Source of the DNA: an uncultured Acidobacteriota bacterium | Lineage (GTDB): Bacteria; Acidobacteriota; Blastocatellia; RBC074 | Length of the DNA stretch: 64,000 nt | Reading direction: 5' to 3' | Assembly (NCBI GenBank): GCA_963796275.1 | Contig: CAWCKY010000004.1 | Location: 1,184,001 to 1,248,000, forward strand | Part shown: positions 1 to 64,000 of the stretch, piece by piece | Numbering within the stretch: position 1 is the stretch's first letter | How the letters are laid out: every line of letters begins with the position of its first letter | Notes under the pieces: generated by a model | Seen by the model: only the letters and a program-made list of their open reading frames with translations | Databases searched by the model: none | What the model was told of the DNA's origin: nothing | Position numbers and translations under genes: made by a program

Positions 1-2
1 CC

Positions 3-872
3 GGCGCGATCATCTGGTGGCTAGCTGCCCTGGCGATCACGGGCGATCCGCTCTTCATCATTCATAACTGGCCAACTAACTGGCCGCTTACCGGCACGAT
101 CTACGGAACCGCGGGTCTCACAGCTTACCCCTTCAGATTGCCCGAAATTGTCGGGCCGCTTCTGCTGGTCCCCTTCTTTTTCGGCCTGTTCCACCTGATC
201 AAACGGCGCGAATTGTTCACGCTCACTTCGACATTTCTGCTCATTTTCGGACTCCATACCGTCCTGCGCGCCTGGGGACTCCTTGGCTCCGCCGGTTATC
301 CCCGTTATATGATCGCGATTTCACCGGCGTTAGCGATAATCACGCTGGTCGGATGGAATGAAATAAGCGCCTCATGGCTCTCTTCCGCCCCGCGATTTAT
401 CAGAACGGTCTGCGTAGCGAGTATCATCTCGCTCTCCGCCATCTTAAATTTCCTCTACGCAGATGGCGCCGAATGGTCGCGCGACGCCCGCGCGCTCGCT
501 GAAGTTCATTCGTGGTTCGAAGCTAATCCGCTCCCCATCGCACGATTGATCTGGAGCGAACCATATTCCTGTATCCTGTTTGACCGCGATCCCTGGGAGA
601 ATCCGGTCTTCACGCGCAACCGGGAAACCGATCTCAAGTTATTGAGGAATTCACCCCCGGGCACTCTGGTCGTGTGGGATGAGAGAGTCGGGCCGAAATG
701 GACGGGATTGAAAGCGACGGATTTCGAAGAGACGGGCTACCAGCTCGTGCATTCGCAATCATTTATTTTGAATGGTTACATCCTGGAGAGTTCGTGGTTC
801 GGATATGGAGGACCGAGACATCAACTTATATACCTGTTATATAAAGCGAACGCGGCTTCATCAATTAAATAG
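3..872 (+). CDS. 5'-truncated membrane protein, probable GT-C (ArnT/PMT-like) glycosyltransferase
   Basis: Frame is open from the window start (GAIIWWLAALAITGDPLFIIHNWP...). Multiple TM helices. Paralog of 23073-24536 (shared GDPL..HxWP, GSAGYxRY, DRDPxENP and GGPR motifs). Confidence 0.65.
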   Translation, partial: GAIIWWLAALAITGDPLFIIHNWPTNWPLTGTIYGTAGLTAYPFRLPEIVGPLLLVPFFFGLFHLIKRRELFTLTSTFLLIFGLHTVLRAWGLLGSAGYPRYMIAISPALAIITLVGWNEISASWLSSAPRFIRTVCVASIISLSAILNFLYADGAEWSRDARALAEVHSWFEANPLPIARLIWSEPYSCILFDRDPWENPVFTRNRETDLKLLRNSPPGTLVVWDERVGPKWTGLKATDFEETGYQLVHSQSFILNGYILESSWFGYGGPRHQLIYLLYKANAASSIK

Positions 873-902
873 GGCCGCACCCCTAGGATTAAGGCTCGCC
901 GC

Positions 903-2123
903 CTATTTCGGCTTGGTGAAGCGCACCGAGCGCACATTGCCATTTCCATCCATCACTGCAATCAACTGCTTTCCCGACGGAAGCTTGCCGAAATCAAGGA
1001 TCCTGTTATTGCCTGACTTGCGTTTCCGGTACTTATCGCCGAAGGTATTCTCAAGATCAGTAACCGACCAGTTAACCAACCACTCCACGCTCGACAGCAG
1101 CTTCCCGGGTTTACTGAAACCAATCGACACACCCGTTGACACACTGAGATATTTGATCGTGTACTCCTCAGACGTATCCGTCTCTTTGGTTTTGATGAGA
1201 GCGGCCGTGCGCGTCAATTCTCCGACCTCATTAAGATTAGTCAGCCCGATACCGTCGACGAGGCGATAGAAAAATGACAGCGCTTCAAACGGGCGAACGA
1301 ACATCGGATACTGAGGCGTGAGCCCCAAACGCTCGCGGGCAGCGTTGGTGAGTTGTCCGTCGATTCCCTCCTCCTGACCCGGTGCTTCTCCGGGATTGGG
1401 CGAAACCGCGCCGGTCTGATCAGATGGCGCCGGTTGTATGCGGGATAGGTCCGACTTCACCTGATCGCCGATCATCCCGCGAACATAGTTAACCGGAACG
1501 GCGAAATTTATGTTCTGGCCGCTCTTGAGGACGTAGGTCACGATTCCGACTACTAACCCCGACGAATCGAATAACGCCCCGCCGCTGCTCCCCGGACTGG
1601 TCGGCGCGGTAATCTGGAAGACGCGATGGGTCTCGAGACGCCGAACCCCGCTGATGACTCCAGTAGTTACGGAATTCGTCAATCCTTCCGGACTGCTGAT
1701 GACGACGACGGGCTCGCCAGCTTCAACACGGTCGGAATCGCCCAGTTGCACGGTCGGGAGCTTGAAGCCCTTGATCTTGAGGACAACCAGATCCTTGGCA
1801 TCATCGACATCGACGACTTCGACCGTCTTGTACATGTCACCTGACGGCAATTTGACCCGTACCATCGCCGCTCCTCGAACGACGTGTAGGTTGGTTACAA
1901 TTGCCCCGTTTGTCGTGACGATGAAGCCGCTTCCCTGACCTATGACGTTATTGCGGTCATCAAGCCCCTCGAGAACCACGACCGCTTTCGATTGCTCACG
2001 CGCAATTTCGCTGGGTGATTTCGGTGATTTTGCCTCGTTGTTCTGTGCCAGCCCCCATGTCGTGAAGACTAACGATGAGACGAATATAGCCATGATCCTG
2101 ATTTTGTGTCGCATAGAACTCAC
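903..2123 (-). CDS. Exported trypsin-like (S1C/HtrA-like) serine protease without PDZ domain
   Basis: Signal peptide; GSGFIV, TNLHVV (His), DLVVLK (Asp) and PGSSGG (Ser) motifs. Real start may be a few codons downstream. Confidence 0.85.
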   Translation of the reverse strand: MSSMRHKIRIMAIFVSSLVFTTWGLAQNNEAKSPKSPSEIAREQSKAVVVLEGLDDRNNVIGQGSGFIVTTNGAIVTNLHVVRGAAMVRVKLPSGDMYKTVEVVDVDDAKDLVVLKIKGFKLPTVQLGDSDRVEAGEPVVVISSPEGLTNSVTTGVISGVRRLETHRVFQITAPTSPGSSGGALFDSSGLVVGIVTYVLKSGQNINFAVPVNYVRGMIGDQVKSDLSRIQPAPSDQTGAVSPNPGEAPGQEEGIDGQLTNAARERLGLTPQYPMFVRPFEALSFFYRLVDGIGLTNLNEVGELTRTAALIKTKETDTSEEYTIKYLSVSTGVSIGFSKPGKLLSSVEWLVNWSVTDLENTFGDKYRKRKSGNNRILDFGKLPSGKQLIAVMDGNGNVRSVRFTKPK

Positions 2124-2451
2124 CCGATCGACCGTTTCGCTAAATCGAATTTAATGAGGATACAATGTATTGTTTATATTGATGTCAGGATGCGTTAATA
2201 AAGTCAAGGCTCAACCTATCTAGTGAGATCAATGCACGAAGACAAATAGTGACAAAAATGGCAGAATTTTTATATATCTTTGAGGACTGGCGTATTACAG
2301 TTAATCCAAACCGTAGACTGACGACTGGCCGGGTCAGGGGTGGCCGTCAGGGGGTGGCCGGGTTAAGAGGGGGGGAACGAAAAAACCGAAAACTCAAATC
2401 TAAAGGATACTAGCGAACTACCTGTTCGGTTGCTATCGATGGCCGAACACA

Positions 2452-3765
2452 CTACTGAGCCGTTACTTTGGTGTCCTTACTCAACGCCTCACGAACCCTT
2501 TCGAGATAATTTCCTTGCGGGTTGAGTTCTGAGATAGCCACCGAGCTGTCGTAGGAGAACAAGATGAAACCTTTCGCCCCGAGCTCGCGCGTCACTTTAA
2601 TCCTCTCGAGCGAGCCTTCGGCCGTAAGGTTGAAAGCGCCGATCCCACCCCATACCGGTTTGCCGCTGGAGTTTTTCACTACTCCCTGAATTTGTTTGCG
2701 GAAAATATCGGGGTTGGTTGTGTATGCCATCGGACAGATGACATCGAGCCATCCTCGCTTCAGCCAGGATTTCCAGTCTTGAAACCGCCATTTCAAGGCG
2801 GCGTCGTCGTTGGCGAAGACCGCGGCGGAGATAATGACATTAGGCTTGATCTTTTTTACGCCTTTGTATATCTGGCCGACGAGTTCACTCACCTGATTGC
2901 GCTGGAATTCAGCATAACGCTCCGGGAAGGTCACCGCATAGGTCAGCGGATCACTAGCAGCCTGCGATACCAGAAACTCACGGACTTTATTGTCTAAGTT
3001 CTTCTCGACTTCAGCGCGAAATCGCTCCAGTGATGTGCGGCTATAGTCGTATCGCGGATTCGGATAGCGGACATAATCGAAATGCAGGCCGTCTACATCA
3101 TACCTCTGGGCGACATCGAGCCATATGTTGTAGATACTTTCCCGCACTCCCGGATTGGCCGGCGATAGGAAAAGCCCCTCAAGGTCGCTCCGATTGGCGC
3201 GGCTGTATTCGGCGATCTTTTGCAGATAACTGGGAGATGTCGGGTCGGCATTGTACAAATCCGATGCCAGTGCGCGCGGCACACCCAACCAGTCAGGGTG
3301 TTTGTAGATGACGTGGTCTTCGGATTTGGGCAGTCTATCCATACTCGAGACCAGGAAAATGTTAATCCAGGCGTGAACCCTGATGCCGACGCGATGCGCT
3401 TCCTCGATCGTCATCGCTAGCGGATCAAAATCTGACGGCTGTCCTGCCAGCCCCTCGCCGCGCGGCTCGAGATTCGATGTGTAATAAGCATCACCGCGAC
3501 TGCGCACCTGAACGACCAGATCCGTGAACCCGTTTTCGCTCGCGCGTCTCACCGCATCCCTGACGTCTTCGGGTTTACCGAGCGATTCCCGCTTCACCCA
3601 TAAGGCTCGCGCCTCATTTTCCGGTCCCAGAATGGCGGCGGTATTTTTTGACTTGCCCAGAGGCAGCAGCAACGTCTTGGACGGCGCCGCCGTTTGCTGC
3701 GTGGGCAGCAATGCGCTCAGTAATAAAAGAGCATAGCAGCAAATAATGATCAAAGCACGTTTCAT
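2452..3765 (-). CDS. Family 10-like glycoside hydrolase (GHL10, YddW/DigH-like)
   Basis: EARALWV, VVQVRSRGDAYY, FDPLA, VHAWIN, DVDGLHFDYVRYP, FQDW, PMAY motifs; signal peptide. Confidence 0.85.
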   Translation of the reverse strand: MKRALIIICCYALLLLSALLPTQQTAAPSKTLLLPLGKSKNTAAILGPENEARALWVKRESLGKPEDVRDAVRRASENGFTDLVVQVRSRGDAYYTSNLEPRGEGLAGQPSDFDPLAMTIEEAHRVGIRVHAWINIFLVSSMDRLPKSEDHVIYKHPDWLGVPRALASDLYNADPTSPSYLQKIAEYSRANRSDLEGLFLSPANPGVRESIYNIWLDVAQRYDVDGLHFDYVRYPNPRYDYSRTSLERFRAEVEKNLDNKVREFLVSQAASDPLTYAVTFPERYAEFQRNQVSELVGQIYKGVKKIKPNVIISAAVFANDDAALKWRFQDWKSWLKRGWLDVICPMAYTTNPDIFRKQIQGVVKNSSGKPVWGGIGAFNLTAEGSLERIKVTRELGAKGFILFSYDSSVAISELNPQGNYLERVREALSKDTKVTAQ

Positions 3766-3768
3766 AAC

Positions 3769-3883
3769 TCAGTTTTCAGTTATCAGTTTTCAGTTTTTAG
3801 CTTTCAGATTTTAGCTCTCAGGTTTTCAGTCTTTAATAAATTAGGCGGCCATCTGGAAACTAAAACCTGAAAACTGAAAACTG
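3769..3883. repeat. Inverted element of heptamer repeats (CAGTTTT)n / (AAAACTG)n
   Basis: Left arm tcagttttcagttatcagttttcag..., right arm ctgaaaactgaaaactg; same unit as 40801-40858. Confidence 0.85.
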
Positions 3884-3886
3884 TAG

Positions 3887-6337
<2,451 letters not shown>

Positions 6338-7074
6338 CTTTATGACATCACACGAAAATGCGCCAGTTTTGTGAGGAAAGTAATGAAGCCCTGGTTTGGC
6401 TTCTTTCCCGGTTTGCGGTTACAGGGCAAGCATATAATTTCTCTTTGTCATGTGCCTTTTTTCTGTATCTATGTCACTGATTCCATTAAAGGCTACACGC
6501 TATTTAACCAGTTTGACTTCGGGCTTTGTTGGGGCTAGAAGGGGCTTTACGTGATTATCGTAAGACATTTGAGTCAGAGGTCTCAACAACATTCTCTACC
6601 CGAATGTGCAAAACTTTAACCACCCTCGTCTGTAGTGTCAATAAATTCTTTTCATCATCTTCACTACTATCGAGAGTTTGGGAGATGCATTACTTGAATG
6701 TCGGGAGATATTTTATTCTCTATCATCAAAAATTTCCAGACCTCCCGTATGTCGTCCGCTCATAAGTGTGTAAATCCAGCAAACACACGGTCGTAAACGA
6801 TTCGGAATCGCGCTCGCGCTTGATGATCACGCATCCGTTCCGGGAACAGCTGACGGGGAGTCGATTTTACCGTAAAATCAGGTTGAGATTTCTACGGCTC
6901 ACACAAACCTCCATCAATAAGGAAGGTAACCTCATGCAAGATCGCGCATGAATGAAACTTTCCTACTCAGCGCGAACGGATTGACACAGACGAGTCGCGA
7001 CGTAGATATTTTGATGGCGACACTTGCAGAAGCACGAGCACAAACCAAGCGTGAATTATCGCCGGAGGGAAATT

Positions 7075-7821
7075 GTGACTGACAGGGTAAACCTTCTTAT
7101 TCTACGAACAACCATTCCGATTCTCGTATTTCTGTGTCTGGGGTTGCTGGCTTGCGCCAGACACCAAGTTGCGCCTCAACCCCAAAATCGCGCGCCCCAA
7201 AACCGGCCAGGGCAAATACTCCGCGCAGCGCCCACTCAGGCAGAGCCGACCGCTGATTACTTGTTCTTTCTGCATGCCAAAATCGTCGAAGACCAAGGCC
7301 TTCGCCCCACCAGCCCCAAATACGGCGTTTACGAGTACGAAGAAATTCTGAACGTTTTTCGTGATCACGGCTTTGTGGTCATTAGCGAAGTACGCCCTAA
7401 AGATACGGCCCCTGAGCCGTACGCCGCTCAGCTGATTGAGCAAATCAACGTTTTGTTGCAGGCTGGCGTGCCGCCCCAGCGTATCACCGTCCTCGGCGCA
7501 TCAAAAGGGGCTGTGCTGGCGATGCTAGTTTCATCGCAACTCAGGAACAAGCGTGTGAATTTCATCATTATGGGCAATTGCAACGACTGGGTGAGGCAAA
7601 ATTTCAAGATTGATTTGCACGGAAATGTTCTCTCCATCTACGACAGCAACGACGAATTCGGTCAGTCCTGCGAGCCGTTCTTCGCGCAAGCGACCGGACT
7701 CAATCGTTCACGTGAAGTCAAACTCGAAATTGGCACCGGACATGGAATTTTATTCAAGCCGCTTCAGGAATGGGTTGCGCCCGCTATCGAATGGGCCAGA
7801 CAAACAAGGAATGATGGTTGA
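7075..7821 (+). CDS. Alpha/beta-hydrolase-fold lipoprotein
   Basis: GTG start after GGAGG; lipobox-like LLAC; GASKG nucleophile elbow; C-terminal GHG. Confidence 0.7.
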   Translation: MTDRVNLLILRTTIPILVFLCLGLLACARHQVAPQPQNRAPQNRPGQILRAAPTQAEPTADYLFFLHAKIVEDQGLRPTSPKYGVYEYEEILNVFRDHGFVVISEVRPKDTAPEPYAAQLIEQINVLLQAGVPPQRITVLGASKGAVLAMLVSSQLRNKRVNFIIMGNCNDWVRQNFKIDLHGNVLSIYDSNDEFGQSCEPFFAQATGLNRSREVKLEIGTGHGILFKPLQEWVAPAIEWARQTRNDG

Positions 7822-7830
7822 CGAAATACG

Positions 7831-7940
7831 ATGCTGAAAATTATCACGGCCGAATCACCAGAGCAGGTACGGCGTCGCGAGATTTGAGGAAATATTTTAG
7901 CTGAATCTCGGAGATACCCGGCCATTCCGGAACTTGCTTT
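7831..7940 (+). pseudogene. Possible degraded 5' remnant of a GNAT acetyltransferase
   Basis: MLKIITAESPEQV... then an early stop; resembles the N-termini of some GNATs (by recollection only). Confidence 0.25.
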
Positions 7941-7941
7941 C

Positions 7942-9327
7942 TTAGAACAGCGCCTCAAGCGCTTCGATCACCGAACGTACTCCGATAACTTCCAGCCGAT
8001 CATCCTCAGTGAGGCCGCTCATATTGTTCTGCGGCATCACGACGCGCTTAAACCCCATCCGCGCAATCTCGCGCAATCGAACGGCGGCGTGATTCGTCGC
8101 ACGGACTTCGCCTGCCAGGCCGACCTCACCGAACACGATCGTTTGCGCGTTGATCGGTATATTTCGAAAACTTGAGGTCACCGCTGCGATTATGCCTAGA
8201 TCGACAGCCGGTTCATCCAGTGAGATTCCGCCGACAAGGTTCACGAAAATGTCATCTCCTGAAAAATGAAACCCCACTCGTTTTTCAAGCATGGCGACCA
8301 GTAACGCGACGCGGTTGATCTCAACGCCCTGCGTCGTGCGCCTCCCTGTGCCGAACTTGGACGAACTGACGAGGGCCTGAATTTCGACGAGTATCGGACG
8401 CGTGCCCTCCATTGCCGCGACCACGGCCGAGCCCGATGCGCCGATCGGCCGTTCGCTCAAGAATAATTCCGAGGGGTTCGCGACCCCGGTCAGCCCGCGC
8501 CCCGTCATCTCGAATATTCCCAGTTCATTGGCCGCTCCGAAACGATTCTTCGCCGCTCGCAAGATCCGATGATTATGATGCCGCTCGCCCTCGAAATAGA
8601 GCACCGTATCGACGATATGCTCGAGCGCCTTCGGCCCGGCGATCATTCCTTCTTTCGTGACGTGTCCAATTAGAAAGACGGGCACGTTGAGATTTTTGGC
8701 CAGCAGCAAAAACTGTCCCGCGACTTCGCGGACCTGCGAGACGGAGCCCGGCGCGCTCTCAAGTTTTTCGGAGAATATCGTCTGAACCGAATCGATGATG
8801 ATCGCCTGCGGCTGAAGTTTTTCGATCTCGTCGAAGATGCGCTCGAGCGTGGTTTCAGCGAGCAGATAAAGCCCCGCCGGATTGATGCCGAGCCGCTCGC
8901 CGCGGAGTTTGATCTGGCGCTCGCTCTCCTCCCCGGAGACATAGAGTACGCTGCCGTATACCGCATTGAGTTTATCGGCAACCTGGCTGAGCAGTGTCGA
9001 CTTGCCGATTCCAGGTTCACCGCCGATCAGGACCAGAGATCCCGGCACGATGCCGCCGCCGAGCACACGGTCGAACTCATCGATCCCCGTAGTCTCACGT
9101 ACGTCGTCCTGAGCTTCGATGGAATTGAACGGGACCGGTTTGTTTTCGCGCAGCTTCAATCCGGTGCGCGCAACCATCCCTCGCCCGGCGCCATCCTTCC
9201 CTGCTCTCTCTCGTTCCTCGACGAAAGCGTTCCATGCGCCGCAATCGGGGCATTTGCCGATCCATTTGCGCGATTGATGCCCGCAGTTTTGACAAGCGTA
9301 GATTGAGCGTGATCCTTTAGTAGCCAT
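7942..9327 (-). CDS. radA: DNA repair protein RadA/Sms
   Basis: C4 Zn finger CQNC...GKCPDC, Walker A GEPGIGKS, KNRFG, Lon-like C-terminus (EGTRP, GEVGLAGEVR). Confidence 0.97.
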   Translation of the reverse strand: MATKGSRSIYACQNCGHQSRKWIGKCPDCGAWNAFVEERERAGKDGAGRGMVARTGLKLRENKPVPFNSIEAQDDVRETTGIDEFDRVLGGGIVPGSLVLIGGEPGIGKSTLLSQVADKLNAVYGSVLYVSGEESERQIKLRGERLGINPAGLYLLAETTLERIFDEIEKLQPQAIIIDSVQTIFSEKLESAPGSVSQVREVAGQFLLLAKNLNVPVFLIGHVTKEGMIAGPKALEHIVDTVLYFEGERHHNHRILRAAKNRFGAANELGIFEMTGRGLTGVANPSELFLSERPIGASGSAVVAAMEGTRPILVEIQALVSSSKFGTGRRTTQGVEINRVALLVAMLEKRVGFHFSGDDIFVNLVGGISLDEPAVDLGIIAAVTSSFRNIPINAQTIVFGEVGLAGEVRATNHAAVRLREIARMGFKRVVMPQNNMSGLTEDDRLEVIGVRSVIEALEALF

Positions 9328-9341
9328 AGGCAAAGACAGAT

Positions 9342-9545
9342 AGGCATTTATCATTATTCATTTTACATATTATATTTGTTTATTAAGTAGCCGATTTTCA
9401 ATCAATGACAGATGTAAAATATAAAATGATAAATGATAAATGCCCTGTTCATTTTACATATTATATTTGTCATTACGTAGCCGATTTTCAATCAATGACA
9501 AATGTAAAATATAAAATGATAAATGATAAATGATAAATGCCCTGC
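9342..9545. repeat. Tandem duplication (period 91 bp) of an AT-rich heptamer-based palindrome
   Basis: Units begin at 9357 and 9448 (ttcattttacatattatatttgt...tagccgattttcaatcaatgaca.atgtaaaatataaaatgataaatgataaatg); the second unit has one extra ATAAATG. Confidence 0.9.
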
Positions 9546-9555
9546 CCCGGTTTTC

Positions 9556-10359
9556 TCAAAGCTTTAATAACTGATCTCGCAGTATTCTCGCCTGCTGTCG
9601 GCTGACATTTAACTGCTGGCTATTGAGCAAGGTGACCACATATGTTCCACCCGGCATAGGGCTGATGCGCTCGATTTGACTTAGTTGGGCAAGCGTCCCG
9701 CGCGCCAGCCGCACGAACTTTGCCGGGTCCAGGCGCGCTTCAAGCTCTTTCAGGCGATAGTAGAAAGAGTAGCGGCGGTTATCCACCGTCGTCAGTTGCA
9801 GCAATTCGCCATCCGCTACGACCGAGGCCACCTGATCGACCGGCACGATGATGATCTCTTCGCGCTGGCGGACGGGTATTCGCTCGAGAAAGGGAGCCCG
9901 CACGGCGGACTCGTATTCCGTGGCCGCGGCTTTCAAGCGATCCGCTTCGCTCTCGCGCAGGTCAGCGCGCTCCAATCGCTCCTGCGCCCTGTTCATGGTA
10001 TCCCGCAGGCGCGCGCGCTCGACCGGCTTGAGCAGGTAATCGACCGCGTTGAGTTCGAAAGCCCTGACCGCGTATTCATCGTATGCCGTGACGAATGCGA
10101 TCAACGGCAGTCTGTCTTTACGCAGGAGGCGCACGACGCCCAGTCCATCGACTTCGGGCATCTGCAGATCTAGGAGCGCCAGATCGGGCCGGGCACGCTC
10201 GATCAATTCCACAGCCTCAGCCCCGTTGGCCGCTTCGCCGATCATCTCGACGTCGGGAAATGAGGCAAGCAGGGCGGCCAGGAAAGATCGGGCAGGCCGC
10301 TCGTCGTCAGCGATCGCAACTCTTAATCTGGTCTCCGGAGTTCCGATTTCATTCTTCAC
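9556..10359 (-). CDS. LytR/AlgR-family response regulator (REC + LytTR)
   Basis: ADDE, LDLQMP, FVTAYDEYAVRAFELNAVDYLLKP; C-terminal LytTR domain. Confidence 0.95.
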   Translation of the reverse strand: MKNEIGTPETRLRVAIADDERPARSFLAALLASFPDVEMIGEAANGAEAVELIERARPDLALLDLQMPEVDGLGVVRLLRKDRLPLIAFVTAYDEYAVRAFELNAVDYLLKPVERARLRDTMNRAQERLERADLRESEADRLKAAATEYESAVRAPFLERIPVRQREEIIIVPVDQVASVVADGELLQLTTVDNRRYSFYYRLKELEARLDPAKFVRLARGTLAQLSQIERISPMPGGTYVVTLLNSQQLNVSRQQARILRDQLLKL

Positions 10360-10366
10360 TTTTTTG

Positions 10367-12517
10367 TTATCTGCTGGCAGTCTTGACCTGTGCCGCCTGT
10401 GACACGGCGAGCGCGGCGAGCGGCATTCGGATCACGGCAACCGTGCCGCTGCCCGGATTGCTGGACAATTCCAGCGATGCTGCGTGGCCGTAAACACACG
10501 CCAGCCGCCGGCGGACGTTCGACAATCCGACGCCCTGCCCGCGGCCGCTGGCGAACGTCAGATCGCTCACCCCAACTCCGGTATCGCGAACCGATAGGCA
10601 GAGAATGCCGGCGTCTTTGTTTCCATCATCACCATTCTCAATGCTAGCTGAAACGACGACCTCGCCCCCCTCTTTACGCGGCGAGATGCCATGTTTGATC
10701 GCGTTCTCGACCAGCGGTTGCAAGACCAAGGGCGGAATACGGAGCTGATAGAGTTCGACGGGCATATCGATCACCACTCGCAGCCGCTCCTCGAACCTCG
10801 CCCGTTCGATCGCCAGATAAGACTCGATCAGTTCCATCTCCTCACCGACCGTCACGAACTCACCATTGGGGGCGCGCAGAACGGCACGCAGCAATCCGGT
10901 CAATCGCATCAGCGTATCGAGGGCGCGTTCGGGCGCGGTTTGAATCAAGTAACTGATGGTTGTCAACGCGTTAAATAGAAAATGCGGATTGAGCTGAGCG
11001 CGCAGCGCGCGCAGTTCTGCTTCGGTGGCGAGTTTACCGATCTCCTGCTCGCGCAGGTTGCGCTGGCACCGCTAATGCATCACGCGCACCGCATCGATCC
11101 GCCTGGCCAGCATGAGGGCCACCGATTCGAGCAGCGCGATATCGTCTGAAAGCAGACGCCGCCCGCCGGATAATTCTCCGATGACAAGCGAATAACGGGG
11201 AGGCTCGTGAGTCGGGATCAGGACTGTCGCGGCAGTGCGCAATGGGACGGTCTGTTCCCTCGTCTGGGTGCGAACATCGTTCTCTTCATCTATGACGCGC
11301 ACGATCTCGCTCGGTAAGACAAACTCGCCGTAAAAGTCCCCGGCCTCTCCAGGCCACCCCTCGACGTCTCCCTGTTTCAGCCAGCAGACCTCGTTCGCCG
11401 TCAGGGCACGCGACAGATTCCGGCAGACTATATCGAGGATATCCTGCGGGTCTTCACTGGAGGCGGCAACCCGGGCGAGCTCGTCGCGCAATTCCTGATA
11501 ATTAGCGCGCCGCAACACCACAACATCCACAAACCAGGCAATGGCACGCCGCAGCGGCGGATAGATGAGCGCCGTGCCAATCCACAGGGCAATCAGCGCT
11601 CCGACCGTGGCCGGTTCTGGATAGCCATTCGCCGCCTGCAGCAGCGGCGCGGCGACGACGAGATAGAGTCCGAAGGCTGTGACGACCAGGACGACAAGCG
11701 CCAGCGCACGCTTCAGAAAGATATCGGCGAGAGCGAACCGGTAATCCTGATAAAGCATGGCGATCACCAGCGGCAGTGACGCGTGATGCCCGATCAATTC
11801 GATAAACCATGAATCTTCGCCGCCCGTATGCTGGCTGAGGTGCAAGGCAGAAACGGCGAATACCGAGAGGGCGACCACCCATACCGCACGCTTCCAGATG
11901 GACGATCGCCGGACGAAAAGTATAAGCGCTATCGTTAAGCCGCTGAAACCAAAGGTCAGTGCGCGCAGCGCCGGAGCCGAAGGAGTATCACCACCGGTAT
12001 ACGCTGAAAAAAAATGAAGCAGACCCGCAAAGGCGCTCAGCGCATACGCAACGGCGGTGATGAGTTGGGTCCATATTCCGGTCCCTTGAGCTCCGTGAGT
12101 CCCGATAGCACCGATAGCGCCTGTCCCGGTCGTCCCCTTCGGCTCGTTTGCCCCGTTTGCCCCGTTTGCCTCGTTTCGCGGGATCAATCCCTCACCGGCA
12201 CGTAATACCGAATGGACGACCACAGCCGGTAAAAAACCGAGTGCTGTAAATACTGCGGCTTCGAACCAGGCGGAAGTCCTGCCCGCGCCCCAATCACGGG
12301 CGCCGTAGATAATCAGCGCCCCTATATTCCAAAATAGGCCCAGCAGGGCGGTTGCCAGGAGCAACCTTTCGGTCCAGAGCTTCGTGCGTTTTTCGTGGAG
12401 CGGATAGATTGCTGGCCGGGCAGCCCGCAATACGAGCGCGAGCAGCATCGCATAGAGAGCTCCCCCGGTGATAAAACCAAGCAGGTTGACCAGTGCGGCT
12501 ATGTTATGCGGAGTCAT
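10367..12517 (-). CDS. LytS/YehU-family membrane histidine kinase, interrupted by an in-frame TAG at 11072-11074
   Basis: ORFs 11072-12517 and 10367-10966 share a frame. The gap reads H*RCQRNLREQEIGKLATEAELRALRAQLNPHFLFNAL, which contains the LytS H-box; QPLVENAIKHG and GVGLSNV follow. Confidence 0.9.
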
Positions 12518-13320
12518 TTACCGCTCATGATTTTGACACGGGCAGCGAACGCGCCGTTATTGTCCTTGAGATTCCCTTCGTTGACGCTCAAAAACAGTAT
12601 GCCATTGTGAGTCGAGACGAACTCGCCCGCTCCACCTATATAAACGAAATCATCGTTATCGTCGCCGACTACAGCGATCACCGCGCCGGTCGGGCGATTA
12701 GGTATAAGCTTGCGGGAGTCTGAAATACTGAGGCCATCGGGGCCGCTCCGCTTACTGTTCCCAAGTTCGATTTCTCCACTCGCTTCGATGATGATGCGCT
12801 GTCCGCGCTGCACGCGAATCCCCGTGCTGGTCCAGTCTGCGGCGGCTGCTACGTCCAAAGACTTCTCAGCGAGTATGGAACTGGCGCCGGACGCCCCTGC
12901 TTCCGAAGCTGGTAAATCGTTGCCGGGGGCCGGAGCGGGGGCCGGAGCAGGTGCAGCGTCTACCGGCCGCGGGTTGCTGGGAGCCTCGCCCGCAGGCGGC
13001 TGTGCCGGCCTCTCGCCGGAAGCAGTATCCTGGGTAGCCGGTATCAGACCGCCGTTCGGATTTGCGTCGCGAGCCGTAGCCCCAAGATCAGAAGGATCGA
13101 ACTCCACGCTATCTATCTCCTCAACAGATATAGTGTATTTTGATTGAGCTCCGCCAATATAAACAATGATCGTAAATTTTCCCTGACTGAACGATACAAC
13201 CTTTCCCTTAAGGATGCTGCCGTCTTTTAGCCTGATTGTATCGGCAAAAACGGCGCTTCCCGCAAAAAACGCGATTGTGAGGCAAAATAACGATTTTATA
13301 AGTGTTTTTTTGATGTTCAT
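12514..13320 (-). CDS. Exported protein with a Pro-rich linker and a C-terminal LecA/PA-IL-like domain
   Basis: Signal peptide; DTIRLKDGS N-domain; C-terminal WTSTGIRVQRGQ.I.IEASG...G.LFLSVNE..DNNG.F; 4-nt overlap with the kinase start. Confidence 0.55.
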   Translation of the reverse strand: MNIKKTLIKSLFCLTIAFFAGSAVFADTIRLKDGSILKGKVVSFSQGKFTIIVYIGGAQSKYTISVEEIDSVEFDPSDLGATARDANPNGGLIPATQDTASGERPAQPPAGEAPSNPRPVDAAPAPAPAPAPGNDLPASEAGASGASSILAEKSLDVAAAADWTSTGIRVQRGQRIIIEASGEIELGNSKRSGPDGLSISDSRKLIPNRPTGAVIAVVGDDNDDFVYIGGAGEFVSTHNGILFLSVNEGNLKDNNGAFAARVKIMSGK

Positions 13321-13700
13321 GCCGACCTCCCGTGGTGAGCCTGAATCTTAATTATGGTTATACAAGGGGTTGACAGCGAAAGCTTATCACAAAAAATGGG
13401 ACCCAAAAAAGAAAATCCAAAAAGTTTATGAATTCAAGTTAAAGGATTCTTGACTCGGAGCGCATTACTGAATATACTCCCGCTGTCTGTCGGGATTCTG
13501 TAGGTTTACAAATTCGGTAAATTCAATTCATATAGTTCATTTTTAATTAAAGACAATCCTCACCGGCAGCACAAAAACGATCTTGGTTCGAGGTTGTTGG
13601 CCGGTTACGTTCTGTATCCGGTGATTTAAGCGTAATAAAAGACGGGTGGAGGAAAGCAATAATCGTTTTTTATACTTGTTTGCTGGCTCCTTTCGGTTTC

Positions 13701-13739
<39 letters not shown>

Positions 13740-13886
13740 ATGCGATAGATCGCATCGTGGGATTTTTTGTTTTTCAGACAGGATTTTCAGGGATTTCCCC
13801 TACTGCATTCACCCATAATTACTTAATAACCTATAAACTCTGTTAACTCTATCTTCTTATTAATAATGGGTTCTAGGGGTTTTATT

Positions 13887-15029
13887 TTATTGATTGTTGG
13901 GTTTTGGCTCAGGCTTCGATTCTGGTTCGGGTTCACCGATCGGAGCACGATATCCCAGGCGGAAGCGCGCGATCAAATCACTACCATTGAGACTGACCGC
14001 GATATTTCGGAATTTGCCATCCCGCGCTTCATTGGAAGAGATATAGGTGAGCGTGTACTGGTTGCGAAGTTCATCCGCAATACGCCTGAATGCGAATGAT
14101 GTGTTTTCGATGTTTTCAGCCCGAAGATGAAGTGCACCGGATTGGACGGCCAGGGCACGTAAAAATTCGGTAGCGATCAGATGGCGATCGCGGAGCGGCT
14201 GCTTTTCCTGCGAGTTGACGCGCGTCGATGGTTTCGATCCAGGAGCTGACTGCTGCTGGTCCTGTCCTTGCCACGAAAACGAGCGACCGGCGAAGTTTGA
14301 GATGAAGGAGCTCGAAGAACCCGGAGGCAGGAATATCGGTTTCATAATCGACCCGCCTACATTGCGAGTTTCGTACTGAATGGTGTAGGTGATTATCCCG
14401 GTGCTGGCGACCAGATCGATGGCGCTCTCGAACGTCGCTTTTTTGCTCGCAGTATCGACTCCGTCGGTGAGGATCACTATCGCCTTCCTCCCCTGAATCT
14501 TGCTCATCTTCTCCGTGATTGTCAGATAAATAGCATCATAGAGGCTGGTCAGATAACTGCTTTTGAGCGCCTTGACTGACTTTTCGAGGTCAGGCGGATT
14601 ACTCGAGAAATCGCCGATAAATCGTACATTCTCATCGAAAGTCACAATCATCACGCTATCTCGCGGATAGAGCTGCTTGATGAACGAGAGGGCGGCTTTA
14701 CGGATCGCGCCCAGTTTACTTTGGGTACTGCGGCTGGTGTCGATCAATAAAGCGACGTTGAACGGCGCCTCGCTTGCAGAGAATTCCTCGATCTTCTGCG
14801 CCACACCATCCTCAAGCACCGAGAAACTGTTGCGCGTGAGTCCGGGCATAAAGCGGCCGTATCGATCCGTCACAATGACCGGAACGGTGACAAGTGATGT
14901 CGGTATCTTAATGCTCGGTTGTTGGTCCTTCTGCTGGTCGTTTTTACCCTGCTTCTCCTGAGCGAAGAGCTGAGGAGGCAACAAAAACAACAGCAGCCAA
15001 ATTCGCATTAGCGCGGATCGATATCTCAT
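13887..15029 (-). CDS. VWA domain protein (VWFA-related acidobacterial type)
   Basis: LVTVPVIVTD, DTSRS MIDAS, TSLYDA, RKAIVILTDGVD, ELRNQYTLTY. Confidence 0.9.
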   Translation of the reverse strand: MRYRSALMRIWLLLFLLPPQLFAQEKQGKNDQQKDQQPSIKIPTSLVTVPVIVTDRYGRFMPGLTRNSFSVLEDGVAQKIEEFSASEAPFNVALLIDTSRSTQSKLGAIRKAALSFIKQLYPRDSVMIVTFDENVRFIGDFSSNPPDLEKSVKALKSSYLTSLYDAIYLTITEKMSKIQGRKAIVILTDGVDTASKKATFESAIDLVASTGIITYTIQYETRNVGGSIMKPIFLPPGSSSSFISNFAGRSFSWQGQDQQQSAPGSKPSTRVNSQEKQPLRDRHLIATEFLRALAVQSGALHLRAENIENTSFAFRRIADELRNQYTLTYISSNEARDGKFRNIAVSLNGSDLIARFRLGYRAPIGEPEPESKPEPKPNNQ

Positions 15030-15295
15030 AGCCTTTTTTATCCTTTTAACATTTGCGATTTTACTTGACTTCGATTCCGGAATCAAAAAGGTGAGTGACG
15101 GAGATGCGAAGATCTGGAGATAAGGAGGGGAAATTGATAAGTTGACGGGAGAAAATATACCGCTATGTTGTGATCTGAGCGATTATCGCTCTTTCCGTCA
15201 TTTTTTCGCTAACCTCCTTATTTCCCATAGCTCCAAACGCCTTTACATTTCGTCCCGCCATTGCCCTTTAAGCTGTTGTGGGCCATCATTTGAAG

Positions 15296-16096
15296 ATGTC
15301 GCTCGAATACGCTATCGAGTATCAATGTGAGATGAGGCGCCTGCATGGCGAGGCTACTCTAAGGGCGCTGGCGCGCACCGGTTCTCTTATTTCGCGGATG
15401 GTGAATGAGACCATCGAAGGATCACGCCTGCCTTCAGAAGAGAGCATCCAATTTACCACGAGATTCGCCGACGAGCTGGAGAAAGCGGAACAGGTTGCTT
15501 CATTCTGCAGAACCCATTGCCCTGCTCATATCGACGAAGAGTACAAATCCTCGGATCACATCTCCGAGCGGACGCGGGCAGTTGAACCCATCGGATGTCT
15601 GGGACGCATCCGATATCCCATCGAGGCGAAGTTCGAGCGCTTCCTCGCGGATCGCCTGCAACTCCTCTATGACACGCTCGTCCCCGAACACTGGCCGCAG
15701 TTGATGCATATTCTGATCGACTCGGAATCTCCTTTCGACGGGGAGGGGACCAAGGAGTTACGTCGAGTGACGACGGCGGAGGGATTGAGATTCTTCGAGC
15801 AGCGCCTGCCGATCGCTCTCGCGCGCCAAGCCTCACGTCTAACGACTGACAATCTCTTCGATCTGCTCGCTGGATTCACCGCCTCGGACAGCGGCGCATC
15901 GGGTTATCAACGCGAGCTCCCGCCCATCACTTTGAATGACTACACTAAATTTCTGGAGGCTCTGCTCATCAACGATCTGACTGAGGATGAGAAGGCGCGC
16001 CTTCATTCGCAAAGTGCCAGTTATTCTCAGTTCGTGCGCTTCGCATGCGCGGTCAGCCTGGCCGAAAAACTCAACGTCAGACTCCTCTTGGACTGA
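15296..16096 (+). CDS. Hypothetical protein with a Cys cluster (possible metal binding)
   Basis: Long clean ORF with YQC...CRTHCPAH...GCLGRIRYP; no family recognised. Confidence 0.65.
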   Translation: MSLEYAIEYQCEMRRLHGEATLRALARTGSLISRMVNETIEGSRLPSEESIQFTTRFADELEKAEQVASFCRTHCPAHIDEEYKSSDHISERTRAVEPIGCLGRIRYPIEAKFERFLADRLQLLYDTLVPEHWPQLMHILIDSESPFDGEGTKELRRVTTAEGLRFFEQRLPIALARQASRLTTDNLFDLLAGFTASDSGASGYQRELPPITLNDYTKFLEALLINDLTEDEKARLHSQSASYSQFVRFACAVSLAEKLNVRLLLD

Positions 16097-16101
16097 TTTT
16101 T

Positions 16102-16153
16102 TTGCGGATTGCGGATTTGATATGAATGGAATTCAAATCCGCAACCGGCAATC
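16102..16153. terminator. Heptamer-based hairpin between convergent genes
   Basis: ttgcggattgcggatttga ... tcaaatccgcaaccggcaa inverted repeat. Confidence 0.55.
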
Positions 16154-16611
16154 AAGGTGCTTGATGCGCGAACCCGGAAGTCGTCACCTGCGGTGTAGGG
16201 TTCGTCTCTATATCGCGTTTGATCGCGTCCAAGATTCCGTTGATGAATTGAGTCGCTTCGGTTGTTGAAAAGCGGCGCGCGATCTCGAGCGCTTCGTTGA
16301 TCGCTACCGTTTTCGGTGTGCTGGGTTGATAAAGAAATTCGTAGACAGCCATCCGAAGGAGATTGCGATCGACAATCGCCATTCGCGGAATACGCCAGTG
16401 TTCCGTCCGTATGCGAATACGTTCGTCGATCTCTTCGAGATGGGAGATTGTGCCGAGCGCCAGTTCGTTGGCGAAGATACCGAACATCTTCTGCCCCTTC
16501 TGCTATCTCCCCCCAATAGGTTTCCAGCAGATCATCGACTGACGGGCGAGCCACGTCATAGGAGAAAAGGATTTGCAACGCGCATTCGCGCGCTTTACGG
16601 CGAGCACCCAT
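16152..16611 (-). CDS. nusB: Transcription antitermination factor NusB (apparent +1 frameshift near 16480)
   Basis: MGARRKARECALQILF in one frame continues as IFANELALG...DRNLLRMAVYE...INEALEIARRF...FINGILD in another. Confidence 0.92.
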
Positions 16612-16738
16612 GATTGTTTATTACCGTCTGAAAGTTACAGGTCTTCGATAATCGGAGAAAGTAATGGGGGATGATTGATTGCTTTACTTGATATTAGGTC
16701 GGATCAAGTAGATCCATCTCGCTCCACAGGGTAAACCT

Positions 16739-17227
16739 TCACAACTCCCGCAGCAGGTTGGCCATCTCGACGGCCGCCATGGCCGCTTCGAAGCCTTTGT
16801 TTCCTGCTTTAACACCAGCGCGGTTGATCGCTTGCTCAACCGTATCAGCGGTGATGATGCCATAAGCAATCGGCATGCCGGTCTCCAGGGAAACAGCCGC
16901 CATGCCTTTGGTTACTTCTGCTGCAATGTAATCAAAGTGAGGGGTCTCGCCACGAATGACGGCGCCCACACATATTATCGCATCGCATCTTCCACTTTCC
17001 GCTAATTTCTTGGCCGCCAGAGGAATTTCAAATGATCCGGGGACGCGTACCAAGGTGAGGTTTGTCGCGCTTATGCCTAACCGAAGCAGCGCGTCTTGTG
17101 CGCCTCCGATCAACCGGCTAACAATCAGATCATTCCACCGGCTGGCTACAATCGCGATTCTTAAATCGTTGGCTTTTAACACGCCTTCTATGACTTGGGG
17201 CGTGGGGGAATCTTTCATCGGGCACAA
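16739..17227 (-). CDS. ribH: 6,7-dimethyl-8-ribityllumazine synthase
   Basis: [30 protein letters not shown] motifs. Confidence 0.97.
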
Positions 17228-17264
17228 GTATATTGGGCCAGGTCGAAGTGGTCAAGCTGCACTT

Positions 17265-18071
17265 TCAATCGCCCTTGAAATCGGGCTCCCGTTTTTCAAG
17301 AAATGCCTTAACCCCTTCTCTGAAATCATCGGTCGCAAAACACAAACCGAAGAGCTCAGATTCGAGCCGCAGCCCTTCAGAAAGTGCCAAATCCGAACCG
17401 CGATTTACGGCTTCGAGCGCGTACTTGACGGCAACCGGCGCGTTTCGGCTGATCCGGCGCGCTAACTCCACACAAACCGACATCAACTCGCCAGGGTCGG
17501 CGACTACGCGATCGGCCAGGCCGATGCGCAATGCCGCTTCGGCCCCGACGTTATCCCCGGTCAAAATCATTTCAAGCGCCCGGGATTTGCCGATCACCCG
17601 CGACAATCGCGAACTTCCTCCCCAGCCCGGAATCGATCCGCGCCTCAATTCAGGAAGTGCAAACTTTGCCTCCACCGTCGCGATGCGCCAGGCGCAAGCC
17701 AGAGCAAGCTCGCATCCTCCGCCAGATGCCACTCCATTGACTGCTGCAATAACAGGCTTTCCCAGACCTTCTATCAAAGTAGCCAGTTCCCCTCCCGAAC
17801 GCACAAAAAAAGCCGCCTCTTCCGAAGTCAGACGTGAAAGCTCCTCAACGTCCGCGCCCACCGAGAAAGCCTCCTCTCCTGCGCCGGTCAGGATTGCCGC
17901 GCGTACGTCCGGCTCATTCCGCAGTTCGGCGAATGTATGGATGAGTTGCCGAACGGATGCGAGATTGAGCGCATTGGCCCGGATTTGACGGTCGATCTTT
18001 ACCAGGGCGAATCCGTCATATCGTTCGCATCGGATAAATTCGTCAATCTTCGTTTCATTTGTTTCATTCAT
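17265..18071 (-). CDS. Enoyl-CoA hydratase/crotonase-family protein
   Basis: AFSVGADV, KPVIAAVNG, GGGCELALAC, PE..G.IPGWGG. Confidence 0.93.
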   Translation of the reverse strand: MNETNETKIDEFIRCERYDGFALVKIDRQIRANALNLASVRQLIHTFAELRNEPDVRAAILTGAGEEAFSVGADVEELSRLTSEEAAFFVRSGGELATLIEGLGKPVIAAVNGVASGGGCELALACAWRIATVEAKFALPELRRGSIPGWGGSSRLSRVIGKSRALEMILTGDNVGAEAALRIGLADRVVADPGELMSVCVELARRISRNAPVAVKYALEAVNRGSDLALSEGLRLESELFGLCFATDDFREGVKAFLEKREPDFKGD

Positions 18072-18305
18072 CTATTCAGCATCTATTCAGTTTTTTTAGG
18101 GGGTAAAAATTTTGCTTCTCGCCGCGTTACCGGTTGGTTGATCTCAGCTGTGGGTTGATGGGTTGATTGTCTTTGAAAAATAAATGTAAAAAATGATCAT
18201 ACAAATGGGCAGCGCGCGGGGATTGAAATATACCCCTTTACCCACGAAGAATTTGAGAGCCGCCAGTCGCAAGTATGCCGCAAGTAATGATGACCAAAGC
18301 CGATC

Positions 18306-19232
18306 TCAGAGTTGTGAGATCCTTCCCCCACGACCGCTATTCAAATATGGACCGCTTGTTTGATAGGCGCGCGTGAAGCTATATGAGATCAACACCACGC
18401 AGACGATGAATATCGCCAACCCGAGCCGGGAGACGCGCGCTCGCCCGGGCGCAATGTAGGGAACGACGAAACCGAGTATTCCGCCCGTGATCAGGCCGCC
18501 GATGTGCGCAGCATTATCTATCGCGGGTATGTAATACCCGATGAATAAATTGATCAGAATGACCGGCAACATACCCGTCGTAATCGCGCGCCGGAAATTC
18601 GCCGGCAATTCATCGCGATACCTGTAACCGAAAACAAAGAGCAGGCCGAAGAGCCCGAAGATCGCGCCGGAAGCCCCGACGCCAGGAATCCAGGCCGGTT
18701 GCCCCAACCCGCCTATGTAACTCCCGATGACGCCCCCGATTCCGGCGAGCAGATAGATCAGGAGAAACCGCGCCGATCCGTATAACTTCTCAGCTACCGG
18801 CCCGATCACCCAGATCGCGTATGAGTTAGATGCCAGGTGCAGCAGACCGCCGTGTATGAAAATGGGGGTGATGAAGCGAAACCACTCGCCGTTCGCCAAT
18901 AATTCATTGGTCTTCGCGCCAAAAGCGATGAGAGTCAGCGGATCGCTCATAAAGACAAATGCCTCGAGGAAATTAACGCCGCTGACGAGCGCCATTAATA
19001 TGTATATGGCGAAATTGAAAATAAGGATTGTGTATGTGACCGGAGTGGCCCTGGAAAATAGTGCATTGAGGAAATGGCGCTCCGCTTTCGCCTGTTGCTC
19101 GATGACCACGTTTTGAACCGATAGCGCTCCGCAACCGGCGCATTGCGGCAATTGGGCCGGCGTCGTCTGTCCGCAATTCTGACAAATACGAAAAGCGCGC
19201 GGCAGATTGGGGTCTGTGCTTTCACTTTGCAC
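18306..19232 (-). CDS. Rhomboid intramembrane serine protease with an N-terminal Zn ribbon
   Basis: CQNC...CAGC; EWFR, HGGLLH..N, GASG (Ser), AHIGG (His). Confidence 0.93.
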   Translation of the reverse strand: MQSESTDPNLPRAFRICQNCGQTTPAQLPQCAGCGALSVQNVVIEQQAKAERHFLNALFSRATPVTYTILIFNFAIYILMALVSGVNFLEAFVFMSDPLTLIAFGAKTNELLANGEWFRFITPIFIHGGLLHLASNSYAIWVIGPVAEKLYGSARFLLIYLLAGIGGVIGSYIGGLGQPAWIPGVGASGAIFGLFGLLFVFGYRYRDELPANFRRAITTGMLPVILINLFIGYYIPAIDNAAHIGGLITGGILGFVVPYIAPGRARVSRLGLAIFIVCVVLISYSFTRAYQTSGPYLNSGRGGRISQL

Positions 19233-19264
19233 TCTTACTTATTTTTCCTTTCGAAATCAACTAC

Positions 19265-19426
19265 ATGAATTGTAACCGACTGGAAATGAACTGTCATGGT
19301 TCTGACATTTGGAAGAGGTGGATGCACGCAATGCAGCGAACCAGGATAGCGTGCATGAAGGCGGACGGCTGCGACCAGAGGAACTCGGGCAAGTTACCAT
19401 GTCTTATCGAAACTCAGGTTGCTCAT
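19265..19426 (+). ncRNA. Candidate structured intergenic RNA (unassigned)
   Basis: Nested complementary pairs ATGA/TCAT, GTAACC/GGTTGC, CATGGT/ACCATG, ATGCACGC/GCGTGCAT; no convincing ORF. Confidence 0.2.
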
Positions 19427-19572
19427 ACCGCCATACCCCTCCGCTAATCTGGTTGCGTACCAGGATGTCAGCTGCTAAACTGGATATCGTTCTCCACACC
19501 AAAGTCATCTTTAACTTAACATCCAGGGATGCTTGTATTAATCTAACAAACGCAAGGTAATTTTAGAGAAAG

Positions 19573-21231
19573 TTGAGTAATGGCATCGTGCAATCATCAT
19601 CAAGCCTGACCGGGGCAAAAGGGACAACGAAGGTGGCTGAAAGAGCCGCGGCATCATCGGCGGTTAACGACGCCGCTGCTGTCGAAGATGCTGAGATAGC
19701 GAAGTCCGAATCCAAGTCCAAATCGAAAAAGGCGAAGGCATCGGGTCTCAGCGCTTTTATCGACGGATTTCTCAATCTAATAAGCTCCGTCCCTTTCGGC
19801 ATAACCCAGTTGATCCTGCTGATCATCGCCTGCATGATAGGGATGCTGATCCAGCAGCAAGAGCTGGAGACTTTCAAGCCCTATTACACCGAGCTGACGC
19901 CCTCCGAGAAGGTCATCTACGGTAACCTTGGGTTCTTCGATATCTATCACGCCTGGTATTTCAATCTCCTGCTGCTTCTTTTGAGTCTCAACATAATCCT
20001 GGCGTCGATCGATCATTTCCCGGCCGCCTGGAGCCATATAAAGCGTAAGAAGCTCACCGCATCGCCGGTCTTCGCGATGGCTCAGCGATTCAAAGAGCAA
20101 GTCGAGCTTCCGAAACTCGAACGACCGCATTTGGCCGAACGTGCGGCGGCAGCCGCTCGCGCCATGAAATTCAAGGTCCGCGTCACCGAAGGGGATACCA
20201 GGACGACGATCTTCGCCGAACGCGGCGTGTGGAACCGCCTCGGCGCATATGCCGTCCACGTCGGCCTCCTGACCATCTTCTTTGGCGGATTTATGACCAG
20301 TCGCGGTTACACGGGGTCTATCTGGATCACCCCGGAGGAACTGTCCGACAAAATACAGATGAACGTCTTCAATGTAGAACACGCGACTAGTGAGTATGCT
20401 GTCTCCACGCGCGAGGTAACCCTCCCCTTCACTCTTGAAGGGATCGATATCGAGCATAAGCCGATCAAGAGAGAGGGATCGATCGAGCCGAGCAATACGC
20501 TCGATTGGCTGACACGCGTGCGGATTCACGATCCCGCGACCGGTCAGAAGACCGATGCCCTGATCCACATGAACAAACCATACGATTATAAGGGGTACCG
20601 TTTCTTCCAAGCCACTTACTATCCGATGGGAAGCGCGCGGGCGGTCAAGGTGCGCGTCATTCCGTCAGCCGGAGGGGCGCCGCAGGAGATCGCGATACCA
20701 CGCAACGGCTCGGCGACTCTCGCCGATGGGACGAAGGTGAAGTATGACTATTTCAATCCCGATTTCTTCGTCAATAACGAAGGTGCGGCCGCTGTACGCA
20801 GGATGCCTGCCACGGATTATGCCAATCCGGCAGCTCATCTCCTTTATGTCAAACCGACGGGAGAGGAGGTCAGTGTCTGGGCATTCAACGAAGCATATCT
20901 GAACAACGAAATTTCCCAGGCTCCGTTTTTGAAATCGAAATTCCTCGACTCGGGCCCATATCAATTTATCTTGACGGATTTCGATAGGGTGTCGATGAGT
21001 CACGGGCTTTCGGTCCAGTACGATCCGGGAGCGAAGATAGTCTATATCGGATTTGCGATACTTTGTCTGATGCTGATCGCCGTCTTCTTCTTCTCGCATC
21101 AGCGTCTCTGGATTGTTATCGAGGACGGTAAAGTTTTTCTCGGCGGCGATGCGAACCGCAACCGGCTCGGTTTCGAAGATCGGGCGAGGAAGGTACTGGC
21201 GCTGATCCGCGAACCGCGAATTGCGAATTAA
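19573..21231 (+). CDS. resB: Cytochrome c biogenesis protein ResB/CcsB (system II)
   Basis: Three N-terminal TMs with G.FDIYHAW.F and VHVGLL; MNKP..YKGYRFFQ; C-terminal YDPG..VYIG...SHQR.W. Confidence 0.9.
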   Translation: MSNGIVQSSSSLTGAKGTTKVAERAAASSAVNDAAAVEDAEIAKSESKSKSKKAKASGLSAFIDGFLNLISSVPFGITQLILLIIACMIGMLIQQQELETFKPYYTELTPSEKVIYGNLGFFDIYHAWYFNLLLLLLSLNIILASIDHFPAAWSHIKRKKLTASPVFAMAQRFKEQVELPKLERPHLAERAAAAARAMKFKVRVTEGDTRTTIFAERGVWNRLGAYAVHVGLLTIFFGGFMTSRGYTGSIWITPEELSDKIQMNVFNVEHATSEYAVSTREVTLPFTLEGIDIEHKPIKREGSIEPSNTLDWLTRVRIHDPATGQKTDALIHMNKPYDYKGYRFFQATYYPMGSARAVKVRVIPSAGGAPQEIAIPRNGSATLADGTKVKYDYFNPDFFVNNEGAAAVRRMPATDYANPAAHLLYVKPTGEEVSVWAFNEAYLNNEISQAPFLKSKFLDSGPYQFILTDFDRVSMSHGLSVQYDPGAKIVYIGFAILCLMLIAVFFFSHQRLWIVIEDGKVFLGGDANRNRLGFEDRARKVLALIREPRIAN

Positions 21232-21362
21232 GGTTAATTGCAAAATATTTTTATTTTTAACGTCATTTTTCAAAAAAAGGCAAAGTGGAATCAAAAAAGG
21301 CAGAGCGGGGTAAATGTGGCATATACCTTTTTTGCCCTTTTGCTTCTCCAGGGAGGTAAGTA

Positions 21363-22999
21363 ATGAGTCAAGCCACCAGATCAATCAATGAAACATTGAA
21401 GGTCTCGGCGCCTACTGCGCCGCGGTTTCTCGCGCCGCTATCGCCCCTAGCAAATTTTTTGCCAGTGATCATACCGATAATCGGCGCGGCGCTTATGGTC
21501 ACAGCGCGAATCAAGCTGGGCGGATCGGCCATTCCGACCGACGGTCCGCTGATCATTATCGCGCTGCTCTGTTACATCACGGCGTCGTCTGCACTGATAG
21601 TGAACATCTGGGCGCCGATCAAATTTCTGGAACGGCTCGGGTTGTGGGTCGCCTCGCTCGGCTTCTTCTTCAACCTCTCGAGCTGGTTGATCCGCTGGGT
21701 AGAAGCCGGCGACCGCGAAGGCTGGATTCGCATGACCAACCAGATCACGGGGGAACAGCACTTCTGGTGGTTCTTCAGCTATATTCCGTTGACGAACCTC
21801 CACGATCTTTCCGTGGCATTCGCTTTCGGCGCGGCGTTCGGAACCCTGCTCATCAGCAGCCGTGAAAATAATCGTTTCGTCGGCGCGGTCTCCATTCCGC
21901 TGATAATGATCATCCTGCTGATGGCGATCTTCATCGGAAATAATTTCACCACTCTGCAGCCGGTGCTCGATAGTTACTGGCGCCCGATCCACGTCGGGGT
22001 GGCATCGATGAGTTATGGGATAGCGCTGGTCAGTTTCGCTCTCGCTGTGATCTATCTCGTTAAAGACGGAGTCAAGATCGAAGCGATGGGAGTGGCGATC
22101 ACCGCATTCTTCATCGTCGGGTACATCGTGGTCTGGTTGATGGGCGGATTCAAGGCATTCGACCCGCTATCCATCAGTTATAGGCTCCATCCGGTCCTCC
22201 CCACACACGATGGTGGGGTTATTAATCCCAAGGCGCGCGTACCGATACCGGGCGCAGGCATCATGTTTGCTCTGGCGATGCTTCTGCTGATCGGGATGGC
22301 AGTCAGCTTCCTGCTCTATATCTACAAGGGCAGTGAGAGCAAGAAACGCATCGGTCATTGGCTTCTGCGAGCTTCAATCGTCCTTCAGGTCGGTACCATG
22401 GGCTGGCTCTACTATCAGATCAAGAATCTGAAAGGGTTCGGCTCGCAAATCGGCAACGAGCAGTTCTACCAGATCGGCACTGCGATGTTCGATCCCAAGG
22501 AACTGCCCAGTAAATCGATCGAGGCCATCGTCTCTGCGGGAGCGAATTTCATGGCAATTATCCGCGATGCCCTCGTCCTTGATGTGCGGGGCAACCCGAT
22601 TGAATTCGGCTCGTTATTCGCCATGCTGGCGGCATCGCTCTTCATTCTCCTTTTCAGCTTCCGGACAGAGCGTCTGCGCGCAAATCTGCCATCGATCGAA
22701 AGAATCGACAATATCATCTACAAAGCTGTCGGCGTCGCTTTTGCCGGGCTTGCGATTTTATTGGTGACCGGCGCGGTCTGGGCGAACGAGTCGTGGGGGC
22801 GCTACTGGGGCTGGGACGCTAAGGAGACGGGCGCATTGGTAGCTTGGCTCTCTTACGCGGGTTATCTGCATACGCGGATCGCACACGGCTGGTCGGGACG
22901 CCGCGGCGCCTATTTCGCGCTCATCGGGTTCCTGCTGGTGATCTTCACGTACCTGGGAGTCAGCTACATTCTCCCCGGTCTGCATTCTTACGGTCGTAG
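21363..22999 (+). CDS. ccsA: Cytochrome c biogenesis protein CcsA/ResC (as sequenced it reads through into the next gene)
   Basis: PVLDSYWRPIHV, WWD domain GAVWANESWGRYWGWDAKE, YLH, terminal GLHSY. A TAG at 22997-22999 is one base out of frame. Confidence 0.9.
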
Positions 23000-23029
23000 G
23001 CAAATCAGTCGAGATCAGGACATCAATCT

Positions 23030-23090
23030 GACGCGAAGACGCAAAGACGCAAAGAATCATTTCTTTCAGTCTTTGCGTCTTCGAGTTTGT
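23030..23090. repeat. Octamer-based palindrome (GACGCAAA / TTTGCGTC)
   Basis: gacgcgaagacgcaaagacgcaaag ... ctttgcgtcttcgag. Confidence 0.7.
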
Positions 23091-24536
23091 GCATCAAATT
23101 CGCTTTTCTGGATCGCGGTATTCGCTCTCGCCGGTATCGCGCTGGTTCTCCTCTACCCGGACGCCGACCAGCAGGATGCCGGCTTTCACTATCTGATCGC
23201 ACGCTGGGCCTGGCAGAACCCATCCGCGTTCGTCAGCGTTTGGGGACGCCCCCTCTTCACCCTGCTCTACTTTCTCCCCTCGCAACTCGGTTACCCGGCG
23301 GCCAAGCTATTCACCCTTGCGATCTGCCTGGCCGCCGGTTGGCAAACGGTTCGGCTGGCGCGGCAACTCAAATACCCGCGCGCGGCGTTGGCCATTCCGT
23401 TTCTATTTCTCCAACCTTCATTTTTTCTTCTCTGCTCGGTCGTGATGACCGAACCGCTCTTCGCCCTTCTTCTGGTGATAGCTTACCGGCTTCACCTCTC
23501 CGGGCGGGTGAAAATCGGAGCGCTCACGGCTTCTCTCTTGATCCTCGTCCGGCCCGAAGGATTCTTCATCGGGATGCTCTGGGGCATCCTGATCCTGCTG
23601 GACAAGCGCGATGAGCGAGCCTGGCCCCGACGGATCGCGGAGATAGCGCTATTGGCGAGCGGAATCTCGGCATGGTGGCTCGCAGCCTTTCTGATCACGG
23701 GCGACCCGCTCTGGATCGCCCACGATTGGCCTTCGAACTGGCAGCAATCGGCCGGTAACGACTACGGTACCGGCCCGATCTGGTGGTACCTCACGCAGCT
23801 TCCTCTGATCGCCGGCCCGTTGCTGCTCATCCCGTTCGTCGCCGGACTGACGGTGGGACAAACGGGGCAGACGGGACAGACGGGACAGAATAGATCGCGC
23901 AAACGACAAGAATTTTTCATAGTTATTTCATCATTCCTGACTCTCTTCGTTCTGCATTCGCTGATGTATTGGCGCGGCTGGTTCGGTTCTGCGGGTTATG
24001 CGCGCTACTTCGTCTGCGTCTCACCGGTGATCTCGTTGATCACGCTGGCGGGCTGGAATGAGCTGGCCGACCGGCGACTGAAATTATCGGCCTGGGGATC
24101 GACCGGCATACTCTTATCATCAGCCCTCGTCTGCCTTCTCTACGTCGATGGATTGCAACCGGGGCGTGATGCATGGGCGATCGATGAGATGAACCGTTGG
24201 TTGCGCGCGAATGAACGGGCGGTTTCGCGCCTGATCTGCAGTCAGGCTTATATGCGAATCGCCCTCGACCGCGATCCGCGGGAAAATCCGATCTTCAACG
24301 GCGACCGCGATCACAACCTTGATCTGCTGCGCAGCTCCCCCGGGAAAACACTTATTTTCTGGGACGAGATGACGGGGCCCAGGTGGTTTAATTTAAGAGC
24401 CGAAGATTTTGAATCTGCCGGTTATTCGCAGCTCAAATCGCGGTCTTTCAGGCTCGAAGGGATATTCTTCAATCTGCCCTGGGAACGGTTCGGTGGACCG
24501 CGCGTGCAACAGATGCATTTGTTTTATAAGGAATGA
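23073..24536 (+). CDS. Probable GT-C membrane glycosyltransferase (ArnT/PMT-like)
   Basis: DQQD..FH first loop, WGRPLF, MTEPLF, VRPEG; about ten TMs; paralog of 3-872. Start uncertain (in-frame TTG 23073). Confidence 0.65.
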   Translation: MRLRVCASNSLFWIAVFALAGIALVLLYPDADQQDAGFHYLIARWAWQNPSAFVSVWGRPLFTLLYFLPSQLGYPAAKLFTLAICLAAGWQTVRLARQLKYPRAALAIPFLFLQPSFFLLCSVVMTEPLFALLLVIAYRLHLSGRVKIGALTASLLILVRPEGFFIGMLWGILILLDKRDERAWPRRIAEIALLASGISAWWLAAFLITGDPLWIAHDWPSNWQQSAGNDYGTGPIWWYLTQLPLIAGPLLLIPFVAGLTVGQTGQTGQTGQNRSRKRQEFFIVISSFLTLFVLHSLMYWRGWFGSAGYARYFVCVSPVISLITLAGWNELADRRLKLSAWGSTGILLSSALVCLLYVDGLQPGRDAWAIDEMNRWLRANERAVSRLICSQAYMRIALDRDPRENPIFNGDRDHNLDLLRSSPGKTLIFWDEMTGPRWFNLRAEDFESAGYSQLKSRSFRLEGIFFNLPWERFGGPRVQQMHLFYKE

Positions 24537-24836
24537 CTGAGTCTGTATGGAAGCGGAAAATATCAGGCAAAAGTGCGAAATTAATAAAAAGATTCTTTTT
24601 TGTTCTTTTGATGTTGTCCGCCCTTTCGTTTCCCATAAAAAACATTACCAACACCCATGTTCTTTATGCTAAGATTTCTGACGTTCCGACTGAATAGCGT
24701 CGTATCACAGCTTACTAATCTTGACGCTTACATCTGAAATGCTCCTCGATGGGTAGTTGTGAAGCCTGCACCTCATCACTACTCGTGGCCAGCAGGTTAA
24801 GTAGTTTCAAGTAGATATTCTTAAGAAGAGAAAGGG

Positions 24837-25766
24837 ATGAAAATTATGGCCCAGCCATTAATTCGCCGCACGGTCAAGCTAGCACTCTTTTTAACCATCC
24901 TGATTCTTTTCGATGTCGCGACCCTTGCTCAGAAATTTCAAAACGATTCGCGGCCCGGCAGCGTGCTCTTTTTCAATCGATACACGAGTGATCCGAACGA
25001 CCCGCAACGCGGCGATACGCAGATCAACATAACAAACATCAGTCCTGTCGACAGTGCATCCGTTCATCTCTTCTTCGTCCAGGGAGCCACCGGCTCAGTA
25101 GCGGATTTCGGGTTGTCGCTGATGCCTAACCAGACATTGTCCTTCCTGACCAGTGATTTCGATCCCGGAATCGAGGGATATATGATCGCGGTCGCGACTG
25201 ACGGTTCCGTCCCTGTGCAGAATAATTCATTAATCGGTACAGCGCTGATCCGTGAAAATGATGGCCACCAGATCGTTCTTCCGGCCTTCCCGGTAGCCAA
25301 GATATCTCCCGGGCGGGTCGCCAGGGATGAGGACGATAGCGTCAGATTGAAATTCAATGGGGTGGAATACGAACGGCTTCCCGGCTCATTGGCGGTCACT
25401 AGTTTCAATAGCGAGACGGCCGATGCCAGTTCCCTGGTCGTCTTTTCCCCCGCCGGAGACCTGGTCTCGGGATCGACTGAAACGATAAATATCTACTCCT
25501 TGCTCTTCGACGACGCCCAGCGCTCCGTCCCGAGCAATTTCATCGTCCGGGGTTACAGAGCTGACCCATTAAGCGCATACTTCAATCGCCAGGGCATGTT
25601 CACGCGTCGCTCGCCGGTGCCCAAGCGGGGGTGGATGAGGTTGAGCGCGGGCTCGCTGCCGATACTGGGCTCTGTTTTCAACAAAAGTACCGGATTCACT
25701 ACTGCATACAATCTACCTTCATTGACGTTACTGCCGTCATACGAAATCCGCATTCCAACCTTCTAA
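24837..25766 (+). CDS. Exported hypothetical protein
   Basis: RBS, signal peptide, GSVLFFNRYTS...INITN...VHLFFV...DFDPG..GY beta-rich domain. Confidence 0.7.
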   Translation: MKIMAQPLIRRTVKLALFLTILILFDVATLAQKFQNDSRPGSVLFFNRYTSDPNDPQRGDTQINITNISPVDSASVHLFFVQGATGSVADFGLSLMPNQTLSFLTSDFDPGIEGYMIAVATDGSVPVQNNSLIGTALIRENDGHQIVLPAFPVAKISPGRVARDEDDSVRLKFNGVEYERLPGSLAVTSFNSETADASSLVVFSPAGDLVSGSTETINIYSLLFDDAQRSVPSNFIVRGYRADPLSAYFNRQGMFTRRSPVPKRGWMRLSAGSLPILGSVFNKSTGFTTAYNLPSLTLLPSYEIRIPTF

Positions 25767-25786
25767 AACTAACGGCAAAGTTATAA

Positions 25787-25818
25787 AGGGAGACAAAGGT
25801 ATACACCTTGTCTCCCTG
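25787..25818. terminator. Hairpin between convergent genes
   Basis: agggagacaaaggt atac accttgtctccct. Confidence 0.55.
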
Positions 25819-25841
25819 TCTCTCGCTCGACCGCGATTTAC

Positions 25842-28112
25842 TCACTCTTCAACCTGATAGACTTTATTCTCCCATACGACTACAACCCGCTGACCGAGCG
25901 CGAAGAAATCGGCGAGCTTCGGTTCCCGTCCGATCAGATTGAAGTATTCGTCCGTTCCGAATTTCAGAGCCACGACGGGGAGCTTCCCATCGTCTTTGAA
26001 CAGGCTGTCAGTCCAGACGCTATTGATTAAATAAAATGTCTTACTGGCGATCTGACGCATAGTTGAGATCGACGAAGTGGGCTCGGATATGATCCTATCC
26101 GCATATCTCAATTCCGACTTCTGCCTGCTCAATTCAACTGCGGACCTCCCCTGCGCAGACCTCATTTCATCAGCCACCCTCTCTTTCTCATTATTTACTC
26201 CTGCGATGATGGCGGCTCTCGGACTCTTAGAACTGGCAGTCCGGTTCATCTGTTCCAGCACAAGATAAGATGTATAGGGAGTGACGATACCGTAGCGCGT
26301 GCCGAGATCGATTATCTCGTCGCGCAGCTCCTTCGATTCGCCATTCGAGCTTATCTGGTCGAGCAGATAGCCCACGCGGCGCATCGCCCAAAGGTGTGGA
26401 AGGAATTCGTTCTCGTGCTGTTTTGCGGGGAATTGCAGATCGTCATAAACGAAGCGCCGCTCGCGCCCGTTAACTTTGCCGGTGAGCGTAATACTCTTGG
26501 CTGATGATCGGTATCGCCCGATCAATACAAGCTGTGATCCGTGGAAGATGTCGGGCAACGTCCTCGGATAGACCATATCCGGCTGCAAGCCGCCCCAATC
26601 TAACTTCACATCATTCAGCACCGGTTGATTCACCTTGGCGAAGAAATCGGAGACCTTCACCTCAATGTCTTCGTTCGGTTCTATGTACCCGACCGTCCCG
26701 CGGTTCTCATTGGCGAGGCCGTCGAGCAAAACAGTATTTACGTCATATCCGACGCCGAACGTAAATAGACGCGCGTTGAGCTTGTTCGCTTCTTTGGCAT
26801 TGCTCATGATCTTATTCGCCTGTGTGACACCTACGGTGGGCTGACCGTCGGTGAGCAGGACGATCATTTGCGGCCGTTCCCCTCCCTGCAGCTGTTTAAT
26901 CGCGGCAAGCAGCGCATCGTTGATGTTCGTGCCGCCCGTCGCCTTCATTCTCTCGATGAATTCACGCGCCTGATTCTTCCCTCCATCGTCAGCGGCAATC
27001 ATTTTTTCGGTAAGCAGGTGCTCTTCGCCCGCGAACGATATTATGTTGAAACGGTCGCGCGCATCGAGAGAGCTCACACCGAAGCGGAGGGCGGCTCTGG
27101 CCTTCTCCATCTTTCCTTCTTCCGCCATCGAACCGGATGTGTCCAGTACGAAGATTACATCCTTCGCCGAGACCTCTTTTACATCCAGCTCTGCCTTGGG
27201 AGAAACGAGAAGCATGAAAAATCCGTCCTTGCCCGGTTCACGATGAGTCAGCAGGGAGAGACCGAATTCTTGGTCCGACAACGTGTAGATGAGCCTGAAG
27301 TCCGGCTGAGACGCGCTCGCGCGGACCTCGAAGCTCAGACGGGCTTTGCGTTCTCCGTCACGCTTGACCTCGATCTCGTGCGTCGGCGAAAAGATGCTCT
27401 TGATCGGCGTGCGTGAGCTTATCTCGACTTCGGCAGAGATGCGGCCGTTACGCGACGGGTCTTGAGATTGCTGGGGAACCTGATTCTCTGGCTCATACCG
27501 TGGCCTGGGCATCGGAATCGGAAATGGAACCCGCCGCGGCGGTCGGGCAAACCACCCGTTCGCCTGCCAGCCGGTACCCAGCGGGTAACGGTACGAAACG
27601 GTTCCGCTCTCGTTGCGCAAAACCTGGCTATAGGTCAGCTCGATCTTCTTATCGCTGTGCGGAGAGATGGGAAAGATGCTCGCCTGAAAAAGATTCTTCC
27701 CCGCGTATTCCAGCAGGGCCGGGTCCCTGCGCGCGCGCACTATATCGTCGTATATCCTCCGCGCATCCCCCCGAGATCTCGCCTCACCAATCAGACGTTT
27801 GTCGCCATCCCACATCGCAAACTCGGTTATAGAAACACTCTCGGGTAGCGGAAAGAAATAGATGCCCTCCAGCGTGTATGGCGTGTCGTTTTCGAAAACC
27901 TGCTCGATGTGTGTTACTGCTACTTGATCATCTATCTTTGTCGAGATGTGTATGCTTTTGATCCTGAGAGGCCGTTGCGGAATTTGTGGAGGTTGTGGGC
28001 AATGGATTATCGGTCGCGGACAGGGTCGAGGGAAAATTATCCCTTGAGCCATTCCCACCAAATTACAAAATACCAAACCGACCAGAGCGAAAAATAGATG
28101 TGACAATTTCAT
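25842..28112 (-). CDS. VIT + VWA domain protein (inter-alpha-trypsin inhibitor-like)
   Basis: QVFEN...EG.YFFPLP (VIT), DPALLEY, DTSGSM MIDAS, GGTNI, LTDG.PT, VTPYTSYLV. Confidence 0.92.
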   Translation of the reverse strand: MKLSHLFFALVGLVFCNLVGMAQGIIFPRPCPRPIIHCPQPPQIPQRPLRIKSIHISTKIDDQVAVTHIEQVFENDTPYTLEGIYFFPLPESVSITEFAMWDGDKRLIGEARSRGDARRIYDDIVRARRDPALLEYAGKNLFQASIFPISPHSDKKIELTYSQVLRNESGTVSYRYPLGTGWQANGWFARPPRRVPFPIPMPRPRYEPENQVPQQSQDPSRNGRISAEVEISSRTPIKSIFSPTHEIEVKRDGERKARLSFEVRASASQPDFRLIYTLSDQEFGLSLLTHREPGKDGFFMLLVSPKAELDVKEVSAKDVIFVLDTSGSMAEEGKMEKARAALRFGVSSLDARDRFNIISFAGEEHLLTEKMIAADDGGKNQAREFIERMKATGGTNINDALLAAIKQLQGGERPQMIVLLTDGQPTVGVTQANKIMSNAKEANKLNARLFTFGVGYDVNTVLLDGLANENRGTVGYIEPNEDIEVKVSDFFAKVNQPVLNDVKLDWGGLQPDMVYPRTLPDIFHGSQLVLIGRYRSSAKSITLTGKVNGRERRFVYDDLQFPAKQHENEFLPHLWAMRRVGYLLDQISSNGESKELRDEIIDLGTRYGIVTPYTSYLVLEQMNRTASSKSPRAAIIAGVNNEKERVADEMRSAQGRSAVELSRQKSELRYADRIISEPTSSISTMRQIASKTFYLINSVWTDSLFKDDGKLPVVALKFGTDEYFNLIGREPKLADFFALGQRVVVVWENKVYQVEE

Positions 28113-28567
28113 AAATCCTCCGTGATTGTCTAACTTTTCTCATCATCTTTATTTTTTTTCGTTCAGGGTTTGATTTAGGGTATTTACAGTGTCGATGTCT
28201 GAACGGTTTTGCCCCCTAACCTTGCAGATAATATCTTATGCACGCTACTATCGATTTTTAAGCCTCACAATCGATTCAAATTTCGCTCTTGCTCATTCTT
28301 TATTGAAATTATTTTTAAAAGTGTATGTAATATCTCCACTATCAATTTCAAGACTGTATCACTTTAGGATAATTCAGCGATAAGATATTGAGAAATATTG
28401 ATAAGAGTTATTGATTTGATGAGATAAATGACTGATAGAGCAAGAATTCAGGATAGTCATTATTTATTGGTACAATTTTTGCTCAAGCACAAAAATGTCA
28501 AAATGTAACGCTTGCTATTGTTAAAAGTATTAGAGGCAAGATCAGAAAATTTCTCTGGGAGGAGCCA

Positions 28568-29641
28568 ATGACGAAAAATAGTTCAATCAGGAAACAGGTG
28601 ATAGGGGTGTTGGGTGTATGTGGATTAGTGATCGGGCTGAGCATTCCGATGTTCGGTCAAGATGCAGCTGGAAATAACCCACCGTTGACGGAGCCGTCGA
28701 AGCTTGTCAAGCTTCCGGCTGGGTTCAAGCAGAAGATCAAGGGCGTAATCATCAGTCGGGACGCTGACAATTTCATCATGCGCGATCTGACGGGGGGCGA
28801 CATTCAGGTCAACCTCACGAACATCACGAAAGTTGAAGAGAAGAAAAGCAATCCATTCCGCCGCTCGAAGAATTACGGGACGACTCAGTTGCTGCGCGGT
28901 TTGACAGTTGAGGTTGAAGGTCGAGCCGACACGAACGGCGCGCTGATCGCTGAGAAGGTCAAGATGACGGAAGAGGCGCTAGTCGTGGCGCGAACAGTCG
29001 AGACCCGCGTCACGCCGGTCGAAGGTCGCGTCGGCGATGCCGAAAACCGGCTTTCACAGGCGGAAGTCAACGCACAGCGTCTTTCCGGTCAACTCGAAGA
29101 GCTGCAGGCCATCTCCAACGCCGCGCGCGGAGGAGCCAAGGCTGCTCAGGAGAGTGCGGATATGGCTATCGCGGGCGTCGAAGCAACCAACAAGCGCCTC
29201 GATTCCCTGGTGACGAGCCTCGATGAATACGAGCCGAAGCGAGGGATATCTGTGACATTCAAGGTCCGCAGCTCCCTGCTTTCGGAAGAAGCAAAAGTAG
29301 CGCTCGCTGAGCTCGCCGTTCAGGCGAAGACTGAACGCGCTTATGTGATCGAGGTCACCGGTTTCGCTTCCGCGGATGGCAGCGAGAACCTGAACCGCCG
29401 GCTGAGCCAGCAACGCGCCGATGCGGTCGTTCGTTATCTAGCTGAGTATCATATGATACCGCTGCGCCGCATTATAACACCGTTCGGTTACGGCGAATCC
29501 CAGCCGGTTGCCGAGAACACGTCTCGCGAAGGCCGCGAACAGAACCGTCGCGTTGAAGTCAAAATCCTCGTCAATAAGGGATTGGTCGCTCCGCCGCCGC
29601 CGGTAACCTTGACGAAACCCAACAGTTCTTCCGGATTATAA
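28568..29641 (+). CDS. OmpA-family peptidoglycan-binding protein
   Basis: Signal peptide, coiled coil, N.RLSQQRADAV, GYGESQPVA.N, NRRVEV. Confidence 0.9.
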   Translation: MTKNSSIRKQVIGVLGVCGLVIGLSIPMFGQDAAGNNPPLTEPSKLVKLPAGFKQKIKGVIISRDADNFIMRDLTGGDIQVNLTNITKVEEKKSNPFRRSKNYGTTQLLRGLTVEVEGRADTNGALIAEKVKMTEEALVVARTVETRVTPVEGRVGDAENRLSQAEVNAQRLSGQLEELQAISNAARGGAKAAQESADMAIAGVEATNKRLDSLVTSLDEYEPKRGISVTFKVRSSLLSEEAKVALAELAVQAKTERAYVIEVTGFASADGSENLNRRLSQQRADAVVRYLAEYHMIPLRRIITPFGYGESQPVAENTSREGREQNRRVEVKILVNKGLVAPPPPVTLTKPNSSSGL

Positions 29642-29852
29642 ATATTGATATTGCTCAAAAATATTTCTGGAGTTTAGTCCCTCCAGTGAGTGATTAACTG
29701 AGAGTGGCGAGTTCGAAAACAGACGGGCTCGCCACTTTATTGCTTATAATAGCCATAAAAAAAGATAAAAGGACCTCAAGACTTCTCAATCCTTTGTCTT
29801 CTTGGTTTCTCGTGGTTATTATCTCAGGGGAGAAAGGAGCTGTTGACGAAAG

Positions 29853-30890
29853 ATGGGCAACACAAAGAATGGAAGCGGGTTTCGCAATCTCGGGGTTCAT
29901 AGATTGAAGTTGATATTGTTAGCCATAATATTGGGGACGGCCGCAGGGGTGTTATCTATGCGGGTTGATGGACAGTCTCCTGACGACCAACAAAAACAAG
30001 GGCAACAAAAACCAGATAAGAATAAAACTCCCGAACCCGAGGAGGAGACGATAACCATTAAATCTAACCTGGTCGCTGTTCCTGTTTCCGTCACTGATGC
30101 CGGAGGCCAGCCGGTGCGAAACCTTAAAGTAGAGGATTTCCAACTGGAAGAAGAAGGACAAACCCAGCAGATTCAAAACCTGGGAGAACCGGGGAAAACT
30201 CCGATCGAGTTAGCGCTTCTCTTCGACATTTCACGCAGCGTGCGCAATCGTTTCGATTTCGAACGCGAATCAGCGGGCCGATTCCTCAAAGAAGTGATGA
30301 AACCGGGGGACACGGTAACGGTATTTGCGATCGGGACAACTCCCAAGATCGCGGTAGTCCGCACCGAAAGCGCAGATGCGGCTATCAAATCTACGATGGC
30401 GATTGAACCGAGCGACGAATCTACTGCGTTCTTCGATACTGTGGTCAAGGCAGCGCGTTATCTCAACGATAACTCAAATCCCGGCGTTCGGCGCGTGATT
30501 GTAACCATCTCAGACGGGGAAGACACAAACAGCGAGCGTTTCCGACTTAATGACGCGTTGCGCGAAATTCAGCGCGGCAGCAGCCTGTTCTATTCGATCA
30601 ACCCGAGCGGGCCATCGATACGCCTCAATAAAATAAGCACGCGAGGCCACCAGGGAATGATCAAGCTCGCCGATGAAACCGGTGGTGTGGCTTTTCTGCC
30701 CGATAAGCTCGAAGACCTGAACAAAGTCTTCACCCAGATCACTTCTGAACTGCAGGCCCAATATCTGCTCGGTTATTACTCGACCAATGAGCGGACTGAC
30801 GGCACATTCCGCAAGATAGCAGTTCGGGTGCCAAAACGTTCCGAATTACGGATACGCGCGCGTGACGGTTATTACGCGCCGAAACAGTAA
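29853..30890 (+). CDS. VWA domain protein (VWFA-related acidobacterial type)
   Basis: LVAVPVSVTD, DISRS, TAFFD, ISDGED, ETGG, QYLLGYY. Confidence 0.9.
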   Translation: MGNTKNGSGFRNLGVHRLKLILLAIILGTAAGVLSMRVDGQSPDDQQKQGQQKPDKNKTPEPEEETITIKSNLVAVPVSVTDAGGQPVRNLKVEDFQLEEEGQTQQIQNLGEPGKTPIELALLFDISRSVRNRFDFERESAGRFLKEVMKPGDTVTVFAIGTTPKIAVVRTESADAAIKSTMAIEPSDESTAFFDTVVKAARYLNDNSNPGVRRVIVTISDGEDTNSERFRLNDALREIQRGSSLFYSINPSGPSIRLNKISTRGHQGMIKLADETGGVAFLPDKLEDLNKVFTQITSELQAQYLLGYYSTNERTDGTFRKIAVRVPKRSELRIRARDGYYAPKQ

Positions 30891-31170
30891 GCGGAGAGTA
30901 AAGAGGAGCAAAAGAACAGAAAGGCAAAAATTCAGTCATTTTGCCCTTTTTGTTCTTTTTTATCTTTTTTGCTTCCCTCCCATCATTCGTTCTCTTGCTT
31001 CTCCTCCCAACACTCTATAGAATCCGCGCCGTTGGCCGAAATAGTTTCAGCTCAATACTATAGAACGTAGACAGGATTTTCAGTATCGTTCAAGATTCTA
31101 TCCGCTCATAAAATCCTGATAAATCCTGATAAATCCTCTAAATCCTGTCCATTGCCGAAGGAGATGGAGA

Positions 31171-34100
31171 ATGACCAAAGCAAGCCGGTTAATTGTATTT
31201 TTCACCCTACTGGTTCTTAACCTATGGACAGGGGCGCGGGCGCAATCGCAAATCACCACCGGTGTGATTCAGGGCACCGTGACCGATGAGGCGGGAGCAG
31301 TCATCCCGGGCGCGCAGATCGAGATAAAAAATCTCGACTTCAATCTCAATAAAATTCTGATAACCGACGTGAACGGGCGTTTCGTCTTTCTTCAGCTGCA
31401 ACCGGGGCGGTACGCGATGACGATCTCGCGACAGGGTTATGCCACGCTGGTTCAAGAGAATCTCACGCTCACCGTAGGACAGACGATCACGTACAATGTC
31501 GACCTCAAGATATCTCAAGTTCAGGAGCGCGTTACGATCACGGCCGCGCCGTTCATCGATATCACCAAAACGGAATCGGCAACTACGCTTAATGAGACGA
31601 CGGTCAGCACTACGCCGATTCTCGGGCGGAAATTCGAAGATCTTCTTACGCTGACGCCCGGTGTAAGCATCACCCAAGGGCCTGACGGCGATGAGATCAA
31701 CTTCAACGGGCAGCGTGGAATATTCAATAACATCAGCCTGGATGGCGGCGATTACAACAACGGATTTTTCGGAGAGCAGGTCGGCGGCCAACGCGCTGCG
31801 ATCGACATTACGCTCGAAGCGGTCAAGGAGTTTCAGGTCGTCGCAACCGGGGCGAGCGCCGAATTCGGACGGACAGCCGGCGGGGTCGTAAACGTCATCA
31901 CAAAATCGGGCACCAACGATTTTCACGGCAGCATATTTTACTTTCAGCGGGCCGAGGCCTTGTCATCGGATACATCAGACGGCCAACCTCTCACAGATTT
32001 CCATCGCGAACAATTCGGAGCCACATTGGGCGGCCCGATCAGAAAGGACAGGATGTTCTACTTCCTCGCCATTGAGCAGATCACGGGAAATCTGCAGCGC
32101 GCCAACCTGAGCGCTCCGATAGGCGATCCCTGCCCCGTCCAATCCCCGACGATCCAGGCAAATGAAGCGATAATCGCAGTCAGCCCGGACTGCCAGAGGC
32201 TGGCTCTCATCGATTTCTTCCAGGCGACGCGTAATCAGAACGAAGGAGATCCTGTTCGGCGTCCACTTCATACCAGCGCGGTATTGGGCAAGTGGGACTG
32301 GAAGATATCTCCCGCGAACGATCTCGGCTTCTCCTACAATTTCAACCGCTCAAACAAGATCAATGAGACTTTCGATGTGCCCACTTATGGAAATTCGGCC
32401 AACGGAATCGAGGGACCATCCCACATTCAGGTCGCCAACCTGAACGTCTTCTCCACCCTCTCACCGACATTGGTGAATGAGTTCCATTTCACGTACGGGC
32501 GGGAATCGAGGCCGCGATCTGCGGTGCAGTCCAATGTTCCGGCAGATACTGCCATGGGCGCCAATCCCGCATTCCCGACCTTCCGGTTCGGCAACCCATA
32601 CTTCATGCAACCGGGGATTGACGAGCTCTTCTGGCGAACCCAGGTGAGGGACAATATTTCTCTGGTAAAGGGACGACACACGATCAAGTCTGGCTTCGAA
32701 TGGATTCACAGCCGCAACTCGCAGGTATTCCGGGGATTCTTCAATGGCAGATACCTGTTCGACAGCGTCGTCGGATTCCTGCATTACGCATCGCCGGCTT
32801 CTCTGGGTGCGGGGTTTGGACCCAACGCGGGGCGTTGTGCGAACGGCGCATTCCTCAATCTCGGCACCGCCTGTCCTGATGACGACGGTAGGCCGGCCAC
32901 ACCGCCGCCCATGCCGGCCACTCCGCTGATCCTCTACATCCAGGGCGCGGCCCTGACCGGACCGGCGACCGATGCCGCGGGCGCGTCGGACATCAAGAAC
33001 CAGGAGTTCGGCCTCTTCGCTCAGGACAAATGGCAAATCCGGTCGAACTTCACTTTCAACTACGGCCTGCGTTGGGATGCACAGGTATTTCCGGATCCGG
33101 TAGTAGCGCCGGCATTGTCAGCCTATGGGAGATTTCTGAGCGATCCCCGCTTTCCGTCCGACGGCATTCTGCCGAATCAATGGAAGATGTTTCAGCCGCG
33201 CGTGGGTTTCTCGTGGGACATCGCGAGCAACGGAAAATCGATCCTGCGCGCAAGCTGGGGAATCTACTATGCGCGACAAAATATGCTGTCACAGGTCGGT
33301 TCAATCACCACCAATGGCGTCCAGCAACAGACCATCAATGGGGGCGGAACTACGGGAATTTTACCGACATGGCCCAATATTGCACCGGTGATTCCAGTGG
33401 CACCGGGGACATTTCCGCTACTCAGCGGCGTTCGCGTCTTCAGCCGCGATTACGAAAACCCTCGAATCTACACGACCAACGTCGCTTTCGAGCAGCAGAT
33501 CGCGCGCGATTTCTTGTTCTACCTCGACTTGACGCATTCGAAAGGCGTCCATCTGACGCGATTCCTGAATATCAACCGCAATAACTTCTTCAATCCACAG
33601 CTCGGCGAAGTGATGGTGACGAGCAGCGTCGGCAAGGGACTCTATCGCGGCGCAACTTTCGGGGTGCGAAAGCGACTGAGCAGCAGGTTCCAATTCGAAG
33701 GCAATTACACTTTATCGGACGACCAAGACGACGATTCGAACGAACGCGATCCTTTTACGGATCGGTCCTTCGACATCAACAACCTGCAGTTGGATTACGC
33801 GTACTCAGACCGCGACATCCGGCACAAATTCAATTTCTATCTTTTCTCGGAACTACCGGGGGGATTCCAGGTGACCCCGCGCATACAGGCCCGATCGGCT
33901 CAGCCGATCACACCCGGCGCCAGGACGGCCACAAACCGAAACAGCGCGCGTAAGGACAATCAATTTTTCTCCTTCGACTGGCGCGTGGTGCGACCGATCA
34001 GGTTGAGCGAGCGTTTCACGCTGATGCCGATGGTTGAGATGTTCAACACCACCAACAGCGATAATAACGTCAATCCGCTGACGACCCCGGGGCTGTTCAA

Positions 34101-34173
34101 TTTCGACGGGTTTCTGCGGCAAGGCGTGGGCGATCCGCGGCAGTTGCAGTTGGCTATGAAGCTGACGTTTTAA
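31171..34173 (+). CDS. TonB-dependent receptor (Oar-like, N-terminal carboxypeptidase-regulatory-like domain)
   Basis: GTVTD..GAVIPGA, LTPGV, AEFGRTAGGVVNVITKSGTN, FQPRVGFSWD, C-terminal PRQLQLAMKLTF. Confidence 0.95.
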   Translation: MTKASRLIVFFTLLVLNLWTGARAQSQITTGVIQGTVTDEAGAVIPGAQIEIKNLDFNLNKILITDVNGRFVFLQLQPGRYAMTISRQGYATLVQENLTLTVGQTITYNVDLKISQVQERVTITAAPFIDITKTESATTLNETTVSTTPILGRKFEDLLTLTPGVSITQGPDGDEINFNGQRGIFNNISLDGGDYNNGFFGEQVGGQRAAIDITLEAVKEFQVVATGASAEFGRTAGGVVNVITKSGTNDFHGSIFYFQRAEALSSDTSDGQPLTDFHREQFGATLGGPIRKDRMFYFLAIEQITGNLQRANLSAPIGDPCPVQSPTIQANEAIIAVSPDCQRLALIDFFQATRNQNEGDPVRRPLHTSAVLGKWDWKISPANDLGFSYNFNRSNKINETFDVPTYGNSANGIEGPSHIQVANLNVFSTLSPTLVNEFHFTYGRESRPRSAVQSNVPADTAMGANPAFPTFRFGNPYFMQPGIDELFWRTQVRDNISLVKGRHTIKSGFEWIHSRNSQVFRGFFNGRYLFDSVVGFLHYASPASLGAGFGPNAGRCANGAFLNLGTACPDDDGRPATPPPMPATPLILYIQGAALTGPATDAAGASDIKNQEFGLFAQDKWQIRSNFTFNYGLRWDAQVFPDPVVAPALSAYGRFLSDPRFPSDGILPNQWKMFQPRVGFSWDIASNGKSILRASWGIYYARQNMLSQVGSITTNGVQQQTINGGGTTGILPTWPNIAPVIPVAPGTFPLLSGVRVFSRDYENPRIYTTNVAFEQQIARDFLFYLDLTHSKGVHLTRFLNINRNNFFNPQLGEVMVTSSVGKGLYRGATFGVRKRLSSRFQFEGNYTLSDDQDDDSNERDPFTDRSFDINNLQLDYAYSDRDIRHKFNFYLFSELPGGFQVTPRIQARSAQPITPGARTATNRNSARKDNQFFSFDWRVVRPIRLSERFTLMPMVEMFNTTNSDNNVNPLTTPGLFNFDGFLRQGVGDPRQLQLAMKLTF

Positions 34174-34185
34174 AAAAGGCAAATG

Positions 34186-34280
34186 ATTTTACATTTGTCA
34201 TTTTACAATTAACATTTGTGATTGGGTTCGCCACGCCTCTTCAATGACAAATGTTAATTGTAAAATGACAAATGTAAAAT
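34186..34280. repeat. 39-bp near-perfect inverted repeat between convergent genes (probable bidirectional terminator)
   Basis: attttacatttgtcattttacaattaacatttgtgattg / caatgacaaatgttaattgtaaaatgacaaatgtaaaat; related to 9342-9545. Confidence 0.85.
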
Positions 34281-34282
34281 GT

Positions 34283-35073
34283 TTAGAGCATACGCAGGTG
34301 AAACCCGCCATCAACATTGATGACCTCGCCCGTCGAAAACGGCAGGTCTCCGCGCGCGATGGCTGCCACCGCGCGTCCCACATCCTCGGGCTGACCCCAT
34401 CGCTTGATCGGCCAGGCGCCCTGTTCGACGAGCCTGTCGTACTTTTCTTTTACACCTGCGGTCATATCCGTGGCGATAATACCGGGCCGCACTTCATAAA
34501 CATTGATTCCATACTCGGCCAGCCGCGCCGCGAAGAGCGCCGTCATCATCGACAATCCCGCTTTCGAGATACAGTAATCTCCGCGATTCGTAGAAGCCGT
34601 ATAGGCCGAAACCGAAGAGATCGTGATGATGCGGGGAGGGCCAAAAAAACCCACGTCTCCGTTTCTCATCTGCTCGATCATCTGCTTCGCCACCAGTTGA
34701 GTTAAAAAATACGGGCCTTTCAGGTTGATGCCGATGAGGCGGTCGAACGATTCCTCGCTCGCCTCCAGCAAATCAGCGCGCACCTGAGGAGCCACTCCCG
34801 CATTGTTGACAAGGAGATCGATATGCCCGTAGTTGCTTAAAACGCTCTGCACGAGCATCGCTCGGTCCGAAGACGAAGAGATATCGGCTCGGATCGTGAT
34901 GCCGTCGCCTCCCGCTTCGCGCACCAGCCGTAGGCATTCATCGGCCGCGCTCGAATTACCGGCATAATTGATGATGACCGCATGCCCCAGCTTCGCCAGT
35001 TCGAGGGCAACACCTCGTCCGATGCCGCGGCCAGCCCCGTCACTAATGAAACCGGTTTACTGCTCACTGTCAT
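34283..35073 (-). CDS. SDR oxidoreductase (3-ketoacyl-ACP reductase-like), apparent 1-nt deletion at 35035-35038
   Basis: Adding one G restores VTGAGRGIG; NNAG, YCISK (YxxxK), VDGG. Confidence 0.9.
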
Positions 35074-36458
35074 TTTCCTTCACTGATGCAGATCAGATGC
35101 GTCTTGCTGCGCAGAACCAGATCGCCGTCCGCAATGATCGGCGATGAGATGAACATCTGATCTTCGAAAGTATTGGTCGCCACCGTCTCAAACTGCTCGC
35201 CCATCTTTACGACAGTCACCACGCCGCTTTCGCTGGCCAGATAGAGCTTGTCGCCTGCGCCCACCGGCGAAGCCTTGAAACTGTCCGCCTGCGGGAGACG
35301 CTTCTGCTGATAATAAGGCACTCCCGTCGTGGCGTTATAACAACTGAGCGTACCGTTGTCTGTGAGCGTGTAATACTTATTGTCGTTAAGCAACGGCGAT
35401 GGCGTATATGATGTGCCGCGCGTATGGCTCCATAAAACGGCGTCAGTCCCTGTCAGATCGCCTTCACGCCCCAGGCGAACTGCCATCAGCTTCGGTTCGC
35501 GGTGGCCGCTCATAACCAGCACCGTGTCGTTGTGTTGGATCGGTTGTGGTATGACATTGCTGCCCAGTCCCGCGCACTCCCAGATAACTTTTCCATCTTC
35601 GGGATTGTATGCCCGCACTTTTTTGCTCGCGCTGATGATGACCTGCTTTTTCCCCTTGTGATCTATCACCAGCGGAGTAGCCCACGAGCTCAGCTCATCG
35701 CGTTTGACGCGCCATACCTCCTTGCCATTGCGTTTGTCGAGTGCGATAGCGAACGAATCGGTCTCCTGATCGAAGTTGTGGATGAGCAGATTGTTATAAA
35801 GCGCCGGAGCTGACCCTTCGCCGAATTGCAGTCGCATACGCAACTGAACGCCAATATCCTTTTTCCAGATAAGCTTCCCATTCAAGTCGTAACAGTAAAT
35901 TCCACGCGATCCGAAAGAGGCATAAAGGAATTTTCCGTCCGTCACCGGCGAATATGAAGCGAAGCTGCCGTAGGTTCGATGATACCCCTCGTGCGGCGTG
36001 GCGACTGTGGCGACGCGTTCCCATATTACTTTACCGGTCTTGCGATCGAGGCACATGACGATGAATTTTTGCTCCTCGTCAGAACCAGCGCCGCTGTTAG
36101 GATTCCCGCGACGTCCTTGCCGCCGCTCGCCCCCTTGTGCTCCCGCTTGTCCAGCCGATCCTTCCGAATCGGTAGTTTCAGCATTCGCGACCTTGCCGGT
36201 TGGGACCGCCGTCGTCAGATAGATCCGATCTTCCCAGATCACCGGTGTCGAAAACCCTCGCCCCGGGATATCGACTTTCCATCTGACATTCTTGGCGTCG
36301 CCAAATTCGACCGGCGCACTGGAACGCGCCATCCCGGTGAAGAATGGGCCGCGCCATTGCGGCCAATGTGCGGGATCAATCTTTGAAGAGCTGGCGACTA
36401 ATTTGCTTCCTGCAAGCGCCAAGGCAAACATCACAACAATGACAAACGATCTTCTCAT
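35070..36458 (-). CDS. PQQ-binding-like beta-propeller protein
   Basis: WPQWRGP, W....PG.GFSTPV, repeated D..G...W motifs; signal peptide. Confidence 0.88.
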   Translation of the reverse strand: MRRSFVIVVMFALALAGSKLVASSSKIDPAHWPQWRGPFFTGMARSSAPVEFGDAKNVRWKVDIPGRGFSTPVIWEDRIYLTTAVPTGKVANAETTDSEGSAGQAGAQGGERRQGRRGNPNSGAGSDEEQKFIVMCLDRKTGKVIWERVATVATPHEGYHRTYGSFASYSPVTDGKFLYASFGSRGIYCYDLNGKLIWKKDIGVQLRMRLQFGEGSAPALYNNLLIHNFDQETDSFAIALDKRNGKEVWRVKRDELSSWATPLVIDHKGKKQVIISASKKVRAYNPEDGKVIWECAGLGSNVIPQPIQHNDTVLVMSGHREPKLMAVRLGREGDLTGTDAVLWSHTRGTSYTPSPLLNDNKYYTLTDNGTLSCYNATTGVPYYQQKRLPQADSFKASPVGAGDKLYLASESGVVTVVKMGEQFETVATNTFEDQMFISSPIIADGDLVLRSKTHLICISEGK

Positions 36459-36805
36459 TTCTAGGGTCTCCCTGGAATATACCGCCAACAGAACGCGGCG
36501 GAAATTAAGAATACAGCCTATCAAGTAGGGGCTGTTATATCAAAATACCGTAAAAAATGGTGGACGGATTCAAGAAAATGAGATGAAGTTGGATTGGAGG
36601 GGCGGAGTGAGGGAAATCAAAAGGCAAAAGTGGGGAAGTTACGCCACATTCAACCGTGGAAGGCCGTTTATCGGGTTGGAAAGAGTCTACGCTAAACGAA
36701 AATAAACTAAACCAACGAAAAATCGCCGTTATTTTTGTTTTTTCATGTTCATTTTTGCGAGCGCTCCCCTCACCTTTGCCTATTGTTTTTGGCCTACTCC
36801 CCGAT

Positions 36806-37867
36806 CTACGGTTTAGCCTCATAGATTAAATTGAACGGCGTTTCCGTCGCTCTACGGAAGCGTTTGAAACCGCCCGAGGTAACGACTTCGCGCATTCGCG
36901 CCTCGCCTGCCTGCGCTCCCAATGCCAGTCCGACTTCCTGTGAGAGGGAAGCGGGAGTGCAGATCAGCGTCGAGGCGGAATAGAAAGCCCGTCCTATCGA
37001 ATTCAGGTTGTCCTTGACCTGATCGTGAGCGAATGGCTCAACAATCATCCACGTGCCGTCAGGCGCCAGCGATCCTCGGACGTGAGCCGCCGCGCCCGAC
37101 GGATCGCCCATATCGTGAAGACAATCGAAGAAAGTGACAAAATCGTAGCCGGTTCCGGGATAATCTTTCGCTTTTGCGACCTCAAATTTCACCCGATTGG
37201 CGACGCCCCCCTCGCTGGCTCTCTTACGCGCCGTCTCGATGGACTCGTCGTGATAATCGAATCCGATGAAAGTCGACTCGGGGAATGCCTGAGCCATCAG
37301 GATCGTCGAAGTGCCGAGCCCACAGCCGACATCGGCTACTTTCGCGCCCGTTTTGAGTTTTGCCTCAACCCCGTCCAGCGCGGGAATCCACGAGTTCACC
37401 AGGTAGGCCGCATACCCTGGGCGGAAGAAGAGCTCGGTCCCGCGAAAAAGACGGCGGTAATGTTAATGCCATCCTAACCCTTCGCCGGTACGAAACCTTT
37501 CCGTAAGCTTGGGCACAGCTCCAAGCGCTGCTACAGCCACGAGAAAAGCTCCCGGTATATATGCCGGGCTCATCTCATCTCCCAAAGCGAACGCTTGCTC
37601 TTCGGAAAGATAGTAGCGCTGAGTATCAGAGTCATATTCGATGTAGCCGCCTGCCGCCTGGGCACAGAGCCACTCGCGAATGTAACGTTCGTTTGTGCCA
37701 GTGAGCTGCGCCAACTCGGCTGATGAGAGGTGCCTTCCGGCATCGGCCATTGCTTTGTAAAGACCGAGACTCTCTCCAATAACCACCAGGCCGGCGTGAA
37801 AGGTAGCGCCGAAATCAGAGATAAACTTACCCATCAATTGATTTAACTTCTCTTCGTTTATGGCCAT
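36806..37867 (-). CDS. SAM-dependent methyltransferase with N-terminal wHTH, interrupted by an in-frame TAA at 37463-37465
   Basis: MAINEEKL...GLYKAM...ERYIREWL...GEGLGWH*HYRRLFRGTELFFRPGY...DVGCGLG...FFDCLHDMGDP...LGAQAG, all in one frame. Confidence 0.9.
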
Positions 37868-37926
37868 GATAAAACTCCTTAAAATATAGTCGGGAGTGTC
37901 GCCTTCAGCAAAAAGCAGGCCGCCGA

Positions 37927-39696
37927 CTAATTGATTTGCTCTATCACCGATGGCGTTCCACCAAGTCTGGCTATCATATGCTCGGCTCTCCATTCGGCCA
38001 GCGCCGAAATAGTCATAAATGGATTGACGCCGAGCGAGGTGGGTATGGTCGAACCGTCGGTGATATATACGCCGTCGTGCAGGTTTCCCAGAGCATCGTA
38101 AACTTGTCCGAAATGGTTGACGACGCCCGTCGTCTGGCTATCGCTCATCACGCAGCCTCCCAACGGATGCGCGGTAACCAGCGTCTTGAATGGCGTGAAC
38201 CCCCAGAGCGGGTTATTTATGTAAGTCCCCCCCAAAGCCTCGGTGTGCTGCAGTAGCCCGGTGTTCATCTGCTCGAAGATGGCTTGCTTACCAACACCGG
38301 GCCATTTTATACGCGCTTCGTCGGTGAGCGGATCTAGTTCGATCACTCCCCCGTGATCGTCGTGCCCATTTACCAGATAAGCGAGCGAGTGATTGCCGGC
38401 GCCTTTCTCCAGGTCGGAACTTCCGACCAGGTCTAGCAGCCGCCTCCCCGCCTCCGAGATGTTATCGAAGAAATTGTTCGGATCAGTATCCTTGCCTATC
38501 ATAAAAGCCAGAGCGGTCCGCACCGCATTGACGTACATCAGCGGTAGCGAAAATTCTTCGGCTTTGTATCGCTCACGCAGCGGTTTATGAGTATTGTATC
38601 TGACCCTGGAGACGATGGATGGTCCCGGGTGAAGCAATTGTCCGGGGCCGGGCTGCAACCGGCGGGCGCGATCGCTGTCGGGATGAGCGCCCCATCCCAG
38701 CGCATCAGTGCGAAGATCGGTGTTGTACGCGAGTGCGAAGAAATCTCCGTTACCGCCGAAGCCTACGCCCAGGCTATCGGGCAAGCTGAGCCCTGCGCGC
38801 CGCGAACGCAACATGATGCCGTTGGAGCCGAGCGTGCCGGCGGCGACAACGACCAGGCGTTTGGCATTAAGTGTTCCGGCTTCCTCCTTTCCGAACGAAC
38901 TCTCGCGCCGCAAATAATGGATCGAATAACCGCCATTCGCATCAGGGGTGAGATGCCGGACCTCAACCTGAGTGAAGATATCCACGCCTCCCCAATTGGC
39001 GATCGCCAGGTAATTGGTATCCAGCGTGTTTTTGGCGCCGACATTGCAACCGCTCGCGCAGTCACCGCAATTGATGCATCTGCGCTGCTGAACCCCCCAG
39101 TTGTTAAGTCCGTCGAATTGAAAATTTACCGTAATATCGTGAAGATCGAACTGCGCGCCGGTGACTCCCTGCGCGCCCCTCTGTAGGGCTTTGGCTTTAC
39201 TGAGCTGCATCCCATTCGGATGTTTGGCGGCAAATAGCGTCGCGTGTGCGCGATCGTAGTACGGCGCGAGCTGACTGTTTTGACTGAGTGTGCGAACAGC
39301 ATCTGGCCAGGGCGATTGTTCGAAGACCTCGCTGTCCGGTCGAATGGCGCAATTGGCGTTAACCAGCGATGTGCCGCCGAGGCCCGATCCGGCGAGCACG
39401 CCGATGTCTGCGCCGAAAGTGTTGTCGTAGAGCCCAAGCGAATTGAACGGGGATCGCGTCTCGTGAAGCCCGCGTTCCAGATTATCCGGGAATTGTCCCG
39501 GGAGCCATTCTTTACCACGCTCGAGCAGTACAATCGACGGTTTTTCATTAGCGGGCCACTGAGCAGTCGCGAGTCGCGCAGCGATAACCGCCCCGCCGTA
39601 CCCGGAGCCGATGATGACCACATCATAGCCATCCGGACGTCTTTGATTCCAATCTTTTGCCAAGGGAGTTCTGTTGACGGTATACATTTGAGGCAT
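37927..39696 (-). CDS. GMC oxidoreductase, cholesterol-oxidase-like
   Basis: IGSGYGG, LLERG, GLGGTSLVNAN, CINCGDCASGC, HPLGGC, GVNPFMTI. Confidence 0.9.
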   Translation of the reverse strand: MPQMYTVNRTPLAKDWNQRRPDGYDVVIIGSGYGGAVIAARLATAQWPANEKPSIVLLERGKEWLPGQFPDNLERGLHETRSPFNSLGLYDNTFGADIGVLAGSGLGGTSLVNANCAIRPDSEVFEQSPWPDAVRTLSQNSQLAPYYDRAHATLFAAKHPNGMQLSKAKALQRGAQGVTGAQFDLHDITVNFQFDGLNNWGVQQRRCINCGDCASGCNVGAKNTLDTNYLAIANWGGVDIFTQVEVRHLTPDANGGYSIHYLRRESSFGKEEAGTLNAKRLVVVAAGTLGSNGIMLRSRRAGLSLPDSLGVGFGGNGDFFALAYNTDLRTDALGWGAHPDSDRARRLQPGPGQLLHPGPSIVSRVRYNTHKPLRERYKAEEFSLPLMYVNAVRTALAFMIGKDTDPNNFFDNISEAGRRLLDLVGSSDLEKGAGNHSLAYLVNGHDDHGGVIELDPLTDEARIKWPGVGKQAIFEQMNTGLLQHTEALGGTYINNPLWGFTPFKTLVTAHPLGGCVMSDSQTTGVVNHFGQVYDALGNLHDGVYITDGSTIPTSLGVNPFMTISALAEWRAEHMIARLGGTPSVIEQIN

Positions 39697-39878
39697 GTCA
39701 GGCTTCTCCAATCGTTGGGAAATTAGATATTTTCGAGCTGAGCGGCCGTGTTTATGGCTGAGGCAGTCTATTCCCCCTCGTTGAGAGATGCAAGAGAAGA
39801 CTTTGAGGCGGTTGGAGAAGGAGAGAACCCCAATGGTTATAGGCCATATGCCCGCTTTCGTCTCCTCTACTGTAGCCT

Positions 39879-40430
39879 TCAGAACTCCGCTTCAAGTATC
39901 TCATCACAGACATCGGCCATCGTGCAGCGGGCGCAACGCGTTGGCTGATTGTGACTGCGGCGAGCGCTTCCTTTAATCAGGAGTTTTCTCATTCGGTCAA
40001 CTACATCGATAAGTCTCACGCGCAGCTCATCTGAATTGTCGACCTGTAGCGTTCGGTCACGGTATCGAATCAGACCGTAGGGCGGAATGCAATCGAGGGC
40101 ATCTTCGACCAGAAGAAAATAGGCCGCCAACTGCATGAGATGAGAATCGTACGGCTCGCCTCCGGCCGGCGCATAACTCGATTTAACCTCGACCGGGATG
40201 AGATTGCCGCTACGATCCTTCAGCAAATAATCGGGCTTGCCGCGAATGTTTAGTTGTTTTGCGTGCAACACATCCCGACCCAGCCCGGAGGTATCGTCAT
40301 AAATCAAATCTCCTGCCGGTAACCCGCCTCGCCTCCTGATATAACGTGAAAGCCCGAGCAACAGGGTCCCCAAGCCAAAGAGAAGAAAAATAGCTAAAAA
40401 AAGTTTCGCCTCGATGTTCATCAAAGTCAT
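39879..40430 (-). CDS. Cas4-like PD-(D/E)XK nuclease, C-terminal part, with an N-terminal TM helix
   Basis: TM aa ~10-28, GKPDY, PVEVKS, QLAAY, C-terminal CARCTMADVC. Confidence 0.85.
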   Translation of the reverse strand: MTLMNIEAKLFLAIFLLFGLGTLLLGLSRYIRRRGGLPAGDLIYDDTSGLGRDVLHAKQLNIRGKPDYLLKDRSGNLIPVEVKSSYAPAGGEPYDSHLMQLAAYFLLVEDALDCIPPYGLIRYRDRTLQVDNSDELRVRLIDVVDRMRKLLIKGSARRSHNQPTRCARCTMADVCDEILEAEF

Positions 40431-40708
40431 TCAGCGCTCCCGAATAATTGGGAGAAAATGATCAAAATCAGAAGCAGCATCAATGCGGTGAGTGCGAGCG
40501 ACTTCCCTATTCGATCCAGACGTTCGGCGAGTGAAATTCCGGCACCGTGCTTGTGATGAAATACAATGCCTTCATCCAAAGACTCAGACTGCGACTCGGC
40601 GCCGCAGCGCTGGAGGTGCCACGCTTTTGCGCAGTAAACGAATGCGCCGATCTCTGATGCCGTAATGATCGGGTGCCGCTCTATATCTCGCATTTTCTTT
40701 CTCTCCAT
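40427..40708 (-). CDS. Cas4-like N-terminal fragment with a C-terminal TM helix
   Basis: ITASEIGAFVYCAKAW (first staple Cys) and EGIVFH (G..H motif), then a hydrophobic tail; ATGA overlap with the next gene. Confidence 0.75.
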   Translation of the reverse strand: MERKKMRDIERHPIITASEIGAFVYCAKAWHLQRCGAESQSESLDEGIVFHHKHGAGISLAERLDRIGKSLALTALMLLLILIIFSQLFGSAE

Positions 40709-40800
40709 TTTCTTTCTCTGTTGAATGTGTTTCTATATAGGGTTATTTCCATCAAGCAGATAGAGGAGTCGATGCTCGGAAAAACTGAGGGTTTCCCGTA

Positions 40801-40858
40801 TTCAGTTTTCAGTCGCCGATCGAGCCCCCGCTGAAAACTAAGCCTGAAAACTGAAAAC
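40801..40858. repeat. Inverted heptamer element (CAGTTTT / AAAACTG)
   Basis: ttcagttttcag ... ctgaaaactaagcctgaaaactgaaaac. Confidence 0.75.
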
Positions 40859-40881
40859 AATTCCCGAGGAAAAATCAACAT

Positions 40882-41436
40882 ATGGTAACTGACAGCCAGC
40901 TCGCGCAAATAATGCCAAAACTACCGGTTGAAAAACGTGCCCTCTACATACCATTCCTGAATAAGGCGATGGATACTTATGAAATCAATAATCGCTTGCG
41001 TAAAGCGGCATTTCTGGCGCAGGTAGCCCATGAATCAGGCGAACTCAGATACCTGGAAGAGATCTGGGTGCCGACCGAGGCGCAGACACTTTACGAACCG
41101 GAGAGCGAGCTGGCAAGGATTCTGGGCAATACTGAACCGGGTGATGGTCAAAGATTCAAGGGACGCGGCGCAATTCAGATCACCGGGCGGTCCAATTATG
41201 CAAAATACGGTGAGATGTTGGGCATCGACCTGATAACCAACCCGGCGATCGCCACGACGCCGCAGATCGCAGTGTCAACGGCCGCCGCATTCTGGCAGAC
41301 GAATGGCTTGAATGAGCTGGCAGATATCGAAGATTTCGGGGAGATTACCAGGATCATCAATGGCGGTCTGAATGGATATGAAGAGCGTTGTAAATACTAC
41401 CAACGCGCGATGGATGTATTCGGGAACAGGGGTTGA
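40882..41436 (+). CDS. GH19 lysozyme/chitinase-family protein (endolysin-like)
   Basis: AAFLAQVAHESG, GNTEPGDG.RFKGRGAIQITGRSNY, INGG.NG; no signal peptide. Confidence 0.92.
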   Translation: MVTDSQLAQIMPKLPVEKRALYIPFLNKAMDTYEINNRLRKAAFLAQVAHESGELRYLEEIWVPTEAQTLYEPESELARILGNTEPGDGQRFKGRGAIQITGRSNYAKYGEMLGIDLITNPAIATTPQIAVSTAAAFWQTNGLNELADIEDFGEITRIINGGLNGYEERCKYYQRAMDVFGNRG

Positions 41437-41524
41437 TCTCGTGTGTCCGAGGCTGGAGGCACCAGATCGGACTCCGGAAACCAATTTCCCGAACTCGGAT
41501 ATCCCCGAATCCGAACAATTTTGA

Positions 41525-43207
<1,683 letters not shown>

Positions 43208-43448
43208 ATGCAAGAATTTTAGGAAGTGATTTTTTGCGCAGACGCGAAGAAGTGTAAGACAGAAGAAAATTTGAAATTTTAGATTTGAAATTTTATATTT
43301 TAGATTTTAGGAGATAAACATAAAACCCAAAGCTTTTCGGTTTTCGCCGGACACGCAACGGAAGTTAGCCAGCCGTGAAAGCGTCACTCGTATCGACATA
43401 ACTCAATTCCCCGATGGCAGAGTTTATGAATAATGATCGGCATCTGCT

Positions 43449-43693
43449 AGCTCGGTTTTACCGGGCTTTCCCGCAGGGCCACTAGACCAGCCGTTTGACG
43501 GCTGGTAGCTCGCAGGATGCATCCTTAGCCCGTTTCAACGGGCTTGTTCCTCAGGCTTTAGCCATCTCTAGGTCACTGGGCTTAAGCCAGAACAGTAAGA
43601 ACGCTAAAGCGCCCTCAGAATCACGCTGCCCGAAACACCAGTCCTCAAAGGACTGGACTAATTGCCCTGCGGGAAAGCCGGATGAATCCGGCT
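43449..43693. mobile_element. REP-doublet/REPIN-like non-autonomous palindromic element
   Basis: ~57-bp inverted terminal units (43449-43506, 43637-43693), each made of small hairpins; internal hairpins gcccgtttcaacgggc and ggctttagcc. Confidence 0.6.
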
Positions 43694-44039
43694 GAGGGGA
43701 TGCAATCATTATTTACCTCCTACCGTTTGGTGGGATTGCGAAATCCCGGATTTGTTTATTATTGACTTCCTGCGTTAAACCCTTGTCAGAACCGATCAGA
43801 TCCTTTCACAGGAGACACGTTATCCTCGTCACTTAGCGACGGCGTGAATGGAAACTCGCGGTAAACACGGTGGATTGCCCAGGTCGCAGACGACACTGGG
43901 GTTTCCGGCTCTCACTCAACCGGTCCCTACAGTACCCGATGTATTTGCGTCTCCCCCAATTAACCGGATTTTCAGGGTTTGCAGGATCGGAGTAAATCCT
44001 GAATAATTCTATGACCCGATCTATTTCCGAGGAGGTAAG

Positions 44040-44858
44040 ATGAGCAGAGCTTCACTGTCTTTTGTCTTATCGATAGTATCTTTGACATTTTCATTGAGCC
44101 TTTCCGCGATCGCACAAACACAGCCTGAGGTGTGGGAGTATAAATTTGCCAGGTTGTGTAAGCAGAATGTTGATGCAGAACTGAATAAATATGGCGAGCA
44201 AGGATGGGAGTTGGTATCCGTTCCAGTGCTATCTGGCGATTGCACGTACTCATACTTCAAACGCCCCAAAAAACAGATATTCACCCCAACACCACCTGCA
44301 CTTGCCAGTCCGCTCACTTGCAACATGACGCCAGCGCAGGCTCCGGTCATTCGCGGTATTCGACTTGGAATGAGTACAGATGAACTATTCGTTCTATTCC
44401 CGAGGAGCAAAGAACAATCCGAGATCATAAATGCACTCAGTTATGCAGAGAGAGACTATGGAGTAGTCTCACTAAATTTTAGATTAGATAAATATCCGGA
44501 AAACAAAGTGATGTTCAGCAACAACATCTACAACTATAACATCGTGTTATTTGATGACCGCGTCGAAAAATTTGATGTGAACTATTCTTTCCCAACTCGG
44601 GATAACAGATATCATGATTGGACATATACAACCTGGATTCCCAAACTTTCGGAAACGTATGACCTGCCTATACTAGAGGATTGGACAGGTTCGGGTCGCA
44701 ACTTTGCGAATATAACTTGCCAAGGTTTTCGAATGATTGTTACTGCTGGCATCAACGACACCACATCGATATCCATAATCGGTCCCCCTTACGAGGAAAA
44801 AATCAAGCAGCGACGAGAAGCGGCATCCGAGAAACTGCGGAGTGAATTTAAACCTTAG
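44040..44858 (+). CDS. Exported hypothetical protein with a DUF4177-like N-terminal segment
   Basis: GGAGG RBS, signal peptide, WEYK...LNKYGEQGWELVSV...YFKRP; visibly AT-richer than neighbours. Confidence 0.7.
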   Translation: MSRASLSFVLSIVSLTFSLSLSAIAQTQPEVWEYKFARLCKQNVDAELNKYGEQGWELVSVPVLSGDCTYSYFKRPKKQIFTPTPPALASPLTCNMTPAQAPVIRGIRLGMSTDELFVLFPRSKEQSEIINALSYAERDYGVVSLNFRLDKYPENKVMFSNNIYNYNIVLFDDRVEKFDVNYSFPTRDNRYHDWTYTTWIPKLSETYDLPILEDWTGSGRNFANITCQGFRMIVTAGINDTTSISIIGPPYEEKIKQRREAASEKLRSEFKP

Positions 44859-44942
44859 AATATTCTTGGAAAGTTTTCGCGGGCGCATCGTTCTTTGAGA
44901 AAAAACCACAAGATTGAGAGACACATAAAGTCACCACGGGGA

Positions 44943-45027
44943 ATGGATAATTGATGATGGATAATTGATAATTCGTATGTACTGAGGCAACAATTTATAC
45001 GAATTATCAATTATCCATTATCCATTT
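44943..45027. repeat. Inverted heptamer element with a conserved core
   Basis: atggataattgataattcgtat...atacgaattatcaattatccat; core shared with 50805-50906. Confidence 0.85.
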
Positions 45028-45055
45028 TGAAACATCTCTTAGAATTGATTTTGAA

Positions 45056-45886
45056 ATGACGATTACCGATTTTCAGAACAGACAGAAAGCGGGCGATCTC
45101 TTCCTGATTGCAGGCCCGTGTGTGATCGAATCCGAGGATCACGCGCTTACGATGGCCCGTGAGATTACGCGCATCGCATCCCGGCTCGATCTGCCTTACA
45201 TCTTCAAGGCTTCATACGACAAGGCCAATCGCTCGTCCGCGCGATCATTCCGCGGCCTCGGAATGGATGAAGGGCTGCGCATCCTGCAACGCGTGAAAGA
45301 TGAATTCGACGTCCCGGTTCTCACCGACGTCCACGAATCTCACCAGGTTGCCGCGGCTGCCGAGGTCGCTGACGTCCTGCAAATTCCCGCGTTTCTTTGC
45401 CGTCAAACCGATCTGCTGCAAGCGGCCGCCGCCAGCGGGCGGGTGGTCAACGTCAAGAAAGGCCAATTCCTCTCACCCTGGGAGATCGGCAATATTATCG
45501 CAAAGCTTGAGGCCGCGGGCGGGCGCGGGATGATGATCACCGAGCGCGGGACGAGTTTCGGTTATAACAACCTCGTGGTAGACATGCGTTCGTTCCCGAT
45601 CATGCGGCGGTTCGGTCATCCGGTCGTTTTCGATGTCACACACAGCATGCAATTGCCGGGCGCGCTGGGGGATGCGACCGGAGGACAATCTGAATTTATC
45701 GAACATCTGGCGCGCGCGGGCGTCGCTTGTGGAATCGATGGGCTCTTTATGGAAGTCCATGATAATCCGGCGGAAGCATTGAGCGATGCCGCGACTCAAT
45801 TCGCGCTCGACAAGCTGGAGCAACTGCTCGAGACGTTGCTCAATATCCACAAACTCGTCCGAATGGATGTCAGAGTTCTGCAGTGA
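45056..45886 (+). CDS. kdsA: KDO 8-phosphate synthase
   Basis: [52 protein letters not shown]. Confidence 0.98.
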
Positions 45887-45893
45887 GCACGAG

Positions 45894-48299
<2,406 letters not shown>

Positions 48300-48365
48300 C
48301 GCCGACGACAGGTGTCAGGAGTACGATTCTATTAATCAGCTTGATGAAATTTACTTTCCCCGAAT

Positions 48366-48911
48366 ATGCCCTTACCAATCGATGAAGTAATTTCTCGCGC
48401 CCGTAACATACGCCTGCTCCTCACTGACTGCGACGGCGTTTTGACCGATGGCGGCTTATATTACACAGCCGACGGAAAACGGGTTTTTGAAATCACGAAA
48501 GTATTCAATATTCACGACGGCCAGGGATTTCGCCTCGCACAGGATGCCGGATTGAAACTCGGCATCATCAGCGGCCGTGCGTCACCGGCGCTGGCAGCCC
48601 GCGCGCGCGAGCTGCAGATAGATCATCTACATCAAGGCATAGGAAACAAACTCGCAGTTTATGAACAGATCAAAACTGCCGAAAAGATGAGTGACGAAAG
48701 TATCGCCTACATCGGCGATGACCTGCCCGATTTATGCCTGCTGCGCCGGGTCGGATTGTCGATCGCCGTGGCGGACGCTGTGACTGAAATTCGAGAATGC
48801 GCTCATTACCGTACCAGCAAGTGCGGGGGACGTGGGGCGGTCCGCGAAGCGATCGAATTGATCCTGAAGGCTCAGGGTAAGTGGGACGAATTGGTTCAGC
48901 GTTACGAATGA
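48366..48911 (+). CDS. kdsC: KDO 8-phosphate phosphatase (HAD)
   Basis: DCDGVLTDG, FNIHDG.G, ISGR, IGDDLPD, GGRGAVRE. Confidence 0.95.
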   Translation: MPLPIDEVISRARNIRLLLTDCDGVLTDGGLYYTADGKRVFEITKVFNIHDGQGFRLAQDAGLKLGIISGRASPALAARARELQIDHLHQGIGNKLAVYEQIKTAEKMSDESIAYIGDDLPDLCLLRRVGLSIAVADAVTEIRECAHYRTSKCGGRGAVREAIELILKAQGKWDELVQRYE

Positions 48912-50215
48912 AACCGACACACTCGCGACACACATTGCTTCGGCTGATTTTCGCTCTTACGGTCATTACATACCTCGATCGCCTCTGTATATCGGCCGCC
49001 ATGCCAGCAATGTCAACAGAGTTCAATCTTTCACCCATGCAGAAAGGCTGGATTTTCAGCGCATTCACCTTCGCCTACGCCGCATTTGAAATTCCGAGCG
49101 GGTGGCTCGGCGATCGTTTCGGCGCACGGTTGGCTCTCACGCGGATCGTTCTTTGGTGGTCGGCGTTTACCATACTGACCGGCGCGGTCTTCGGATTCTG
49201 GTCGCTTTTCCTCGTTCGATTTCTGTTCGGTGCGGGCGAAGCGGGGGCGTTCCCCAACATCGCGCGCGCCATTTCGTGCTGGTTCCCTTCTCCGGAACAG
49301 GGTCGCGGATTAAGTGTCGCCTTCATCGGATTGGCTGCCGGTTCGGCGATGACCGCGCCTCTCGTCTTCACGATGCTCGAATTTCAAGGCTGGCGGTGGG
49401 CTTTCGTCGAATTCGGTTTGATCGGAGCACTCTGGTGTGCGGTCTGGCATCGCTGGTTCCGCGATCGCCCCGAAGATCATCCTTCGGTCAACGAAGCCGA
49501 ATTGCGCTTGATTCGATCGGACGAGGCCGACGAAATAATGGTCAGTGGCACGCACATCGTTCCATGGCGAGTATTATTCCGGAGCACCAACCTCGCGTTC
49601 ATCTGTCTGATGTATTTCGCATACGGCTACGGATTGTATTTTTACATCACCTGGCTGCCGACTTATCTGCTCGATGCGCGCGGGTTTTCGATCGCGTCGG
49701 CGAAATGGCTCGCGGCGCTCCCTTGGGCGCTGAGCGCGTTGGGGTTTTGGTTCGGAGGCTGGGCGACTGACTATCTGGTGAAGAGGACCGGAAACCTGAA
49801 GGTCGCCCGCTGCGGTCTCGGCGCGGCCGGATATGCCGCCGGCGCGCTCGCGCTCATCGCAGTCGCACAGGTCGACGACGGCATGCTCGCCGCCTGCCTG
49901 CTTGCGCTCGCGCTCTGTTTCCAAACGATGACGATCAGCGCGGCCTGGGCTGTATGCCTGGATGTCGGTAGACAAAACGCGGGCGTAGTCACCGGCTTTA
50001 TGAATACCGTGGGCAATATCGGTGGAGCCATCGCGCCGATAGTCGTAGGCTATGCTGTGAACGAGTGGCACTCCTGGACTTTACCGTTCTACGTGATGGC
50101 AGGAGTATTCGTGTTCGGAATTTTGATGTGGTTGCTGGTCGATCCGGAACGATCGGTGGTGAGAAACGAGTTACCACGAGCGGCAGCGGGCGATCCATCA
50201 ATGATAAACCATTGA
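48908..50215 (+). CDS. MFS transporter (anion:cation symporter-like, probably sugar acid)
   Basis: ITYLDR, GWLGDRFG.R, RFLFGAGEAG.FP, WLPTYL; about 12 TMs; ATGA overlap with kdsC. Confidence 0.9.
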   Translation: MKPTHSRHTLLRLIFALTVITYLDRLCISAAMPAMSTEFNLSPMQKGWIFSAFTFAYAAFEIPSGWLGDRFGARLALTRIVLWWSAFTILTGAVFGFWSLFLVRFLFGAGEAGAFPNIARAISCWFPSPEQGRGLSVAFIGLAAGSAMTAPLVFTMLEFQGWRWAFVEFGLIGALWCAVWHRWFRDRPEDHPSVNEAELRLIRSDEADEIMVSGTHIVPWRVLFRSTNLAFICLMYFAYGYGLYFYITWLPTYLLDARGFSIASAKWLAALPWALSALGFWFGGWATDYLVKRTGNLKVARCGLGAAGYAAGALALIAVAQVDDGMLAACLLALALCFQTMTISAAWAVCLDVGRQNAGVVTGFMNTVGNIGGAIAPIVVGYAVNEWHSWTLPFYVMAGVFVFGILMWLLVDPERSVVRNELPRAAAGDPSMINH

Positions 50216-50239
50216 TGGATCATCGCTCGCGGTACATAT

Positions 50240-50800
<561 letters not shown>

Positions 50801-50804
50801 TTTT

Positions 50805-50906
50805 ATAGTTGATAGTTGACAGTTGATAGTTGATAGTTCGTATATACTGTGTCAACAATAGATACGAATTATCAATTATCAACTGTCAACTATCAATTAT
50901 CAACTA
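50805..50906. repeat. Inverted heptamer element (TAGTTGA)n / (TCAACTA)n
   Basis: Arms flank the core ttcgtatatactgtgtcaacaatagatacgaa. Confidence 0.9.
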
Positions 50907-51371
50907 TGCTCCCTCGGCGTGCATGATCGGGAGGTCGTGCTCGGGCGGGAGGTTTAGAGCTTCTTTGGGAAAATGCTCGGCAAAATAGGTGATCAGGTCT
51001 CGAACTGTGACTACGCCGGCAGCCTTTCCCTGGCTGTCGACGAGCGGAATGTTGCGATAATCGCCATCCTCCATCAAGTACATTGCCGAAATCACCGAAT
51101 CTTCCAGGCTCAACTGCTTAGGATCGAGAGTCATAAAATGATCGACCGGTGTCGTATAACTAACCGGCTCGCCGATGACCTTGTTGAGCAGGTCGCGCTC
51201 GGTGAAAATTCCCACCAGTCTGCCTTCATCGCAAATCAGCGCGCAACCAAGATGCTTCGCCTTCATTGCCTCAACCGCCTCTCCAATGCTAGCCCCTAGT
51301 TCGACCATCGCCGGTGACCGCAATGGGAGATGACGGATCTTTATCTCGCTCAGTTTATCAGCGATCGACAT
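50904..51371 (-). CDS. CBS-domain protein
   Basis: GRLVGIFTERDL, YRNIPLVD. Confidence 0.9.
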   Translation of the reverse strand: MSIADKLSEIKIRHLPLRSPAMVELGASIGEAVEAMKAKHLGCALICDEGRLVGIFTERDLLNKVIGEPVSYTTPVDHFMTLDPKQLSLEDSVISAMYLMEDGDYRNIPLVDSQGKAAGVVTVRDLITYFAEHFPKEALNLPPEHDLPIMHAEGA

Positions 51372-51392
51372 AGGCGGATTCCTCCTGCACGG

Positions 51393-51908
51393 CTAAAAAT
51401 CCAGCCCCGCATATTTGAGAAAATAGTTGGCGACCGACTTGGCGGATATGATTCCGACAGGCTGGCCGTCTCTCACAATGGGCACATGACGATGCTCTTT
51501 CACCGCCATTTTGTTGATGACTATACGTATAGGCGATCTCTCATCGATGGCATCAGGATGTGTACTCATCACCGCTCTCACGTGAAGATGGTTGAGGTCC
51601 ACATCGCGGCCCGCAACTTTATTTAACAGGTCACGCTCGGTAAGGATTCCAATCAGTCTCCCTCCCTCGACCACTACCGCCTGCCCGATGCCTATTGTTT
51701 TTATGCGCGATACAGCGTGAGCGACCGAATCGTCCGGGCTGACCAGTACCAGACGATCATAAGGAATGTGGCTGACCTTGTCCTCCATCAAATGCTGTTG
51801 CAATCCACCTGTTGGCGCAGGCACATCGAAGATGCTCAAATCATGCCTGCACTCGTCGCAATGGTCCAACCCATCAAGGTTCTGATGGCTGCAGTAGGGA
51901 CAGATCAT
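51393..51908 (-). CDS. Zn-ribbon + CBS-domain protein
   Basis: CPYC...CDEC, then GILTERDL and RHVPIV. Confidence 0.9.
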   Translation of the reverse strand: MICPYCSHQNLDGLDHCDECRHDLSIFDVPAPTGGLQQHLMEDKVSHIPYDRLVLVSPDDSVAHAVSRIKTIGIGQAVVVEGGRLIGILTERDLLNKVAGRDVDLNHLHVRAVMSTHPDAIDERSPIRIVINKMAVKEHRHVPIVRDGQPVGIISAKSVANYFLKYAGLDF

Positions 51909-51971
51909 ATAGACCTCCTCAATTTAGCTCTGAAGAGCCGGATCGGAAGTTGATAGCCTTGATGATAATTT

Positions 51972-52075
51972 CAAACTCCGTAGGAATGACATCCGGTGAG
52001 GCCGCTCCTACGGAGTTTGCGAGATGTGAATGATCAAATCCTGCAGAGAATTGGCGTAGGCATTTCGCGCCTACG
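51972..52075. repeat. REP-like palindromes
   Basis: 14-bp perfect inverted repeat caaactccgtagga/tcctacggagtttg, plus cgtaggc...gcctacg. Confidence 0.6.
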
Positions 52076-52149
52076 ATGCCTGGTTCCGTAACTTATGATT
52101 TCGCCAGCTTTCGCCGAATCTTAGTTTGTGCGGCCGTTTTATACAGCCG

Positions 52150-53214
<1,065 letters not shown>

Positions 53215-53239
53215 TTAAATCCACCTCTACAGATTCTCT

Positions 53240-55105
53240 TTACAGATACTCTTTGATTTTGTCGACCAACTCTGTAACTTTGAAAGGCTTGCCCTTGACC
53301 TTCGTGAAGCTGACCGCGTCAACCAGGAACTTCGCGCGCACGAGCAGCGCAAGCTGCCCGAGGTTCAGTTCGGGAATGATCACAGTATCGAATCCTTTCA
53401 AAACATCGCCCAGATTCCGCGGAAAGGGATTGAGATATCGCAGATGGGCGCTGGCAACCGATTGGCCTTTCTCCTGTAACTGTTCGACCGCGGTTGTTAT
53501 CGATCCGAATGTAGACCCCCAGCCCAGTACCAGGACTTTACCCGATGGCGGGCCGAAGACTTCGAGGTCCGGAATGTCCTGCTGCATGCGCTGAATCTTC
53601 TCGGCCCGCAGGCGCACCATGAAGTCGTGGTTATCGGGATCATAGCTGACGTTGCCCGTGATGTTCTGTTTCTCCAAACCGCCGATTCGATGCTCGAGAC
53701 CCGGCGTGCCCGGGACCGCCCACGGTCGCGAGAGCGTCCGCTCATCGCGCAGATACGGAAGGTAACCTTCCGGTTCGGTGCGGAATTCGACCTTCATCTC
53801 AGGCAGATCCTCAACTCGCTGTATCTCCCACGGCTCGCTGCCATTGCCCAGATAACCGTCCGAAAGGAAGAAGACCGGCGCCATATACTTGGTCGCCAGT
53901 CGAACCGCCTCGATGGCCATCGTAAAACAATTGGCGGGAGTAGACGGTGCGACGATGCCGACCGGGCATTCGCTGTTGCGTCCGAACATCGCCTGCAGCA
54001 GATCGGCCTGTTCGGTCTTGGTCGGCAGCCCCGTCGAGGGGCCCCCGCGCTGGACATCGATGATGACCAGCGGCAATTCGGTCATTACCGCCAGACCGAT
54101 CGCCTCCGACTTGAGCGCAACGCCGGGCCCGCTCGTTCCCGTCAGTCCAATGTGGCCGGCGAACGCCGAGCCGATCGCCGCGCCGATCGCCGAGATCTCA
54201 TCTTCCGCCTGGAAAGTTTTGACGCCGAAATTCTTATGCTTCGAGAGCTCATGCAGAATATCCGAGGCAGGCGTAATCGGATAGCTACCGTAAAAGAGCG
54301 GGCGGCCTGTCAGCTGCGCCGCGGTGATAAATCCGATGGCTGTCGCTTCGTTGCCCGTGATGTTGCGGTACTTGCCGGGTTTGATCCGGGCGCGGCCGAC
54401 GTGATAGTGGACGGTGAAAATCTCGGTCGTGTCGGCATAGTTATAACCGGCTTTCAGAGCCATGACGTTGGCCTCGGCGATTTCCGGCTTGGCGCCGAAC
54501 TTCTCGTCTATCCACTTGAGCGTGGTCTCCATCGGACGGTCATAGAGCCAGTACATCAATCCGAGCGCATAAAAATTCTTACAGCGCTCTTGTTGCTTGA
54601 ACGGCATTTTCGAACCTTCGAGCGCCTTGAGCGTCAGGGAGGTGAGCGGCACCTTGAACAGCCGGAATCCCGAGAGCGAGCCGTCTTCGAGCGGATTCGC
54701 CGTGTAGCCGGCTTTCTTCAGGTTGTTATCGTTGAATTCATCGGTATTGACGACCAGTATTCCGCCCGGTTCAAGGTCTTTGATGTTGACCTTTAAAGCC
54801 GCCGGATTCATGGCGACCAGCACGTTGGGCTCGTCGCCTGGCGTGCGAATGTCGCGGCTGCTGAAATTGAGCTGATAACCCGATACGCCGGGAAGGCTGC
54901 CGGCCGGGGCGCGAATCTCCGCCGGGAAATCGGGCAGCGTTGAAATGTCATTCCCGATAATCGCCGCAGTCGAGGTGAATTGCGTCCCGGTCACCTGCAT
55001 ACCATCGCCCGAGTCTCCGGCAAATCTTATCGTTACAGTCTCGATGTCCTCGACCGGGGCATGCCGTTTTACCGGTTCTTCTGTTGTTGTGGATGTGACA
55101 GACAT
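53240..55105 (-). CDS. korA: 2-oxoacid:ferredoxin oxidoreductase alpha subunit
   Basis: [41 protein letters not shown]. Confidence 0.95.
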
Positions 55106-55149
55106 TTTGGTTTTAACTCCGTCAGGGCTTAATTATTTAGTTTCTTAGT

Positions 55150-55280
55150 TTACACTCTCCTCCTCCGTAATGCACCCTTGGCATTGACGGCTCATCCAGG
55201 CCTAATAAGGAACCCATCAGGGCTAACTTGGGGGTGGCCACGTTGAGATAGAGTACGAGGCGGAAGACACAGGGTCGCTC
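55150..55280 (-). ncRNA. Candidate structured leader or 6S-like RNA upstream of korA
   Basis: TATACT on the minus strand at ~55286-55291; the downstream sequence folds by eye into a long irregular hairpin with a central bubble. Confidence 0.25.
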
Positions 55281-55458
55281 AAACTAGTATAGATCAATAT
55301 AAATTGGTATAGCCAACAAGAGGATAATAGCATGCCCAGAGAAGATTCTCCACAAAACTGCAGAGGTACGGAAGTCGGTAAAAACTCTTTTCTTCCCGCC
55401 TCCCCGCTTTCCGCCTCCCTTTGTGAGCCCCGGTTTGAAGATCGGCACCATAATTTGG

Positions 55459-55498
55459 TAACCAAAACGTTGACAATATCCAAGCCGCCCCATATCAT
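55459..55498 (+). promoter_or_regulatory. Sigma70 promoter overlapped by a SufR-type operator
   Basis: TTGACA 55470-55475, 17 bp, TATCAT 55493-55498; TAAC-N6-GTTG at 55459-55472. Confidence 0.65.
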
Positions 55499-55504
55499 CG
55501 TTTC

Positions 55505-56182
55505 ATGTCAGTCGCAGCCGTCGAAAATATATTGAAGGAGTCACGCAGCGCCATCATCGACCTGCTGAAGATAAATGGCGCGATGAGCGTCGAGGAGTTG
55601 GCGGACGAATTAAAAGTATCCAAGGTCTGCATTCGCCGCCACCTGAACTTGCTCAAGAGCGACGGGCTGATAAGTTATGAGGAGGAACATCGCCAACGCG
55701 GCCGTCCCCGCTTCATCTACCGGCTGACCGAAAAAGCGCGCTGCTTCTTTCCGCAGACATACGATGAATTTGCGAAAGAGGTGCTGGTGCAGCTGCAACG
55801 CCAGTTCGGCGATGAGGGGTTGCAGCGGGTGCTCAGCGCGCGCGCGGATGTTCTGATCGCGCAGATCAAGGAAGAGCTGAAGGATATGGGCTTCGACGAT
55901 CGCGTCAAATGCCTGGCCAATTTGATCAGCAAAAAGGGATACCTGGCTGATGTGCGGCGGCTGAAAGATGGCGCCTATCGACTGCGACAGCGCAATTGCC
56001 CGACTGAAAACGTCGCGGTGGCTTACCCTCACGTCTGCGACGAGGAAGTGCGAGTCTACAGTGAGTCTTTGGGATGCGCGGTGGTACGCGAATGCAGAAT
56101 TGCCGATGGAGCGCGCGTGTGTGAATTCAGGATCGCTCCGCCCAGGCTCACGCAGATCTCCCGTAAGTCGAGAAAAGTATAA
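55505..56182 (+). CDS. SufR-like Fe-S-sensing transcription regulator
   Basis: N-terminal HTH (IRRHL..L...G, GRP...Y.LT), FPQ.Y, C-x12-C-x12-C-x14-C. Confidence 0.85.
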   Translation: MSVAAVENILKESRSAIIDLLKINGAMSVEELADELKVSKVCIRRHLNLLKSDGLISYEEEHRQRGRPRFIYRLTEKARCFFPQTYDEFAKEVLVQLQRQFGDEGLQRVLSARADVLIAQIKEELKDMGFDDRVKCLANLISKKGYLADVRRLKDGAYRLRQRNCPTENVAVAYPHVCDEEVRVYSESLGCAVVRECRIADGARVCEFRIAPPRLTQISRKSRKV

Positions 56183-56305
56183 TCACAAATTCATTCTGTT
56201 TTTTGTGAGAATGTTTTTTGAATAAACGGTTGATGACGAGGAACGACTGCGTAATGCAATCAAATTCCCGTTTCAACCCGTAGCGTTACGAGAATATTTT
56301 TTAAA

Positions 56306-57409
56306 ATGAGCGAAACAATCACAACACCAATCACCGAGGATTTGATCCTCAATGCCTTGCGGGCCGTTAAGGACCCGGACCTGCACAAAGATATCGTGTC
56401 CTTGAACATGATCCGCGACGTCAAGATATGCGGTGGCATAGTAAGTTTCCGTTTTGTCCTGACCACTCCGGCCTGCCCCGTCCGCGATCAACTCAAATTT
56501 GAAGCGGAGAAGTCGGTTTATTCGATACCGGGCGTAGAGCGGGTCGAGGTGAAAATGGACGCCGAAGTGCCGAAGGCGCGCGGCGTTCTCGATAAGACCG
56601 AAATAGCCGGCATCAAACACATCATCGCTGTCAGCTCGGGCAAGGGCGGCGTCGGCAAATCAACCGTCGCCGTCAACCTCGCTGTCTCGCTTGCTCTGAT
56701 GGGGGCCAAGACCGGCATTCTTGACACCGACGTATACGGGCCGAACGTGCCGATAATGATGGGCGGGAAGGACATGCCTTTGGCGCGCGGCAATTTCATC
56801 GTTCCTCCGGTTTATCATGGCGTTAAGACTATGTCGATCGGTCTCCTCAATCCGGGAGACAAAGCCATCGTGTGGCGCGGACCGATGCTGCACACCGCGG
56901 TGTCGCAATTCCTGCGCCAGGTTGAATGGGGCGAGCTCGATTACCTGGTCGTCGATATGCCGCCCGGCACCGGAGACGTACAACTTAGTCTGGCACAAAT
57001 GGTATCTCTCGCCGGCGCCGTACTCGTAACGACGCCGCAGGAAGTCGCGCTGGGCGATGTGCGCAAAGCTTACAACATGTTCGACCAACTCCACGTCCCG
57101 GTACTGGGCATCGTCGAGAATATGAGCTATTTCGAATGCCCGAATGACGGGAACAAATACTTCATATTCGGCAATGGCGGAGGAGAGGCGCTGGCGGAGA
57201 GTTACGACCTTCCCTTCCTCGGGGGGATACCTATTGCGATCAACATTCGCGAAGGCGGTGACCTGGGTGTGCCGATCGTCATCGGCCAACCCGATAGTCC
57301 GCAAGCGAAGGCATTCGCTCAGGTCGCGCAGAACATCGCCGCGCAGGTTAGCATTGGGGCAATTAAGGCGAACAAAACCCTGCCCGTGCTCAATCTGCCA
57401 AAGAAATAG
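56306..57409 (+). CDS. mrp: Mrp/ApbC (NBP35) Fe-S carrier ATPase
   Basis: V.DPDL, TTPACP, SGKGGVGKST, WRGPM, DMPPGTGD, ENMS..CP. Confidence 0.97.
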   Translation: MSETITTPITEDLILNALRAVKDPDLHKDIVSLNMIRDVKICGGIVSFRFVLTTPACPVRDQLKFEAEKSVYSIPGVERVEVKMDAEVPKARGVLDKTEIAGIKHIIAVSSGKGGVGKSTVAVNLAVSLALMGAKTGILDTDVYGPNVPIMMGGKDMPLARGNFIVPPVYHGVKTMSIGLLNPGDKAIVWRGPMLHTAVSQFLRQVEWGELDYLVVDMPPGTGDVQLSLAQMVSLAGAVLVTTPQEVALGDVRKAYNMFDQLHVPVLGIVENMSYFECPNDGNKYFIFGNGGGEALAESYDLPFLGGIPIAINIREGGDLGVPIVIGQPDSPQAKAFAQVAQNIAAQVSIGAIKANKTLPVLNLPKK

Positions 57410-57489
57410 ATGAAATACGAAGATGCCGATGAGAAATGTTTTTCATCTTCTTCGCTTCTTAGCGTTTTATATTTTCCGAGGGAGGGTTG

Positions 57490-57577
57490 TTGACGACATT
57501 TCTTGAGATCGATATTATCTTAAGCATTCGATATGGGAATTCGATCCAAAAGTTCGATCTGAAAGTTCGATCCGAAA
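57490..57577 (+). promoter_or_regulatory. Sigma70 promoter followed by four 13-bp direct repeats
   Basis: TTGACG-17bp-TATTAT; repeat units start at 57526, 57539, 57552 and 57565 (core TTCGAT). Confidence 0.6.
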
Positions 57578-57672
57578 AGATGGCAACAATTATTACTCGA
57601 AAAGGTAACAGCGGCCGGAAGAATTGCTAGCCGGCGATGGGCAACAATTACACAGAAAAGGAGAATGTGATA

Positions 57673-58002
57673 ATGATTTTAACTATGACAGATATGGCGG
57701 CCACTGAGGTGAAGAAATTCCTCGAAGCAGAAAGCATGGGCAACGATGGCGGTTTGCGCGTCCGCGTCGTCCCCGGTGGTTGTTCCGGTTTCCAGTACGC
57801 GATGAACATCGAGGAGTCGCCACAGACAACTGACGAAATAGTTGAGACCGGCGGCCTCCGTGTCTTCGTCGATATGTTCAGCGCCCAATATCTGGAAAAT
57901 GTGCAGATCGACTATGTCAACAGCGTGATGGGATCGGGCTTCACATTCAATAACCCGAACTCGACCGGCGGTTGCGGTTGCGGCAGCTCTTTCACCGCTT
58001 AA
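57673..58002 (+). CDS. A-type Fe-S carrier (IscA/ErpA/HesB)
   Basis: GGCSGFQY, GF.FNNPN, CGCGSSF. Confidence 0.96.
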   Translation: MILTMTDMAATEVKKFLEAESMGNDGGLRVRVVPGGCSGFQYAMNIEESPQTTDEIVETGGLRVFVDMFSAQYLENVQIDYVNSVMGSGFTFNNPNSTGGCGCGSSFTA

Positions 58003-58024
58003 ATCCTCTCGGGCCATCAGAGAT

Positions 58025-58059
58025 ACGGCTTCCGCACCGAGAGGGTGGGAGCCGTTTTT
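58025..58059 (+). terminator. Rho-independent terminator
   Basis: acggcttccgcacc gaga gggtgggagccgt followed by a T run. Confidence 0.8.
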
Positions 58060-58072
58060 CTATCCCAAATGC

Positions 58073-58132
58073 TAATCAGTAATAATTATTGTTATTGAAA
58101 GCTTGACAGTGTGAAAATCAGGTGGCTAAGAT
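58073..58132 (+). promoter_or_regulatory. Putative Fur/Per box and sigma70 promoter
   Basis: AT-rich palindrome aataattatt upstream of TTGACA (58103)-18bp-TAAGAT, directly before the Fur-family gene. Confidence 0.55.
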
Positions 58133-58202
58133 TGGATGAGAGCCAGGTTGCCCTGCTGCCCCACTACCCCGTTGCCCCTATTGCTCATTTAACGCTCACG
58201 CG

Positions 58203-58637
58203 ATGAACCACCGCAATACCAAACAGAGGCGGGTGATCCTTGACACCGTTGAACGCCATGGAGGTCATTTGACGGCTGACGAGATCTATCAACTCGCCAG
58301 GCGGCGCCATCCGCATTTGAGCCTCGGAACGGTCTATCGTAACTTGCGCGTGCTCGCCGCTCAGGGCGCGGTGCGAGAACTCGATTTCGGTATGGCGGTC
58401 ACCTATTTTGAGACTACCAAAGACCCGCACTATCACCTGATCTGCCGCGTTTGCGAGCGGATTGTTGATGTGGAGATGCCGATCGAACGTGGCCTGATGA
58501 AGATGGTGATGCGAACGCCGGGTATCGGCGGCTTTCAGATCGAAGAACATCGTCTTGATTTTATAGGCGTCTGCGCGGCCTGCCGGAATTCCGACAAAAA
58601 GGGCCCTGCGAAACAGCGGACGCTCAAAGCTCGATAA
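58203..58637 (+). CDS. Fur-family regulator (PerR-like)
   Basis: TKQRR.I, H.TADEIY, SLGTVYRNL, HYHLICRVC, GVCAAC. Confidence 0.93.
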   Translation: MNHRNTKQRRVILDTVERHGGHLTADEIYQLARRRHPHLSLGTVYRNLRVLAAQGAVRELDFGMAVTYFETTKDPHYHLICRVCERIVDVEMPIERGLMKMVMRTPGIGGFQIEEHRLDFIGVCAACRNSDKKGPAKQRTLKAR

Positions 58638-58661
58638 CAATCACATCCGTAGGAGGAATAA

Positions 58662-59081
58662 ATGCCAGTTCTTGCAGATACCAAAACCCATGCGAATTTA
58701 AAACACGCGTTCGCCGGTGAATCGCAGGCGAATCGCCGTTATCTATACTTCGCGCGCCAGGCGGATATCGAGGGTTATCCCGATCTCGCCGGTTTGTTCC
58801 GCGACACGGCTGAAGGCGAAACGGGTCATGCTCATGGCCATCTGGACATGTTGAAGGAAGTCGGCGATCCGGCGACCGGCGAGCCCATCGGTAACACCTC
58901 GAAGAACCTTAAAGCAGCAATTGCAGGCGAGACCTATGAATACACCGAGATGTATCCGGGATTCGCCCGCACAGCCCGCGAAGAGGGTTTTGAAGAGATC
59001 GCGGAATGGTTCGAGACGCTCGCACGGGCTGAGCGTTCACACGCGGGTCGTTTCCAGAAAGGGCTCGATTCGATTTCATAA
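58662..59081 (+). CDS. Short rubrerythrin (no rubredoxin domain)
   Basis: [35 protein letters not shown]. Confidence 0.96.
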
Positions 59082-59233
59082 TTGGTTGTCGGATTTGTCG
59101 GATATCGGTTGTCGGTTGTCGGTTGTCGGAAGCAATTCGCGAGTTTGTCAATGCGAACCGGCAACCGATAACCGATAACCGATAACCGATATCCGTCAAC
59201 CGACAACCGATATCCGACAACCGATATCCGACT
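59082..59233. repeat. Inverted heptamer element (GGTTGTC)n / (AACCGAT)n
   Basis: Tandem ggttgtc units, a spacer, then tandem aaccgat/aaccgac units. Confidence 0.9.
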
Positions 59234-59237
59234 GAAT

Positions 59238-60545
59238 ATGCTCGAACAAGGCGATCTCTCATCTGTTCCGGTCGAGTGGGATAAGACCGAGTATTTGGAC
59301 GGGAAATCTCTCGATAAGGAGTTGCGGCGCCAATACGATGTCTGCAATTCCTGCCGTCTCTGTTTTAACCTCTGCCCCGGCTTCCCGAAACTCTTTGAAC
59401 ATTTCGACAGCGACGAGGTCGATGCCGAAGCGGACAAGCTGACCGGAGCACAACTCTGGGAATTCGTCGACCTCTGTTACAATTGCAAGCTCTGCTTCAT
59501 CAAATGCCCATACACGCCTCCGCATAAATTCCTGATCGATATTCCGAAGCTCGTCATGCGGGCCCGCGCAATCGAAACTAACGAAAATGGGACAGACCTG
59601 CGCGAAAAGATGCTGAGCAGCCCCGATGAAATCGGGCCGCTTGCCAGCAAGGCGGCGCCGCTCGTTAATTTCGGCAATGGAAACAGGGTTAATCGCATCC
59701 TGATGGAGAAGACTATCGGCATCCATCGCGATAAAATCCTGCCCCGTTTTCACACCGAGACATTCGAAAGATGGTTCAAGAAGAACATCGGCAAGGCGAC
59801 TTTCACGCCTAGGACGAAAGTCGCGATCTTTCATACCTGCATCGTCAATTACAACGAGCCGCAGATTGGGAAGGCCACCGTGAAGATTCTCGAGAAGAAC
59901 CTGGTGGGCGTCATAGATCCGCCGGGACAGCGATGCTGCGGAATGCCATACCTGGACAGCGGTCGGATCGATGATGCACTCGAACATTTCCGCGACAACG
60001 TGAAGGCGCTCCTGCCGTATGTACGTCAAGGTTATGACATCGTAGTGCCCGAGCCGACCTGCGGAATGATGCTCAAGAAGGAATACATAAATTATCTTCA
60101 AGGTGAGGAGCATGCGCAGGCGGCTGAGGTTTCAAAACGCGTATATGATGTGTCGGAATACATGGTCAAACTCAACAGCGAGGGCAGGCTCAACCGGGAA
60201 TTTACGGTCAACCCCGGCAAAGTGGCGTATCACCAACCCTGTCATCTGAAATACCAGGCAATCGGGACCAAGACGATTGAACTCTTGCGGCTGGCGGGTG
60301 CAGAAGTAATCTTCATCGACAAAGGCTGCTCGGGACACGACGGAACCTGGTCCATGAAGAGAGAATACTTCAATCTGGCGCAGAAGGTGGCCCGCGGGCT
60401 ACACCGCGGAGTGAACGAATCGGGCGCCGATCAGGTAGTTACGGATTGCTCGCTCGCCGGACTCCAGATAACTCAGGGCACCGGCCGCAAAACAATTCAT
60501 CCGATCGAACTGGTCGCTAAAGCTTATGGAATCGATCCTGAGTAG
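59238..60545 (+). CDS. Rubrerythrin-associated Fe-S oxidoreductase (GlpC/HdrD-like, CCG domains)
   Basis: [37 protein letters not shown]. Confidence 0.9.
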
Positions 60546-60548
60546 TTT

Positions 60549-61136
60549 ATGAAAAAAGTAGACCGCTCTGAAATTTTAGATATTGCCCACTACGAAAGAG
60601 TCCGCCATGAATTTCGCAGCCGTATTATCGCACTCAAAAAAAAGCGGCGCCTCGGAGTCGGACCGATGATCACACTGCTTTTCGAAAATCACGAGACGGT
60701 GCTCTCGCAGATCCAGGAAATGATGCGAACTGAACGGATCGTCGATGAGAGGGCGATCCAGCACGAGATCGATACTTACAATCAACTTTTGCCCGAACAT
60801 AGCGAACTCGCAGCGACGATGTTTATCGAGCTCAAAGACGAGGGCCGCATCCGCGAACAGATCACGAAATTTCATGGGCTCAATTCCGGCGAAGTGACTT
60901 ACCTAGAAATCGGAGGCGAGCAATTGACCCGTTTGCCGGCCATCTTCGCGGCGGGGCAAAGCGATGATCACCGCATCAGCGCTGTACAATACCTGCGCTT
61001 CCGCTTTACCGACGGCCAGCGCGATGCCTTTGTAAAAGGCGAGGCGGAGGTTAAGCTGATGATCGACCATCCGAACTACAAACATAGAGAGCCGATCGAT
61101 GGCGAGTTGCGCAAGGAATTGGCGGGTGATTTATGA
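60549..61136 (+). CDS. DUF3501-family protein
   Basis: R.EFR..II.LKK.RR, FEN.ETV..QIQEM.R.E, SAVQYLRF, DHPNY; located in the rubrerythrin cluster. Confidence 0.88.
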   Translation: MKKVDRSEILDIAHYERVRHEFRSRIIALKKKRRLGVGPMITLLFENHETVLSQIQEMMRTERIVDERAIQHEIDTYNQLLPEHSELAATMFIELKDEGRIREQITKFHGLNSGEVTYLEIGGEQLTRLPAIFAAGQSDDHRISAVQYLRFRFTDGQRDAFVKGEAEVKLMIDHPNYKHREPIDGELRKELAGDL

Positions 61137-62162
61137 TTGAGCCGAGCGACGATGTCCGCGCCGAATACGACGCCATCCGCCATGGCATTGCGGTAATTGA
61201 TTTTTCGTCGGCCGGTAAATTGCAACTGAGCGGCAAGAATGCGGTTCAGTTTTTAAACGGCCTGGTGAGCAATGACGTGAAGGTGTTGGGGGCAGGCGAC
61301 GGTGCGCTTGCGGCGTTTCCGAATCTGCAGGGAAAACTGGTCGCGCTCTGCCGGATTTACAATACGGGCTCTTTCCTGCTGATCGAACTGGAAGCAGTCA
61401 ATCGCGAGAAAATATTCAAGAACCTGAACCGGTTCGTTGCGGCGGGTGAGTTTTTCGTCGCTGATGTGAGTGAAAAATATGGCTTGATTTCAATGCAAGG
61501 TCCGCGATCGGCAGAATTGATCGAAAGCCTGACCGGACAGACCCCGTATCAAATTCCATACAAGTATCTGGGAGAAGAGCATAGCAGGCTCAAACGCCCT
61601 GATTGCCGCCAACAATCGTTGTGGCGAGATCGGGTTCGATATTTTCATACCTGCCGAGTCAGTTGCGGTGGTCCGGGAGACGATTCTCACACGCGGGAGA
61701 GAATTCGGGCCTATCGAAGCGGCTGGACAGGAGGCATTTGAGATAGCCAGGATTGAAGCGGGTATCCCGCGTGATGGGATCGATGCGGGAGAAAATTACA
61801 TCATACTGGAATCTGAGTTGAACGAAGCGGTGAGTTATACGAAAGGATGCTATCTGGGTCAGGAAGTGATTGCGCGCATTCACTGGCGAGGGCAGCCGGC
61901 GAAGCGATTACGCGGGCTTTTGGTTGACGCAGAACAGGCCCCGCGCCCGGGCGCAATGCTTTTTGCCGGCGATGGGAAAAAGACCGGAGAGATCACCAGC
62001 AGCACTTACAGTATCGGACTGGGCCGCCTCATCGCGCTCGCTTATGTACATCGTTACTATCTCAATCCGGGAACCGAGTTCACGGTGAAAGAGGGCGATC
62101 TGGAGCTGGGCCGCGCCCAGCTGGTCGAACTTCCTTTCGTACACTCGATGATCATGCAGTGA
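61133..62162 (+). CDS. ygfZ: YgfZ/GcvT-like folate-binding protein (apparent +1 frameshift at 61570-61572)
   Basis: FLNGLVSND N-half; RIEAGIP and the YgfZ signature KGCYLGQE in the second frame. Confidence 0.88.
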
Positions 62163-62212
62163 GCTTTAACCGATACGGCTAACCTTTATTATAATTGATT
62201 TCCATAAGCTTC

Positions 62213-62494
62213 ATGGAAGAGCAGTCAAATACAGAGAATGAGAATCCCAAGTGGGCTCTCGAATCGGCCGAGGTTGCCTACGCTGTGATCGCTCGCTACG
62301 TCGATCATGCGCAGGTATCAGGCCTTCTCATCGCAATGCTCGCCAGCGCGCTCGGCGAAGAGCGGCTGAAACCGATTGTGCAGAGCGAATATTGGCAAAA
62401 CTATCTGGCGAGCAAACGATCGATAGCCGAGGCGATGGAAGAGATTGAACGATTGACTGCTATCATCGAAAAAACGAGACAGGAGATACGATGA
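62213..62494 (+). CDS. Small helical hypothetical protein
   Basis: ORF with an ATGA overlap to the rhodanese gene. Confidence 0.6.
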   Translation: MEEQSNTENENPKWALESAEVAYAVIARYVDHAQVSGLLIAMLASALGEERLKPIVQSEYWQNYLASKRSIAEAMEEIERLTAIIEKTRQEIR

Positions 62495-62820
62495 ATAACT
62501 ACGGAGCTATTACAGTCGAAGAGCTGAAAGCCAGGCGGGACGCAGGTGAGGGACCGCGTATTATCGATGTGCGCGAGCCCTCGGAGAATCGCGTAGCACG
62601 CATCGAGGGGGCCGAACTCAAACCGCTCGGACAGATCGGGCAGTGGGCACAGGAGCTCATAGACAAGGATGAAGAGATCGTCCTTCATTGTCACCACGGC
62701 ATGCGTTCGGACCGGGCGTGCCAATATCTTGCCAGCCAGGGCTTTACCAACACCAAGAATCTGATCGGAGGAATTGATGAATGGTCCTCGAAGATCGACC
62801 CATCAATTCCACGTTATTAA
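62491..62820 (+). CDS. Rhodanese-like sulfurtransferase
   Basis: IDVRE..E, CHHGMRS, GGIDEW. Confidence 0.93.
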   Translation: MNNYGAITVEELKARRDAGEGPRIIDVREPSENRVARIEGAELKPLGQIGQWAQELIDKDEEIVLHCHHGMRSDRACQYLASQGFTNTKNLIGGIDEWSSKIDPSIPRY

Positions 62821-62824
62821 TTCT

Positions 62825-63307
62825 ATGGCTCAGAAAATCCGACTTGCGTTTCTAAGCTTCTGGCTCGGAGCGATGTGCGTCTTCAGCTTCGTCGTCGCGC
62901 CGGCGGCATTCGCCGTTCTTCCCGAACCGCGACTCGCGGGAAGCATGGTCTCCCGGGTGCTCGGAGGCGTCGAGATTATCGGCATAATCTTCGGCGCCAT
63001 CATATTGCTCAATTTGCTCCTCTTCCGTGAAAAACGGGAGAAACCATTTCGTTTTGAGTCGGTGGCCGTCGTATTGATGACATTATCAGCGATTCTCTCG
63101 CGATTTGTTGTTTCCAGCCATTTACACGATCTGCGCGTGAGTTATGGCGATCAACTCGCCAGTCTGGCGAAATCCGATCCTATCCGCGCCGGCTTCGACC
63201 AATGGCACCAATATTCGGTCGGGCTGATGGTCTTCAATATCATCGCCGCGATCGTTTTGATAGCGCTGCTCTCACGGCGCGGTCCCTCATCGCAAGGCAA
63301 TGCTTGA
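62825..63307 (+). CDS. DUF4149/TMEM205-like membrane protein
   Basis: WLG...FSFVVAPAAF, four TMs, FDQWHQYS. Confidence 0.8.
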   Translation: MAQKIRLAFLSFWLGAMCVFSFVVAPAAFAVLPEPRLAGSMVSRVLGGVEIIGIIFGAIILLNLLLFREKREKPFRFESVAVVLMTLSAILSRFVVSSHLHDLRVSYGDQLASLAKSDPIRAGFDQWHQYSVGLMVFNIIAAIVLIALLSRRGPSSQGNA

Positions 63308-64000
63308 TCCCGATCGCCTGAGCTTCGAGTTCGAGGCGGGCCCGACCAGGCCACGTCTGGACGAGTTTGTGGCCGCGCAACTCCCCAAGGTCAGTTTGAC
63401 TCGCATTCGCCGTCTGATCGCCGAGGGCGATGTCCTCATCAACGGAGAAAAATCGGTCAAAGGTGTGCGCCTCGCGGCGGGCGATCGAGTCTCGGTGAAA
63501 ATCTTTGCGGCCGAAAAATCGTCGACGACGCCCGAACCGATCCCACTCGACATCCTATATGAAGACGACCATTTGATCGCCATCAACAAAAAGGTAGGCT
63601 TGCTCGTCCACCCATCGCGGAGTGAAAAATCGGGGACGCTTACCAACGGACTGGCTTATCATTTCTGGCAAACGACGGGATGCGCCATCCGCCCCGGTCT
63701 CGTTCATCGCCTCGACCGCAACACTTCGGGCGTCATTGTAATTGCCAAAACGCCGCGCGCGCATCGGACACTCTCAAAGCATTTTCGCGAACGCCGGGTG
63801 AAGAAATTCTACCTGGCGCTCGTCAGCGGTAGAGTTGAACAGGATCGTGGAGAGATCGAGGCTCCAATCGGTTATGACCCGAAGGTCTGGCCGCACTGGT
63901 GCGTTATGAGCGACGGAAGAGAAGCGCAGACGCGTTACATGGTGAAGAGAAGATTTAGCGCATACACTCTGCTCGAATTGGAGCCGCTCACCGGCCGCAC
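63300..64000 (+). CDS. RluA/RluD-family pseudouridine synthase (3'-truncated)
   Basis: Read directly from sequence: S4-like RLDEFV, ILYEDD...NK..GLLVHP, RPGLVHRLDRNTSG, LE..TGR. Confidence 0.93.
   Translation, partial: MLDPDRLSFEFEAGPTRPRLDEFVAAQLPKVSLTRIRRLIAEGDVLINGEKSVKGVRLAAGDRVSVKIFAAEKSSTTPEPIPLDILYEDDHLIAINKKVGLLVHPSRSEKSGTLTNGLAYHFWQTTGCAIRPGLVHRLDRNTSGVIVIAKTPRAHRTLSKHFRERRVKKFYLALVSGRVEQDRGEIEAPIGYDPKVWPHWCVMSDGREAQTRYMVKRRFSAYTLLELEPLTGR

What the first reader, a model, noticed from the sequence alone, without database searches (positions are those of the whole stretch)
39879..40708. Split, doubly membrane-anchored solo Cas4-like nuclease (best candidate for a novel system)
Seen: 40427-40708 encodes the Cas4-type N-terminal elements (TASEI..YC, then G..H) followed by a C-terminal hydrophobic helix. 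39879-40430 starts with a hydrophobic helix and carries the remaining motifs (GKPD, EVK, QLAAY, CxxC-x5-C). The genes overlap by ATGA with GGGAG 6 nt upstream, which argues for a real coupled split rather than a sequencing frameshift. Basic residues flank both helices on the soluble-domain side (ERLDRIGK; SRYIRRR), so both halves are predicted cytoplasmic. Established: Cas4/AddB nucleases use a [4Fe-4S] staple of one N-terminal and three C-terminal Cys and are normally soluble single chains. There is no cas1/cas2 or array here. Inference: a heterodimeric membrane-tethered nuclease whose cluster forms only when both subunits meet. It could process DNA crossing the membrane (phage injection, uptake, conjugation) or be gated by Fe-S/redox state.
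Basis: partly seen in the sequence, partly recalled or inferred. Interest (0 to 1): 0.88.

Follow-up and report, generated by a model that had tools for sequence, protein, structure and literature searches.

The report
Split membrane-anchored Cas4-like nuclease pair
Two small overlapping genes encode the two halves of a Cas4-type DNA nuclease, each half ending or starting with a membrane helix; the pair is conserved in hundreds of soil and sediment bacteria with no CRISPR system nearby, and its cellular role is still unknown.

Summary
On the minus strand, 40427-40708 (93 aa) and 39879-40430 (183 aa) overlap by ATGA. The large protein matches only the C-terminal two thirds of Cas4 and starts with a transmembrane helix. 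The small protein carries the Cas4 N-terminal Cys and His and ends in a transmembrane helix.

The split is real and old:
- A small-ORF homologue lies upstream in 70 of 80 related loci; none of the 80 is fused.
- In 5 of 5 genomes checked where it is not adjacent, it is encoded elsewhere.
- In 201 Blastocatellia genomes, the same 25 hold both halves.
- Rare natural single-chain forms carry a two-helix hairpin at the split point. One of them models as a Cas4 fold.
- A complex prediction supports binding: 0.83 against a best control of 0.01.

The pair is near-universal and single-copy in an Anaerolineae sample (149 of 201). There it often sits beside ssb, nadK and recN. This genome has no Cas1.

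Best reading: a two-subunit, cytoplasm-facing, membrane-tethered nuclease with a shared Fe-S site and active site. Its role is more likely DNA repair than defence. I class it as a new variant of a known kind.

The parts
40427..40708 (-). Small subunit gene (93 aa, or 88 aa from the second ATG at 40693). It encodes the Cas4 N-terminal module followed by a C-terminal membrane anchor.
   Evidence: ORF. 22 close homologues of 88-145 aa. A profile search gave 879 cluster representatives at E<=0.001. 18 of 51 family members hit PF12705 and 5 of 51 hit PF01930 at E<=1; the window copy itself hits no Pfam family.
40631..40663 (-). Codons T16-C26 (TASEIGAFVYC). This is the N-terminal helix carrying the first Fe-S cysteine, C26.
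   Evidence: C26 is invariant and A17, S18, E19 nearly invariant across 51 family members. In the complex model, C26 touches large-subunit residues 158-159, next to the Cys triad.
40556..40570 (-). Codons G47-H51 (GIVFH). H51 is the putative metal-binding histidine.
   Evidence: G47 is invariant and H51 nearly invariant. GxxxH is present in 69 of 69 motif-bearing small halves. The equivalent His62 of SSO0001 ligates the metal ion (passage of PMC13621843). The assignment is by position and by a weak in-register alignment to Cas4 8d3l_I (E 0.68).
40442..40501 (-). Transmembrane helix of the small subunit (S70-F89). Only four residues follow it.
   Evidence: Family median Kyte-Doolittle mean is 2.54 over 19 residues. 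There are 2.6 K/R on average in the 12 residues before the helix and 0.65 after it. A median of 3 residues follows it.
40427..40441 (-). Junction: GGGAG (40441-40437), a six-base spacer, then the ATGA start/stop overlap (40430-40427).
   Evidence: Read directly. An ATGA-type overlap occurs in 14 of 71 pairs. Other junctions vary: 22 have spacers of 0-30 bases, 18 have an intervening stretch of more than 200 bases.
39879..40430 (-). Large subunit gene (183 aa): an N-terminal membrane anchor followed by the PD-(D/E)XK nuclease core and the Cys triad.
   Evidence: PF12705 30.1 bits and PF01930 27.3 bits, both over their cut-offs. The match covers only profile positions 53-158 of 160. TIGR00372 scores 56.1, below its cut-off of 65. 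466 homologues were found; the best 120 are all 162-191 aa.
40350..40403 (-). Transmembrane helix of the large subunit (L10-L27), followed by SRYIRRR.
   Evidence: Family median hydropathy is 2.55. There are 0.09 K/R before the helix and 3.1 in the 12 residues after it. In the complex model, residues 7-32 pack against small-subunit residues 57-86.
40182..40241 (-). Catalytic motifs G64-K-P-D67 and E81-V-K83.
   Evidence: Invariant in alignment A2 and present in 81 of 81 sequences. D67, E81 and K83 align with SSO0001 residues which, given a four-residue offset of the deposited chain (my inference), are Asp99, Glu113 and Lys115 (alignment; ligand list in the passage).
40119..40133 (-). The Q100-LAA-Y104 motif (QxxxY).
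   Evidence: Q100 and Y104 are invariant; present in 81 of 81 sequences.
39906..39935 (-). C166-x2-C169-x5-C175, the three C-terminal Fe-S cysteines.
   Evidence: Invariant in A2; present in 80 of 81 sequences. C113 of the window protein is not conserved, so the fourth ligand must come from elsewhere. Residues 165, 169-171 and 174-175 are at the predicted interface with the small subunit.

Best explanation
The two genes encode the two subunits of one membrane-tethered Cas4/RecB-family nuclease.

What each chain contributes:
- Small chain: the N-terminal helix with the first Fe-S cysteine (C26) and a metal-binding histidine (H51), followed by a tail-anchor helix.
- Large chain: an N-out/C-in anchor helix, then the catalytic Asp, Glu-x-Lys and QxxxY motifs and the three remaining cysteines.

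The two anchor helices pair in the membrane and replace a covalent link. The two soluble parts assemble on the cytoplasmic face into one Cas4-like fold. The [4Fe-4S] site and the active-site metal site are each built from both chains, so neither chain should be active alone. Rare relatives are single chains with a two-helix hairpin at exactly this point, so the split sits in the outer loop of that hairpin.

Shown: the conserved split, the co-occurrence, the motifs, the charge asymmetry and the fold likeness.
Inferred: assembly, the Fe-S cluster, nuclease activity and topology.

Biological role is inferred and is the weakest step. It is probably a CRISPR-independent, housekeeping-type DNA end-processing or repair nuclease that acts on DNA near the membrane.

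I put about 0.85 on the architecture and about 0.4 on the repair role.
For: The split is conserved:
- 70 of 80 related loci have the small ORF upstream on the same strand, and 0 of 80 are fused.
- Junctions differ widely at the DNA level. 18 of 71 pairs are separated by more than 200 bases, and 14 loci hold an intervening gene (cluster 13).

The halves co-occur:
- The same 25 of 201 Blastocatellia genomes hold both halves, adjacent to each other. Seven genomes with only ordinary Cas4-type matches lack the small half.
- In 5 of 5 genomes searched where the halves are unlinked, the small half is encoded elsewhere.

The small half is the Cas4 N-terminus:
- Natural fused forms P0163, P0250 and P0292 align to PF12705 from profile position 2-3 to 246-247, across the hairpin.
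- P0163 aligns to a Cas4 model over residues 11-259, profile positions 4-159 of 161.
- 18 of 51 small-family members hit PF12705.

Fold: the AlphaFold2 model of P0163 has pLDDT 86.0 and pTM 0.75, with a helical hairpin at residues 39-118. Its best PDB matches are Cas4 8d3l_I/J (E 2.2e-7 and 3.3e-7, TM 0.62-0.66), then Cas4-Cas1, Dna2, SSO0001, MGME1 and AdnAB.

Binding: the complex model scored 0.83, best control 0.01.
- That mark was reached by 58 of 80 solved complexes and 2 of 110 mismatched pairs.
- The runs agree in at least 81% of contacts, and partner pLDDT is at least 68.
- The calibration counts hold only roughly here, because I supplied my own alignments and a ligand rode along.
- The interface joins small residues 12-34 to the Cys-triad and QxxxY regions, and the two anchor helices to each other.

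Topology: K/R counts follow the positive-inside rule for both helices.

Role:
- No Cas1 in the genome, and ordinary chromosomal neighbours.
- 149 of 201 Anaerolineae-class genomes have a match, nearly all single-copy.
- Among the 56 Chloroflexota-type loci, nadK follows in 38 and recN in 36, and ssb precedes in 15.
- An endonuclease V-deaminase fusion gene starts within about 15 bases of the large gene's end in 3 Blastocatellia loci.
Against: - No experiment and no expression data support any of this.
- The window's own small protein hits no Pfam or NCBIfam nuclease model.
- The profile search of the small family against PDB sequences was not significant: Cas4 8d3l_I at E 0.68, ranked third behind unrelated proteins.
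- The complex pass may simply reflect the model's memory of single-chain Cas4 structures.
- No Cys-to-cluster distances were available to me, so convergence of the four cysteines is only implied by the contact list.

Against the repair role:
- nadK-recN is an old gene pair in its own right (recalled, not tested here). Synteny within one class can be inherited order rather than function.
- In Blastocatellia the pair is patchy: 25 of 201 genomes, with whole genera having or lacking it.
- Acidobacteriota sequences fall in two separate clades among Chloroflexota sequences. That fits horizontal spread of an accessory gene.
- There is no clear complementarity with AddAB/AdnAB-like helicase-nucleases: 7 of 30 genomes with the pair and 6 of 11 without it have one. 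The numbers are small and the genomes are related.
Confidence: 0.6

Rival explanations
1. Membrane-sited defence nuclease. The architecture is the same two-subunit one, but the role is to degrade phage or plasmid DNA as it enters at the membrane.
For: - Cas4-family nucleases do act in defence outside CRISPR adaptation. For example, Argonaute-associated ACE1 is a structural match at rank 20; I saw that paper (PMC12094033) only as a search listing.
- Distribution in Blastocatellia is patchy (25 of 201 genomes).
- The two separate Acidobacteriota clades fit an accessory, transferable gene.
- A membrane tether would place the nuclease where foreign DNA enters.
Against: - No defence genes lie beside it in the window.
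- PADLOC returns only generic Cas4 and DruK-type nuclease matches for the large half and nothing for the small half.
- No relative was found in viral contigs.
- It is near-universal and mostly single-copy in an Anaerolineae sample, in a conserved ssb/nadK/recN neighbourhood.
- The published analysis found that solo-cas4 genes evolve like ordinary cellular genes (abstract of PMC5704561).
- There is no obvious self/non-self discrimination partner.
Confidence: 0.2
2. DNA-uptake or competence processing nuclease. The tethered enzyme trims or degrades one strand of transforming DNA at the cytoplasmic exit of the uptake channel.
For: Only the membrane location and the nuclease family. A Cas4-like nuclease was reported to affect plasmid transfer or maintenance in a cyanobacterium (PMC10653904; I saw the abstract start only).
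Against: No competence genes were seen among the conserved neighbours in 80 loci. I did not test co-occurrence with comEC or similar genes.
Confidence: 0.07
3. The soluble parts are exported. The hydrophobic segments are signal sequences or anchors that place a nuclease outside the cytoplasmic membrane.
For: The large half begins with a hydrophobic segment, as a secreted protein would.
Against: - The basic residues lie after this segment, not before it: 0.09 K/R before against 3.1 after. That is the reverse of a signal peptide.
- The small half has no N-terminal signal at all; its hydrophobic segment is at the extreme C-terminus.
- Fe-S cluster insertion is cytoplasmic (established knowledge).
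- No twin-arginine motif precedes either helix (read).
Confidence: 0.03
4. Broken gene or assembly artefact. A single Cas4 gene was split here by a frameshift or sequencing error.
For: The two ORFs overlap by four bases, as a one-base indel could produce.
Against: - 0 of 80 related loci are fused, and the junctions are of many kinds, some with an intervening gene.
- Both halves are kept even when unlinked.
- Both junction-flanking segments are strongly hydrophobic helices that ordinary Cas4 lacks.
Confidence: 0.01
5. The small protein is not part of the enzyme. It is a separate membrane partner or regulator, for example an inhibitor or anchor of a truncated nuclease.
For: The window's small protein has no significant hit to any nuclease model on its own.
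Against: - Its invariant Cys and His sit where Cas4 has them.
- In natural fused forms the same segment aligns to the first positions of PF12705 and of a Cas4 model.
- The large half has only three conserved cysteines.
- 18 of 51 relatives hit PF12705.
Confidence: 0.04

Closest known systems
Cas4 (PF01930 / TIGR00372 / COG1468), e.g. SSO0001 (PDB 4IC1) and type I-C Cas4 (PDB 8D3L)
   Same: - PD-(D/E)XK core with Asp, Glu-x-Lys and QxxxY.
- One N-terminal plus three C-terminal cysteines for a [4Fe-4S] cluster.
- An N-terminal histidine.
- It is the best structural match for the modelled fused relative.
   Different: - It is encoded as two polypeptides.
- A membrane helix is added to each at the break point.
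- There is no cas1, cas2 or CRISPR array.
- It scores below the TIGR00372 cut-off.
- Cas4 proteins described so far are soluble single chains or Cas1 fusions (established knowledge and the passages of PMC5704561).
Solo-Cas4, in particular the monophyletic clade noted in 'many Chloroflexi' (Hudaiberdiev et al. 2017, PMC5704561)
   Same: It is a stand-alone Cas4-family gene outside CRISPR loci, mostly vertically inherited, with a suspected repair or unknown defence role. The large half is very probably what that paper counted in Chloroflexi; this is my inference, as the tree and tables are in supplements I could not open.
   Different: The main text of that paper contains neither 'transmembrane' nor 'split', and 'membrane' occurs only in an unrelated figure legend. 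The missing N-terminus, the partner gene and the membrane anchors are not described there.
Nuclease domains of AddB / AdnAB / RecB and Dna2
   Same: It has the same nuclease fold, and the Fe-S staple of AddB and Dna2. These are structural matches. They act in DNA end resection, which is the role I favour.
   Different: There is no helicase domain here and none encoded next to it, and those enzymes have no membrane anchor.
Natural single-chain relatives with an inserted two-helix hairpin (P0163 266 aa, P0250 301 aa, P0292 296 aa)
   Same: They have the same N-terminal module, the same nuclease core and the same position of the hydrophobic segments.
   Different: They are covalently continuous and rare: 3 of the best 150 small-family hits are longer than 140 aa (one of these, P0233 at 173 aa, looks truncated), plus 1 found by the longer-protein search. 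The tree does not resolve whether they are ancestral or secondary.

Membership tests
Cas4 (PF01930 / TIGR00372) | Score above the curated family cut-offs | tested here: inconclusive
   The large half scores 27.3 bits on PF01930 against a cut-off of 22.7, but covers only profile positions 53-158 of 160. TIGR00372 scores 56.1, below its cut-off of 65. The small half has no hit.
Cas4 (PF01930 / TIGR00372) | RecB-type catalytic motifs (Asp, Glu-x-Lys, QxxxY) plus the N-terminal metal-binding His | tested here: met
   D67, E81, K83, Q100 and Y104 are invariant in the large half and aligned to SSO0001. The His is supplied by the small half: H51, with GxxxH in 69 of 69 sequences.
Cas4 (PF01930 / TIGR00372) | Four cysteines (one N-terminal, three C-terminal) for a [4Fe-4S] cluster | tested here: met
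   Met only across the two chains: C26 in the small half (invariant) plus C166/C169/C175 in the large half. Cluster binding itself cannot be tested with these tools.
Cas4 (PF01930 / TIGR00372) | Single soluble polypeptide (or fusion to Cas1) | tested here: not met
   It is made of two ORFs, each with a strongly hydrophobic helix. 0 of 80 loci are fused.
Cas4 (PF01930 / TIGR00372) | Encoded with cas1/cas2 next to a CRISPR array (CAS-Cas4) | tested here: not met
   No Cas1 match in the whole 94.7%-complete genome. No CRISPR-like array in the window. The neighbours are ordinary chromosomal genes.
Solo-Cas4 (Cas4-family gene outside CRISPR-cas loci) | Cas4-family nuclease domain not linked to cas genes | tested here: met
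PD-(D/E)XK nuclease superfamily, PF12705 (PDDEXK_1) | Score above the cut-off, and full-length coverage when the halves are joined in nature | tested here: met
   The large half scores 30.1 bits against a cut-off of 22. The natural fused relatives cover profile positions 2-3 to 246-247 of 247.
AddB / RecB / AdnAB helicase-nucleases | Nuclease domain fused to, or operonic with, a superfamily 1 helicase | tested here: not met
   No helicase domain is present in either ORF, and none is among the conserved neighbours.
Known anti-phage defence systems (PADLOC-DB 2.0) | Match to a system-specific component other than generic Cas4 | tested here: not met
   The large half matches only Cas4/Cas1-fusion models and gives weak DruK-type PD-(D/E)XK matches. 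The small half matches nothing.
Any nuclease family | DNA cleavage activity | not testable with these tools
   This needs biochemistry.

The most novel reading that the evidence does not exclude
The family is a nuclease whose activity is switched on by assembly. Two separately inserted membrane proteins become a nuclease only when their helices pair and a shared [4Fe-4S] cluster and metal site are built across the subunit interface. Activity would then be confined to the inner face of the membrane and gated by subunit supply or by Fe-S/redox state. The target would be DNA that touches the membrane: DNA entering the cell, or chromosomal DNA caught at the division septum of these often filamentous bacteria. 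That would be a mode of nuclease control with no described precedent in the Cas4/RecB family.
Probability: 0.2. Interest if true: 0.85.

Novelty: new variant of a known kind. Interest (0 to 1): 0.62.

Why it matters
- Hundreds of genome annotations call the large half 'CRISPR-associated protein Cas4'. It is in fact an N-terminally incomplete, membrane-anchored protein with no CRISPR link. It needs an unannotated 80-100 aa partner to have a full active site and Fe-S site.
- Recognising the pair corrects those annotations and gives a function to a widespread 'hypothetical' small membrane protein (879 cluster representatives).
- It defines a membrane-tethered, two-chain Cas4/RecB-family nuclease, which I found described in none of my literature searches.
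- The pair is near-universal in an Anaerolineae sample (149 of 201 genomes). It is therefore likely to matter for the genome maintenance of a major, poorly studied group of soil, sediment and wastewater bacteria.
- It offers a natural split-enzyme system for studying how Fe-S clusters bridge subunits.
- The role of solo-Cas4 proteins is an acknowledged open question (passages). This clade offers a concrete handle on it.

Tried and rejected
Leads that went nowhere:
- Direct family assignment of the window's small protein failed. Pfam and NCBIfam gave nothing relevant. A profile of 51 relatives against PDB sequences gave only non-significant hits: E 0.25-0.68, with Cas4 8d3l_I third.
- PF01930 searched over the whole genome did not recover even the large half at genome-wide E<=0.001, so that search says nothing about other Cas4 copies.
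- Sequencing runs: no RNA holder was listed. The only holders have small shares of the sampled words (0.18 and 0.07). I did not lay reads, so I have no read-level or expression evidence.
- Viral contigs: 45 pattern matches, none a relative.
- The protein atlas returned unnamed clusters of 81-101 aa, mostly Chloroflexota, plus one Bacillota cluster with PF12705 on 14% of members. These are leads only.
- The promoter/terminator scan of 39600-41000 found nothing above shuffled expectation.

Ideas rejected:
- Frameshift artefact (see rivals).
- Signal-peptide export. The charges are on the wrong side.
- Replacement of AddAB/AdnAB. In 41 Anaerolineae-class genomes, 7 of 30 with the pair and 6 of 11 without it have a >1000-aa PF12705-bearing frame. 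That is too few genomes and they are too related to conclude anything.
- Tree. It is unrooted (midpoint root for drawing only), and the position of the fused forms is unresolved. I therefore draw no conclusion on whether split or fused is ancestral, or on the direction of transfer between phyla.

Literature:
- Searches found no paper describing a membrane-anchored or split Cas4.
- I read PMC5704561 as abstract and passages and PMC13621843 as passages. All other papers I saw only as search listings.
- Supplements, which hold the Cas4 tree and neighbourhood tables of PMC5704561, were closed and may already show this clade.

Correction: an earlier count said 69 of 80 loci with 11 lacking. The output gives 70 and 10, and the report uses those figures.
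Full report
**1. The observation**

On the minus strand, ORF 40427-40708 (93 aa) and ORF 39879-40430 (183 aa) overlap by ATGA. GGGAG lies six bases before the second start.

The small protein reads ...ITASEIGAFVYC(26)AKAWHLQR...EG(47)IVFH(51)...ERLDRIGK, followed by 20 hydrophobic residues and a four-residue tail. The large protein starts with an 18-20 residue hydrophobic stretch followed by SRYIRRR. It then carries GKPD(67), E(81)VK(83), Q(100)LAAY(104) and C166-x2-C169-x5-C175.

**2. What the halves match**

The large half passes the Pfam cut-offs for PF12705 (30.1 bits) and PF01930 Cas4 (27.3 bits). The match covers only profile positions 53-158 of 160. It stays below the TIGR00372 cut-off (56.1 against 65). 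Against solved structures it aligns to the Cas4 part of the type I-G Cas4-Cas1 fusion and to SSO0001.

In that alignment D67, E81 and K83 fall on SSO0001 residues. With a four-residue offset of the deposited chain (my inference), these are Asp99, Glu113 and Lys115. A passage of PMC13621843 lists those residues, together with His62, as the metal ligands.

The small half has no significant hit of its own. Three lines of evidence identify it as the missing Cas4 N-terminus:

- **Conserved residues.** Its Cys and G...H sit where Cas4 has its first Fe-S cysteine and the metal-binding His.
- **Family hits.** 18 of 51 relatives hit PF12705 and 5 of 51 hit PF01930 at E<=1.
- **Natural fused relatives.** These are P0163 (266 aa), P0250 (301 aa) and P0292 (296 aa).
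  - The same segment aligns to the very first positions of PF12705, and the alignment continues across two hydrophobic helices to the last positions.
  - P0163 also aligns to a Cas4 model over residues 11-259, profile positions 4-159 of 161.

The large half has only three conserved cysteines; C113 of the window copy is not conserved. A four-ligand cluster therefore needs C26 of the small chain.

**3. The split is real, old and maintained**

The large half has 466 homologues. The best 120 are all 162-191 aa, many named Cas4 by their sources. A profile of the small half finds 879 cluster representatives at E<=0.001. Of the best 150, 147 are 72-138 aa.

A scan of one genome per species found at least 453 species with a relative of the large half; 80 loci were kept. 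By record titles and the tree, 24 of these fall with Acidobacteriota sequences and 56 with Chloroflexota.

- **Adjacency.** A small-half homologue lies upstream on the same strand in 70 of the 80 loci, and none is in one frame with the large half.
- **The other 10 loci.** Four sit near a contig end. For five of the remaining six I searched the whole genome, and all five encode the small half elsewhere (E 1e-16 to 1e-20).
- **Junctions.** Across 71 pairs they vary:
  - 14 have ATGA-type overlaps.
  - 14 have other overlaps.
  - 25 have spacers up to 200 bases.
  - 18 have more than 200 bases. 14 loci hold a roughly 209-aa HEAT-like gene, which lies between the halves in most of them.
- **Caveat on starts.** In that script, start codons were assigned by the nearest expected position, so the overlap classes are approximate.
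- **Co-occurrence.**
  - In an even sample of 201 genomes of the window's class, full-length matches to the large half occur in 25 genomes. The small half occurs in exactly the same 25, on the same contig within about 45 bases.
  - Seven further genomes have only partial Cas4-type matches, in longer open frames (218-605 aa), and lack the small half.
  - These genomes are related, so this is a pattern and not a statistic.
- **Own genome.** It has one copy of each half.

**4. Membrane anchoring and topology**

Both hydrophobic segments score like transmembrane helices. The family medians are 2.54 and 2.55 Kyte-Doolittle units over 19 residues.

| Chain | K/R on the soluble-domain side | K/R on the far side | Far-side tail |
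|---|---|---|---|
| Small | 2.6 in the 12 residues before the helix | 0.65 after it | median 3 residues |
| Large | 3.1 in the 12 residues after the helix | 0.09 before it | median 2 residues |

(All.) By the positive-inside rule, both soluble parts are cytoplasmic and the outer tails are minimal. This fits the cytoplasmic assembly of Fe-S proteins.

The fused relatives show the same two helices joined by a short loop. The AlphaFold2 model of P0163 (pLDDT 86.0, pTM 0.75) has them as a helical hairpin, residues 39-86 and 91-118, projecting from the nuclease domain. The family trait is therefore a transmembrane hairpin inserted between the N-terminal Fe-S arm and the nuclease core. In most members the gene is cut in the outer loop of that hairpin.

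**5. Fold and assembly**

The P0163 model matches these PDB entries best:
- Type I-C Cas4, 8d3l_I/J (E 2.2e-7 and 3.3e-7, target TM-scores 0.62 and 0.66).
- Then the I-G Cas4-Cas1 fusion, Dna2, SSO0001, MGME1, AdnAB and the Argonaute-associated Cas4-family protein ACE1.

A complex prediction used the window's two proteins, family alignments and a 4Fe-4S ligand riding along. It scored 0.83, 0.83 and 0.84, against a best control of 0.01. That mark was reached by 58 of 80 solved complexes and 2 of 110 mismatched pairs. The runs agree in at least 81% of contacts, and partner pLDDT is at least 68.

The interface has two parts:
- Small residues 12-34 lie against large residues 95-107, 140-160 and 165-177. 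C26 touches residues 158-159.
- The small helix 57-86 lies against the large helix 7-32.

This supports binding but does not show it. The two chains together resemble solved single-chain Cas4 structures, so the pass may come from fold memory. The calibration also did not include ligands or user-supplied alignments.

**6. Context and likely role**

There is no Cas1 in the genome and no CRISPR-like array in the window. The flanking genes are a GMC oxidoreductase, a GH19 hydrolase, CTP synthase and a DAHP-synthetase-I-family gene (PF00793). PADLOC gives only generic Cas4-type hits. No relative was found in viral contigs.

In a 201-genome sample of the class that holds most Chloroflexota loci, 149 genomes have a match at E<=1e-20, almost always one. 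Many of those genomes are incomplete.

In the Chloroflexota-type loci the order is often ssb, DUF3467, a translin-like gene, the small half, an optional HEAT-like gene, the large half, NAD kinase, a B-box zinc-finger membrane protein and recN. NAD kinase is present in 38 loci, recN in 36 and ssb in 15. In a Blastocatellia subclade, an endonuclease V-cytidine-deaminase fusion gene starts within about 15 bases of the large gene's end in three loci (L010, L012, L017). It lies within 2 kb in three more.

These DNA-metabolism neighbours favour a housekeeping DNA repair or recombination role. So does the published finding that solo-cas4 genes evolve like ordinary cellular genes (abstract of PMC5704561).

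Several points argue against taking this too far:
- Synteny within one class may simply be inherited order.
- nadK-recN is a conserved pair in its own right (recalled).
- In Blastocatellia the pair is patchy.
- Acidobacteriota sequences form two separate clades among Chloroflexota ones, in an unrooted tree. That fits occasional horizontal transfer.
- A comparison with AddAB/AdnAB-like genes showed no clear complementarity.

What the membrane tether is for remains unexplained.

**7. Comparison with what is known**

It works like a Cas4/RecB-family Fe-S nuclease, and by sequence it belongs to the solo-Cas4 part of that family.

It fails two defining features of canonical Cas4: it is not a single soluble chain, and it is not associated with cas1, cas2 or CRISPR.

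Hudaiberdiev et al. (PMC5704561) noted a monophyletic solo-Cas4 group in 'many Chloroflexi'. The main text of that paper contains neither 'transmembrane' nor 'split'. Four literature searches found no description of a membrane-anchored or two-gene Cas4. Supplements were closed, so the clade may appear there without these features being remarked on.

**8. Verdict**

- **Observation:** confirmed.
the architectural part is supported; the functional guess is not.
- **Novelty:** a new variant of a known kind. It is a widespread, conserved, two-subunit, membrane-tethered Cas4-family nuclease whose small subunit is unannotated.
- **Confidence:** about 0.85 for the architecture and about 0.4 for a repair-type role.

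Noticed in passing
window 40804-40859 and 3769-3882: Clusters of the heptamer AGTTTTC, in tandem and inverted copies, lie in two intergenic regions. One is the divergent region between the small-subunit gene and the GH19 gene. Matches to AGTTTTCAG number 19 in the window against 11.6 expected, and they are concentrated in these two places. Other heptamer arrays lie at 50805-50907 and 59084-59232. They may be regulatory or repeat elements.
   Followed up: partly
L027, L031, L035, L037, L040, L052, L057, L058, L061, L065, L068, L069, L076, L077 (e.g. L058:5372-6001): A gene of about 209 aa with weak HEAT-repeat-type hits (PDS5, Cnd1; both below their cut-offs) is found in 14 Anaerolineae loci, lying between the two halves of the nuclease in most of them (in L069 the small half is not in the fetched stretch). 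It could be a third component.
   Followed up: partly
L006:7719-8897, L010, L012, L015, L017, L019: A fusion of endonuclease V (PF04493) with a cytidine/deoxycytidylate deaminase domain (392 aa) lies just downstream of the pair in a Blastocatellia subclade. It starts within about 15 bases of the end of the large gene in L010, L012 and L017.
   Followed up: partly
L027:5629-6156 and 36 other loci: A conserved 175-aa protein with an N-terminal B-box-like zinc finger and apparent membrane segments sits between NAD kinase and recN in 37 Chloroflexota loci. Its function is unknown.
   Followed up: no
window 36806-37399 and 37463-37993 (minus strand): A methyltransferase-domain ORF (197 aa) and an Rv2258c-like winged-HTH ORF (176 aa) lie head to tail. 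They look like two pieces of one Rv2258c-type methyltransferase, so this may be a frameshifted or genuinely split gene.
   Followed up: no
L070:5599-5703 and L021:5628-6029: In two loci the small-half ORF looks disrupted. In L070 it is cut after the N-terminal motif and continues in another frame. In L021 it runs on without the hydrophobic tail. These may be pseudogenes or assembly errors.
   Followed up: no
L017 and L020: Two records titled 'uncultured Heliobacteriaceae' carry pairs that sit inside the Blastocatellia clade of the tree. The bin labels are probably wrong, or else this is a recent transfer.
   Followed up: no
window 9357-9532: A 90-base AT-rich unit is repeated 1.9 times at 95% identity.
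   Followed up: no
window 40686-40719: The start region of the small gene contains a duplicated GAAAGAAAATG, giving two in-frame ATGs (93 or 88 aa). The source's own gene call uses the second (P0121; repeat).
   Followed up: no
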